Source: Microbotryum violaceum (taxonomy: Eukaryota). From it: a stretch of 64,000 bases of DNA. The notes beneath the pieces were generated by a model, which did not search any database, was not told the DNA's origin, and saw nothing but the letters and a program-made list of their open reading frames with translations. The translations under genes were made by a program, and so were the position numbers. The stretch lies in contig CDLV01000010.1 of the NCBI GenBank assembly GCA_001244265.2, positions 62,001-126,000 of the forward strand, read 5' to 3'. Below are positions 1-64,000 of the stretch, piece after piece. Each line of letters opens with the position of its first letter. Positions within the stretch are counted from its first letter, which is position 1.

Positions 1-149
1 TTTTTACGATGACAAATCGGGCTTCGCTGATTCTCGAGCGGAAACGGACCGCCTACGTGCAGCTATGTTCATAATGACAAAACTGCGGTTACATAAGCTG
101 AGAACTACAATTGCGAAATAAACCGGAGACTGCTGAGGGATCTCCCGCT

Positions 150-1695
150 TCAGAAGCAGAGGATCGGCTTGATCACCTGTCAAAGGAACCACCGTACAAT
201 TTTGAGCAACCCAATAGAAGAGTGCGCCAGAAAGGGAAAAGAAAAAACGTACCGATCCATCTTTCATTGCTTTGAAGGCCGCTTCGAACTCGGTGATGGG
301 GTATTGGGCGGTGAATTTCTCAAGAGGCAAGAAGCCGGCCCTACGCATCTCGAGCAGCTGAGGGATAAACACAGGAGAATGCGAGGCTCCTTCCACTGTG
401 GTGCCAAATGATTTCGTCAGCGCGATTACTCTACCAAGACGTGAACAGCATAAAAGACTGACCGTTGCCAACAAAGGACAAGTGTCGAACTTGCGCGACG
501 TTGATCTGAACATGCGAAAAACAAGTCAGTATTTGCTGTTCCCCGAGATATGGCGAATGGCGACCGAGAAAATGCTCACATCCAACGAAAATTCAGTTCC
601 CTGAGAGAATACTCCGAGCTGGCACAACTTCCCTCCGCTACCCAACAACCCCCAAGCGGCGTACATGCACGCTTTGACACCCGAAGCCTCGATCGCAAAA
701 TCAAGCATTTCGCCCCCAGTGATTTCCTTGATTCTCGCTTCGACGTCCTCCGTCTTTCCATTGATACAGTGCGTTGCACCGCATTCTCGAGCTAGCTCCA
801 AGCGACTGGGGACGATGTCGATAGCGATGATGGTCTTGACGCCAAGGTACGCTGCGGCGCAAATCGCAGCGACTCCGACACCTCCGAGACCCCAGACACC
901 GACGAAGGAGTCCGAAGCGGGTTTGAGGACGTTCAAGACAGAGCCGGCTCTACAAGGAGGACATAACGACGTCAAAAAAGTTCTTGAATTAACGAAACCC
1001 ATATATCCCACTAACCCAGTTTGAATGCCACAGCCCAAGGGTGCCAAGAGTGCAAGCTCGGAGAAAGCAGGAATTTTTACGCACTGGAAAGCATCGACGC
1101 CAATGGCATGTAAGTTCAGGATATCGGACGAGATAGTGTGCCCTCTACTCACACTATTCGCTGCCGCCAAAGTATACTCGGAAAATGAAGACTGCCCGAA
1201 GAACATCCCCGCGATAGGCTCCCCGGTCTCCGAATCTTCGGCGAAATGTGGCTTGCCCTCCCCACTTCGCGCGAGGCTGAAATTGAGCGGAAGCCACGCC
1301 TTGCATTGCGAGGTCTTCTTGGCGTGGCACAAACGACAGTCCGAGCAGAAGTTGAAGCTGAGAAGGACCGAATCACCTTTCTCGAGACCGGTCACGTCTG
1401 GGCCAACGCTTTCGACACTGCCCCGCGATAGGCACGTGACCTCGTGTCAGCGGAGCCACCAGGGGGGATGGACTGAAAGTCACTGCACGTACATTCCAGC
1501 GCCTTCGTGCCCAAGACAAGAAGGGAATTGTCCCGGTAGAACCCCGGATTGCACCGATAAATCAGAGTGACAAACCCCACACGCAATCATCTTGACGAGC
1601 ACTTCTCCTCGTCTCGGATCATCAACGACGACTTCGCGCAATTCGAAAGGGGCATTGACTTCGGATAGGATGAGCGCTTTCGATGTCGTAGGCAT
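150..1695 (-). CDS. Zn-dependent medium-chain alcohol dehydrogenase (aryl-alcohol dehydrogenase-like), multi-exon
   Basis: MPTTSKAL...GVCHSD...GHEGAG catalytic Zn motif; CSDCRLC...C structural Zn site; APLGCGIQTG; Rossmann GLGGVG; last exon VIKPILCF-TGA at 150-152; several GT-AG introns. Confidence 0.9.
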
Positions 1696-2962
1696 CTTGC
1701 TTCAGGATCGATGGTTCGAGAGGTGAAAGGGTAGGAGGAGGAGACAAAAAGCGTTGGACGAGTCGTGGGAGTAGGAGCGTGTGAACAAATCACAACAGAG
1801 CCCGTCCGGCCCCTAGCAATTCTCGAAACCCGCCGTCGCGGGGAAGCCACGAGCACCGAAATGCGGGGCCCAACATGTGATGAATCTCGCACGGACTTGG
1901 CACCTGGGGGCCGGAAAATCTATTCCCCGCCTTTAGTATAACCGAGAGCGCGAGTTCTTTTCTCCTGAATCCTGGTCTTTGGCCGTTTACAAGCCAAAAC
2001 TTCGGAAAAGGTCACTTTTCGGGTCCTGACCCACAAAGGGGGGTACGACTTGCGACCAGCAGAGGGATCAACCTTTTTGCCGTCGAGCTCTCGCGCTCGT
2101 TCGCGCTGCGCTTCGTCGGGGATAAGGCCGATCGACGAGCTGGGGAACGGCAATAAATAAGCCTTAATCTGGGTTATCCCGTCGTGCTGGTGTATCAACC
2201 TCGAATAACTGAATGAGAAGTGAACTCCAAAAGACGATAAGTAATGTCAACACGAAGCTTCTGGTGCAGAGGGGCTACTAGTACTAGTATTTCGAATCCT
2301 CCGTCACGCGGACCCAAATTCGAATCGATGTCATCCATCTTCTGGGACGTAGTTGTTGTGAGGATCTATTATAGAACCTTTCTTGTGATTATTTCCAATG
2401 AGGCCGCACATAGCTGGCGGAGCTGCCGCAGAAGTTTGACACAGAGACCAAGTGCAATGGGATTTGAGTCGACGCATTACAATAGCCTGGCAGCAGTACA
2501 AAGGTCTAAGGGAAAGTGTTGAAGGTGTTCGTAGACCTTGCGCTGATATCGGGGGCCGGATAGCTTAGCAGGTCAAAGCTTTTCCAATCAATCGAAACAC
2601 ATGGTTCAAGCTGAAGGGAGCTGCTGTCGACGTGAGACCTGATCATAGTCCTCCCTTTTGCCTCCTTCCGTCGTAGTCGTTGCATAAAGACGTGTAGTCC
2701 TTGATCGACTGGTTGAGCGGCCTCGAGGCGGGCGCTTTCTTTTGCTCGCCGCTCGCGACGCGGAATGTGCTGATTGACTGTAGCGCAAGACGCATCGCAG
2801 GCACCCATGCCGACCACTGGTTGATGCGGGCGAAAAGACCTATGGTCTCGAGAGGCTCAGCTTTCCTGGACATGTGTTTTCGATGATCGTGCACCACGAT
2901 TTGAGTTCACGGTTGAACTCATCAGACGCTACCAAGTTAAATTTGGTGCTTCGCGATCTTTG

Positions 2963-3101
2963 GTCCAGGGAGACGAGACCACGAACTTCAGTCAACGGTC
3001 GATAGCAGAGTAGGCAATGATTGGTCAATTACACACCTTTAGTCCAGGGAGACGAGAACACGAACTTTAGTCAACGGTCGAAAGCAGAGTCAATGATTGG
3101 T
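2963..3101. repeat. Imperfect direct duplication of about 62 nt (period 79)
   Basis: gtccagggagacgaga(c/a)cacgaactt(c/t)agtcaacggtcga(t/a)agcagagt...caatgattggt at 2963-3025 and 3042-3101. Confidence 0.85.
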
Positions 3102-4941
3102 GAGGAACCAATCTAGAGGACTCCGCACCGCCGCAGTGACGCAGTCCGCGCCTCCCTGGCCAAAATGGCTAAAACTACCCAAAACCCCAAAGACGCTCCT
3201 GCACCCCTTAGCCATTATTGCTCGCGCAGTCCTTTCCAACAGTTGTCGCGGAAGCACCTCGCAACTCGCGCTTCGGCGCTTGTACGAGATTAAAGATGCT
3301 TACAGGAGTCGGTTGAAACCTCGCATCAGCTCCTCTGCTTAAGGGAATGCGCCCTCAGTAAAGTGGCACAACACTGAACGGAAAGGACTCCACTGTTTAG
3401 ATTCATCGACGTGATGCTTAACGTCGATGCTCCGACTGTTTCTCCCATTGGACATCGGACTCACTTGTACTTGGGAGGGGTCCCTGTGCCGTCGGAATCG
3501 TCATTTAAAATTGTCAAGAGTTCAGGAGTCTTTTCGGTTGTAGCGGGTCCGAGTCTTGGTTGTAGCAGGGCCGAGTTCAGGAGTCATTTCCAGAGTCGTA
3601 TCAAACTGTCAAGGTCAACACAGGTTTGGGCACATTTCTCATCGATAAACCGCTCCCGAGTAAATTCAGTACTTCGATGGCTCGAGGATCAACTATCAAC
3701 GACAAAGCATGCAACGGAAATGCACACGGGGGACCGGGCCGGAGGGAGAAGAAATGGGAGGAGCGGCTAAGTAAGCGGATGAGGCGGTGAGGGGGAACGA
3801 AGGCAGCGGAGCGGTTCGAATGACTAGGATGTTTCGGGGGAATTTGCTTCTTGTTCTCAGGTAAGGTAGACCAATTCTAGGATTCAACACAGCATCTTAC
3901 CTGGTTCTCACTTTCTGGGTTTCTTAAAGTCTCATTCGGCATTGTTCTCCGGTCTCAAGTCTCAGCGCCTCAGTCTCGTCTCTCGGCTTTCGTACCCCTG
4001 TCTCTCGGCCGTTCCGGTCGCTCTCTCGCTTCTCTCGTCTTGAATCTCTTATGAGTTCTCGGTCACACTTTATCTCTCATCTCTTATCATCTTTGATCGA
4101 ACCCTTTGCCTATACCATTGTCCCTGCACTGCCTAGAACTTGACCAGCTTGAGTGACGACGACGGTCGACAAGGCAGCGAGACAGTTGACAATATGAAGC
4201 CTCAAGACTTGCAGGGTCCAGCAGGTGAAGGTGGTGGCCAAAGGGTGGTGGCGGTTCGGGCTCGTAGGAAGGACCCAGCCTAATCTGTCTCGCAAGCGCA
4301 TGAAGTACCAGGGATCAATGTGAGACATACAACTCAGTGATTGCAACTGGGCCGACCATCGCGCTCGAGCATCGCTCAGGTAATTGTGTTTTCGTCACTC
4401 AAAACCACTGCGATTTATGTGGCAGAACATGAAATAAGCTCGGGCCGGGGCGGGCTGGCGAGCGGTAGATAGGTCGCGTCGGACCTCGTTTCCAACGTCG
4501 AAATTAGGAGGTCTTTTCGCTTTAAGGATCCAAAAGCGTAGTCGACGCACGTGCACCAACACCTCACTTTCACCTGGGTCGCGAGTTTTGCTTTGCTCTG
4601 GTCTCGTAGCAAGCTATTCACCCCTCGTTGCGACGAATCCGGGGTCGCGCCGGTCCCTCGAAGATCATGATCATGATGAATCACATGCCAAACGAAAGGA
4701 AAGGACCCTGCCCCCAAACCAAAGCAATCCCCCTGCGCATCGCTTCCTAGCGATTTTCCACAGTTTTCAAAGTTCGCTTGCACCAAGTTCACTTGTGAGC
4801 GCTTTAGAAGACGAGCTTGAACGTTGCTGGAGCCTAAAAGGTCACACGCAACGAGACAAGGGAGTGGCTGAACGTCAGAAAGGTTCCGAGCGCCGCAAGT
4901 CGCCGTGTTGAATTTATGTCTACTCCCTATTGGCCGGTTTC

Positions 4942-5341
4942 CTACATGCAATTATTTTGGAAGCAGCTACGGTAACATCCTGCCTTCCTGTGATCACAAG
5001 AGGTTGGCTTGAGTGTTTGCATAGGGCGTCAAAGTTGAAACGGTGTGAAGTACTTGCTTGTCTCTGGTCAAGGTATCGCATTTTTGTCTCGATATGCAAG
5101 GATGAGCCGCCTCGCAACTGGAAAATAAAAAGACCTCAGCGTCTGTACAGCTTGACAATAGAATGTGGGAGGAGAGAGAGGGGGGCGGGATTGCCGACGC
5201 TGACCATCCGCGACATGAGCGTGCCACTTGGGTCACTACTTACTACTCAAGGTTACCATGTGCGTCAGGCTTGTCGCAAGGAAGAGCGACGACGAGGGTC
5301 AACAAGGTCGCCAAGAAAGAGGATACGATCAAAAGCTTTAT
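4942..5341 (-). pseudogene. Small secreted Cys-rich peptide gene with ATA in place of ATG (pseudogene or non-AUG start)
   Basis: Exons 5341-5244, 5117-5058 and 4987-4942 give (I/M)KLLIVSSFLATLLTLVVA-LPCDKPDAHGNLEYCEAAHPCISRQKCDTLTRDKKAGCYRSCFQNNCM*. Intron 1 has a GTAAGT donor and TTTTCCAG acceptor; intron 2 needs a GCAAGT donor. Confidence 0.5.
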
Positions 5342-6245
5342 GTCTGGACGGCGAAGGCTTGGGAAGTGAAGAAGAGGAAAGAAAGAGGCGTGGACTCGGC
5401 GGCTTAGCAACTCGACATACCACACCGGAAAGGACCGCACGTGCTCATCACCGCCGAGTGTCGCGTAATCTTAGTACAGGATCCGATCAATCACCCACAC
5501 TACCCCACGATCCAATCTATGTCTCTGCACAAGACGATTGCTTCAGTTGAGTCAACTCTTTTCACTTTAGCGCCCCTTTGAGACCGAGACCTACTGGAAG
5601 TGCGACAGGGGTCGCCCACTGCAAGTTGGCCGTTGTCGTTGTTCAAGGTGGCACTGCAGTTGGGCTGAAGGCCTCGAGCCGCGCTTGTGCGCAAGCTGTC
5701 CGTCCGAAAAGACCTGTTAATAGACAACCTCGGACATACTTGATTTGTTTGGCATAGGTACAGCGGCAAGCAGAACTGGATCGGGATCTGTCTGGATTTG
5801 ACCTCAAGGGCATCGCGACAGAATTCAAGCGCCTCACGGCCTCACGGCCTCACGCGCGGGTGGTGTGCCAGTGCTGTGCCTTGCGCGTGTCTCGCGAACG
5901 CGTCACCGGGTCTCAGCGGCTCTCTGCGGCGCTGAGCACTTGGTAGTCTCGTAATCGAAATTGGCTCAGCACCTCGGCGCTTGGCTCCTGCATCGTATCG
6001 CGTGACATCGGCAAATCGGACCGGCCAGATCATCGCACGTGCGACTGCGTGCGCACCTCCCACCTACGTCACTCTCATCCGTCGGGATCAAGTTTAGCCA
6101 CTCGACTGGTCAGACATTGGCCTCGTCCGGCTCCTGGCTCCACGAGGGGGAAATCGCAAGCGCTGAGCGGCGCTACGACCCAGAGCAAGGCTGGATTTTG
6201 CGGCCACCTTTTAAATACCGAGTACGGATTTGAGGCTGATTCGGT

Positions 6246-9200
6246 ATGGCTGAAGGTCGAGGTGAGTTTTGGCATTCAAGAACGCGGTTTCTGTCCAAAG
6301 AGTCGACTGTCCGTCGCACCCGTACGAGGCGAGGGTGTGTCTGAATCGAGTGTTCGCCATCAGGAATGATACACGCCAGGATAATATGCCGTGACCGGAT
6401 ACATTGCTGCAGTTGAAGCGCATACTGACCCTTATCGTCCCACTCTGCACGGTCCTCCCCCACACCGTCCGCTCGTCCGGTCTCGACTCCCCCACCTCGC
6501 CCCGTCACGTACCATGACACAATAAACGCACGTTCTGATCGCGACTATAGCCCGGTATCCGCTCTTTTCCGAGTCGACGGCGGCCTCGCTCCCTTCCCCT
6601 CTGGCGCAACTGCCGAACCGATCCACTTCGCCTCTGTTCCCGGCCTCCCCACCAAACATCTCCCCGAGTCCGATCGCATCCACTTCAGCAGCTCCGACGG
6701 GATCACAACAACCGTCAAGAGCATCTTCGAGGGAGAGACCGACATCGCGTTCAAAGTCGTTGCGCGAGCTCGACTCGGGCTCGATCCTGCTCGCGGCCCC
6801 TCCCGCCGACTCGTTCTCGCTCCGATCCGCTTCGTCCCTACACCACGACAGTCACATTCCTCACCCCAATCCTACTGGTTCCCCCGTTCCATCGATCGCG
6901 GCTTCATTGGCCCCAGCTCCAGATGCATTACCTAGCCACATCGCTCTTCCAATGGCGCCCCACCTCTTGCCGTCATCGAATCTCGCCGCGCTTCCGATCG
7001 AGCAACTCGTCGCCCTCGTCATGGCCTTGTCCGAAGATCGAGACTCAATAATAGCCCAACTTGAAACACGTCAACGGGAATGCGAAGCGTTGGAGACCAT
7101 TTGTAAGGATGCGGGAGTCGGGCCGGGAGAAGTCGATCGAGCAAAAGTTCGGGCTCGAGTCTTGCCGAGCGAGGACACAGCCCAGACGACGACGGCGGGG
7201 TGGAGGCCGAGTCAAAGTGCACCGATACGAAGCAGAGAGTGGAGAATCGCATTGTTACCGCCACCTGAAGCGCCTTCAACATCGTCGACGTCGGACTTTG
7301 ATACGAGCTCGGAGCAACCGCCAGCATCAGCGACGCACCTCTCTCAAGTCGACCTTGACCTCGATGATTTGGCCGAAGCAATGGGAGAGAATGCTTTCCA
7401 GGTACAGAACGCGGGGACCGACACCGCTAATGAAGGTACTTTGAACGAGTCGGCGACTCCAGCGGTGGACATTAGCCCTTCGTCGACGATCAGCAAGGGC
7501 AAGACGGGGAACCGGGGACGCCACGCCTCGCTGTCCTCTCGTCTCTTTGGCAGCATCCTCCTCGCTGGAACATCTTCGTCGCCCCCACCACTCCCCGTGC
7601 CCGACCCGAATTCTTTAACCTCAGCGAAGAATATCAAAAAAGGTCGCCACAAGCGATCCGACAGCGCGCAAAGCAGTTCAAGCATCGCCTCGGGGACTTC
7701 TTCGATCGTCTGCAACGACAGCGTCAAGTCTGACGATCCGACGACATCACCGGCCAACAAGGGTACTTACGAAGGTTGGATCGGGTGGAAGAGCTGGAGG
7801 GCCAAGGAGAAGAAGAGCACGCTCGCTTCGTCCGTGTTCGAGAGCGAGACGACCAGCTCGATCCGCTCTTCAGGTGGGGCAGACGAAGCGGGAGTAGAAC
7901 GAGTCGAATCGCCGACGATCGATGTCGATGCGACGACGGCGTTGGATGAGGACGAGCTGGCGACGCCAATGCCCAAGCCGAATAGGATCAGCGACTTTTT
8001 CGCATTAACGTCTCCGACTCGACCGAGGAAGGGCAGTAGCTCACTACAGCCTCGTCCAGATGAGGTCGTCTCTCCTCCTCCAGAAGAACCGGTAACTTAT
8101 GCGTCGCCGCCGTCTGCTTCGATACTTAGCGCGATTACAACGGCCACCGCCATTTCGGCCGACGAGACGAGCACTTTAGTCTCACCGACGGAATCCGACA
8201 CTTCCTCTGCTTCGTCCGCGACACCCGATCGGAAACCGCGCGCCTGGGAAGGCCTGGGGTCACCGATCCTCACCCGACCTCGGATCCCTTCTGCACCGAG
8301 TCTCTCGCACCAACAGGCTCACAGCGCTTTGGTTTCGGCGGCCGAGGTTGGGGCAAGTCTGTCGAGGACGTCGTCGTCTCGGAGCTCCCACAGTTCGAGA
8401 CAAGCGTCGTCGGCCGTGCAAGACGATCTTTCGACATCGGCGGCGACCATCGAAAAGCCGGTTACGACGATCGACACACCAGTCCAGGGCCTGAAAGTCG
8501 TACAAGAAGACTACGATACCACCGCGGACGTTGACAATTCTAGCATCTCGACACCGCCCGAGTCGCTCACAGATGCATCATGGAATGCGGATCGAACGAT
8601 CAAGTCGCGGCGACGCGTTTCGGCGAACTTGTCAGAACGCAAGTCCCCGGCCCTCGTCCAAGCGATCATGACTCCCGCCGCCAAGGAAACTCCGCCTGCA
8701 AGTGCGGCTACGAATCCAGGCTATGTGGCTTCGGCTAAAGGTGCTTTCGGTCGAGCACTTGGGTTCGGTTCGACTCCCTCTTCGCCAAAGATGGCGCGAT
8801 CGTTTTCGGAAGGGATGCGACGTGCGAGCGGTGTTTCGTCGACGCAGGGTGAACCCAACTTGACTCTGTTCCCCAAGCTACCCACACTTTCCAAATACTC
8901 GCCCGCTGCTCCTGCGGCTCTGTCTACGCCGTCAACGGTCGTTTCTCTTTCGGCGCATGCAACTCCAAGCGTGAAGAGTCCCCCGCCTATTCCAATGACG
9001 CCGACAATCTCTTCGTCTGCTGCGATCCCACCGACGATGATGGAGCTTGGAGTGATTTCTGGTGAACCTGCACCTCCGACATTAGCTTTGCACAATCCGA
9101 CTTCTGGACAGGCAGCGAGCGTGGGAGAGGAAGGTCCTATGGTCGATCGATATGGGTTCGTGTACGACGTGCGCAGTGGGATGAAGTTGTTGCGTGAAGC

Positions 9201-11262
9201 GAGAAAGAAGCAGGAACGATCAATGGGGAACGGAGGGTCAAGGCGGTTGTTCACGGACATGGGCCACGACGACGACGACGACGACGACAAAGAGGAGGAT
9301 CAGATCGTCGCCGTTCCGGGTTCAAAGGATGCCGGCCCCGCTGTCGACGCCGTGCAGAGTCAAGCCGAACTTGATGCCGAACTGGAAATGCTGCGCGAAG
9401 CTCTGGGCATTCCACCACCTTTGTCGTCAAGGGCTTCTTCGCCTACCGCCGTTCGCTCGCCAATTGGATCTCGCTCGCCCGTTCCTAGCCTTGCGCCTTC
9501 CACAAGTACCACCACATCGACGCATGCACCTCATCTCACTAGTTCAGTTTCGTCGGATCGACCCGCGACGACGGCTTCAATCACCAGCCCCACTGCCCCC
9601 ACCTCCGGTCCACAAAGCATGAAACGCCTCCTCATCCAACTACGCGAGATGTCGGACGTACAAGACCAAAAACGTAAACTCGAATGGGACGCCTTCATCT
9701 CGAAACGTCAAACCAAACTCGCCAAGATAGGTTCGTCAGGGATGAGTGGATCGACGAATCTTCATAATGGTCTTGATGATGGGAAGGACTCGACTCATTC
9801 CGCTACGACTCGGAAACGAGCTTCGAGGAGCGTCGTCGTGCAATCGGATCAGATCAATGCATTTTCAAATAGTTCTGACGACGAGGGTGATAAATCGAAA
9901 AGTCGAACAACGGCGGATGAACAAGCTTGGCGATGCGAAGATCTAGTCGGTGTCAGTCAGATGGGCGTCGATGGCAAGTCAGGGAAAGAAGATTGGGCCG
10001 AGTTCAAACAACTAGTTCGTAAAGGCGTACCGATCGCTTATCGACCCAAGTGAGTCCTACTGAATCGCTGTGCCGCGTGATCGTGAGACTCAGTATGATT
10101 TTCGTTGTCTCACAGGATCTGGGCTGAATGCTCCGGGGCGAACGAGGCGCGTGAGCCGGGGGTGTATCAGGATTTGTTGGCGCACAAGAATGAAGAGAAC
10201 CAGTGCCTGAATCAGATCGATATGGACTGTGAGCTCTGCGAATGTTGAGTCCCCACACGGGGTTGTGATGCTAATATCCGATCCTCGTACTCCTGTAGGT
10301 CATCGTACTTTCCCCACCAACGTCTTTTTCGCCGGCACCGGGCCCGGCGTCGCCAAACTGCGCAACGTTCTCGTTGCCTACTCTCGACACAACCCTCTCA
10401 TTGGCTATTGTCAAGGCATGAACAATCTCACTGCTACCCTCTTGCTCACTCACCCTGCCGAAGAGGATGCGTTTTGGGTCTTGGTTTGCATCATTGAGGT
10501 GCGTTCTTCTCGCCAACCTGAGTTGCATCGTCGTTCGGGTTGCTAAACTGACCTAAATCCTCGGACTGTCCACAGAAAATACTTCCATCTGACTACTACA
10601 CCTCTCACCTCCTGGTCTCCCAAGCGGACCAGCGTGTCCTCAAGACTCTCGTCGTTCGTCTCATGCCCGACCTCGCCGCCCACCTCGAAGATCTAGGTGT
10701 CGAATTACCAGCAATCACATTCGGATGGTTCTTGAGTTTATTCACGGATGCGTTACCGATCCAAGTGAGTCCCCCCTCCCCCCCTTCCCTTTTTCTGCAC
10801 TCTCTTCCAAAGATTTAAACCTCAGTCTTCTTCCTCCTACCCAGACCCTCCTCCGAATTTGGGACCTCATCTTCGTCTTCGGCACAGTCATGCTCTTCCG
10901 CGTCGCCGTCGCCATCCTCAAATTACACGAAACCGAAATCCTCTCTTGTGATTCAGCCGCTACACTCTATGCGCTTATGAGAGCCATGACGACTCATTTA
11001 TACCAAGTCGATAAATTGCTCAAAGTACGTCTGCTTCACGAAGAAGATTTCTTTCACCCGATTTCGTGGGGTGGGTGAGGGAGGGAGGAAGGAACTGACG
11101 AAATTAAGTCCGCGATTTGTTGGCCCCCCGTTATTCGCATAGATCGCTTGCGAGGACTTGAAAGCGGTGATTAAGGATCGGGAAATCTCGACGTTGAGGA
11201 TGAAGCATGTTAATGATTTGCAGCAGGAATTAGGTATCTTTCCTGAAGAACGGAGGGAATAG
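6246..11262 (+). CDS. TBC-domain Rab GTPase-activating protein with a long S/T/P-rich N-terminus
   Basis: VDRYGF; LVRKGVPIAYRPK/IWAECSG; QIDMDCHRTFP (R finger); IGYCQGMN (Q finger); EEDAFW; FGWFLSLF; LRIWD; stop TAG at 11260-11262. The start is uncertain: the model uses ATG 6246 with intron 6262-6550; the alternative is ATG 6952. Confidence 0.88.
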
Positions 11263-11661
11263 GTGTCGGTCGGGTGGGGTAGGGGGGGAGAATCCGTTCC
11301 TCCCGAGTCGTAAATTCTTCTTAGCTGCATTCGTGGTATGGTGTCTTCTTTTTTTTTGCCTCCCGGAAATTTTGAGGCGTTTTTCTTGTACGTGTTGTCA
11401 ATTCTACCAACGTTTTCTTTTCCCCTTTCTATTTTGAGGCTGTGAGATCCGTTCGTTTTAGTCGGCGGCAACTCGGGGCCTTTTTTCTCGCATGCCCATC
11501 AATTCAGGTCCCCTCTCGACGCAGACATAGCCGAAGCTTTGGAACGGATGTGCAGCATTATAACGGAATGAACAGATCCGACAGGAGATCGTATGTACTA
11601 GATACAAAGAAAGAAAGAAAGAAAACAAGCCAAAAGCCTAAAGCGGGATCGTGAACTAGGC

Positions 11662-12945
11662 CTACTGCTTGGAAGCATCAAACATCGGTATTCCTGACCC
11701 AACCCCATGAGCCAACGGAGTCGTTTCCGCCACCGTACCTTCAGGTACCACATAAGCCTGATCAGGTAAACCAGTTTCGTCTACCCCCTCTGCCGCTTCG
11801 ATCGCTTCATACATCGCACTCGCCGCTTCGGGAGGTGGGATTTTACCTCCCAATAAATCGACGGCGGAGATGGATTGTCCATAAAAATCTTTATTCGCGT
11901 CCTTGCGTTCGATCAACATCGTACCTTCCAACGAAGCACCGGCGAAAAGACCTTTCGATTTAGAATAAGTGAACATCGGGGCTGGGTTGATGATAGCGGT
12001 GTTGACTGCGCCTCCGACACCGATAGGTCCGGCGGCGGCGGAGAGTGCACCTCCTAGGGTTAGGTTACCACCTTTTGCGAAAGCGTTGACGGCCTCGGTA
12101 GAGTTGAGCACGATGACGAACTGGTTGGGTTTAAAGGAGGGAGCGATCAGTTTCCTCAGGAAGGAGGGGGTTCTTGAGAGAGTTCTTTCCGTGCCCAAGC
12201 CACGCCGGAGTCAAAGACGCCGAAAACAGATTCGATAAGGACCGTAATGGCCTTAAGCTTGACTTGAAAATAAACTCGCACTTACTTCACTCAAATCCGC
12301 ACCAATCTGCAAGCCGAAACCGACTCCGCCTGTAGCGATACAACTCGGAGCGGACCAGGTGCCATCTTCCAGGCGAGCGAGTACGACACCGGATCCTGCC
12401 TTGCCGGACCATACGAAGCCGGCTTTGAGGACGGTGAAGATGGCCAGACTGGGGGTTGGGCACGAGGGAAGAAATTAGTGGGGTGTGAGGTGGAGGAAGG
12501 TGGGAGGGCTCGGCCTTGAAGAGGAACCGTTGGATGAGGACGACTGACCCCTTGGCATTCTTGAGTACGGCTTTGGGGATCGCGTTGAGGGCTGTTGGAT
12601 CAGAGTAGGGGGGAATGCTAAGGGATCGGATGGGAGATGACACGCTGGCAAAAGAGCTGCACTGACCTGATTCAGGATTCGCGGGGTCGGCGAGGAAGCT
12701 GGCGAGGATCTTGGCCGACTTGGCGCACTTGCCACGTCAACAACAAACAGTACGCCGTGATCAGCTCCACACTCTACCCACTCCGTACCCCCTGTCCGGC
12801 CTGAACGGACCTCATTCTCCAACTTGAACCCGGTCAGTGTCTTTTGTCCGCCCTCTTGCACCTCCCTAGCGACAGTGTTACCGAACGCGGTCGCCTGCGT
12901 ACCGACTTTCTTGGCCGCTTCAGAGAACTTGTTGAGCATCGACAT
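11662..12945 (-). CDS. SYLF/Ysc84 actin- and lipid-binding domain protein with no SH3 domain
   Basis: IPKAVLKNAKG/LAIFTVLKAGFVWSGKAGSGVVLARLEDGTWSAPSCI...GFGLQIGAD...FVIVLN...YSKSKGLFAGASLEG...ANKDFYG across spliced exons. Confidence 0.88.
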
Positions 12946-13267
12946 GTTCGTCGATGAACTGGGATATGTGTTAGGGTGTGGGTTTGGAGGCGATATCGGT
13001 CCAGTGTGGGTGGCGATAGGAGGTGAGGCAGAGAACAGAGGGAGCCTTCTGGTGCGCCTGCTAGCTGCTTGCTGGCCATGCGCGTGAAATACGCTCCAGC
13101 CAGACTCCGATGACGACGTGACGACAACCGCCCGTTTGTTGAGCTTGGACCTCCTAATCCCGCTCAGAGGGGTCGGACAAAATAGCGGGAAAATCGAAGT
13201 CAGCTACACTATGAACTCGAAAAGATCACAGAGGGGAGATCTCGGTCGGGAGTCGGCCGAGTGCGCC

Positions 13268-13308
13268 AGGAGTAAGTAGGAGTAAGTAGGAGTAAGTAGG
13301 AATAAGTG
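13268..13308. repeat. 10-nt tandem repeat (AGGAGTAAGT, about 4 copies) in a divergent promoter
   Basis: Three exact units plus one degenerate unit between the SYLF gene and the KMO gene. Confidence 0.9.
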
Positions 13309-13493
13309 ACCCCGGTTCGTCTGCCCGTACGCACGCGTGCGACATGCGACACCTTCGCTGCCCCTCTCTGCCCCTCTGCCCCTTACCCCTAACCCCTTAA
13401 CCCCACCCACTCTGACGCGGACGCTCACCCGACTCACTCATCTCTCTCACTCTCCTTCTCTCCCCCTTCTCGACCTCGCTGCTCTCGACCAAC

Positions 13494-15507
<2,014 letters not shown>

Positions 15508-15933
15508 GGGGCTTGAGGTTCCGCGAGGAAGTGTGGGTTGTATGTGAGAATGATGTTTTGTGCTTGTTTCACTACTCGGCTTTCAATCCCTTCTCTTTTC
15601 TTAGACGTTTACATTCCGTTCTTCTGGATACTCATTCTTTGTTTGCAGATGCAAACCTCTCAGTCTTTTGCATGTTTCTGTTCCTCAGCACGCGCACAAG
15701 TGGCTTCAACCTCGATCTACGTCTTCAAATGCGACTTTCCAATGAACACTTATGAATTGGAAATATGTACGAAGTGTCCATTTAAGCAGAGATCGAACCA
15801 TTAATCAACTTCGCAGCCATTAGAGTTATTTACATCCCACCATCAGCGTCAAAGCGCATCGTTTCCCCTCCCCAAAGTTTCAAGACGAGCACCGTCGACG
15901 CATTTCCTCAACTTAGTTCTTGCAGGTTTTACC

Positions 15934-16627
15934 CTATGGTGAATGGCAGGGAAGCTGTTTTAAGCCAGGTCAAAACGAGTGTCAGTTTGCCGTGTCTCGA
16001 GGGAAGTGAATACCGCAAGTGTAAAAAGTCGACGACTTACATTGAGGAGGGGTACCTTGTGGTGCGCCTTGTCGTAAACGGGCGGCCAAACGGTACTGTT
16101 CATGTCGGGGTGTTCGTGACGTTCGCGAATATCATCAGGCGCCAAACAACTACTGGTGCAGCTTTCGAATCTAAGCTCAACGTAATAGGAGAGCGGGGTG
16201 AAGGACTCGGGTCAGCTTCTTTAAATGAAGCTGGGGGATCGTCAAGCTCGGAACAGTCGTCGTGCAGTGACCCAAGTGCCGACCGGTTTCAATTTTAGCC
16301 CATCCATCCCCGCCGGGGGACGTACTTATCATAATGCGTTTGATTTTTCGCTATGTGATTTTTCGCTATGTGATTTTCCGCTAAGTAGTGTTGGCACTTG
16401 CGGTAACACTCCCCTCTAGTTCCGCAACTATATAGATGGATGAAATGACGAAACATGGATTTAGTTCACTGCGTTCGCGCTTTCCAGTTTTCATCGCTCA
16501 ATTGGACTTGCTGGTTTTTGTCGTGAGAGGTCGTCGGCACCGGCGAAGCGGAAACGAGAGAGGCGGTCGTGGCGAGTGCGAGAACGAAGGCAACGAAGGC
16601 AGGAAGGGAGCTGAGACGACTATGCAT
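15934..16627 (-). CDS. Small secreted protein with CxxxC motifs (about 135 aa, 4 exons)
   Basis: Signal peptide MHSRLSSLPAFVAFVLALATTASLVSA-SP. Spliced continuation GECYRKCQHYLAENHIAKNHIAKNQTHYDK/FESCTSSCLAPDD...KVPLLN/LPCHSP*. First intron 16469-16416; the last exon is least certain. Confidence 0.6.
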
Positions 16628-19524
16628 GGTTGAGGTTTTCTGTAGAGGTGGGCTTGGGCTTGAGGAGGTGTTGAGATTGGGAGTGACGTGAAATGAAGGC
16701 AAAGAGAGGAAACTGGGGAGGGGGCTTCGCATCCACGAGATGCGCGGATGACCGGCCTTCAAGCGATCAGCCCCCGAGACGAGGAGTAGGGGAGATTCCG
16801 TGACGTAGGTATGCGTGTACAGCTCATACACCGCCCCTCTCGGCTTTTTTCGTTCGGGCTGTGTGGAAAGTCTCTCCACCGTGTGGTGATGGCTCGTCAG
16901 ATACTTGCACAGCTCGCTCATTCTTTGTGGGGTAGTGACGCAGTGAACCGCGCTGCCCTTTCACCCGTTGGCATAGGAGCCTCTCGAAGGCAGCTCGGAA
17001 GAGATTCGGCCCCAGCGGTGAGGTCGGGATTCTGGCCGGCGGAGACCTTCGGGCCGGTTCGCCGGTTGTGGTATCCCAAGCTTTCTCTGTCGGCATATTG
17101 CGTCATCGATCGTTCACGGTGAGCTTTTATCGTGGTCATCCGACCCCCAACCCCCACACACGATCACGGAAAGCTTGGGAAAGCGGACGCCCGAGCAGCC
17201 AGGGTATATTTGAAAGCAAGGATTTTCACTGCAATGATCGCGCAATGATCGCAAGTGATGGGTCCGTCAGGCTCGGGCTTCACTGTAGTGACACCCTCGA
17301 TGTTTGAACCGTATCCAGGATCTGGACCGTGTTGCAGATTGGCGAGACAGCCCGAAGATGCGAGGGGGTGAAACCGCGGACAACGGAAAGAGCACTCGTG
17401 CGCTCGCTCGTTGCGGTTCGGCCTCTGGCTCGGCAGGGTCACTCGCTCCAAGATTGATCGCACTTCTTTATCGCATCCGGGAGACGAAATTCATCCAGCC
17501 ACATGGCCCAGACCCCCACAACGTGCTCGATCATCATCACCCAAAATGCCCGCTGTCTCAAGTTTTAGGTTTTAAGTCATAAAATTCCAGCTAGTCTTGG
17601 TTCAAAGTCCTCAAAAGGGTCTCGCACGCACCTCCCCTCTCGGAACTTGGAAGTCAAACACGCGGTGATTTGCGTTGACTCGCGTGACGACCTCGCGGAG
17701 TGGACTCGATCGAGGCTCGATGTGAAGTTTTAAGCCCTTTAAGTCTTAATCAACGCACGAGCCCCCCGTAGGGGACGTCGAAGGGTCCCTGAACCTCTGA
17801 TGGAGAACCCCTCCGAGTCCTCTGGAGCCTGATAAGTCAAGCAACCGTCAAGGCGCGGGCTGGTTCCGAGATCGTGCCGAGCTCACAGCACCCCTTTCGG
17901 TGTCCCACATGTACCCCAGTTCGGCATCGCACAAGAATGACGAAACGGCGATACTTTAGCTACGTCAACCGATTCCAACTCCTTTTTCTTACTTGTGGAC
18001 TTACCTGCTTTATTAGTGTCCGTCATCTTCCCGTTGCTAATCTCGCGCATTTATGTCTTCAATTTTTGGGTCTACAGTGGAGCTTCCTCATAGATTTCTC
18101 GGCGCGGAGTCATGAGGTTGGAATGAATTCCATTTTAATCGCCTCGTCCTAAAACCGTCGGTGCGAGGGGGGAGGTAGCGGCTACCCCGGCACTCCTGAT
18201 TCTCAGAGATTCTCGGTACCGATCGAGTTAGGAGACGAATGAGGTCATCCCGGATCGATCTCATCGCTTCCCTACTAGTGGGGAAATAAGCGGCAACAGA
18301 TATCTACGTAGCCCACTAATACACAGCTACCGAAGGAAGTTTCACCCACTTCCGCTTGTGTAGCTCAAACAGACTTGATGACCTCGGTACCGGTCCCGCT
18401 TCAGATCAGGGGTGCATGAACGGGACAGAGATCGGCAACTTGAGCGTGCCGAGCGCGCTCCTTCAAGTTCGCATGCTCGCTTGACCCGCCGTGCCGCGAC
18501 CTCGGCAATAAAACGACTGGAGTGCGGATAACGATCTATTGATGTTCCCAAAGATTGTCTTTCTGCAGATCGTGAAACACTCTCCTTTCTCTCTCCCGAG
18601 GGCGTCAGCGGAGAGGCTCCCACCGCGAAACCGGGTCGGGTCGCACTGAATCGTCGGCCGGGAAGGACTCGAGTCCGCTCTAGCCTACAACTTGACTCGA
18701 AGTGGCGTGCAAAGGAAGTGCAAGCAGGAACTTTCACGGGGTGTACCCCACGTATTGCGCCTTCATCGAGAAGGGCGAAGAAGTCATGCCGACCGTTCGC
18801 CCCGGGGCCTACCTGACCTCGGGCCAGGACTGTACTAGGGGCGACTCGATGAGGTGCTTCAGCTCACGAAACCGACTGCGCTCCCCTTGTCCGTGGTGTG
18901 GGGTGAGGCAAATTCCATTCTACTGTCAGAAAAATTGTCCAACGATTCCATCCAAGCCTTCACCGAAAACCCGCCTGAGGTTTAACGAGACAATTGGCAC
19001 GACGACTGAATTTGCCCCCGGACCCCCTCCCTCCGAAGCTCATTTGTCTGGTAAGTCGGTGCAAGGACGCCCCATTTCTTGACGCGCTGAGATTCTACCT
19101 GGCGGCATTCACTCTTTTCAAAGATTTCTTCTCCCTGAACTGTGAAGATTAGAGACAAGTTTGTCACGTGCATGATACTGGATGGTCTTCCACTTAACGC
19201 AACGAAATGCAGGACGAACGGCCCGGTTTTGAGGGTCGGATCATCGGAATGTGCAGCAATGCTTTGGGAATTGGCGATTTTTGCAATGTTATCATTTTCG
19301 TTTCCCATTATGACATATAACATGGCCACACCCTCGTGCAGCGCACTTTCTCCCACTCGAAATTCAGCAAGCCGAATCTTCCAGCTTGGCGGCGTTTGTT
19401 CGCGACTGCCCGCGGATCCGGGCCGGAACCGGTGCCGTCGCCCCACTTCAAGTTGGTCGGCGCGCTTCTCGATTTCCGACTTGCCCTCCAAGCTTCGCAC
19501 CGATTTCCAAACACCGTTCTCGCT

Positions 19525-20217
19525 ATGACGGACACGACCATTAAAGGACTTCAGCCTTCTACCGAGACATTCGATGGCTCAGAATTGACTGTCTTGATCG
19601 TTCATGCGAGGTAAGCACCCCTGCTCCATTCCTACTTTCCACACCAACCTTTTGACTAGCATGCATGCTCACACCGTTATGAACCATGCGTAGGTGGAAC
19701 GATACGATCATCTCGTCACTCGTCGACGGGACGGTGCAAAAGCTGCTCTCTCAGGGCGTCAAGAAGGAGAACATCAGGATCGAGACCGTTCCCGGCTCGT
19801 ACGAGTTGCCGATGGCCTGCGCGAGGTCAGTGACTGAATGACAGTGTTCATTTCATTACTATTCCGGAAATTCTGATAGAGCCCACTCCGAACGTACCTT
19901 ACTTGATCACACGTCGCAGCCTCATCGCCTCTTCCCCTTCCATCTCGGCCGTGATCGCCATAGGCTGCCTCATCAAGGGTCACACCTCGCACTACGAATA
20001 CATTTCCTCCGCCGTAACACAAGGATTGATGCGCGTTCAACTCGACTCGGGCGTACCGGTCATCTACGGCGTATTGAACTGCTTGACGGACGAGCAGGCT
20101 TTGTTAAGGGCTGGTATCGGAGGCAAGGATAGGAATGAAGGGCATAACCATGGGGAAGATTGGGGAGCGGCAGCGGTCGAATTGGCTTGCAAGTGCCGAA
20201 ACTGGAAGTCGGGATGA
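19525..20217 (+). CDS. RIB4: 6,7-dimethyl-8-ribityllumazine synthase
   Basis: [72 protein letters not shown]; two introns. Confidence 0.96.
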
Positions 20218-21878
20218 TCGAGTCTACTCGAAGAGAAGATCTGGTTCGAGATCGCTTCATGAGAGGCGTAGGATAAATCGTGGCGAAAACTCGTGCCCGC
20301 TCGGATTGTCTCAGGTCGCCGGGCCAGTGGGGAACGTGCAATGCCAGTACCATATCAATGACAGCATTGCTATAATCATCTTCATCGAGTTCTTTTGGGT
20401 GAGTAGGAGAAAGCGTGAAGAGCTGATGATTAAAATTGCATTTCAAGAACCAGAGACTCGCGATCAGGTCGACGACTCCCATCTTTCATGCAAAGGACGG
20501 CAAGTGACAAGGTAGTGTTCTAAGTATTGTAGGCAGGAAAAAATGGGGACGCGTCCAAAGGCATCTTCGGGAGGACAAATTGCCGAATCATTAGCATCCC
20601 GCACCAAGTTGCCGAGGCTGAATTTCGACTCCTCGGACGACTCAGCGCATGATTTACTCGTCTTTCATCCTCGCTTCTACACCTTCATGAAATTTGGTTA
20701 GATGTTTTTGTATTCAATTGAACCTTTTACCTACAAGTAATAAATCAATCTTTTCACCATAAAGAGAGCCAAAAACCGGCGAGGTGAGCCCTTGTAGGAG
20801 GTCAGCCACGTCCCAAACGCCAACTGAGTCGGCGACGTTCATCGATGTCCCTCCGGACCTCCTGACTCAGACCGACACCCCACGTCAGTTATGTACTCCC
20901 TCATCTCCTCATTTCGATTTACGGGTGAACACTTCTTATTATTCGAACGCGAAGCACCACTTCCAACAGACCCACCACGCCATCGAGGACAAGAAGTAGT
21001 AGACTTGCGTGATCTCGTGTCAAAATTGCGACATGATGACGGCGGAGGCGGAGGCTTCAAAGGCTTGTAGCAAGTACTACTTGGTCTGGGTACGGGCTAA
21101 GTTGTGGTGAGGCTCGACTCGGAGGGGCAGGGAGCAAATTAGGGAGCAGGAGTGAGGTATTGTTCACGATAGTCGTGAGGCAGTCGGGACCGTCGAGTGA
21201 CTTGAACTGAAAGTAGGATTGACTGGAGAACAAGTCACGGTGGTGGATGGACCGTGACTGACGGGGACGATGCCGCCGATGGGCCCGGGGTGATCACTAG
21301 GAGTACGCAAATACGTAAGCTCAGCTCTCGGGCTTAGTGTATCCTTTGACTGTAGTATCAATGAGGGTTTTAGTAGGGAAGAGAAGCCAAGGATGTGAGC
21401 CACTTCATGGCAGCTATCGGTCTTTATTGAGGGGCTCGGGCAGGATCCTGCCACTAATTGACCAAACCCGCCGCGCACTTGCGTCCTCAATGAAGGGACT
21501 TTAGTCGAGTATAATCACGTACCGATATTGTTACCAGTGGTTTTTAGTTCCCCGTTGAAGGCTTCGGTACCCGGATTAAGCGAATTCGCTGGAGGTGGTT
21601 CCCTTCTTACGATAGGAGTCCTTCCGAAAGCACGACACAGTCACTTCCCAAGTTTACGATGCCGAGAAGCGGTGGGGTCAGATATGGATTTTTGGGAGAC
21701 GGGACGTTTGTGTAAGAACGGAGTTGATGCTCAATTTCTCAAAGCGGAAGGAAGAGGAAAATGCGAGGTGGAAGAGAACCGAGAAGAAAATCCAACAAAA
21801 GACTGCGAAGACGACACAAACAAGCCTCACAGAAAAAGAGGGAACGACCGACCCCCAGAGGCCCAGATCCTACGCGTT

Positions 21879-24606
21879 CTACCCAATGACCTGATTCGCC
21901 TGTCCATCAACATGCCAGTCCAACTTGTCCGCCCATTTCCCTGGCAAGATCTCCGAAATCTCCTGAACGTCCTTATCGCCCCTCCCACTCAAACACATGA
22001 CAATGTTTGCCTCCTTGGGCATCTTTTTCGCTTCCTCCACCGTAGCCCACACCGCATGGGCCGTTTCGAGAGCGGGGATGATACCTTCTTTTTGAGTGCA
22101 CATGCGGAATCCTCGTAGGGCTTGTTCGTCCGTCGCGGAAACGTATTCTGCTCGACCCGAGTCCTTCAACCAACTGTGCTCGGGACCGACGCCAGGGTAA
22201 TCCAGACCGGCGGAGATGGAATGGGTACTGATGATTTGGCCTTGCTTCGATTGGAGGATGTACGTTCGTACACCGTGCAAGACCCCGTGGGTTCCCTTTG
22301 AGAGAGTCGCAGAGTGGAAAGCGGTGTCGACGCCTTCTCCGGCAGCTTCGACACCGATGAGACGGACGGACTTGTCGTTGATGAACGGGTGGAAAGTACC
22401 GATCGCGTTGGACCCACCTCCGACGCAAGCGACGACGGCATCGGGGAGCTTGCCCGTCAGACCAGCAAGTTGGGACTTGATTTCACTACCGATGACGGAT
22501 TGGAAGTCGCGCACGATCGTGGGGAAGGGATGGGGACCGATCGCCGAACCGATGATGTAGTGCGTCGACGAGAGGTTGGTAACCCAATCACGCATCGCCT
22601 CGTTGATGGCATCCTTGAGTGTTCGACTCCCCGAAGCGACGGCAACGACCTTGGCACCGAGCATGCGCATGCGGAACACGTTCAACGCCTGACGACGCAC
22701 GTCCTCCTCGCCCATGTAGACGATGCACTCGAGGCCGAACTTGGCGCAGACGGTCGCCGTTGCGACTCCGTGTTGACCCGCACCCGTCTCGGCGATGATG
22801 CGGTTCTTGCCGAGTCGTCGCGCGAGCAAGACTTGCCCAATCGCGTTGTTGATCTGTAGGTTGGCCACGAAAGCCTGAGCATCAGCCCAAAAGTCCGAAA
22901 GTCGATGTAGGACATCGTTGCAGACCCACCTTATGAGATCCAGTGTGGTTCAAATCCTCCCTCTTGAACCAAATCTTCGCGCCTCCAGCAAGCTCGGTCA
23001 ACCTCTTGGCCTCGTACAACTGACTCGGTCGATTCATGTATCCGAACTCGCCCTCCCACTCCTTCCAGAACGCAGGGTCCTTCCTTGCCTCGTCGTAGGT
23101 ATTCGAAAGTTGTTCCAAGCAATCGTACAACGCTTCGGGGACGTAGGCCCCTCCGAACCCCCCGAACCGAGCGGCCGTCGATTTGTGTTCAGAGATGACT
23201 TCGTTCGCGTCGACTTTGGCGATGAATTCGGCCAAAGCCTTGGAACGCACGCGGTTACCCGAGACCTCGGCGCAGTAAGCGGCGACGTCCTTGAGGGCTT
23301 GTTCGTCCGAGGTCTTTTGCCCCTTGTCGATCACGTCGACGAGTTGGGAACCGATGACGACACCTTCAGCGTCGCGGCCAACCTCTTGGAAGTGGGCTTG
23401 GGTCGAGACACCGAAACCGACGGCGAGAGGGATTTTGGAAGGGAGCAAAGAACGGATGCGTTCGAGGAAGGACGATAGCGAGGTCGAAACGGTCGCGCTG
23501 GCTCCGGTCGTGCCCATCTTGGAAACGACCTATAGGTGGTGCTGAACGCGTCAGCAACATTCTCAAGAGGGTGTAAGATCGACGCCTCTCCACTCACGTA
23601 GATGAAGCTGTCGGCGATGGAAGCCAGGAACTTGATCCTTGCATCGCTCGTCGAAGGTGCAATCAGCGGCACGTACGACAGCCTGTGCTTTCGCGATTAC
23701 GTCGATAAACATGATCAGCCCGATCAAACAAGGGTCAAAGGTCAGAGCACGTGATCGGATACGGACCCTTCCTGAGCACACAGCTGACGGAAGCCGACGG
23801 CCTCTTCGGGGGGAAGGTCGACGACGATGAAGCCGTTCGCACCGGCGGCCTTGACGTCTTGGACCGCTCGTTGTTCGCTGTGAGCCAGGAGGGGGTTGTA
23901 GTAGCCTGTCGAGGTGGGGGAGATGGGCGACAGAGGGTCGGAAGGTGAACGGCAGGTCAAGGGAAGGGGATCGGAGTAGAGAATAAGGCGTCAGCGGAAT
24001 GTTCGCATACCCAAACATGGAGAGCCAAACGTGTGACCGGTGTCTAATTTGTGCACCACTCACCCATGAGGATGACCGGCGCCTTTAGCCCCTGTTGACG
24101 CGCCTGCTCGACGAACGAAAGGCACATTTTGAAATCGACGCCTTGCTCGATCGCTCGCTATTACCACGAGCCCAAACCGATTCAATTAGTTTTGCTGTCC
24201 CTCAATCGAACGAGCTGCATCTAAAACTCGCATTATTAGCCATCTGAATCGCCTTGCCATCTGCCAAAGGATCGGTGAAGGGGACGCCGAGTTCGATCAC
24301 GTCCGCTCCTCCGGCTTCGAGCGCGAGCATGATCGGCACCGTTTGCGAGATGGACGGGTAGCCGGCTGTGACGAAGGTGACGAAGGCGGGCGAGTTCTGT
24401 AGGATGATTTTGGCATGGTGGTGAGGTGGTTTGGGAGGTCCGAGGGTGGGGGAAAGGGAAGGCAGCGGCAAGGCGGGTGGCGTCAGTGATGAGTGGGGGC
24501 CGGAGATGGGGAGGAGACGACCAGCGAGAAAACGTCAAGGTGTGCACGCAGAGAGACTGACCTGCGCCTCGCGATCCAAAAACGTTTGCTTCAAGTGTTG
24601 GGACAT
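21879..24606 (-). CDS. TRP5: Tryptophan synthase, fused alpha-beta chain
   Basis: Alpha part: [42 protein letters not shown]. Beta part: [26 protein letters not shown] (PLP lysine), [37 protein letters not shown]. Confidence 0.97.
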
Positions 24607-25335
24607 GGTGTGTGGAGCGTAAGACGGGAGGGAGGAAGATGAAGGGGGGAAAGGTGAAAGGTGAGAGGGTGAAGGGGTGAGGAAGGAAACCCATACGTGT
24701 GGGCTAGCAAGCAGGCGCTTCTTTCCTCCCGCCATCGGCCGGAGCACGGCCCAACCCGAGACGGATAACGCCGCTCGTCCGCGCGTGTCTTGCAACCAAG
24801 ACGGACGGAGCGCCGACGGCGGTTAGCCCCCCCCCCTCGCTCCTTTGACTCGGACGAGGGTACGGATCTTCCCAGACTAGTTTTTGATGTCTTCAAAATC
24901 AAGCCAATCTTCAAACTACCAAGCAAGAGAACAAAGTGTTCCGAATCGATGCACCTGCGTTGTTCCAGTGAAGATCCAAATCTTCCAACGTTCTCTTCTC
25001 CACTTCAGTGGCCCGCCCGAGTCACAACACCCGAAAGCGTTCCCTTTCGGACAGGGGGTATCGTATTACGTCATCCGAACCCGCGCGCCGCGCGGCCGAC
25101 GACGAGAAGACTTTTCCCCACCCGATGCGTTACGCTACCTCCGGAAGCGAACAGGTACCCATTTTTGATGAGATATACTCGATTGCATTGCTCGTGAAAG
25201 GGTCTACTCGACAAAAAGGGAACAGACAAAGGATCGACACGGAAAGAGAAAAGGTAAAAGATCGAGATCACAGCAGACCAGCCGAAGAAAGGAAAAATAA
25301 AATCGATCGACAAGGTCACACCATCACGACCAAGT

Positions 25336-26382
25336 TTAAAATGTCGCCCCTTCGGCAGGTTGCGGTAACTTTCGATTCGTCGGTGAAGCCATATCTCTGT
25401 ACACGGCATTCCCCAGTTATCATCAGACAGGTCAATACTCGACGCGTAAAGCAACGCAGGTTAAGGAGACGATTTTATGAAAACGCACCTCCTCAATTCG
25501 ACCAAAACCGTTTCCAACGTGTAATTGTGTTTCCAACTCGCCAACACATTCAATTTCGAAGGGTCGACCTGTATTGCACAAAATCCCAACCTCGTCCGAA
25601 TTAGCATCCCCCCGAAAGCTATCGCTTCCATCCTACCCGGTCTGGCTCAGTGATTGACCCCGACGGAGGGTTAACGCACCTTTCCGGAAGTAGGATGAAC
25701 ACAAGGGAGATTGATGCGGGTGAGGAAGGTGATGACCGGTGGTTGGTCGGGGTAGGAAGCGCCGCAGACGATCGAGAGCGAGTAGATGCGGTTCTCATGC
25801 ACCGACTGAGGAGCGGAGAGGATGGAATGGGGTGGGGTGAGTGGTTCGATGAGGAGAATGTGATTTGTAGATGAATGAAATGTGAACGATATGCGAGAGA
25901 AACAACTAGTGAGCTCCGTGCCTTTCAACCTTCCTCCAAAGGTGCTCCTCCCCCACCCCCGTCCACCACCCACCCCAACACCCCCCCATGCTTCCTATCC
26001 CGCCCCACTCCCCCAACCCAATAACACTAAGCATAAGCACCAAAAACAACTCACATGCCCAGGTCCAATAATCGTCCCGTTCCACTTCTCCATCATCAAA
26101 TCGTCGCCATCGGCCAAACCGTACGAACACGTCCCGTCGCCGATACCCTTCTCACCCTTTTCGAGCTCTTCAAGCAGACGGAAAGAACGGGGGACTAGTA
26201 AAAGGAGTAGACCGCGGGAAGTTTGAGTGCAAGTTGGGAAGAGTGGAAGGAGCGTGCAGCGTGCAGCGTGTAGCGTGTGGCGTGGTTCGTGTCGTAGGAG
26301 GAGGTGAGAGCGTGCAGGCTCGAATCAGTGGCATAGTCATCTCATTCAAAAGCAGCTCTAGTAAAGCCCTACCTTTTGCCAT
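25336..26382 (-). CDS. MMS2: Ubiquitin-conjugating enzyme E2 variant (Mms2/UEV1)
   Basis: [30 protein letters not shown]...[20 protein letters not shown]...YPDQPP...RINLPCV.../VDP...[29 protein letters not shown]. Confidence 0.95.
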
Positions 26383-26729
26383 AATTGTTGTCGTAGCGTA
26401 ATGTAGATGTGTGTGTGTCGAGGTGAAGGGGAGACAGGTAAAACAGGATCCGACGTCCGCTAGGGGCGCCACCCGCGTCAGCGATCGATTGAATCGATCG
26501 TCTGAGGCTATGCAATACGGCCCGTCTCACCTGAACTTGTCCCAGCCGATCGACATGTACAATCTAATGATTGCGAAAAGAGCCAAGCGGGGGGTTACAG
26601 AACATAAAATGGTGACTACAGCTGTACACAAGCTCAAAAAGACAGAGGGGGGGTGGGGTGAGGGGGGTAAAGTAAAGGTGAAAACCAAGAGGAAAGACGA
26701 GGGAGGGAGGGAGGGATAAAACCCACTTT

Positions 26730-29700
26730 CTACGCATCGCGAGACGACTCGCCCTTCACACACCCGTACCCCTCGTTCCCCCCCGTCCCCAACACTGTCA
26801 ACTCTGACCTCTCCACATCCATCTTCTGCCCACCCCCCACAACAACCCCCTCCAACAAACCCGTCGTCCCGACCGAAGCCTTCGTTGCCAACACCGGCGA
26901 CGGTACACCATACGCATCGATCAAACTCTCCTCGTCAAAAGATTTATCCGAGATATTGGACGTGCGACGATTACCTTCTGCGTTAGAGGGATTGCAAGCG
27001 TGGTTCTTCATCATGCCTAAACCCAAGTGGGAACCGGACGACAATTTGACAATCTCCTCCGACGAATTCGACCGATTCTTCAACTTTTGCACTCGCGAAG
27101 TAACTTGGAACCCCGAATTAAGTGGTTTAGGCGAGGTCGAAGTAGTGGGAAACGTCCTTGTTGAAGAAGAAGAAGTGGAAAGGTTTGGTGACGGGGATGG
27201 AGAGACGGGGGGAGAAGATCGTCGAGCGGAATTGCCCTGTGAACTGTGGTCGTCCGAGTGAGAGCTCCAGGAAACATTTTGGGCCGCGGTGGCCGCTGTA
27301 CCGTTTGAAAAGGAGTACATATCCGCTGGGGCTGAGGAACGATCTGGAGAACGCTGGGGAGAGCGGGGTGGACCGTCGTTCGATGAACCAAAGTTCTCAA
27401 CCTGGGAAGAATCGACGACGATGGGAGCAAAGCCCACGGGCTGGGTTTGCGATTGACGAGCTGGGGCGTGCTGCTGCTGATGCTGTTGATGCTGCTGTTG
27501 CTGCTTTTGGAGGTACTCTTGATCGATCTGGCGATTCTGTTGCTCGTACCTCGCCGGTTTGATCGCCACCTCCCTTGGAGACGATCGGTTTCCTGCTCCA
27601 CTCTTGGTCAGCGCTCCTCGTTTCGGGGTAGGTTGTGCGGTGGAAGCTTGGACGACGGAAGACGCAGAAGGCGACTCATTCGCCGATCCGGAAGTGGAAG
27701 AGCCATCCGATTCGTCCGGCGTATGAACCCCATTGACCGAAGCGCCTCGTGCGGGACCCGGTGGTGGTAAAGGTACGGGCACGGGGACGGGAACAGGCGG
27801 TGCGGTCGGACGATTGATGATCGACAGGTACCAAAACATGAGGTTGCTGATCAAAACTTGTTCGTATAGAGGTCGTCGAGGGTTGGCGAGCTTGATATGA
27901 CTCCTGTAGAACAGGAAAAAACGCGACTGGGTCAGCCCTCTGCCCCCCCCCCAAGTCACACACATCAAACACATCTCGCACTTACAATCGATAGACAGCC
28001 CTCTCGACATGAATCGGCAGCCGATAGAAATTGACATACTCGCCCGTCGGCAATTGCACCGCCGTAGCCGTCGGTGGAGGTGGAGGCGGAGCCATCCGAT
28101 TCGACATCTCGGAGAGCAAAGGCGGTGTCGGCGGTCCGGAAGGCTTCGACAGCATACCCGATACGCCAGAATTAGCTCCATTTCCCGTCTCGTGATCGTG
28201 TTTCTTCTTGCCGAAAAGACCGCCGAAGAAGCCCGAGTCCTTCTCTTGTTGTTGTTGCTGTTGTTGGGAAGCGAAACTCGCCCCATCTTGAACATGAAAC
28301 GCCTCTCGTTGCGGTTGTTGAAGTGCCGAGTTCGTCGGCTGAGCTCCTTTGCCCCGCTTCTTCTCCTCCAAAGAAGACGACATCGTAGCAGCACCCGAAC
28401 GAACGCTCAGACCCAGTCGTGCCCAACCACTCTTCTTCTCCTTCGTCGCAGTTGGGGGTGGTGTAGCTTTCGCAGGGGGCTGGGAATACCTTTGCTGTTG
28501 TGGGGAAGAGGTATCCGTTCGGACGATTGAAGGGATGCCAGGTGCTTGGATCGAAGGGGTAGCGACCAACGGCGGTCGTTTAGCTTGTTGTAGATTCGAG
28601 GCATGAGTCGCCCAATCAAAGTCGGCCGAGCTGGGGTCAACGGCTGTTGCACCCGAGGCTATCGGAGCGAGGGAGACATCGGATTTCGGAGGTGTAGGTG
28701 GTAGAGGTGCATCGAGAGGTTTGGACGTGACCGAAGCGACTGGAAGTTCCACTGCTTCGACTTCCGGCCTTGGCACGGCAGGCAAACCAGTAACATACTG
28801 CGGTTCCGCCATCGAAGCTGTCGACACGACGGACTGATGCCCCGACGACGACGAAACGCCTTCCAAACTACCCTCGAACGAAGGCCCACCCATCGTCGTC
28901 CCCCCACTCGCCGCCTCACTCCACTCCACACTCCCCTTCTCATCCAAACTCTCACTCGACTCAAAGCTCAACTCCCCCTGCGCATCATCACTCGGATTCG
29001 TCGCCCATTCATTCGAAGTGACCCTTTGCCGGCGCGAAGGTCCGAATCGATGACCATTGCCGTCGCCGATGAGGCCGGCTTTACGAATCTTGGTACGAGC
29101 ACTTCTGCGCAAAATTTGACCTGGAGAATGGACGAGAAGAGGGCTGTCGGCCGCGGAGGCGTCGTCGTCGAGACCCGGTACGGGACTCGCTGATCGTTCG
29201 TCGCTTACTCCACTGGCACCACCCGCAGACGACAACGAAGCAAGACCATCAAAGTCGAGGTCCGTGCTCGAATGAGCGGCCGAGCCATAAGCCTGCGCGA
29301 CGAGGTTCGAAGGATTAAGACTCAAACTCCTCCTCAAAACCCTACCGAGCCGTTCTCCCTCTCCCTCCCCTTCGGTCGCCGCTTCGGCCTCGGCCCTGGC
29401 CGCCAACTCCTCCAACCTCTGCAAGTCGCTAATGGTCAACTCGTCAAAGTTAATCCTACCCGACGTTCTTCTCGATCCTTGAAAACTACCGAACGCGCCT
29501 TCGGATTTACCCCTACTAAGCCGCTTAGGCTCTGACGTCGAACCCTCACTCGATTCCTCTCCTACCCCATCATCGGTACGAGGTTTATATTCACCTCGAA
29601 GCATACTCTTCCTCCGATCCAACCGACCGACCGAATCGCCCAACGTCGCACCTAACGAACTCGTTCTCGCACCCGTACGAATGCCTCTTCCGGCGCTGTT

Positions 29701-30797
29701 GAGGCTCGTACGTCTCGCGAGGTTATCCGGTCGCGTTTGTTCTCGAATGAAAGCTTTGAATTCTTGGGGTGCGAGCTCGGGGTGAAGGGATGCGGGTAGC
29801 CAGAAAAGTTCTTGCGAGGCGTGCGCGGCAGACCGACCATCGTAAAGGGCCGTCGGGGAAGGTGGGGGGGAAGACGAGGTCGGCGCTGAGGACGAAGGCA
29901 TGCCGACGGCGGCGAGGGGTGTCAACATCGAAGGCGTTCCCGAAGACGATACGGATGATATCGGAGGTGGTAGAGGATGGTCGCTGGGTAAAGGAAGCAT
30001 CGGACGAGTGCCCGCGGCAGAAGATCGACGTCGAACGAGCGTCCCCGTTTCTGCGGCGGTGGGGGCTGTCGGAGAAACCGGATGGCCCGATGGCCCGAGT
30101 TGGTTGGCTTTGGTGATTTGGATCGAGAGGGAAGGTTTCGAGGTGGAGGAAAAAGTTGGGGATGTTGGAGACCCCGGGGGGGAATGCATATAAGGGTGGA
30201 CCGCACCCGTGGGCGAGGTAGGTGGGGGCAGATCTGGATCGACGTTCGCAGGTTGAGAAAGGGACCGCCTTCGAAGCAGTAGAGTCTCCATCTACGAAGT
30301 TCGATAGCATGGTCAGCTCTCTCGTGAAACAGGTTTGCGAACCCGGACCCGAGCCTGCAGCCAGCCAAGCCAGGACCACGTTTCCCGTCGAAGCAAAAGC
30401 TAGCAGCAGCCCGACCACTCACCTCGGCCCTAAACTCGCCCGGCGTAATGCCTTCCCCACCTTGATCGATTCCCTTCCCGACGCCAGGTCGTGTGAGCAA
30501 TCCGGGCATCTCGTCCAAATGGTCCATCGCTCTCGCTCTCAAAGAGTCCTGTTGGCGTTGTTGGTCCAAGTCGGCTTGGGCTTCGGAGAAGGACCGACTT
30601 GCTGAGCGGGCACGGCCTAGGTTGGTGGGGACGGGTGGGGGAGAAGTTGGGGGTGTTGAGGATGGGATCGAGTGCATGTTCGAGGTGGAGGTGGGGGTGG
30701 AGGTGGAGGCTGTTGGAGGGAGAGGTGGGGTTGGTTGTTGAGGAGGAGAGGCGAGCGAGGACGTGGAGGCGGTCGGGGCCGTGCCGGAAGAAGGCAT
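26730..30797 (-). CDS. Zds1-like protein (Zds_C domain; PP2A/cell-cycle regulator family)
   Basis: FWLPASLHPELAPQEFKAF and RLPIHVERAVYRL/SHIKLANPRRPLYEQVLISNLMFWYL are Zds-family motifs. Exons are about 30797-30423, 30291-27986 and 27903-26730; poly-Q tracts are present. Confidence 0.85.
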
Positions 30798-31668
30798 CGT
30801 GGGAGGGGGGGGGGGAGGCGAGGCCAGCAAGACTTTCGAGTAACAGAGCTCAATCTGCTACGTAGTGAATATTTCCCCGTGTCGACAATCCAAGGCTCCA
30901 AGTGTTGCGAGGGTAGAAGTCTAGTGAGCGCACGGGGTCGCGGTGAGTTCTCGGTCGGCTCGACGAAAAGGCGGGTGCACTCGGAAGCGCAATCGAAGCA
31001 CCTACGAGCGGGTGTCGGAGTCGGTCGAGGTGACTGTGAGCAAGACTGAAGGCTGATCAGCACCTTTGAATAATTATGTCAAGTTGAGTCGCTGGGCAAA
31101 GGTCCGACACAGCAAACGCGGATGCCAGCTCGGGCGGTGGGGTGCCGGTGGCGACGACGGCCGCCCAGCACGGGGTAGTGCGTAGGCACGTATTAGGGCG
31201 CAGCGGGGCCGCTCCTCGGCACCGAGTGGTCGTGCCAGTGAAAACACTATGCTTGGAGATATCGTATTCTGGACGCTTACCTGGTCTATTCTGGTGCAGA
31301 TGGTACAGGGCGTGATAGAAGGTCCAACTGGCGACGACACGAGCAGCACTGGTGCGACCGACGACGACGACGACCCGCGACGACGACGACGACGAGCGAA
31401 TCGAGAGAGGCCTGGCGACAGGAAGGGAGGATCAGGGGGAAGGGGTAGGGGTAGAGGGAGGCCGAGAGACGGGTAGGAACTGGCGACGGACGAAGAGCCT
31501 CCCTATACGCTCTGGAAAAGCGAATCTGGCTGACAACCTCAGCCGGGGTAGCGAGCCACCACGAGCTCTCGAGCTCGAGTCTGAGAATCTGAGATCTGAG
31601 ATCTGAGCAGCCAAGCCGTGGCACTGCCGTGGCGGTTCCCTCGAAGCTGAAGCGGTGCGCGTGTCGGT

Positions 31669-31753
31669 CGCTTTTTTTATTTATTTGATAGACTTCATTA
31701 ACAGCATAATTATATTAATACCCAGAAATCTTCGGAAAAGTCGGAGGGAATGC
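31669..31753 (+). repeat. AT-rich dispersed element of about 85 nt, copy 1 of 3
   Basis: cgc-T-tract-atttgataga.ttca.taacag...tacc...aagtcggag.gaatgc also occurs at 38492-38582 (+) and 38128-38215 (-). Confidence 0.8.
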
Positions 31754-32240
31754 TGTTACGCACACTGGCAGAAGCCAGTAGTGTAAGACTCATTGACCCT
31801 GAACCAGGATCAACCATACCCACTAAAACCCCCTTTGGTGTCTTACAGAGACACTAGGCGACCCTTGGACTCCTGGATCTCGAACTCCGTTTCGGTGATC
31901 GGTTCCAAAAGATCCGACGAGAATCGACGACGGCGACAGAGCTTCCAGATTGAGTGAAAGAAGAGGACTCGTAGTTCGACAAGTCGATGTTCCGAGCGAG
32001 ACACGACCGGGCATACAAAGTCCACAAAGACTGGGTGGGGGGTCGGGGACAGAGCAGACCAGAGGCGCCGGGCAAATGGGCAGCCGACCGCGAGGTGAAC
32101 CAGGCACTCGGGTGCTTCCGAGGGTCGCCGCGCTTGAATCCAGCATAGTCCAACATTCTCAGCATTACGAACGGGACCCACTCCGAACTAAAAGCGCACG
32201 TCATAAGCCCACCTTAAGCTTCCCACCGAGAGCAGCAAAC

Positions 32241-33872
32241 ATGCCCGACCATTCCCCGATCTTTGAAGCGCAACATGTGCACCTCGTGTACGAACACATC
32301 GCCTCCGACTTTTCAAGGACGAGGCATTCGACCTGGCCTTTTGTGCAGCAGTGGTTGCAGCGATTGAACGAGGTCAGTCGAGGTGTGGCCGGGGTTTTTG
32401 GCTGAAGATGGGGCCCTTACGTAGAGAGGTCGAGTGGGAAGGGTAGTAGTACCTCTTTCGAAGAAACCTACTCATCGAGTTACTGTTTCATTTCCTACAG
32501 AACTCGCTCATCCTTGACGCCGGCTGTGGTAACGGTAAATACCTCGGCGTCGATTCCGTTCTCTCCTCCAGCGATCGACCGGGACCGATACCACCGCATG
32601 TCATGTACAAGAACAAGGGAGTTAAACCGAAAGGAAAACAGGTGGCTTCGATGGAGGATTCTGTGGCGGCCTCGAGAACGATTACGCAGGGGAAAGCGGT
32701 TTCGGAACCTGCGGAGCTCGAGCCGACGACAGAAGCACGTGACCTCGACCCTTCGCTCGATCCGCCCCCCTCCGCGAGCTCGAAATCAAACAAGGCGATC
32801 CTTTCAATTGGTCTCGATATGTCATTGGGTTTATTAACCATTGCATCGAAGGAGAAAGGGCACGAGGTGGTTAGAGGGGATTGCTTTGATCTGGGGTGTT
32901 GGAGGATAGGCGCTTTCGTGAGTTGTGTTCCTGGGCTATCGGTTTTGCTTTATCGGTCAAGGGCACTGATTGAGCTTGCTCTCGGGGTATTTCAGGACCA
33001 CGCCATTTCCATCGCAACGATCCACCACTTCGCTACCCAAGCTCGACGAATCGAGTCCGTCAAAGCAAGTACCGACCCCTTTCCCCCCCCCCCCCCCCAA
33101 GTCCAACCCAAAAAAACCACTCCAGAACCCCCCAAAAAAACCTGTACTAACCGAACCGATCCATCCTTTCTCCCCCCACTAGCAACTCATCAAAGTCATC
33201 ACACCCTCAACAACTTCGACCCTTACCTCCCCTCACAAACTCCTCATCGTCGTTTGGGCTTTGGAACAGGATCCTGCCTTGTCCGGGTTCGGGTCAGCGA
33301 GGAAAAAAAGTAAAGTCAAAGGTGGGGCTGTTAGAGTTGATGAATTCCTTGAGCACGAAAGCAAGGAGGAAGGGGTTGGTGATGGGTTTAACGAGGGGAA
33401 GGTTGGGAGGGAGGATGAGAGGGATGTTTTTGTGCCTTGGGAGTTGCAGAGGAAGGAAGAGGGGATCGCGAAGGCGAAGGTAACGAGGAGGGAGAAGGCT
33501 GGGAAGAAGGGGAAGGGGCCGCAGGATGAGGAGACGGTCAAAAAGGAGGAAGAACAATCGGCAAACGTGGTTGAGGATGAGACCCCGGCAAAGATCAAGG
33601 AACAGACGTTCCAGAGGTATTACCACCTCTTCAAACACGGCGAATTGACGGATTTGGTCAAGGCCGCTGCGGAAGAATTGGGAGCGAGCTTCGAGGGAGC
33701 TGCGGAGGTGGATGCTGAAGGCGAGAGAATTGGGGCGATGGGGAAATTGATAACAGAAGAAGATGAAAGGAGGGTTCTTTGGGTGAGGATGAAAGAAGAA
33801 AGATGGGAGAGGGAGAATTGGGTTGGCGATATCGAATTGGAGTGGAGGAGTGGTTCGGCGCGGGGGAGGTAG
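32241..33872 (+). CDS. TRM9: tRNA wobble-uridine methyltransferase, Trm9/ALKBH8-like
   Basis: FEAQHVHLVYEHIASDFSRTRHSTWPFV; LDAGCGNGKYL; IGLDMS; DHAISIATIHHF; LIVVWALEQ; DVFVPW; FQRYYHLFKHGEL; WERENW. Confidence 0.88.
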
Positions 33873-35587
33873 TGCGGATTATAATACGGAACACGACGAT
33901 CAAATGTTTCGAGGGTGGACCTGATCTTCGATGATGATCGGCACTGCGATGATCTGAAGCGGGACGGAATGGCGTTCCTCGTTTAGCAGTCGTCCAACGC
34001 ATTGTTGCGACAACGCCTCCAAATCCAGCAACCCTCCCCTCGAGTTCTGCAAGGGCTACGACCCAACTTGTTGACATGAGCAAGTCCGATTCAGGGATGA
34101 ATAGTAGTAGCACCTGAAGGGATCATAAATTAGCAGAGGGCTCCCCATGGCACTCAGTTTTGCAGAAGTCCTGAGTGACCACAATCCGCAATCCGCGAGA
34201 TGCGGCGATTGGCACGTACGGCGGCGAACTCGCATGAAATTCTCTAGCCCAATGGCAAATCCAGAAACAAGTGTGATAGTATTCCAACTTGAAGTGGATT
34301 GCAATGTCGCGCTCCTTCAAACGACATGTTTCCGGAGGAGATGGTTGCAGGGTTCTCAATTAGATGAGATCTAGAAAAATTGGGCTCTGGCCCTTATCTA
34401 TCTATCTCCCATCTTAGTCAGATATCTTGGATAGATGCCTAGATATCTAATTGGTATCTTAGTGGGTTAAGATGAGATATAGACAGATGTCTTTGAATTG
34501 GAGGCGGTCGATTGGCACTCGGAGGAGCCTGCCATTGGGTGGCCAGAACCACATTTTAAGTATCACAAAATGTGAATAAACTGGCAAAGCTGGATTTCTG
34601 TTCACTGTTTTCTGATTCTCTCTGATCCCGATCTGGACCGGATCCTCGACGATTCAGCTAGCGATTCGGGCGATCCTCAACAAGACCATGGCGAGACCCT
34701 CAGTTGCCACGCGACGCCTGGGTTGATGGACCCAAAGCGGCTCGATGCATCAGCTGGTAAGCCCGCGAACCGGAGTTGTTTGTGGCCCGTGGCGAGGAAA
34801 GTTCTGTTCTGCCTGTCGTGTGCTGATTGGGTGGGTGCTCCTCCATGCCATCGGCAGGCCCTGTGAACAGAGTCGGGCTCAGTTGCAAGGCGAAGTCGAC
34901 CGCCGTTCCCAGCCCGGATTCCCCCTACTTTCCCTTTCCATCGCATGAGGTGAGGGGTGGTGAGGCAACAGCGTATGGGCAGCACCTCACTTTTGGGTTC
35001 GCTGACTTTGATTTGCCCAAACCCCTTGGCCACAGATGTTAGTCGCTGTCTTACATCTCCGATCGCCGTCGAAACGGGTCGGCATGGCCCAGTACCAATC
35101 CACACGTTCCGTACGGCCGAGGCGTTGGCTTGACCCTGGTTGAATGTTGACTTCCAGTTGCTGAAGGCATATGGCATGTTGAGGAGGAGTCGAGCAGATC
35201 CTCACTGCTCGAAGTCGATTTTGAGGTTGCGCATGGAGTTGACGATAATGCGAACGCGACCAGCCCATTGATTGAAGCCCGATTCGGTTTGGACCCCTGG
35301 CGCCAAAGCTAACCTGAACCATGTTCCTTTCAGATGGCGAAGTCGTCCTTGGAGACAGCCGCAATAGATGGCCACAGTATCGCTGTAGGGTGTGCACGCG
35401 GCTCTCGGCGCGGCGTTGGAGTAAATCGCAGTTCCAGCGACACCTCAGCTCGGGCGCGCATTACAACAACTTACAATTCGCTACAAGATTCAGCGACGAC
35501 CGAGCCGCCGAGCCGAGCACGCTGCCGTCGTCTCCGTACCGCATGGTTACGCCTGTGTCGGCGAGGGGGTCGAGCGGGCTTGATATT

Positions 35588-35862
35588 CCGACTTGATTGA
35601 CCAGGGGCGCAGAGTTGGTATGTGCGCCATGAGTTCGCGCAGTACGGGAATAGCGAAGTGCTGAGAAACAGAAGATGGCGGTCGGGAGGAACCGAGGCTT
35701 CGTCAGCGATCGTGACAGCGGTAACAGTGACGCGAGCCCGCCGACCGCGGGCCCCGGCTGCGGCCGTACGGCCATCTTCTGTTTCTCAGCACTTCGCTAT
35801 TCCCGTACTGCGCGAACTCATGGCGCACATACCAACTCTGCACCCCTTGTCAATCAAGTCGG
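35588..35862. repeat. Inverted repeat: 92-nt arms, 91-nt spacer
   Basis: 35588-35679 is the reverse complement of 35771-35862, with 2 mismatches by eye. Confidence 0.95.
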
Positions 35863-36088
35863 CCGCCGACACGCGTGCTTTCTGGGAGCTGCCGCCGAAT
35901 GCTCGGACCCCGATGCCACGATTTGCCGCCTTTGACGTCTTCATCGACGAAATCGTAAAGCACGTGCGCGAACAGCTAGTGTATGTGACGTCCTTCATAC
36001 AGGATGAGACGCAAGTCAAGATCTTTGTCGCACGCGCTCGGATCATCTCGGACGGCGACGACGACAAGAACCGTCTCATTCACGTCGA

Positions 36089-36560
36089 CCTGGATGTAAA
36101 ATTCGCCCTTGATTTGTTCGCCAAGGCCACAGCTCGATTGGGTCGCGAGCCAACTGATCAACTCCTGCTTCTCGTCCGCACTTCGCTTCGTGGTAGTTGA
36201 TACCCAAAGGTACTTGACCATTCCAAGGAGCAGTATATGTAGAAGATCGGGTGGTGTTGCGAGGTGAGGATCGTAGTCTGGGCGACGAAGTGCGGACGTT
36301 CTCGTCGCTTTCTTGACGGACGTGGGATTGTTGCTTCGGCGCCATTGCTCGGCAAGCCCGGGCCTCTGCCGAGATCTATCCTCACCTCGCAACACCACCC
36401 GATCTTCTACATATACTGTTCCTTGGAATGGTCAAGTACCTTTGGGTATCAACTACCAAGAAGCGAAGTGCGGACGAGAAGCAGGAGCTGGTCAGTTGGC
36501 TCGCGACCCAATCGAGCTGTGGCCTTGGCGAACAAATCAAGGGCGTATTTTACATCCGGG
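36089..36560. repeat. Inverted repeat: 183-nt arms, 106-nt spacer
   Basis: 36089-36271 is the reverse complement of 36378-36560, with about 6 mismatches by eye. Confidence 0.95.
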
Positions 36561-37680
36561 CTTCGACATCCTGTGTCGGCAAGGACTATAGGGTCATCGC
36601 TCAGATTTTCCCCCTGGTCGCCTACTTGCTTCAGCAGCGCATGTGGCTCTCCCAATCCGAAGCAGAGTGCTGGATGGCCCTCGGCAAACTCACGCGACAT
36701 GCGATGCGTACTGACACCGACGACCTCGCAGCCTATGCCGACACGTACAAGGTTCTCGCCACTCGATTCGTACTACTATCCTTCCCACGTGGTCAGCAAG
36801 GTCAAATATCACTACCTACTGCACCTCGAGGAGGCGATTTGGCGGTTCGGTCTGCCGAGGATGTTCGACTCGTCCGTCGCCGAGTCAGCGAATAAGACCG
36901 TTCGCGACTACTGCATGCATTCGAACCGCCACTCACCTATTCGTGACATTGCCTGTCAAGACAGCCAGGCACACCATCTGGTCTTCATCGCTGCGGGAGG
37001 CCGATGGGAAGCCGCTGACGGACCCCAAGGCCACCGCCGGCCCCTATGTTTCGCAATTCTTTCGCGTCGCAGGAAGGGAGCGACTTTCGACGCGAACTAC
37101 GGCTGGACAATTGGAAAGATCCGAAGGTCGACAATCGACACGTGCATAGTGGGATGGCTCTGGGCAACGCGAAGACTGCTTTGGCGACTAAGGAGAAGAT
37201 CGACGGCACCCGAGCGTGTGCCGCGCTTCATCATAGTCTTTTTGAATGCACTCGGAACCACGCCAAGCTTGCGTCCAGGTCGCTTCGTCACGTTGCGCAA
37301 TGGGGATTATTGTTGGTCCCGAGATTGGTGCTTCGTTCAAGCTGGTCCGCAAGATCAAAGGGTACGTCCCCGCCATGCATTGGATCGTGGTGCGTCCGTG
37401 TCATTCGCTGACGAGAGAAGTGATGCCCGTCGGTCAGCCCCGGGTGGCGCAGATCCTTGAACTCTGGACCGTGGACGGCCGACCGCCCGAAGTGATCTCA
37501 CCCTTCGGGCTCAGCTTTGTGGTGCTCGCCTTCGCGGCCGTGGGCGAGGAACTGGGCGACACCAGGTTTTTGAAGATACAGCGCATGGAGGAGATTGAGG
37601 TTATGCCACTTGAGGTGAGCACAAAGGCTCGATCCATGATGCTGCCTATGACGCGCTGATGGCCTTCAGCCACCCGGCAG

Positions 37681-38123
37681 GTTCTCATGGCGTTGGCCCT
37701 CGTTCAGCACGATTGCTCTGGACCTTGCACTCTGGGCTCTGGGCGAGGGCGTTCGGCCAATCTTCGCAGAAGGCCAGTACACCCGCCGCATTGCGCGGGG
37801 CGTCGTGCACGACAACGACAGAAACTTTTTACTTAGCACCATCAATTACCGACCGTACGATATTGTCGACCTCTTCGCTCCTTTACCAATCCCACCACAA
37901 GAGAGCGACGAGTTCCTTGAGGGCCCTTCTGCAAAATCCACGATATCGTACGATCGGTGATTGATCGATTAATGATGCTAAGTAAGAAGTCCTTGTCGTC
38001 GTCGTGCGCGACGCCCCGCGCAATGCGGCCGGTGTAGTGTCCTTCTGCGAAGATTGGCCGAACGCCCTCGCCAGTGCAAGGTCCAGAGCACTCGTGCTGA
38101 ACGAGGCCCAACGCCGTGAGAAC
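37681..38123. repeat. Inverted repeat: about 185-nt diverged arms, 73-nt spacer
   Basis: 37681-37866 matches the reverse complement of 37940-38123, with many substitutions and two short indels. Confidence 0.9.
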
Positions 38124-38586
38124 CGCTGCATTCTCTCCGACTTGGCCAAAGGTTTTTGGGTATTTGTACAATTACACTGTTATTGAAATCTATCAAATAA
38201 AAAGATAAAAAAGCGCGCAGCCCCGGCGAATCCAACTTCCCTATCGGGTCGGCAATCGCTTGTACGGACACACAAGGGTACAAGAGCTGGTCACAGCGTG
38301 CCTGTATCAATCTTCGAGCCGATGTATTATGGGATGTCGTCAATCAATCACTCGAATCCCTTATTGCGGACTATCGGTCCACACTCGTCAACACGGCGTA
38401 TGCACCTGCGTCCCTGCCAGTTGGCATAACTACATCATCAATTTGATCTCTGAGGAACACATGTCAGGAAGTCGGATTCGCCTGAGCTGCACGCTTTTTT
38501 GTTTTATTTTTATTTGATAGAATTCAATAACAGTAGAATTATATTATTACCTAAAAACCTTTGGAAAAGTCGGAGGGAATGCAGCG
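38124..38586. repeat. Inverted repeat formed by two copies of the AT-rich element, spacer about 264 nt
   Basis: 38124-38221 matches the reverse complement of 38486-38586, diverged. Confidence 0.85.
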
Positions 38587-38938
38587 TCGACCGCACTCCT
38601 TGATTCCCTATACCCCAACGGTGATAAACCATGTAGAATGACTTGATGGGCTAATTGCACTGTTGGCACCCGTTGGCACTTGCCGTCCCTTTCTCGAGTG
38701 TGAGAGTACATCGCTGCTGCACAATAATCAGAGTGTGAATGGGGTGTCGGATGCAGAGGATCTACTTGCTGGACTCTGCAGCGATCATTGGGCATATTCG
38801 GCCCAGCTGCCGTGCTCGGCCTCCGTCAAGGGGCCCCGAGCTCGATTACTAATGACATTCGTCGGCCGGAGCTCGCTGTGACGCTGCTCCCCACCGCGTT
38901 CCGCTTTCTTTCTCCCATTCACAACAGCTAACAGTACC

Positions 38939-39647
38939 ATGTGCCTCGAAGCGACTTGTGAAAAGTCAGTACCCCTCAGGAATTCAACAAGATCTGCCGG
39001 AGCTGACCAAGGCTTCTCACCTCTTTTCTCAGCTGCAACCAATTGACGTGGTGGGTCACGCGACTTGGACTCGTGCCCCACATCTTCTCATGCAATGGCG
39101 CATCCCCACAAAGGGCGTGCTCCACCAAGCGGGCAAGCTTACTGACCACCTACGAATGCCTCGATTTCCCTTATCGTTGGCCTGGATACGTGCATAGGTG
39201 GTGAATTGTCTCGCCCTACATGCGATGTACCCAGCTCCCGGCGCGGTTAGCTGATCATCGGACACGCTTGCCCCATCATCCCTATGCATGTCGCTTCCTC
39301 GAACGTCGTCCAATTGCACACCAACAGGGGATGCGGAGGCCATATCGCCTCGGTGATGGACAAGATTCCCGACGGCAAGCAGTGCAAGTGCGACCAACCG
39401 GGTGGACCGGGAGCCAAACCTAGGAAGCCATCGACGGTGAGCGCTGGTTTTCTCACTTCCTCGCCCCTTCAACAGCGACACAATATCCTCCCTTCTGCTG
39501 CTCTGATGCTTGATGTGACGGTGTTGATAAGTGCAGTCGCTGATCCCAATATCCGTTGTTCTATTTTTGCTCGCGGCGCTGTGTTGGTGGTTGACGTAGG
39601 CTCCGGCGGGTAAAGTCGATGTGCATTACAAGGGACCCCAGGAGTGA
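38939..39647 (+). CDS. 67-aa Cys/His-rich putative metal-binding microprotein, 5 exons including a 3-nt micro-exon
   Basis: Exons 38939-38964, 39033-39050, 39198-39200, 39328-39436 and 39600-39647 give MCLEATCENCNQLTWWGCGGHIASVMDKIPDGKQCKCDQPGGPGAKPRKPSTAPAGKVDVHYKGPQE*. Each intron is GT...CTGA(C/T)...YAG. It matches the remembered MCxxxxCxxCxxxTWxGCGxH pattern of uncharacterised small proteins. Confidence 0.75.
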
Positions 39648-39805
39648 GCCGTCGCGGGTCCTTTGAGTGTCGGATCTGACGAACTGGTGTGTTGGTGCTT
39701 GTCGATGTTGTTGTGGCTGTTGTCGCTGTTGCAAGTGGATTGAGACCAATCAAACAGATGCAATGTCCGCTGAAAAAGAGAGGCGACTAACTCGGTGAAA
39801 AGCGA

Positions 39806-40923
39806 ATGAAGCGCGTCGGTCCGCGAGCGTCGCGTGCAAAAACAATAATCCATACTTCTGTTTCGCTGTCCCTTCCGAATCGGCGGACAGGGGATGTAAA
39901 AACTACCTTACCCATCGCCTTCCTCCCTCGCGAAACTACCTCGATCTATTCCCATACGCCGCACGCGCTCGCCACTCAAACCCCAGATCAGATCGCCAAG
40001 ATCGACGACGTGCCACCCAAGCACACTACTCCACCACCCGCGCCCTCAAAAACGAAATATCTCGATCCCGTAGCTTCGGCATTAGCGAGCAAGTTGTCCG
40101 CTATAAATCAACAACTCCCAAGGTTCCCGATCGTGCAGCCTCAATCGACGGCGGAGGGGAAAGGCGCTAAGCCCATGAAGACGAGCACTAAGAGAAGGAT
40201 GGAGAAGCCTACTACGACGCATAAACATAGTACGTTGTATAGTGTGTAGATTTGAGAAAATATTGGGTTTGAGTTACACTGAGTTGTATTTCACCCACAG
40301 AGCACCATCACATAGCAACTTTGGAGAAAGAGGCTGTTCATCCCAGGTCGAGTCTAAGACTCCGAGCCGTTGTTAGTGAGCTAAAATGCCTAGCTCCAGA
40401 AGTGATCTCTCCGAAGTTGTCTCTTTGATTTGCAAACAGGTACGTCGACAAGCCACAACATCAAACTTGTCTCCGCGACGGGGACGACTCCTCACACCTC
40501 GTCAACTCCTGTCGTCATCCCGAACCCAAAAGCGACGAACCCTACAACGAAGCCCACGACGAAAGCCGGGTCCACCGCTCACTCTAAAACCTCGAAGACC
40601 AAGACCAAGTCCACAGCTAAGCCGACCTCGTACACCCCTCGCCGCTCGCCGACCCCCACACCAACAAGCACTTCCAAGCCCAAGTCCTCTACCAAACCTA
40701 CGAAGACAACTAGGAAGATTGTCCATACCACGACGACACCGGTCAAAGTGGTCGTTACTACAACCCCCGTGGCTCATCCTGGAGAATCTCATACGGGTCC
40801 GGGAAGGTATTCTCCTATTGGTGAGTTCTTCTACCCTACTTCAGGTGGAATGCAGGGCAGTAAGCTGACTCAGCTGCGAATTGATCATGTTCACCAGCCG
40901 AAATCACAACCTCCCGAACCTAG
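39806..40923 (+). CDS. Hypothetical Thr/Lys/Pro/His-rich low-complexity (mucin-like) protein; 5' end unresolved
   Basis: ORFs 39806-40229 and 40440-40820 join in frame through GTACGT...AACAG; a GTGAGT...CACCAG intron then leads to TAG at 40921-40923. I could not assign a signal peptide. Confidence 0.35.
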
Positions 40924-41183
40924 GAATACCTCCTCTCCTTCTCTTTTGTGGTCTTGATTTTCGATTTTCTTCCATCGGTTTGGCCGCATAGCCATTCCTC
41001 TCCTCTTGGCGTGTCAATTTTTGGTATATTCTCAGACCGCATGTCTTCCATTACTGAGTGGGGCCCACGGGTTTCTATAGTTGCAAGGAATACGATCATA
41101 TCATCTCTCTAACAACATTACGCCTCCCGTATCGACGGTGGTCAGGATCCCAAAAAAGTTCGCCATTCCTCCGTCACATCTCC

Positions 41184-43092
41184 TCATTTCCTCCCCTTCA
41201 CAAGAACGGCACCTCTCGCGCCAGCGCCTCCAAAACTGTTGTCGTAGGACCAGCTCCAGCCTTCTCTGTCTAAAAGCTTGATCACCGCCGGTAGCAGGAT
41301 CGCGACTTGGTTCGTCGAGTGCATGCCGACACCGGTGATGATGCGTAATGGAGATGGGGAAAGAGCACCTGTGTAGCCAAAGGTGCAGCACGGATGAGGT
41401 TAGCTCCAAGCAAAGCACCTCCACGACACCTTCACTCCAGCAAACGCACCATGATTAACCCTCCACCACTCATCCAAGCTATCCCTCGTCACCGCCATGG
41501 CCTCATTCATCGTCAACCCATGCAAATCTAACCCCCTCCCACCCCCCATCCCATCCTTCAACGCCCTCTCCCTAACCAAAGCCACAGCCTTCCTCTCCGT
41601 CCAAACTTTCCTCTTGGCATCCAGTTTCCTTGATTCTTCGGCCCAGTAAGAAGCAGCTCCTCGTTCCCCTATTCCACCTTTTTGAAAGTGGGTTGCTGCT
41701 GACCTAAGAGCGAGGTTTCGCTTGTGAAGGTATTCCAATTCGAGGGCCGAGCATTCGGTAAAGGTGTGGCGTTCTTTCCTTTGCACTACAGGTTGTGTCC
41801 TAGGATTCGGTACGACGGTAATTGGGCTGGCTGTTGTTGTCGATGACGTTGACGAGAAGGTCGGACCGGTCGTCGTGAATTGAGAAGGTTCAGTCGAATC
41901 CAACTGCAAAATCTCGGACCAGACCAATCTCCCTTGGGAGTTTTCGATCTCCTGAATCGTCGCTTCCAAATCCATCGCATCGGCTACGTCACCCTCCGTA
42001 GAGGAGAGCAGCATCTCTAATCTTTCCTCTGTAAGGTGAGGCAAGACGACTCCTAATGAATCGCGCAGATCGATCGGACTCTGTTCCTCTTTGTTTGAAA
42101 GTGAGTCGAAGGGGCGTTCGGCCGTTAAGGCATGCAGTAACCTCGCCAGCGTGAGAGGCAGGGAAGACGACGACTTGTGGTAGGTTGATACGATCCTTGA
42201 TTCGGATACATGGAGCAACGTTGCCAGGTTGGAAGCGTGGGACGAGATGGACGCCCACCGGTTTTCGATCGGCCGCGCCGCGATGATGGGTGAAGAAGGA
42301 GTGGAATCATAGCTTGCCGCTGATAAGGCGGGCGAATGCGGTGGGAGATGTGGTGTAGAAGTAAGGGACAGCGTCGAAGAAGCTTTCTGAGCCGCCTTTA
42401 TCCGCTTGCGTTGTTGTTTCGATACGACGGGAGAGTTCAATGTCGGCGGGGGGAGCGGCGTTTCCTCCCTCTGAGCTTCTTTAAGTAACCCACTGGAGAG
42501 TAATTCATCGACGACAATCTCAACGTCTCCGGAAGACGACTCAAGATGTTGCTGCAACAACTCGATCGATTCGTTGGGGAAGACCGACGATAGGAACGCC
42601 AAGGGATCATCGGGTCGGTACGAAGATCTTTCGGAATCACTTCGATTCGAAGGGGTCGTGCCTTGCGTCGTCGAGGACTCGTCCCCATTCAATGACCAGA
42701 CTTCCAAGGTCTTGCCTAGGTCCAAGTCTTCGGCGAGGGTTGATGTCGTGTCGGAGGTCGTGGTCGTGGTGGTCGTGGTGGAGACTCCTGTCCCGTCCCT
42801 GCCGTCATCCTCGTGATCAGGTGTGGATTGTATCTCGGCATCGCTGGCCAGTGAGCTCAAGGTCGATTTGATGGCCTTAATCTCATCTTGGGAAGGTGTC
42901 GAGGGAAGGTCGAGCAACAAAGCATGTACGAGCGCCGAATCGAGCGGAGGACAGAATTGCCGCTGATTGCATCGGATGGGCGAGAGGAAGGAGCATCAGC
43001 TGGGGTTATCGATTTGATGGTAACCTGGTCAGACTGACGACGAGTTTATCGCTGACGGGCTCCCCGCTTGTACCGCTTGGTATTGTGGCCAT
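41184..43092 (-). CDS. CUE/UBA-like plus Smr domain protein (Cue2/N4BP2-like endonuclease)
   Basis: QFCPPLDSALV; CUE-like FLSSVFP...LESSSGDVEIVVDELL; Smr LDLHGLTMNEA...EWW.../LRIITGVGMHS...AVIKLLDREGW; stop at 41184-41186. Confidence 0.85.
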
Positions 43093-43809
43093 CGCTTCGT
43101 AGTCGAGGTCGATGAGCCCGGTCAGACGCGATGACGTCGCCGACGCAGGGCACGGAGCAGCGGAGGACAGCAGCGGACGAGGCTGCAGGAAGCAAGAGAT
43201 CTGTGGTTGAGTACAGTACCGAGGATGTTTCGAGGGAGAACAAAAGGAACTGACCCGTAGCGGAGCAAATGGGCTGTTTGGCGATGCCAGTGCGAAAGGA
43301 GACCTCCCGCTGGCTCGCACGGGTGGCACTGCAACTGCTGATCGAGCTCCGGGCGATCGCCTCGATGGTGGCGCGTTGTGGAGGCGGAGGCGGAGGCGGA
43401 GGCGGTCCGTGCGCGCGGGGAAATGCCGGCGAAAGCTGGCCATGCACTAGTATTAATCTCTACTAATGCAATACTAATAGCACTTCGATCACTAATTGCG
43501 CACTCGGCGCAGCTCCAGCTCCCGCTTCGCTCATCGTCTTGTCCACCCACTGACTGGCAACACACGGTGTCGTCACATCAAGCACAAGCTGAAAGGTATC
43601 TGCTTGAGATACACTTTGTCCCATCCAACACCTGGCCGGCCCCTCGCTGTAGGAATCCAGACCTCCGCCGCGCCTGCTTCCGCGATCCATCATTCAACTC
43701 GAGCTCCGCTCCAAGTACGAGGAACATCAGTCCGCATCATCCAACACGACGGACACCCCCACTCTCCCATCTCCACGCTCATTGCGCTACTCATATCGAA
43801 GTAATTGAC

Positions 43810-46440
43810 ATGGCTTCCTCCCCGACTCGCCCCGAAGTAGCGATCCTGTGCCATTCGCCCGCGCTCAACGCCCTCAAACGACCGCAGCTCGTCGCGCTCG
43901 CCAAGGAGTTTGGCTTAAAGGCCAGTGGCAAGGTGAGCACATGTCGACTGTATTGAGACAAGTTTTGGTATATCCCTGACTGAACCGATCTTGAGCAGAA
44001 CGTCGAATTGATCGAGCGACTCAAGCAACATGGACAGGAGCTCGCGCGCAAACCTCGAGCTTCGACGACGACTCCCGATCAAGAGGCAGAGGAGGAGACG
44101 AGCTGGATGGTCCTTGATGAACACGAGGCCAACGCCAATTCGAATCAAGAAATGGACGTCGAAATGGGTATGCAGGAGTTTGGAGTCGAAGCAGAATGTG
44201 AGCTCGCAAGCATCGATTGTGAATCCTGCCTTGAGTACTTTGGGCTGATTGCTCGACGTCCCGCCTTTAAAAGTCTTAGCAGGTGACAAGTCGACGATTC
44301 CCACTTCTTCCTCAAACAGTTCGCTGGCATCGACGATCCGATCCGTTGGCGGGTCGCTCCTGCGCAAGCTCAAGTCGACGACGAATCTCCAAAAGTCGTC
44401 TTCCCAGTCTTCACTGGCAAAACTCGCAACGCCGTCGAGTCCGACAAAGGCTGAACCACCGTCCCATACATCCCCATTCCGACCTTCGACACCCAAGATC
44501 TACCCTTCCCTGACACCTCAATCGATCGCTTCCTACTCGCCTATCGCCCTCGGAGCGCGAGATCATGACATGTCGGAAGTGACGCCCGACACCCAAAGTA
44601 TTGAACCCGACTCTTCCTTTTCAACTTTCAGCACCACGACCTCGTCATCGGATGCTTCCTCATTCCACCTCGGAACTGGTATTCGTCTCGTTTCTCGACC
44701 AACGGACTATGGCCCCTCGGCCTCGACTAGGACTCTTCCTCTGCCCATGACGACTCCGATGCCTTCCGCAGAGACCGCAGAGCTTTCGAGCGGCTCTGAC
44801 TGTGAACGAGATTACGCCTTTGTGTCTATCCCCCAAGGCACCACGCATGTGACCACGCTGGCACCCGTCTCACCCGAGCTGTCCAAGCCATCAACGAACG
44901 ACGCTCGCTTCATCTTTGGCTCGCCTTTGCCCAAGCCCCAATCGGATTTTACTTTCAGCCTCTCTCCCGGGCCTTCGATTGAACCTTTGCTCGCTCCGGC
45001 CACGATTATGAAAACCGAACCCTCGCCGATTGCAGCAGGAAACGAAGGCGTCGTCCGCTCGAAATCTACGACCGAGCTCGTAATGGAAGAGATGAATCGC
45101 CGAGCGCTCGAATCGCTCGCTCAATCTTCAACCTTGAACCAAAGTATCACCTCCCTATCCCATTCCACCTCGACCCATCGACTCGCATCAGGCTCCGACG
45201 CCAAAGGTAATAACAAGAGGATGTTTGATGCCTCGCATCGCAAAGTGTTCGACAGGATGCAAGGAATCGATACCCATTACGCGGCGAAGAGACCTCGTGA
45301 AGTGACGAGGAACCACAACACCATATCGACTTCAACTTCGACGGGGATCTTCCGCTCTACCTCCTCGAAATCGCTTTTCTACAAAGGTGATGACGAGGAC
45401 GATATCTCGAGGAGTAACAAGAAGCCCAAATTGGCGAGTTTGGCGCTGAGCCCTTCGATCAGCTCAAAACGATTGTTTGGCACTGCGTCTTCGACGATCG
45501 GTTCCAACCCGATGAAGCAGAGTCCGGAGAAAGTTGCGAGTGCGCTGAGGGAACAAGGCTGGTTGGGCGTCAGCGACGCAAATCGATTGGGTACCACATC
45601 CGGGGCGTCCTCTTTGGGAACTTTGTCGAAGAACGGAAATAAGGAACAGAGGGAAGAGGAGAGAGAAGAGGTCAGGAGAAAGTTGGGAATGCTCAAGCAT
45701 CAGAGGAGGAAGAGTCAGGCGCAACAATCGCGGAAGAAGAGGGTCTCGTTGGGTCGTGAGTTGCACCATGCAGGTACTCTGATCAAGAGTAAACCTAATA
45801 AATCTTTCGTTGTGCATCCTCAGCCACTCCAAAGTCGAGCGGGAGTTTGACAAAGACCCTCTTTCGCGCAACGTTCGGCAGCAAGTCATCCACGAGGGAG
45901 GTGCCGCCCGTACCCTCGAGCGTTTCCAGACCACCTCCCGTGCCCGTCGTACCTTCCGTTCTGGCTCGCTCGACGACAACCAACGATCTTCGAGCCTCGA
46001 CGAGTTCCCTCTCCCGCCCCAAGCCGGCCCATGCTGCAGTTAGCATCGGAACGATCCGACCCAAATTCGATCTCCAAGCCTCGCTCAAACGCAAGCCCGT
46101 AGGCTATACCCCTAAACTCCGTCCACTATCCACGTCTGAATCGTCAACCCACAAGCTCGAATCAGCGGCTACGACCCGGCCCATTTCATCGAGCTTGTTC
46201 GCTCCGACCTTTGCCTCGTCATCGAAGCAGCTCCCTCCTTCGACGAGGATCTTGGGCTCGAGTGTCAAAGCCAACGTCGCTTCGTTGCAAACGACTTCGC
46301 CGATGGTCGTCAAGAAGGCTGGGACGTTGCAGTGCAAGTTGGTCGGACGTAGTCAAGCGAGTCTCGCTGGTCGAGGTGGAGCACTTGGGTCGACGTCCGC
46401 TCGCGCTGCGGCTACGATCGCACCATCCAAAGTCGAATAG
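43810..46440 (+). CDS. NuSAP1-like protein (N-terminal SAP-like helix, basic C-terminus); putative spindle/microtubule-associated protein
   Basis: LNALKRPQLVALAKEFGLKASGK/NVELIERLK; FDASHRKVFDRMQGIDTHYAAKR; KFDLQASLKRKPVGYTPKLRP. The gene is clear; the family call is inferred from three short motifs. Confidence 0.65.
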
Positions 46441-47054
46441 AGTACCCGGGGAGGGGCGCAATGTAAGGGCTTTGCAGTTTTTGAGTTCTCTGGATTTGCT
46501 AGATCTTGTTGTAAATAAATGAAATGACATTCGCATTCTTTTGTAAATTCGTGCACCGCCTTGACAAGGAGTCGCTAACTGCTTTTGGTTTTGGAGCGGT
46601 CCCGGAAAAGAAAGGATGCCAGCGGCCTCTCGCGCACGGCTGGACGCTTGAAAGGCCAGGCGCGCGAAAGCCCCTGTCATCAACGAGTGCTTGCGCCAAA
46701 GCCACGGAGAATGATGTCAGATCCGAATTTGGTCAAGAAAACAAACCTTGATTTGGGCACCGCCTCTATTTCGGTGTCTCAGTCCTTGGCCGCAGCATTA
46801 GACGGGCTTGGTCCTAATACCTGTAAAGGCGGGGGCCTGGAACCCCATGCCCGCGTTGGCCATTTCACCGCTTTGGGCGAAGAGTGGCGCGCGTCGCACG
46901 GCCGGTGGCACCAAAGCAGCAGCGACGCGCCCGCGACTTGCCAGCCGCGTCGAAATTGCTCTAAAGTCACCAAGAGCCTCGTCGACGTAACTGCTATGTT
47001 TCTCCTTCAGTCTCTTCCATCCCTACCTACCAAAATTATCCCAGTTCAGAAGCG

Positions 47055-48259
47055 ATGTTGTCCTCACCCGAAGCGATGTTGTCCTCACCATCACCCAGCA
47101 ACACAGCGTGGATGACTCACACTCGTTCGACGTCGCTCGACCTCTCACCTTCGATCTCGACCGTCTTGGGATCGCCCCTGACAACGGACTTTCCTTTCCC
47201 CAGCGTCGGCAATGGCATCATCAGCGGTGATGACGGCGCCTCAGGCTCCAGCTCCGCACTCAGCTCCAGTCCAGCGCTCGGTTACGGTTCACCAAGATGG
47301 TCAACGATCCCAGTCGCCCCTTATAGCCCACCACCGATGTACGCACCCCCAGGTGCGATCTTTAGCCTCGGCGTTCCAGGAACTCCGAGCATGGTCTTTC
47401 TCGGTCCGGGTGGTGGAACCGCGGCGGGCGTCTTTTGCGACAGTCTTGCCTCACGGAGGAATTCGAGGCATCCCAAAGCCTCGAAGTTGCTTGAGCGCTC
47501 GTATCTGCAAGGGGTCGAGTGTTTGTTATTGGTCGAAATCATGTCAGTCTATGTCCTGGTACCCTTGTTGACCACTCGACACTGACAGAGATTTGTTCAC
47601 AGCGCTTCGATCATCCTGATCCTCCTCTATTTCCACCTCTACGCGTTCTCGGAACCGTCCTCCCCGAGCGGCCCCATCAACCGAGGCCCAGCGGCCGAAC
47701 CCTCCGCCCGCCAACCCTCAAGACCTTTCCTCGCCTTCATCCCTACACCCACTTCGCAACCTTCTACTCTTCTCGCCACCTCGGCGTATCTGTGCCTTGT
47801 GGCCGCTTTTAGGACGGGCGTTCATCGGATCGTACTCTCTCTCGATCCCGTCAGCGGGATGGACAACCTCGATGGAGGGAAGGGTTTGGCGGTGCCGATG
47901 GCTACACTAGGTGAGTAATCTAACCCCAATTATGGATATCCATACATGTGCTGAAACTGACTCATTCATACTCCACTCTCAGGCGCTGCGGTAGGGATCA
48001 TGCATCTCCCTTTGCTAGTGACGCTCCGACACCCGACGATCATATTCGGCGTCGCCGCCTGGGGTCTCACTGCGCTCCTCGTCGGTGGGATCCTCTACGA
48101 GTCAGTACTTCGCTTTGTCATCTCAACGCATACCTTCTGGATACTAATTTACTCTCATCTTCTGTACACAGCTCTCTCCGCCGCGCCACGAACCTCGAAG
48201 ACGCGTGCAATGGTGATCTCGCGAGCTTGCCAGAAGACAAGGAGATGGGCGCATCATGA
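47055..48259 (+). CDS. Hypothetical multi-pass membrane protein
   Basis: Four exons join in frame (intron 47543-47601 and two more). Hydrophobic segments: CLLLVEIIASIILILLYFHLYAF, LLATSAYLCLVAAF, LAVPMATLGAAVGIMHLPLLV, IIFGVAAWGLTALLVGGIL. The start lies in a 21-nt tandem duplication (ATG 47055 or 47076). Confidence 0.6.
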
Positions 48260-49979
48260 TCGAGAGTCGAACGCGCTGGAGCAGCGGTGAATCATTGCCG
48301 GAAGATAGGGTGTTTATACAAAGTGTTCATTACTTTTATGTTGTGTGACTAGATAACCAATGACCAATGAAGCAATCTTGGAGCCTCATGACGGAAGTAG
48401 GAGATGTTGATTGCGTTTGCCGAAGCGTCCGCCCGGGAGCAGCGCCCATTTCTCCGGGGATCTGGTAGATCGTATCTACTCACGTTGCTCCCCACTGCAA
48501 CAAGTTCGAAGCACCGTAGGCTAGCAAATCCTCAAAGACGAGATATCAAGTTTTCCGTATGCTGGGAAGTCGTAGAAGCATGTATGCGCAGCCAATCCAG
48601 GGCGGCGTCGAGACTTACTGGGTCTCATGGTCTCCGGTAGGCGGAAAATAATCGGAAGAATCACCAGATCATGCACACGAAAAACAGATGATCCCATTCT
48701 AACAATGGGTTGAAGAAGAAAACGTCAGCAAAGCGATCACCTAAGGTCTGTCGAGAGGAGGCCGATGCCGAAAGGAGGATAGACGTCGAGGCCGAGAAAG
48801 GTGCCGAAGGTGCAAGAATACGAGAGCGCGTTCGAGAAAGGAGAGGGACTCACCTTGGTATTTCCGTTCTACTTAAAATATCCTAGCTTGAGTGGAAAGA
48901 CGATGTGGTTAAGAATTGATGATGCCGGCGATGGTGTGCGAGCGCGGAAGCACGTCCCATCTGGCGCAAAGGCGCGTCGACGGGATCTCCGCCGCCACGA
49001 AGCAGTGACATGGCACAAGGCTGCCGATGATTTGGACTCAAATATGAGCACTCACATATCAAGGGGCTGTGTTATAGGCGATCCTGAGGAGCCCCTGAGC
49101 GAACAGCAACGGGGATGCGTAACTGAGACTCGATGATGTCTGGCCTAGGCGAAGGAGCAAGGTGGCGGTTTGCGCTGGCCCTCTGTCGAGCAGTGCCGTT
49201 CAGCGGAGGAGGAAAGAGCTTCCATTACAGCAAGGAGATGACACTTGACGAAGATGGTCCTTCGGCTGGTACAGGGTCATGGCGAGTTCCTCCGATAAGA
49301 TCGCCGGGGGAAAGCGCGTGGCACCACGTCGAAACCCACCCGACTCGGAGCAGCGGATCTCGGTCAGCCCCCAACTTACCTCTTGTCAACAGCTGTCAAC
49401 AATAGACGAGGCCAAATCATGGCAGTCAGTCGACGCGTCCGAAAAAGCACGCACTCTCGGTGATGTGGAATCCCCGTTAAATAGCTCCGAGGCCGGTTTG
49501 AAGCTAGGGCACGTCGCACGGTCCCCGGCCTTGAATGAATGGCGTTATGCATGACGGTGGCCGAGCCACCGCACTACGGTGGCACAGAAAATGGAGGCTT
49601 TTGCCGGTGAGTGAAAACCGTGATGCGGAATATTATTTGAACACGGTGAAGAGAAGAATACAAGTACATAAGAGTGGGACTGATTGACTCTGAAAGGATC
49701 ACCGAGCAAAACGGTTTCGCGACTACAATTGCGACAGTTCTTCCTGATACGCCGGGTTAATTCACTAGTAGGTGTCTATGCGCGATTTGCGAGACCTGGT
49801 AAATTTACCCGAGTCGGAGCACGGGCGGTCGCCAGGTCAGCTGTCCCATTTTAACGACGGCGTCAGGCCGGCTGACGGCAGAATCGACTCAGTCATCGAG
49901 TCCAGTCAATCGCGCGCGATTTTGGTCGGGCGTGGTTCCTCTCACTCGCCGGGATCAAGACCATGTTGATCTCAAAAAA

Positions 49980-50053
49980 GGAGATTGCACTCCTTATTCA
50001 ATCTGACACCAGGCTGGAGATTGCACTCCTTATTCAATCTGAAACCAGGCTGG
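49980..50053. repeat. 36-nt tandem duplication
   Basis: ggagattgcactccttattcaatctga(c/a)accaggct, two copies. Confidence 0.9.
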
Positions 50054-51890
50054 GCTTGACGGCGCGTCCGTTGGACCGCGAAAGATCTGCCACGTGGCCG
50101 GAAAAATACCGAGATTCTGCCGCCCCGGCAATGATCGCGTGGGCGCTGAGATCGCTGGGAGGCTTAAAAACCCAATTGAGCCGCGCGTTGTCGGCCCGTT
50201 CGCTCATCTCAGATCGAGTTCCGCCCTCACTCGAGTCCGCGGCAGAATAGCCGTGTACGAGATCTGTTCCGCACTCATTGACCCGGATCGATCTTTATAA
50301 GTCTAGCAGTGGCACATTTTTCTGCTGTCGGACGTGGCCCAGGATTTGCCGTCCTGATACCTAGTAGGTACACAAAAGGAAGTGATGCAGAGCAAGATCA
50401 TGTGTGGAATGACAGTGGGACCAGAGACACATTGAGCGATGCGTGTACAGGATCGTGTCGGCCGGTGCAGTGAGAGCCATGCAGACGGCCCGTTTCCCGG
50501 GAGTGGTCAACCGCCGCGATTAGGAGTTACGATTCGCACACCTCGCGCGCTGGAGGCACTGGGCTTTCATCAACGAAGTCCGACTTAAAACCTTGTTACA
50601 TGTTAGTGGGGACCGGTTGCGCCGGCTCGAATCGTCCCGGCCCCACTGTTAGTCGTCCCATGACGCAGCTCGGCGGGATTGTGCTAATCTTTCACCGGTT
50701 CCTGCTGCCACAAGATTGCCGCGCACCCCACTCGTGTCCGATCAGAGGTGAATGTCATGTCGCGAGACATCGATGGGGCACACCCGGGAAAGGTTTCCGG
50801 TTCGGAGATTCCGAGATACCCGGTCGGGGCTCCAGCCCGGGATCAGCGTCTCACATCCGAGACCAAGGGGAATTTACCTGGTCCGAGCGTCGCCGCGGAT
50901 GAATTAATGACCGGGGTCCCGGCTTTGCATTTCACCTTCACTTGTAATACGTGGTTACGATGAGATTATCTTAAACGTAGGAGTCCAGGTACAAGTTGTA
51001 GAACATCACTCGTTCTGCAGTGAAATTGCACTGTACTACTCCAACTGGGCAGCTGCCAGCCATTGCCGCTGAGCATCGACGTCATTCGTTTCGCAGCCAG
51101 TCATCGGTCACCTGACCAGGCAGAGCAGACGCCAGCGCTAGCAGCGGCAGAAATCTGATTCGTCCTCGGGCAGCTGGACAAAACAGGTCTAGGCACCAGA
51201 AGATCGGCGCTCACGCATGCTTGCGCTCGGGCCTGCCGTTGAGTAGTGCTTCACCATATTAGCAAGATCATTCTTCACCGCCAGATTGGGTATTTTCCCA
51301 CTTCCATTCGTCCGTGATGTGGGCAGGCCTAGGGGCCAAGGCGAACGGGCAAGGATGAATACCTCGCATTGGCAACTCGTTCGCGGACCAATTGGCAAAT
51401 CGATGGGGTGAAGAGATGGGAAAGGCGATCGGAAATCGCCCAGCAAATGGCCAGCCCGCGGTCTTTTTTGGGGCTTTGGGGTTTTGTGGGGCAAGCGCGC
51501 CAATAAAGAGGAGGGCCAGCTCGAGTTTTGGACCGGGAAACGTGGGGCCACGGGCCCACGACTGCGATCGAGACAGGAAAACGCCGCTACTTCAGGAGAT
51601 CTACGGGGCGGTGGCTAGCGAGTCTGGGGCTGGGCCTGAAAAGCCCCTTGTGATGCCCCGTTAATGTCCGCTTTCCCTTTCACTGCCTTTCTCCCTTCTC
51701 TCAACCTCATCCCCTCTCTGGCTTGTGACCCCACCCCGTATCTTTCCTTCCTCGCCAGCCTTCTCTCACAGAGTGTTCTAGCCGTGGTGACTCTTTGACT
51801 TGGTCCCTCTCTGACCGACCTTGTCCCGTTTCGCCTGTCGCACGCCTGAGCACCCCCCACACACCCCGCCACCCCAAGGATCTGCCCACG

Positions 51891-54143
51891 ATGCCCATCT
51901 CCTCCACCACCAACCACGACTTTGACAAGTCGGTCAGCACCGGCATGGTTGACGCCAGCCAGGTCCACAAGACCGTCGTCCCTGAGTGAGTCCTGTTTGA
52001 CGGCCTTCTAAGTTCAGGGGCCGCGTGACCCAACCGGGCGCGGCGCCACTCCTTCGGGGCACCGCTCGGCTGTGGAGTTATTCTGCCACGCGAGCACAGG
52101 AGGCGCTCGCCGGTGCTTCCCTCCTCCCGAGAACATACCTGGGCCATAAATCTTCTTGCTGACTACTTCGATATTGTTCGTGCATTACTTCACAGTCCTC
52201 AAATGCTGGAGAATGTTTCTACTAATCTCGGCGAGACGACCGTTAACGATGCCGCTGAGACCGCCATTAAGGAGCGCCAAATGACCATGTTCCAGGCCAT
52301 CAAGGCGTACCCTTACGCCTGCGCTTGGTCCATGTTGTTCTCGACCGCGATCATCATGGAAGGCTTCGACTTCACCATGATCTTCTCCTTCTACGCTCTC
52401 CCCGCCTTCCAAAAGAAGTTCGGTGTCCCCATCGGTGGCGGCAAATACGTGATTACCCCCGCATGGCAAACCGGTCTCTCGAACGGTGCTCAGGTCGGCT
52501 CCATTCTCGGTCTCATGGTCAACGGTTGGGCTTGCGATCGCTTCGGATACAAGAAAACCATCTGCACTTCGCTCGTCCTCATCACCTGCTTCATCTTCAT
52601 CACCTTCTTCTCGGTTAGCCTTCCCATGCTTCTCGTCGGCGAAATGTTATGCGGTATCCCATGTAAGCCCTTTTGAGTCGACGCGGATGCCATTCTCCAA
52701 TACTTTGACTAACTCATCTTCGCTTTCTGTCATGGCCGCCTCACAGGGGGTGTTTTCCAGACTTTGACCACTGCCTACGCCGCCGAGGTCTGCCCCGCCC
52801 CGCTCCGTCCTTACCTCACGACCTACGTCAATCTCTGCTGGGTCATGGGGCAGTTTATCTCCTCCGGCGTCTTGAAGGGCGTTTCGGGCATGAACGAGAA
52901 CGACCAATGGGCTTACCGCATCCCCTTCGCTTTGCAATGGGTGAGTGGCGTGCCTGCCTCGACAGAGATTTTCAACTTTCGGTCCTGATCCGCCTCTTCA
53001 TTTCAGATCTGGCCCCTGCCTATCCTCGCCTGTGCCATTTTCGCTCCCGAGTCGCCTTGGTGGTTGGTTCGCCAAGGTCGCCTCGCCGACGCCGCCAACT
53101 CGTTGACCCGTCTCGGTTCGCTTTCTGCTGAGGGCTTTGTCGATGTCGACGCCAAGATTAACCAGATGATCTTCACCAACGAGATGGAGAGGGAAATCAA
53201 CGCCGGCACGACCTACTTTGACTGCTTCAAGGGCACCAACTTGCGCCGTACTGAGATTGTCTGCATGGTCTGGATGATCCAAACCCTGGCCGGCTCGGGT
53301 TTCATTGGCTACTCAACGACCTTCTTCGAACGCGCTGGCTTGTCCAGTTCTAACGCATTCTCGCTCTCGCTCGGCAACTACGCTCTTGGTGCCGTTGGCA
53401 CGATCTCGTCGTGGTGGACCATGCAGTGGTTTGGCCGCCGCGACCTCTACATGTGGGGTCTCTTAGCAATGAGCATCGTTCTCTTTGGTGTCGGTGGCTC
53501 CGGTTTCGGCAAATCTTCGGGCGCGTCGTGGGCTTCGGGTGCTCTCATCGTCGTTTACTCGTTCCTGTACCAATTCACAGTCGGCCCCGTGTGCTACTGC
53601 CTCGTCGCCGAGATCCCGTCGACGCGTCTTCGTGCTAAGTCGGTCGTGCTCGCCCGCACCTCGTACAACATCATTGGCATCATCAACAACATCATCTTCC
53701 CGCGCATGCTTTCGCCCCTCTCGTGGAACTGGAATGCCAAGGTGAGACCTTTCTCTTTCCCTCTCGCACCGTGAGCTTGACCCCTCGGTGGATCGTGTTG
53801 CTCACCAATCTCTTTTGTTGTGTGACTTCCTTACAGGCCGGTTTCTTCTGGGGTGCTTCGTGCCTCCTGTGCACAATCTGGTGCTTCTTCCGCCTCCCAG
53901 AGCCTAAGGGTCGCGTGAGTTTGCACCCACTGTCTGGAGCCCAGCGTCTCTTCCTCACGTCTTCGCTGCGCTGTACTGATCGATACATTGTATCTGTGTG
54001 CCTTCCCGTAGTCGTACTTGGAGCTCGACATCATGTTTGAAGACCGGATTAGCGCACGACACTTCAAGACGACTGCTGTAGATGTACGAGCCCATGCCCG
54101 ATCGGATGAGAAGCACTATGAACCCATGGGCGGCGTCCATTAA
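51891..54143 (+). CDS. MFS sugar porter, maltose/alpha-glucoside:H+ symporter family
   Basis: WSMLFSTAIIMEGFD; FYALPAFQKKFG; DRFGYKK; AYAAEVCPAPLRPYLTTYVNLCWVMGQ; YRIPFALQW; PESPWWLVR; CFKGTNLRRTEI; AEIPSTRLR; LPEPKGR/SYLELDIMF. Confidence 0.93.
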
Positions 54144-55475
54144 ACGTCTCGAGCCGTTCCGCGTTCAGGGTGCGCAGCGCCACCGCTCTTTGGGTTGTTC
54201 ACAAGTAGTTGTATACATAGGGCAGTTTTTTTGTTTTTCTTTAATCCCTGGGTACAGTTCGGGGGCCCCTATACAAAGGGTTTCTGTCTTGATTTTTGAA
54301 ATCGCCACTTCCGTCCTGTCTGCCTTCTTTTGCGTTCTGTATGTGACTACCCTGGCATGCTTTCAGTCGGTGCAACAAACAAATTTTGTGAAGCCAAGCG
54401 CCGGTTCGGTGAACACTTGGGGCCAAGTACTCATGTGACGTCTGAATTGAAGCCTGCCGCTTCTCGGTGGAATCGCGGGCCATCTTGGACCCGGCCCCCG
54501 AGCGCCTGATCCGATCAAAGCAGCTGGCTGGGCCCGAACTTGAGGGCTAAAGCAGCTTTCGATGGTGAAATAATAATCAAGACTACCCTGATGTAGAGGA
54601 TATCTCGGATTGAATGCAATCCCTGTCTCGTGTCCATCAGAATCATTCTGGCCAAGTGTATGCAGTGCGCCCTCAGCAGCTAGCACTCTGAAGAACGCGC
54701 CACGCGAGCTTCACTCCTCTCTCGGCCGTTCTCCTTTCCGACCGTTTCCACGTCTTCTCCAATCTGTCCGTCCGCTGATGGTGAGATCTCAGGAGTCTGA
54801 CACTCAAGAGAGTATTTATTGCTTTTTTTTTTTTTTGAATTTAGTGGCTTGATGCTAGGGTACTGGAGCGGGTGGGGCAGAGGGGCCAACTGAAGTTGTC
54901 CCAAGTCGAGCCTGCATGCATGCATGCGCCGCTGCTGGCCCCGCGTGGCGCGGCGCGGGCGGGGACTGGCGGGGTTGGCTGGCGTCCGTCCGTCTCGCCA
55001 AGTGGTGCGACCGAGCTCCTCTCTCCGTTCCGGCTCTCTGACCTCACCTTGCACTCGCGTGGGCTTCGGTTTCCCAGGCGACGGAGTGTGCTGTGACGGA
55101 TCGACGAACGCGCTCGCTGTGAGATCGTGCAAAAGACCGGCGGTGAGTTGGAGCGACTGGCGAGTGAGACAACGTCCGTTTCACACGCTTCGGACGTGCG
55201 CACAGCCCCTGTCTATGCCGCAGCGCATGTTTACAGCGTTACAGAGGTCATAAAAAGTGTCCTATCGATCTTGTAGACCGGACGTGTGGGATACGGTCGA
55301 GAGACAACACCCCGTTTGGCCCCAGACGATGCCGAATGTGTGGAACTAGACCGCTTTCCTCAAAGGGAAATTGCCGTCCGCGGACGGAGACACCTCTTGC
55401 CAAAGTTGCATCAGCTGATTTTCTGATTGGATGGACAGGTTTTGAACTGACGCTGCTGGACTCAGAGGCCCAAGG

Positions 55476-58400
55476 ATGCAGAACGTCTCCTCAGGGCCGC
55501 TGGACTCGCCCGACCTGTCGCCGCTGCCGCCGTTCGAGGCCGATTCGCAACGCAACCCATATGGACTTCATTCGATCGAAGACGCGCATAGACGAGGAAA
55601 GAACACGCCTTCCTTGTGCACGAATGCGATCGAGCCCGCGTCGTCGATCCCGCGTTCCGAGTACTCGTCACCGCGGGGCTACACTTCCCCTTCGACATCC
55701 GCCTCGCCGCATTCTCAATCGTATTTCCCTGCCCCGGGATCAATTCAACCACAGTCACAACCACCACCATCACAAAAGCATCAGCACCAAGTCTACAATG
55801 GGTCCATGTCATCCCCGACCCACTCGTACACCGCGAAGCCCCAATACGGCCCCTCTCACCAGTCCGTCTCGATGCACCCCGAAGAGCTCGAGGCCTTGAC
55901 GTACCCGGTCACGAATGCGTACCGTTCACGACAACCCTCAGGAGAAGCTCCTTCTAGTGATCAGGTTGACCCATCGCAAGTGAGTTCCGCACCCATCCAA
56001 TACGGCTACGACGCGAGTCCCGGTGCGCACTCGTCCTCGCCCCAACGCTCACCGAGCTACCCTTCCCAGCAACCGCCACTTCAAGCCTATTCAACCTCGC
56101 CCGCGTCAAGCGAACAGAATAGAGACTACCTACAAGCGAGTTCATGGACGAGCGATGATCTAGCTCGGACGCGGTCGCATTCGACGTCGAGCCAGGGGGG
56201 TTCGGGCATGGGAGAAGGTCTCGGTCTCGGGTCCATCACTGAAAGTTCGTACCAAGCCAACGCGTCAGAGTCAGATAGGAAACCAAGGTCGAACTACCCC
56301 AAATCTCCATCGGGGCAAATGAATACCCTTGGTCATGGCAATAACGATACCGGCGCATTGGGACAAGATGACTTGGCCGCCACCGGCGGCTTCGACGAAG
56401 GCGTTTTGAAGGCGCTGTGCGAAATGGACTGTGGCATGCCTTTGGTCCTCGATCGGATGAAACAATGCATTGCTTCTTCACACGAAGCCTCAATATTTTT
56501 CAAGAAGAGGGCGCAGATCGAGGAAGAGTACGCCAAGGCAATGATCAAGCTGGCCAGAAGCAGCAGTCAAGCGTACGGCGTGTCTGAAGGCAAAGCTGGG
56601 TGAGTCCATCGTTTCACACATGAATGCATGACTTGGCGCTCACATCTATGCGTCATATATAGAACCTACGTGAACTCGTGGATCGCGATGCTGCGGACGC
56701 ACGAACTCGTCGGTGACAACCATCTCAAGTTTGCGGCTCAACTCGCCGAAATGTCGGACGAGCTCGCCCTTCTCGGGAAAGAGGTCGACAAGAACCGTAA
56801 ATCATCGAAGGAACTGGGCACGCGGCTGGAACGCGGTTTGGCCGAACAGGAATCGCTCGTTGATAAGGCGCGCGGGCGCTTCGATTCGGCCGCTGAAGAA
56901 TTGGAACGGTTGTTATTACTCAAGCAAGGCGAATCGCTCAAGGACAATGTCGTACCTCATGCGTCGACGGCACCTACGTCGACCTCTTCGAATAAAAGAA
57001 CATTCGGCAAAGCGATGAGCAAGCTGAAGGGGCCCAAAAACGCTGCCCAGGTCGCAAAGCAGGAGGAGGACGTCAGGATGAGGATGGGGCAGAGCTCGGA
57101 CGCGTACCGGAGTCAGGTCATTGGCGCACAGGCAGTCCGGCAAGAGTACTTTAATCTGCAGCTGCCGAGGATCTTGAGGGTAAGCACGGTTGGAGGGGTC
57201 AAGTCACGTCGGACCAATTCGGCTGACACTTCCTACCATCTCGTTGTACGCCACTCGCAGTCGCTCAAAGAGAGTACGGACGAGGTCGACCTAGGGGTAC
57301 AATACCATCTGTCGCGGTATGCCTACATCTTCGAGTCGACGCTCGTCACCGACGGCTTGACAGTATCACCTATCAATCCGGATGATGGTACGTAATCCCA
57401 CCGCTTCGCCGCCTTTGCAATCGTTTGTAACTGACACTCCATTGCGCTGCAGGACCCGGACTTAGGGCAATGGCCGACCTCATTGATATCCGCGAGGACT
57501 TCAAGCAATACATGCAGCAATACTCTGTCAGCTGGCAAATGTCTGGCCAACGAGGTCCCAAGCGCGATGGGTCAACAGAGGACGGGTTTGTAAGTCATCG
57601 GGACGTAGGCTTTTCACGACCCGAACATTCTTTTTTGACCTCACCCCTTTCCATGTCGCGCGCGCAGATGGCTTCCTCTAGGCCCGTGCTGACGCCTCGA
57701 TCTTCGGCACTCGCGACGTTACAAAATTATGCCGCCCCCATGCTACCGACGTTCGGCATCGATCTCGGGGAGCAAATGGCCCGCGATGGAGTCGAGATAC
57801 CACGCGTGCTTGTAAAGTGCTGCGAAGCGATCGAATTACATGGTCTCGACTCAATGGGACTGTATCGACTGAGCGGGACGACGTCACGCGTGCAGAGGTT
57901 AAAGCTGGCCTTGGACCGAGGTGCGTCGGATTGAGTACTGAGACTCGGCTCTAGACCTGGCCTTAAATGCTTGGCCGGTGCTTGCACGCAGACATCGAGG
58001 GAACAGACCTCCTCTCGGACGAGCACCTCCAAGACATCAACGACATCGCCGCCGTCATGAAGCTATGGTTCCGCGAGCTACCCGAGCCTTTGCTCACCTG
58101 GGAGCTGTACCATGGTTTCATCGAAGCGGCCAAGATTGAAAATGATCGATTACGACATATCCGGTTGCATGAACGCGTCAACGAGTTGCCCGATCCCAAT
58201 TACGCGACGCTCAAGTTCCTCATGGGACATTTGGACAAGTGAGTGTCTCCTTGGCTCTCTGGGGTGTCCCTGCTCACTTCCACGGTACGTCCGAGACTGA
58301 CGAGACATGAATTCCATAGAGTTCGCCAACACGAATCATCCAACCAGATGGGATGCAGTAACATCGCCATTGTGTTCGGACCCAATCTGCTTGGCGCGCC

Positions 58401-58587
58401 ACCCAACGAAGGGGGCGGCTCCGCGATAGCCGACATGAGTCGGCAATGCAAATGCGTCGAAACGATTCTTCAGCATTATGTTGAAATTTTCGTCGGTGAG
58501 TCTCCGCGACCTGCGTGGTATGTCCCCGGGTCTTTCGGTTCTCGGGCGCTGATTCTTGATGTGGCGTTCGCAGACACGGACGCCTGA
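55476..58587 (+). CDS. F-BAR (FCH) plus RhoGAP protein, Rgd1-like
   Basis: LDRMKQ...FFKKRAQIEEEYAK (FCH); PTFGIDL...IPRVLVKCCEAIE...GLYRLSG (Arg finger); KLWFRELPEPLLT; LPDPNYATLKFL; NQMGCSNIAIVFGPNL. Confidence 0.93.
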
Positions 58588-58739
58588 TGCGGGCATCGCG
58601 TTTTGTAACGGCCCTCGTAGTGTATGCTTACCTCGTGTGAATAGTTTCTTTGCTCTTCCTCTTTGTTTCGCTTCTTCGTAAATGTCGTTTGTTCTCTTTC
58701 ATCATACCCAGTCCGTGGCATTTGACACCCTTTTTCTGG

Positions 58740-61200
58740 TCGCAACATACCTAGAGGGCAGTATATACTTACTGCCCACACCGTCAGGCAAGGCACTCGC
58801 CGGTTTCGATGGAAAGTTTCCCGAGAGGTACTACGTGGCTCGTGATATCGAGGCGAGTATGTCTACTCCTTCATCGAGTTTTTCGGTCTGGCAATATTGA
58901 CCTCTCCGTCCCGTCGCTTTCCCAGATGTGCTTGACGATCTTCAACGACTTATCTTCCCATGGGTCCGAGAAGCGGCTTTGGCCGAGTTCGAGGAGCGCT
59001 TTGAGGCCGACGAGCTCTGTCAAGACAAGGCGTTGGTTGGTCACTTGAAGCTGATCCAATGGTTCAGACTTATACTCCTTCAAGATACGGCGTTTTTGAT
59101 TCAAACCTATCCGAGGGGAATGGCCGCGAAGAAGCCGCCCCCTTGAAGTGGTGTACAGCGGCCTCCTTGATTCCATCGTCGACAGGCTAGGCGCTCAGCA
59201 ATCCTCGGAACGCCAATCTGCAACTGCTCACTTTCGCAGCGATCATCGTCGAATCTTGGAACTTCTCATCGAACAGCAGAATCGAGGCGGTCACTTTCAC
59301 GGTCATGTAAGGAAGCGACGACTACTCGAATTTGTCCGCGCATCCGACAGACAAATCACGACGATCGTCATCGAAGTCATCGAAGTCGCGGAGAAATTCG
59401 GGTCGTCGTCGCTTCCATGACCGTGAAAGTGACCGCCTCAATTCTGCTGTTCGATGAGAAGTTTCAAGGTTCAACGATTATCGCTGCGAAGGTGAGCAGT
59501 TGCAGATCGGCGTTCCGAGGATTGCTGAGCGCCGAGGCTGTCGACGATAGAATCAAGGAGGCCGCCGTACACCACTTTGGGGGCGGCTTCTTCGCGGCCA
59601 TTCCCCTCCACACTGGCCACAAGATGCGGAGCCCACGTTCGAAATCGGTCCGACTGAAACAGGCTCGTTTGGTAAATCGGTGCATCTGGATAGGTTTGAA
59701 TCAAAAACGCCGCATTTTGAAGGATGACGAGTTTGAACCTTTGGATCAGCTTCAAGTGACCAACCAACGCCTTGTCTTGACAGAGCTCGTCGGCCTCAAA
59801 GCGCTCCTCGAACTCGGCCAAAGCCGCTTCTCGGACCCATGGGAAGATAAGTCGTTGAAGATCGTCAAGCACATCTGGGAAAGCGACGGGACGGAGAGGT
59901 CAATATTGCCAGACCGAAAAACTCGATGAAGGAGTAGACATACCGATCTCAGCAAGTCGAGCCAACTGCCAGCTCCTGCCTCCGATCAAGCACCAAGAGT
60001 GCCGATTCACCCGAGTAGGAGATTGGATGCAGCTGTGCGTCGCCGCTAAATGCGCTTGGGAAAAGGGGGACGTTGTACCATTCTCGATACCCGTATTTCG
60101 AACTGCCTTTAGAGAAGTCTGGCTCGAACGAACCATATGGGAGACCTCCAGTGTGCTCACCGTGGAACCACATGTAGAAGGCAACCGCGCCGACATTGCA
60201 AATACAAGGGTCGAAATGACGGGCAACGGGCTTGTAGTCGAGACGACCTTCCTTGTTCGTCTTGCCCGAATCGGCCACGATATAGAGCGTCTTGATCGGC
60301 GGGTGATCCGGTCGTTCGAGCGCTCGCATTGACAAATCCGAGAAGGCGAGAGCACGTCGCCGCGGAATAGTGTGGCGAGAGAGACTGCCCACTGCACATG
60401 GCGCGGTTGCGAAGCGACCGGGTCACCGAATGTACGGCGGTCAGCTTACCGGTCGGCCCCTGGCAAAGAAGGTGTTCACTGATTTGTAGTTGTTCTTCTT
60501 TGGTGACATTGTCGGATGCCCCTTTGATTTTGTTGGTCTGGGCGGACTTCTTTTGACCGGCCTCGCGTTTTTCTTCTAGCCGACCTCGAGAGTACCGATC
60601 GGGAGAAAATCTCGCAGCTTGCCACGGGCCGGAACGCTTGTGCGATCAATTGAATCTATTAGACGATACTGGAGGCACGTCAAAATCAAGCAACATGTGC
60701 TAATCTAGGGAGTAGATCCATTGCGGGTACGAAGGGAAAGGCATGCGAGCTTACATGGCATGTTCGAGGGCGTTGAGATGCTATGAACGGTGGGGAAGCC
60801 GGCATGGCGCGATCAACAGACGCCCACTTCGCTAGGTGCCTGAGAGGCCAGTCACAAGCCATAGTCGAGAGATAATACTCGCATTCTTCAGCACCAAAAC
60901 ACCAATGGTTGTGACTTCGATGTCCTCGCCTTGATCGGCACCCGTACCTGATCCGCGCGCGGGTCGCTTAAACTCGGAGCTCAAAAAATTCAAGACCATG
61001 TCTGGGTCGATCGGTCAAACGCAAGCGCCGGGCCACGTTTCAGCCATGAATTTGGTGTAAAATTTGAGCGATTTTTCGTATCCGCTGACTGTCTTGGGCG
61101 CCAAGTTGGATGTGCTAGTGCAGTTGGCGATGATCGCGTTGTTCGACGCTTGAACTAGAATCTCGGCCAGACGACGGGCGGCGAGCAGCAACCGTCAGTA
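58740..61200 (-). mobile_element. Decayed Crypton (tyrosine-recombinase DNA transposon, Ndc10-II-like domain), internally inverted
   Basis: Minus strand: APKTVSGY...VLNFL; ATLFRGD; RALAFSDL; GKTNKEGRLDY...RHFDPCICNVGAVAFY; PDFS...EWY; LIFPW...VILQNAAFL...PIYQTSLFQSDRF. Plus strand: KALAGF...YYVAR.../LQRLIFPW...ILLQD. It has stops, frameshifts and an intron. Confidence 0.75.
58857..59943. repeat. Quasi-palindrome of about 1.1 kb (arms 58857-59340 and 59387-59943)
   Basis: The outer 203 nt are identical (58857-59059 vs 59741-59943). The inner arms are diverged, the left arm lacks about 80 nt, and the loop is about 46 nt. Confidence 0.95.
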
Positions 61201-61898
61201 AAAATTCGCGTCAAAGCCCCGGGTCTGCGCCGATTCCCAACATGAATAGGACAAGAAACTCACGTCGTGCAGCAAGACTTCCCATGCCTGCTCATTGCCC
61301 TCACCCTCGCTTGCTTCACGCTCACTCTCGGCGTGCTCGCCGTCGTCCTCTCGACATCCGAATTCGTCGCCACGATCGGCGTTCGAATCGGTAGTAGCCA
61401 AGCCACGAATGGGGGAGGAGTTGGGAGTCATTCCTTTCGTCGCTTTGGTCTGAAATTGCTGTGAGTCGAGTGCGAATTTGGCGGCGTCGGTGCCCGAGAT
61501 CGGTCGAGACGAGAGCTCGGAATGACGGTCACGTGAGGAAGCTCCAAGCGCACTCAGTGTCGGTCAAGAGAGGTCGTACAACGGTCGTGCGACTGGACAG
61601 CAAGTAGATAGGCAGTCGAATCAAGCCAAGGGAGACGTGGCCTCTTTGTTCAGTCGATTACGGTATCTGCGAGGAGAGCGGAGATGCGAAACGCAGCGAA
61701 GTCAATCATTGTTCGTTCGCGACCTCATCACATCACGGACAGACCCGTGCACGGTGCCGGCCAAACTCGACAAGCCACTCACAGCGGCAAGGCACTCGGG
61801 TTGCGATCGATACACGACTCGAGCAGCTCGAGCAGCTTGCAAAGGAGGGTGTGAAATCACCACAAAGGAGTATGCCATCGCCAGCCCAGCCGACGACT

Positions 61899-61949
61899 GA
61901 GAGAGAGAGAGGGAGGGAGAGAGAGAAGAGGGAGAGGGAGAGGGAGAGT
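61899..61949. repeat. GA-rich microsatellite
   Basis: gagagagagagagggagggagagagagaagagggagaggggagagggagag. Confidence 0.85.
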
Positions 61950-62283
61950 GGAGGAGTGTCAGGCAAGAGGACTCCCCAGACCCGCCTCAAACAAGGCGGC
62001 CCGAGCTCAATATTGCTTTCGAATATTCAGGCTGGCGCTCGCGCGCGTTCCGGGCAGGCCTGCCCAGTGCCTCCTGACGGTGTGGGCAGTATGTACTGCC
62101 CTCTAGCTTATTAGTAAGCTCGACGCGGACGACCTCGCCCTGAGAGACGTATATCTTGATTACAGGTCGCCATAATCTCAAAAGTCGCAAAAAGATCCGA
62201 TAGTCATAGAAATTACTAGATTACAAGAATGCAAGCAGTAAAAGCTCTACGCGGCCAACGTCAGAGAAAGAATCGCTGAGGTA

Positions 62284-64000
62284 CTAATAGGTATCCCCAA
62301 TTAGACGTTCCTCCATCGAGTCGACATCGATCACGAGTCGATGGGGCGAGATATCAAATTCCTTTTCGTCCAATGAATCACGCATTGTCATCGAAGTGGG
62401 TAGAAGAGGAGCTTGCGAACCCGAGAGGTAGATGGTGCCGATGCAGTCGAAGGGAATGGAGCTGGCCGCGAGGAAGAGGACTTGCAAGCCGACTGCGGGC
62501 AGAGAGAGTACATGTCAGGTTGGAAAGGAAATTAACATTGCCACAGGGTGGTCGCTCGGACATACAGGTGACGAAAAGCATGGTCATGCGAGCCGCTACT
62601 GGGTCCCCGAGACTCGCCAAGTACACGGTCAAATCTGCTGCGACTCCGCACACTATGTTCAAGCCACCGCTCGGTAAGTCTTTTCCCTCTCCGTCGATCA
62701 ACGCAAAGCTCAAAGATGCTATAGTTGGAGGCAGCTCACGAGTTGTTGCCAAAGCGACGACACAGATCTTGACTTTGCCCATTCCGCTGCTCGTCTCGGG
62801 CCATTCGGACCGATGCTGACCGAGCAGACCCAACACCCTCGCACCAGCCGACACGCCCAACATCAGGGGCAACCAGATAAGCGCAAGAAGGATGCGAGAC
62901 TCGCGTGGCAGCCGGAGATCCCGATTAGCCGGCGACAGGAGTTCCCACATGGTGCCGAGCATCGAACCCCACGTCGGCGAGTCCGGGGAGATGCGCTGTA
63001 AGACGTAGAGTAGGCAGCCGAAGTTCCAGAGTGATGCACTTGGGGGATGATGCAGAACTTGAAGGGTCAACATTTTTGATGAGATTTGAGACTTGCGACT
63101 GCACTCACAGTATTGATTCGCGCAAGACGAGCACCTCAATGTGCACCAAATCGTGCCAGGAGGCCTCTTCGACGGCTGTGACGGCGTGACGTTAGGGAGT
63201 CGTCAATACACGAACAACAGCTTGGAAGTTTGGCAAATCATAACACTCACTTGTCACATATTCTATCAGAGAGTTCCCTTTCTCCCAACGAATCGAGGGC
63301 ATGCTGCGCGCCGGATGGTGAACGGCCGCGTACGTTTGGAAATTTGTCGTTGCACAGGAGGTACGGGCGAAACGGAGACCGCGCAAGCTTTTTCGGCGCG
63401 CTCACTGTCCCTTGGCGTACAGTGGACGGATGGGTGACGGTCCTAGGAAAGGTCGGGTTTTGATGGCACGAAGGGGTATGGAGCAAAGTCAAGAGAAAAT
63501 GTTCGACGGCAACGAGCGTCATCGCGGTGGCAGTACCTCGGGGTCCCTGCACGGACTCTTCACTTCGGGAACCGACGCCGGTCCGCCGGGCGCACAGAAA
63601 CGCGCGCGCACGCTACTACCCTGGCCACGAACAGGGGTGTGCGCTAAGCTTTCATGAGTTCGCGCCTGCGCGTCGATGTACGAGAATAGTCCTAGGGAAT
63701 CTGGGCCGATTGTGAAGAATGCGCCAAACAACCGCTCGAGGTGACGATATGGAAGCACATCATTCACCTCTCGAGTCGCACGGACTCGTCTGCTCCTGTC
63801 CGCGCACATCACTGCAGAATGGAACACGCGGGCAGTGCTTGTGTCTTACTTCGTCGGGTCTGTAAGTCTAACTCCGGCAGAAATAGCAAACGTCGTACTC
63901 GAGTAAAGCAAACGCCGGTCGCAGCCAGCGAAAATCCGCTAACCGAAGCATCTCCACCGGTCGCCGTCCGCCGCTCAAATCTTGGGTCCGAATGAGTTTC
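62284..64000 (-). pseudogene. Unidentified, possibly degenerate multi-exon coding region running off the window
   Basis: Several protein-like minus-strand ORF pieces (62378-63139, 63519-63827, 62284-62487) with splice-like signals. No motif was recognised. Confidence 0.25.

Follow-up and report, generated by a model that had tools for sequence, protein, structure and literature searches.

How does a 3-kb stretch of decayed transposon sequence come to carry a row of separate hairpins, and do such hairpins serve as templates for silencing RNA, or are they the scars of a mutational process? The question is raised by a locus of Microbotryum violaceum, whose assembly comprises 33.17 Mb in 20 contigs with a GC content near 55%. 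The locus lies in a stretch of 64,000 nt (positions 62,001-126,000 of contig C8), hereafter the window, which also carries intron-bearing fungal genes. A first-pass annotation, made from the letters alone, had described here one transposon relic folded into four hairpins and had offered both answers.

Four inverted duplications within 3 kb

The four inverted duplications were each recovered as inverted repeats by gapped alignment of the window, just as first described. We name them H1 to H4. Their folding z-scores range from -20 to -43 on either strand, and when sample DNA was shuffled, this detector found no inverted repeat in 298,570 nt. The features of the locus are as follows.

34,881-37,936, plus strand: dead transposase relic, putatively of the CMCT clade (CACTA/EnSpm-Plavaka-like), with collinear tblastx/tblastn matches to family copies L029-L032
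35,292-35,553, plus strand: out-of-order piece immediately ahead of H1, 5' part of a related element (85% DNA match to L033)
35,588-35,682, minus strand: H1 left arm, inverted copy of an intron end and exon start
35,683-35,767, minus strand: H1 loop, apparently an inverted intron, whose splice signals (donor, branch point, acceptor) lie on the minus strand and lead into the left arm
35,768-35,862, plus strand: H1 right arm, transposase exon in original orientation, continuing to ~36,050
36,084-36,271, minus strand: H2 left arm, inverted copy standing in place of >1 kb of transposase
36,272-36,377, minus strand: H2 loop, inverted upstream coding sequence (ALRRPDYDPH)
36,378-36,567, plus strand: H2 right arm, transposase in original orientation, with an H...DxxH motif
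37,680-37,869, plus strand: H3 left arm, last exon in original orientation, starting at a splice-acceptor-like site
37,870-37,936, plus strand: H3 loop, direct, with a continuous match to L034 and L032
37,937-38,124, minus strand: H3 right arm, inverted copy; the 3' remainder of the element is lost
38,124-38,240, plus strand: H4 left arm, a LINE 3' UTR end of ~95 nt with A-rich tail, joined to the opening ~20 nt of a Copia gag
38,225-38,466, plus strand: H4 loop, direct, Copia gag 5' fragment with an internal deletion of ~145 nt
38,467-38,586, minus strand: H4 right arm, inverted copy of the gag start and LINE end

By gapped alignment, the core arms of H1 match over 95 nt with 3 mismatches around a loop of 85 nt, a slight revision of the 92 nt, 2 mismatches and 91-nt loop given at first. 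The arms of H2 align over 188 nt with 6 mismatches (loop 106 nt), and those of H3 over 180 nt with 17 mismatches and 18 gap positions in two indels (loop 67 nt). For H4, 117 nt align with 17 mismatches around a loop of 226 nt; the earlier arm of about 100 nt and loop of about 264 nt had left out the inner ~20 nt of the arm. The idea of one transposon relic for all four did not survive, as three TE families (CACTA/Plavaka-like, LINE and Copia) contribute to the array.

Hairpin junctions in short-read assemblies

We placed short-read contigs from four studies on 34,900-39,100 and scored the 8 new junctions created by the hairpins. Five of them, namely the outer junction of H2 and both junctions of H3 and of H4, are spanned by at least 31 letters per side in runs X8, X13 or X18, and the bridging contigs belong to studies P3, P4 and P7. 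The inner junction of H2 is spanned by 30 letters. The outer junction of H1 is spanned only in run X15, which shows almost no differences, may be the source sample and is not counted as independent; for the inner junction of H1, there is no spanning contig among the pieces listed (114 further pieces are not shown). None of the short-read contigs over 34,900-39,100 skips a hairpin.

One contig of run X18 equals a flipped H2 loop, joining 36,190 to 36,458 on opposite strands. This joint falls in 39 identical letters, where a misjoin in the assembly graph would give the same sequence.

The transposase relic carrying H1, H2 and H3

Six other loci in the genome match the relic transposase, with best protein identities of 33-39%; at the DNA level only two other loci match, neither of them across the arms of H1 or H2. 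Plavaka-bearing clusters are the closest to a family protein (score 0.96, with Plavaka on 46% of members), one family-copy frame gives a weak Transposase_21 match (E=0.003), an H...H motif occurs in the relic and CxxC occurs only in the family copies. Pfam returned no family for any relic frame tested. From these likenesses, the relic is probably placed in the CMCT clade, and not more finely at the level of superfamily. Compared with the clade as set out in the accessible part of PMC12730594 (EnSpm/CACTA, Plavaka), it shares the transposase homology, the H...H motif and, in the family copies, CxxC, whereas it lacks the central catalytic part, and termini and target duplications were not found. 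No clear terminal repeats stood at the boundaries common to the family copies, and the true ends of the relic were not found. The stretch at 36.8-37.3 kb had been considered a LINE reverse-transcriptase piece and was dropped, being the same transposase by family alignment. The out-of-order piece before H1 is homologous to the N-terminal zinc-finger-like segment of L032.

The H1 loop would be inverted, judging from its splice signals and from an intron at the same place in family copy L031. In H2, the transposase motif ALRRPDYDPHLATP reads on the minus strand from the loop into the left arm, as the first-pass annotation had noted, and is collinear with the family copies. The relic contains nothing that matches the family segments L030:3531-4508, so that >1 kb is missing at the outer junction of H2. 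An ending of the H2 loop at a splice site was considered and dropped, the relic being without that intron. A later flip of the loop by recombination between the arms would also yield the picture of an inverted loop. The left arm of H3 has an 80% DNA match to L034.

A LINE end and a Copia gag in H4, and a Crypton relic in H5

The LINE family of the H4 arm has 224 first-look candidates in the genome, and its sequence lies downstream of a LINE ORF2-like frame with a weak zf-RVT match. The gag fragment is 83% identical to a young high-copy Copia family, of which the copy L036 carries Retrotran_gag_2, rve and RVT_2. Derived bases and a truncation point are common to both arms, indicating that the arms come from one duplication. 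H4 as a pair of MITE or Foldback terminal inverted repeats was rejected, because the arms are a LINE 3' end plus a gag start and other copies have one arm only; the arm as a Helitron end was rejected likewise, being the LINE 3' end.

The window holds a fifth, longer hairpin, absent from the first description.

58,857-59,943, minus strand: H5, Crypton relic; arms 469/542 nt, 21 mismatches in 463

The H5 relic gives an NDC10_II match (E=1.2e-8), and its parent copy L070 is 91% identical.

Two age classes

The hairpins had been read as events of different ages. Arm divergence does support two age classes, with H3 and H4 probably older and H1 and H2 probably younger, but not four, since H1 and H2 do not differ (Fisher test, p=1.0) and H3 cannot be told from H4 (p=0.19). 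H2 is less diverged than H3 (p=0.017) and than H4 (p=0.0005), and the comparison of H1 with H3 gives p=0.085. Gene conversion between arms could feign youth or blur the age classes. The arms of H1 and H2 are 97% alike, yet no DNA-level relative was found in the genome.

Derived state and template-switch geometry

The hairpin is absent from the transposase at 6/6 family loci (L029-L032, L038, L039), and is also absent from L034 at the H3 site, from the gag of the Copia copies L036 and L037, and from the Crypton copy L070. Because homologous copies are free of hairpins, the hairpins are the derived state. Their inverted segments were copied from nearby sequence with defined switch points. H1 and H2 have no close parent, so their junctions were deduced, with mapping at the protein level only.

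Microhomology at the junctions, which the first-pass annotation had suggested looking for, is present at sister loci with close hairpin-free parents (3-10 nt): 5 nt at L059, 6 nt at one junction of L035, 8 of 10 nt at L093, 8-9 nt at L050 and 3 nt at L117. For H1-H4, whose parents are 80-83% identical or absent, it could only be deduced. Other junctions contain fillers, of 11 nt at L055, 14 nt at L041 and 23 nt at H5.

Loop orientation was mapped for 15 events. The loop is inverted in seven (H1 by inference, H2, L041, L055, L059, L088, L093) and direct in four (H3, H4, H5, L117); in two, the return lies before the first switch (L035, L045), L047 is a multi-switch event and L050 is undefined. 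The fold-back or template-switch geometry originally proposed for H2 holds, as its left arm and loop are both inverted, and its recurrence is also seen.

Two known kinds of event are close to these structures. As described in the accessible part of PMC5453318 (Loytynoja and Goldman 2017), four-point template switches likewise create an inverted repeat from unique sequence, with a direct (3-2-1-4) or an inverted (1-3-4-2 / 3-1-2-4) spacer, and need little prior repeat. In those terms, H1 and H2 are 1-3-4-2 events, for which an inter-strand switch is needed, and H3 and H4 are 3-2-1-4 events. Those events are short, whereas the Microbotryum arms measure 50-1,200 nt, with deletions >1 kb and fillers, and the return before the first switch point seen in two Microbotryum events is a class not observed in that part of the source. 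The spontaneous inverted triplications of Aspergillus flavus, as far as the accessible part of 10.1101/2025.01.14.632981 describes them, are similarly fungal and sub-kilobase, with junction deletions and enrichment in heterochromatic repeats. They are rare, transient and tied to AT-rich palindromes, in contrast to the Microbotryum fold-backs, which are fixed across strains, lie in transposon DNA of 55% GC and are mostly not triplications.

Fold-backs elsewhere in the genome

We sampled 60 regions amounting to 598,000 nt, of which 20 were at fixed positions (one per contig) and 40 were taken from 120 evenly spaced planned regions. The sample holds 19 inverted repeats. Seven have loops of 19-108 nt; the other 12, whose loops measure 433-2,232 nt, resemble as a group terminal repeats or inverted neighbours and were not counted as fold-backs. 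All seven short-loop repeats belong to dispersed repeats, established for four by cross-matching the sample with itself and for three by genome search; this agrees with the confinement to TE-like DNA noted at first. One of the seven, L079, may be a small insertion with a target duplication. Extrapolated from 7 in 598 kb, the genome would hold roughly 390 fold-backs, with Poisson limits of roughly 150-800. In the 153 kb of C8 around the window, the other 8 inverted repeats, at five loci, are all in repeats too.

Repeats make up at least 27% of the sample. For Microbotryum, the accessible part of PMC4469406 puts coding DNA near 36-40% and the mean intergenic length at 502 nt; with that coding share, repeats would constitute ~0.44-0.65 of the non-coding DNA, giving P 0.003-0.05 for seven of seven. 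The hosts of fold-backs include Copia, Helitron, Crypton, CACTA-like and LINE elements and a kinase-bearing subtelomeric repeat; with so many element classes, the fold-backs do not depend on any one transposase. Frames lying over the short-loop hairpins of the sample had no Pfam family. Arm identity ranges from 85 to 100% across hairpins, with a 100%-identical hairpin in the young Copia copy L035.

At the rate for repeat DNA, at least four fold-backs in 3 kb have a probability of about 1e-5 per 3-kb bin; over 3,000-4,000 repeat bins the expectation is still about 0.04, for a window that was chosen for its array. Smaller hairpin clusters occur at L045, L047, L034 and L117.

RNAi machinery and tests of an RNA role

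The first-pass annotation had asked for Dicer, Argonaute and RdRP, and all were found: the genome encodes two Argonautes, one Dicer-type frame with two RNase III domains and one RdRP. The same set is reported as expressed in the accessible part of PMC4469406, which agrees with the present genome in GC content as well. Perfect duplex 21-mers number 51/75 in H1 and 82/168 in H2, and 0/97 in H4.

The idea of a hairpin-RNA template or TE-memory locus did not gain from the tests that followed. In about 1 Mb (~3% of the genome, including Copia and LINE copies), no arm 21-mer matched elsewhere for H1 (0/99), H2 (0/256), H3 (0/325) or H4 (0/197), and a genome-wide DNA search of limited sensitivity found no near-identical target in trans for the arms of H1 and H2. 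Near-identical targets in trans are present for H5 (121/761 arm 21-mers) and L035. Over 20 hairpins, plus-strand transitions numbered G:U 58 vs A:C 57, a test of low power (115 transitions) that gave no G:U bias; nor was there a strand bias of G:U per hairpin (heterogeneity p=0.92 over 11). Strain SNPs were not depleted in arms: 6 fell within 1,085 nt of arm sequence and 11 within 1,828 nt outside arms (p=1.0; 17 SNPs, low power), and three alternative alleles of the arm SNPs restore a pair while three break one. With G:U and A:C equal and SNP density the same, the decay looks neutral. These tests are weak, but all of them point away from a maintained trigger at the H1-H4 locus. Collapse of arms in the short-read contigs may affect the SNP counts. 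Run X18, which is RNA only by guess, has a patchy depth of 2-6, alike over the relic and its flanks, and was used neither way.

Ac killer is reportedly a further case of a partial inverted transposon duplication able to form hairpin RNA. The array resembles Mu killer of maize (accessible part of PMC3440606) as a partial inverted transposon duplication that could form hairpin RNA in an RNAi-competent host. Mu killer is transcribed, makes small RNAs and silences an active cognate element, whereas the likeness of the Microbotryum array is one of DNA structure, with considerably shorter arms and no close target left for H1-H3. As the search for targets came out empty for H1-H4, the array is not classifiable as a killer allele; a function of H1-H4 as an RNAi trigger or killer would be possible at most. 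The accessible part of PMC9757828, on fungal hairpin small RNAs, states that natural long hairpins still need exploring. In the part of the Microbotryum literature covered, we found neither transposon fold-back hairpins nor small-RNA data.

Discussion

The array is real, recurrent and confined to TEs, and it belongs to a known class of mutation. We consider it fairly probable that the hairpins were left behind by microhomology-mediated template switching at stalled forks or breaks, a process that would recur throughout the genome and whose products would last in repeat DNA. Of the two answers offered at first, the better fit is a fold-back mutational process that neutral DNA tolerates, perhaps biased towards TE chromatin. 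The enzymatic route that we infer would begin with a polymerase leaving its template during replication or break repair, copying 100-1,200 nt of the opposite strand or of itself, and then returning, often with deletion of the neighbouring segment in the switch. Fold-backs would recur genome-wide and persist almost only in transposon or other repeat DNA, where they would be harmless, and silent repeat chromatin might stall forks more often. The cluster would be best explained in one of two ways: hairpins are fragile, and an existing one may seed more events nearby, or H1 and H2 may be one serial, multi-switch event. Any double-stranded RNA from the hairpins would be a by-product.

Two observations run against this reading. 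The enrichment in repeats exceeds the non-coding share, so that plain tolerance may not suffice, and several events lie near the 5' parts of elements (the Copia gag at L035, L041 and H4; the Helitron start at L093). Such 5' placement would be a prediction of selection for promoter-driven hairpins; H1-H3 and H5 are not so placed.

Alternatively, accidental fold-backs of transposons might be transcribed and diced, as at Mu killer, and kept by selection because they silence cognate families, in which case the 3-kb array would store a memory of several families (a CACTA-like element, a LINE and a Copia). The expressed RNAi set, the perfect duplex stretches of H1 and H2, the location of all seven short-loop repeats in dispersed repeats and the identical arms in the young Copia copy would all suit such selection, as would the lack of any close copy of the H1/H2 family, which is what a successful purge would leave. 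We regard it as unlikely, since G:U pairs show no excess or strand bias, SNPs are not depleted, the arm 21-mers of H1-H4 have no match in about 1 Mb, H4 has no perfect duplex 21-mer, and H4 pairs mostly LINE UTR with the gag sitting in the loop.

Silenced elements might instead, through their chromatin or transcription (methylation, R-loops, RNAi-directed breaks), raise the local rate of fold-back repair above that of other neutral DNA, with or without later use. Enrichment beyond the non-coding share, the strong clustering (about 1e-5) and the bias of unselected A. flavus events to heterochromatin (accessible part of 10.1101/2025.01.14.632981) speak for this quite unlikely alternative. However, unique non-coding DNA consists of short introns, UTRs and promoters, which are constrained, so the enrichment cannot part rate from retention, and the sample holds only 7 events.

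The reading of hairpins as amplification or assembly chimeras, or of H4 as a MITE/Pack-type element with terminal repeats or as two independent LINE insertions, is hardly credible and already largely refuted: the inner junctions of H1 and H2 lack a 31-nt bridge in the listed contigs, and the H4 arms are AT-rich and high-copy, like terminal repeats, but arms differ by 3-15% including indels, unlike amplification chimeras, five of eight junctions are bridged by contigs of three studies with no hairpin skipped, and both H4 arms share the LINE 3' end, derived bases, truncation point and ~20 nt of gag, with no target duplication seen.

The way in which RNAi comes to recognise a newly arrived transposon has yet to be explained, and the known natural killer inverted repeats amount to a few cases in maize. 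A far-reaching answer, which we hold to be distinctly improbable, would be that fold-back conversion strikes every TE class at a high rate, leaving hundreds of events per genome and clustered multi-family arrays that RNAi uses as a dispersed, self-renewing library of killers. If true, it would be a mutational route to de novo transposon recognition, in the role played by piRNA clusters, and H1-H3 would be the used-up record of a family that has since disappeared. With an estimated several hundred fold-backs of 85-100% arm identity, some of them in young high-copy families, and a single Dicer, the question is testable in Microbotryum. Its value lies in the genome-wide set rather than in the H1-H4 array, which is among the less likely functional members because its arms have lost their targets. 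If the fold-backs should prove silent, the set would still be a natural record of mid-sized template switches with mappable junctions.

The Crypton hairpin and other inverted sequences in the window

Window 58,857-59,943: fold-back (H5) hosted by a Crypton relic
Window 31,668-32,122, minus strand: 5'-truncated copy of the LINE family that supplied most of the arms of hairpin H4, 95% to other copies
Window 48,916-49,006 / 53,596-53,686: weak inverted match, 74% over 94 nt, between two sugar-transporter-like stretches

H5 is the longest of the five hairpins in the window, and its host relic is one of only two Crypton loci that we found in the genome. Because 121 of the 761 21-mers of its arms occur exactly in the other Crypton copy, H5 is a better candidate than the hairpins H1-H4 for a killer, that is, a silencing allele of the Mu-killer type.

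Compared with its family copies, the CACTA/Plavaka-like transposase relic that hosts H1-H3 lacks two introns and retains two others. The loop of H1 starts exactly at a splice donor (window 35,683-35,786), and the outer end of the H3 arm coincides with a splice acceptor (window 37,680); these coincidences may be due to chance. Clustered differences in the left arm of H4 (window 38,160-38,176) make a short palindrome, possibly reflecting a micro template switch. The truncated LINE copy lies upstream of a methyltransferase-like gene. The sugar-transporter match has the look of paralogous coding sequence rather than of a fold-back.

Fold-backs and other repeats elsewhere in the genome

L123:3250 to L093:2905 (G000:C9): 5' part of a Helitron, folded back into arms of ~1.2 kb, 99% identity
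L035:6261-6744 (G000:C11): Copia gag fold-back, 129 nt, perfect
L045:151-1311 and L047:4006-4833 (G000:C8, left end): clustered and multi-switch fold-backs in a subtelomeric repeat
L079:1238-1427 (G000:C1): palindromic insertion of 176 nt, same sequence on C2
L075:173-1205 and 1950-2105 (G000:C3): ~155-nt segment of adjoining sequence, repeated in tandem as three to four copies, with a 63-nt inverted repeat

The remainder of the Helitron is gone, and the shape of its fold-back resembles that of Mu killer. The Copia copy is young and of a high-copy family, and its fold-back geometry resembles an inverted triplication. The subtelomeric repeat includes a fungal protein kinase frame; a copy on C6 (L090) is without the fold-backs.

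The palindromic insertion is composed of two copies of a common repeat end, inverted to each other, with an apparent target duplication of 5-6 nt. Contigs C1 and C2 are identical in sequence at this site, as expected for paired mating-type chromosomes whose ends are shared. The tandem copies and inverted repeat at L075 adjoin the Piwi exons of the second Argonaute, the locus of which may be rearranged.

What the first reader, a model, noticed from the sequence alone, without database searches (positions are those of the whole stretch)
58740..61200. An unrelated Crypton relic carries the same fold-back signature as a 1.1-kb quasi-palindrome
Seen: the 3' part of a Crypton-like recombinase gene occurs twice tail-to-tail around a loop of about 46 nt. 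The plus arm is preceded by its natural upstream coding sequence (LAGF...YYVAR). The minus arm is joined to a more N-terminal part across an apparent deletion. Established: Cryptons normally lack long inverted repeats, so this is not native structure. Inference: the same architecture in two TE superfamilies 20 kb apart points to a host process rather than element biology. The locus directly follows the 3' end of the RhoGAP gene, so read-through transcription could make a long dsRNA stem.
Basis: partly seen in the sequence, partly recalled or inferred. Interest (0 to 1): 0.72.

Follow-up and report, generated by a model that had tools for sequence, protein, structure and literature searches.

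The report
Self-mirroring dead transposon in anther smut
A dead recombinase transposon in an anther-smut fungus carries an old backwards copy of part of its own gene; the two halves keep overwriting each other in natural strains, and similar mirror structures appear to be common on this fungus's ordinary chromosomes but scarce on its mating-type chromosomes, though nothing yet shows that they make silencing RNA.

Summary
The palindrome is real: arms 58857-59340 and 59387-59943, 46-nt loop, NDC10_II hits on both arms; contigs from three other runs show it, with doubled depth on the identical part. It lies in a dead CryptonF copy (58751-62106) whose two ends are both the element's 5' terminus, the layout of maize Mu killer. 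The genome's only other copy is unfolded there and has a short interrupted inverted repeat at the fold point, pointing to a replication template switch. The arms are being homogenised: 203 identical bases beside 8% divergence, and strains differ at the same sites in both arms. Blind sampling found 8 fold-backs in 440 kb of autosomes against 1 in 280 kb of the far more repeat-rich mating-type chromosomes (p=0.08 per base, 0.003 per repeat base; small sample): roughly 200-900 genome-wide. So 'host process, not Crypton biology' is largely supported; RhoGAP read-through and dsRNA are untested, and the element's own promoter is the likelier source. This scan noted other fold-backs in this genome before; the density, compartment contrast and strain-level conversion are added here.

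The parts
58585..58587 (+). Stop codon of the upstream FCH-RhoGAP gene, 163 nt before the element
   Evidence: Sequence; RhoGAP and FCH domains on the sister-species model P0004; distance
58751..58797 (+). Copy of the element's 5' terminus (47 nt, begins CTAG, with a short internal hairpin), joined to an internal point of the gene through about 2-5 nt of microhomology
   Evidence: 91% to C1:517588-517630, 85% to window 62066-62106; exact 13-mer occurs 3 times in the genome; junction
58797..58856 (+). Native upstream coding sequence of the left arm, absent from the right arm
   Evidence: Matches C1:520070-520128
58857..59340 (+). Left arm: intron plus end of the NDC10_II/tyrosine-recombinase domain and linker; 79-bp deletion at 59112/59113
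58857..59059 (.). Recently homogenised block: 203 bp identical to 59741-59943
   Evidence: collapsed double-depth contigs in X7, X12, X18
59341..59386 (.). 46-nt loop; native continuation of the right arm; turn at a 3-nt microhomology inside an ancestral 8-bp interrupted inverted repeat
59387..59943 (-). Right arm, in the element's sense orientation
   Evidence: 91% to C1:520129-520710; NDC10_II E 1e-8
59942..59944 (-). Junction of a 348-bp deletion (3-nt microhomology) that removes the exon with the H-x-x-R and following tyrosine motif: the copy is catalytically dead
   Evidence: reading the motif as catalytic rests on general knowledge of tyrosine recombinases
59944..61431 (-). 5' part of the CryptonF gene (SAM-like N-terminal domain, start of NDC10_II)
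   Evidence: tblastn to P0003 residues 1-281; Pfam
61432..62106 (-). 5' leader and the element's 5' terminus (62066-62106); presumed own promoter, pointing into the fold-back
   Evidence: 86% to C1:517588-519780 over the whole 5' half; promoter role is inference
35588..38124 (.). Three further fold-backs (35588-35862, 36084-36567, 37680-38124; loops 85, 106 and about 120-150 nt) in a Plavaka/CACTA-like relic
   Evidence: Atlas look-alikes with Plavaka at score 0.96 for the relative P0008; no direct Pfam hit
38124..38586 (.). Fold-back of a LINE 3' tail plus about 30 nt of its flank, so made after insertion
   Evidence: tail matches the LINE at C6:608760

Best explanation
A 3.36-kb dead CryptonF copy in Microbotryum was rearranged in place, before the split from M. 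silenes-dioicae, by a host template switch. Step 1 (inferred): synthesis through the gene turned back at a short interrupted inverted repeat and copied about 0.6 kb of the gene backwards. Step 2 (inferred): it ended on a copy of the element terminus, replacing the 3' part of the gene. Step 3 (shown): small microhomology deletions hit each arm, one removing the catalytic exon. Step 4 (shown): the arms have since been overwriting each other (gene conversion or quasi-palindrome correction), in both directions and differently in different strains. The locus is one of several hundred such fold-backs (estimated), mostly in transposon debris on recombining chromosomes. It would fold into a hairpin of about 480 pairs if transcribed, most simply from the element's own 5' end, but the default reading is a tolerated, mechanistically maintained scar without a selected function.
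For: In-place duplication: the arms share 28 differences from the C1 copy. Template switch: the unfolded C1 copy has an 8-bp inverted repeat (1 mismatch, 54-nt spacer) at the fold point; 102 of 4813 positions in the element have such a site; ODIRA junctions use short repeats 40-80 nt apart (PMC10766186, passages); 6 of 21 measured loops are 40-80 nt and 9 of 21 are 46-106 nt. Conversion: 0 arm differences in the outer 200 sites against 23 in the inner 275 (Fisher p=3e-6; 12 of 200000 permutations), while differences from C1 are evenly spread (11/205 vs 17/270, p=0.7). Strains: X12 and X18 carry three C1-like bases and a 3-nt insertion in one collapsed double-depth contig, so in both arms, where the window and X7 carry three derived bases in both arms. 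Sister species: model P0004 has right-arm residues and the 79-bp segment in its left arm, then runs through the same loop. Genome-wide: 11 local inverted repeats in 22 blind 20-kb autosomal samples, 8 after dropping 3; 1 in 14 samples of C1/C2, which each carry a pheromone-receptor gene.
Against: Both outer ends stop exactly at the element terminus, which a blind host error would not favour unless the element had that sequence at both ends natively; that is unresolved (one search found no displaced right end at C1). The turn uses a register 2 nt off the 8-bp repeat. The structure is a duplication with deletion, not the inverted triplication ODIRA makes. The autosome excess is not significant per base after the exclusions (p=0.08). 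P0004 is a gene model from an assembly I could not inspect. X14's depths over the arms do not add up to a simple copy count.
Confidence: 0.7

Rival explanations
1. Functional 'killer' locus: the fold-back is transcribed (own promoter or RhoGAP read-through), diced into siRNAs and silences the Crypton family in trans; such loci are kept by selection on autosomes and refreshed by conversion.
For: Layout matches Mu killer: both ends from one element end, two partial gene copies ending in an inverted duplication (PMC3440606, passages). Predicted hairpin -653 kcal/mol for 801 nt, z=-53; 203-bp perfect duplex. The species has Dicer, two Argonautes and an RdRP, all expressed (PMC4469406, passages). 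Kept since before a species split; family has only 2 copies.
Against: No expression or small-RNA data. Any inverted repeat folds well and conversion needs no selection. The arms are about 9% diverged from the only possible target. Cryptons are generally low-copy anyway (PMC8969392, passage). In Mu killer itself read-through from the flanking gene was found in plants that failed to silence.
Confidence: 0.2
2. Element-made: the Crypton recombinase, or aberrant transposition joining two 5' ends during replication, built an inverted dimer of left halves that later lost 2.4 kb from one side.
For: Both ends are the 5' terminus down to the same CTAG. The C1 copy also has an inverted 320-bp copy of its 5' end, breaking off in the middle of the terminal hairpin. 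Alternative transposition makes such inverted duplications for maize Ac (10.1101/2020.01.07.897926, abstract and outline); an active CryptonF causes inversions in Chlamydomonas (PMC9977147, passages).
Against: The inner turn lies at a short interrupted repeat inside the gene, not at a recombinase site; the same short-loop fold-backs occur in elements without any recombinase.
Confidence: 0.2
3. Two independent insertions in opposite orientation, or an assembly chimera.
For: Inner arm divergence (about 8%) approaches the arm-to-C1 distance (about 10%).
Against: 28 shared differences from C1, 17 of them in the unconverted part; microhomology turn without a terminus; independent runs and a sister-species model show the same structure.
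Confidence: 0.03

Closest known systems
CryptonF transposons (Kojima and Jurka 2011, PMC3212892, passages seen)
   Same: NDC10_II/tyrosine-recombinase gene; the C1 copy adds a weak C-terminal GCR1_C hit; low copy number; basidiomycete host.
   Different: This copy is dead and rearranged. Cryptons are described as having no terminal inverted repeats, yet both copies here have 5'-end sequence inverted at the far end (47 and 320 bp).
Mu killer of maize (PMC3440606, passages seen) and Ac composite insertions (10.1101/2020.01.07.897926, abstract and outline seen)
   Same: Both termini derived from one element end, two partial gene copies ending in an inverted duplication, next to a host gene.
   Different: Those are shown to silence in trans; here transcription, siRNAs and silencing are untested. 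This one is old, fixed across strains and species, and in a fungus.
ODIRA and related template-switch inverted duplications (PMC10766186, passages; Aspergillus flavus TRP/INV preprint 10.1101/2025.01.14.632981, abstract and outline)
   Same: Turn at a short interrupted inverted repeat with a 40-80-nt spacer; microhomology at later junctions; cluster near a chromosome end (10 loci in the first 164 kb of C8).
   Different: Duplication with deletion rather than triplication; those structures are described as unstable, rare or transient, whereas these persist and are numerous.
Actively maintained inverted repeats of Caenorhabditis (PMC1803023, abstract only) and arm-to-arm conversion in Y palindromes (recalled)
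   Same: Repeat symmetry better kept than the sequence itself.
   Different: Here the arms are transposon debris, and they look scarcer, not commoner, on the non-recombining chromosomes.

Membership tests
CryptonF | Tyrosine-recombinase (NDC10_II-type) gene | tested here: met
   PF16787 on three window frames and on C1; P0002 E 7e-32
CryptonF | C-terminal GCR1_C domain | tested here: inconclusive
   C1 copy: 16.7 bits, E 0.009, under the cut-off of 23; that part is lost from the window copy
CryptonF | Catalytic H-x-x-R and tyrosine present (active element) | tested here: not met
   Motif present in C1 and P0003, inside the 348-bp deletion and upstream of the left arm in the window copy: a relic, not an active member
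CryptonF | No terminal inverted repeats; 4-6-bp terminal direct repeat | tested here: inconclusive
   Both window ends start with the self-complementary CTAG, which could be the short repeat, but they are 41-47-bp inverted copies; the native 3' end could not be fixed from two copies
Mu killer-type silencer locus | Two copies of one element end and a partial inverted gene duplication | tested here: met
   against the description
Mu killer-type silencer locus | Transcribed through the repeat | tested here: inconclusive
   No RNA holder listed; the one RNA-guessed run laid looks like DNA
Mu killer-type silencer locus | siRNAs and heritable silencing in trans | not testable with these tools
   Needs small-RNA data and genetics
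ODIRA inverted triplication | Short interrupted inverted repeat, 40-80-nt spacer, at the turn | tested here: met
   8 bp with 1 mismatch, 54-nt spacer in the unfolded copy; background 2.1% of positions
ODIRA inverted triplication | Three copies with two inverted junctions around an origin | tested here: not met
   Two copies only; second junction is on the element terminus. Works like the first ODIRA step; not filed as a member
Concertedly evolving inverted repeat | Lineage-specific changes shared by both arms | tested here: met
Native long-TIR element (MITE/MULE type) | Other copies carry the same inverted arms | tested here: not met
   C1 copy holds the arm region once; contrast the C5:914306 family, where many copies do

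The most novel reading that the evidence does not exclude
Microbotryum autosomes carry hundreds of transposon-derived fold-backs that act as a scattered, heritable library of hairpin-siRNA 'killer' loci, generated by template switching, kept double-stranded by ongoing arm-to-arm conversion and retained where recombination makes selection effective; their scarcity on the mating-type chromosomes would be part of why transposons pile up there. A side claim: this CryptonF family has long inverted ends, unlike described Cryptons.
Probability: 0.15. Interest if true: 0.88.

Novelty: new variant of a known kind. Interest (0 to 1): 0.55.

Why it matters
Long palindromes are usually described as unstable and rare, and natural hairpin 'killer' alleles are known from a few maize cases. 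A 33-Mb fungal genome with an estimated 200-900 long-lived fold-backs in transposon debris, with conversion between arms visible as strain polymorphism, would be a natural system for two open questions: how silencing of a new transposon is first triggered, and whether recombination creates, maintains or purges palindromes. Microbotryum has many species with non-recombining regions of known age, so the compartment contrast can be tested directly on existing assemblies. If no small RNAs come from them, the result is still a practical warning for repeat annotation: these structures mimic TIR elements and fuse into gene models (P0004).

Tried and rejected
Assembly artefact: rejected. Native internal repeat: rejected. 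Expression: no RNA holder listed; X18, guessed as RNA, has a contig through the last RhoGAP intron and no cover on the upstream exons, so it says nothing on transcription. Bacterial promoter/terminator scan is not applicable to a fungus and was ignored. Loss of hairpin-processing genes as the cause of palindrome tolerance: SAE2 and MRE11 homologues are present, and the stops in the SAE2 match fall in introns. Native 3' end of the Crypton: no displaced terminus found at up to 2 mismatches nor in 22 kb downstream of the C1 copy; no relatives in metagenome contigs; only 5 protein relatives, all Microbotryum; no solved structure; cluster look-up unavailable. Weak hits at C14 and C3 were only the (GA)n tract. 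Target-site-duplication scan of the 22 inverted-repeat loci gave only chance-level 5-6-mers. RIP-like bias: arm-specific changes were mixed, not C-to-T only; too few to test. Literature: searches for Microbotryum with transposable elements and palindrom and with inverted repeats and small RNA, and for Crypton with inverted repeats or TIRs, listed no paper describing this; the library lacks most subscription papers and I read no supplements (the element list in the supplement of PMC3212892 and Repbase entries could hold Cryptons with inverted ends).

Full report
Organism and setting. The window is G000:C8:62001-126000 of a 33.2-Mb, 20-contig genome. Named protein hits place it in Microbotryum: a M. 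lychnidis-dioicae protein is 100% identical over 91% of the query frame from the C1 copy. C1 and C2 each carry a pheromone-receptor gene and are the most repeat-rich contigs sampled, so I treat them as the two mating-type chromosomes; that my C1/C2 samples (0.6-3.3 Mb) lie in the non-recombining part is assumed, not tested.

Observation. The inverted repeat is there: arms 58857-59340 and 59387-59943, loop 46 nt, 95% identity, far above chance (best inverted hit in 10 shuffles 31-36 bits against 426 and 607). NDC10_II hits both arms and the upstream part. It is not an assembly artefact. Four of 24 listed runs were laid. X7, from another study than the possible source runs, has one 741-nt contig across the loop and a 203-nt contig at 83x against 38x flanks, the mark of two identical arms collapsed. 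X12 shows the same layout and X14 has a contig across the loop.

Anatomy. Only one other Crypton was found, at C1:517588 onward: SAM-like N-terminal domain, NDC10_II, weak GCR1_C. It holds the arm region once, so the repeat is not native. Against it the window element reads, on the minus strand: 5' terminus at 62106, leader, gene start at 61431, a 348-bp deletion that removes the exon with the H-x-x-R and tyrosine motif, the right arm, the loop, the turn, the left arm backwards with its own 79-bp deletion, 60 more native bases, then a 47-nt copy of the 5' terminus ending at 58751. The 13-mer that starts the terminus occurs exactly three times in the genome: C1 and the two window ends. The GCR1_C half is gone.

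How it formed. The arms share 28 differences from C1 and have 11 private ones each, so the duplication happened in place. The unfolded C1 copy has, at the fold point, an 8-bp inverted repeat with one mismatch and a 54-nt spacer; 102 of 4813 positions in the element have such a site. Short repeats 40-80 nt apart are the substrate described for leading-to-lagging template switches (PMC10766186, passages). The actual turn uses a 3-nt overlap 2 nt off that register. The other junctions show 3 nt (348-bp deletion), about 2-5 nt (terminus) and little or no microhomology (79-bp deletion). The outer end is the open point. Either the element had its 5' sequence inverted at the 3' end natively and the second switch landed there, or a full inverted dimer lost 2.4 kb. 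The C1 copy carries a 320-bp, 98.4% inverted copy of its 5' end about 840 bp after the stop codon, which fits native long inverted ends, but that copy abuts a Helitron-like repeat (family named from recalled end motifs; multi-copy), is itself part of a small fold-back, and the displaced tip was not found. Cryptons are described as lacking terminal inverted repeats (PMC3212892, PMC13465315, PMC8969392; passages).

Ongoing homogenisation. The outer 203 bp are identical while the inner part differs at 23 of 275 sites (p=3e-6; longest-run test 12 of 200000), yet the outer part is as far from C1 as the inner (11/205 vs 17/270). In X12 and X18 the collapsed double-depth contig has C1-like bases at 58975, 58984 and 58996 and a 3-nt insertion after 58979; the window and X7 have the derived bases and no insertion. 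Each lineage therefore has derived states in both arms. At 59054 X12 keeps different bases in the two arms where the window has the same one. The variant table was cut (101 rows not shown) and X14's depths were not interpretable. In M. silenes-dioicae the gene model P0004 fuses RhoGAP to the left arm; there the left arm carries right-arm residues and the 79-bp segment, then left-arm residues through the same loop. So the fold-back predates that species split and a longer right-to-left tract occurred there, subject to that assembly being right.

Is it a host process? In the window, three more fold-backs sit in a Plavaka/CACTA-like relic (Atlas score 0.96 for its relative P0008; no Pfam hit) and one duplicates a LINE tail with its flank. 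The first 164 kb of C8, chosen because it holds the window, has 10 merged loci. I then sampled 36 stretches of 20 kb at round coordinates, blind to content, and counted inverted repeats of at least 100 bits with a spacer up to 1.5 kb: 11 in 440 kb of autosomes (24% repeat by cross-matching, a lower bound), 1 in 280 kb of C1/C2 (61% repeat). Local direct repeats went the other way, 8 and 15. I dropped 3 autosomal loci: a family with native long inverted ends, a pair of small host-like genes (my reading) and one ambiguous case. Of the 8 kept, 5 lie in recognisable repeats, among them a head-to-head LINE with 4.3-kb arms at 99.8% and a perfect 488-bp fold-back in a family whose other copies are linear; 3 are of unknown origin. 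Tests: 8 vs 1 gives p=0.08 per base and 0.003 per repeat base; 11 vs 1 gives 0.023 and 0.0002; inverted against direct by compartment p=0.015 and 0.002. Density 18 per Mb (95% interval 8-36), about 470 (200-920) outside C1/C2. Of 21 loci measured (the LINE pair left out for size), 6 have loops of 40-80 nt. Age alone is an unlikely cause of the contrast: transposon copies were reported to be older in the non-recombining regions (PMC10502011, passages). One fold-back does lie on C1 beside the Crypton, outside the blind sample. SAE2 and MRE11 are present. Earlier notes of this scan describe separate fold-backs in copia, Ngaro, KDZ, TRIM and other elements of the same genome; I did not check them and do not count them as support.

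RNA. Either strand folds into a rod of about 480 pairs along the axis. The species has an expressed RNAi core (PMC4469406, passages). The layout is that of Mu killer, a lead I took from the earlier notes. But there is no expression evidence either way. RhoGAP stops 163 nt before the element, so read-through is possible; the element's own 5' end, intact and pointing into the repeat, is the simpler source (inference). In maize, read-through from the flanking gene went with failure to silence.

Verdict. Observation confirmed; interpretation partly supported. The locus is a dead CryptonF with a template-switch fold-back whose arms evolve in concert: shown for the structure, the in-place origin and the conversion; inferred for the switch mechanism; unshown for any function. 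As a single locus it is a new case of a known kind. What lifts it is the context: hundreds of such structures, apparently concentrated on recombining chromosomes, which I did not find in print. That contrast rests on 9-12 loci and needs a whole-genome count. Interest 0.55; the killer-library reading has about 0.15 probability.

Noticed in passing
G000:C6:608760-618571 (L043/L044): Two LINE copies head to head, arms 4336 bp at 99.8%, 1.1-kb spacer, both poly(A) tails outside: a very recent giant palindrome.
   Followed up: partly
G000:C1:522533-523005 (L017:7034-7506): A 320-bp inverted copy of the Crypton 5' end abuts a Helitron-like repeat at the centre of the terminal hairpin, and about 105 bp spanning that junction are themselves folded back. 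Native long inverted end or secondary copy is unresolved.
   Followed up: partly
L017:2089-6271 (G000:C1:517588-521770): Near-complete CryptonF gene on a mating-type chromosome; no 90-95% paralogue contigs in runs X7 and X12, present in X14, as expected of a mating-type-limited copy.
   Followed up: partly
window 32240-33873: A multi-exon host gene that looks like a tRNA methyltransferase (Trm9/ALKBH8-like, from recalled motifs) sits between a LINE 3' fragment at 31673-32122 and the Plavaka-like relic.
   Followed up: no
G000:C11:316868-318575 (L054:6868-8575): Perfect 488-bp fold-back in a multi-copy element whose other copies are linear.
   Followed up: yes
G000:C8:6825-7432 (L033) and C8:49184-50011 (L029): Fold-backs with 191 and 268 identical bases beside diverged parts, the same patchy pattern as the Crypton locus; the first has a third partial copy at 6605-6650.
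   Followed up: partly
G000:C5:914306-915523 (L042:4306-5523): Member of a 1.2-kb non-autonomous family with native inverted ends of about 240 bp, 20 or more copies.
   Followed up: yes
G000:C7:717519-718565 (L046): Two short, signal-peptide-like frames in inverted orientation at 80% identity; possibly a duplicated small secreted protein gene.
   Followed up: no
P0004: The M. silenes-dioicae gene model joins RhoGAP to the Crypton arm; probably a prediction error, since the window has a clean final exon and stop at 58574-58587.
   Followed up: partly
window 48916-49006 and 53596-53686; 2958-3101: A weak 90-bp inverted match 4.6 kb apart (74%) and a short tandem duplication.
   Followed up: no
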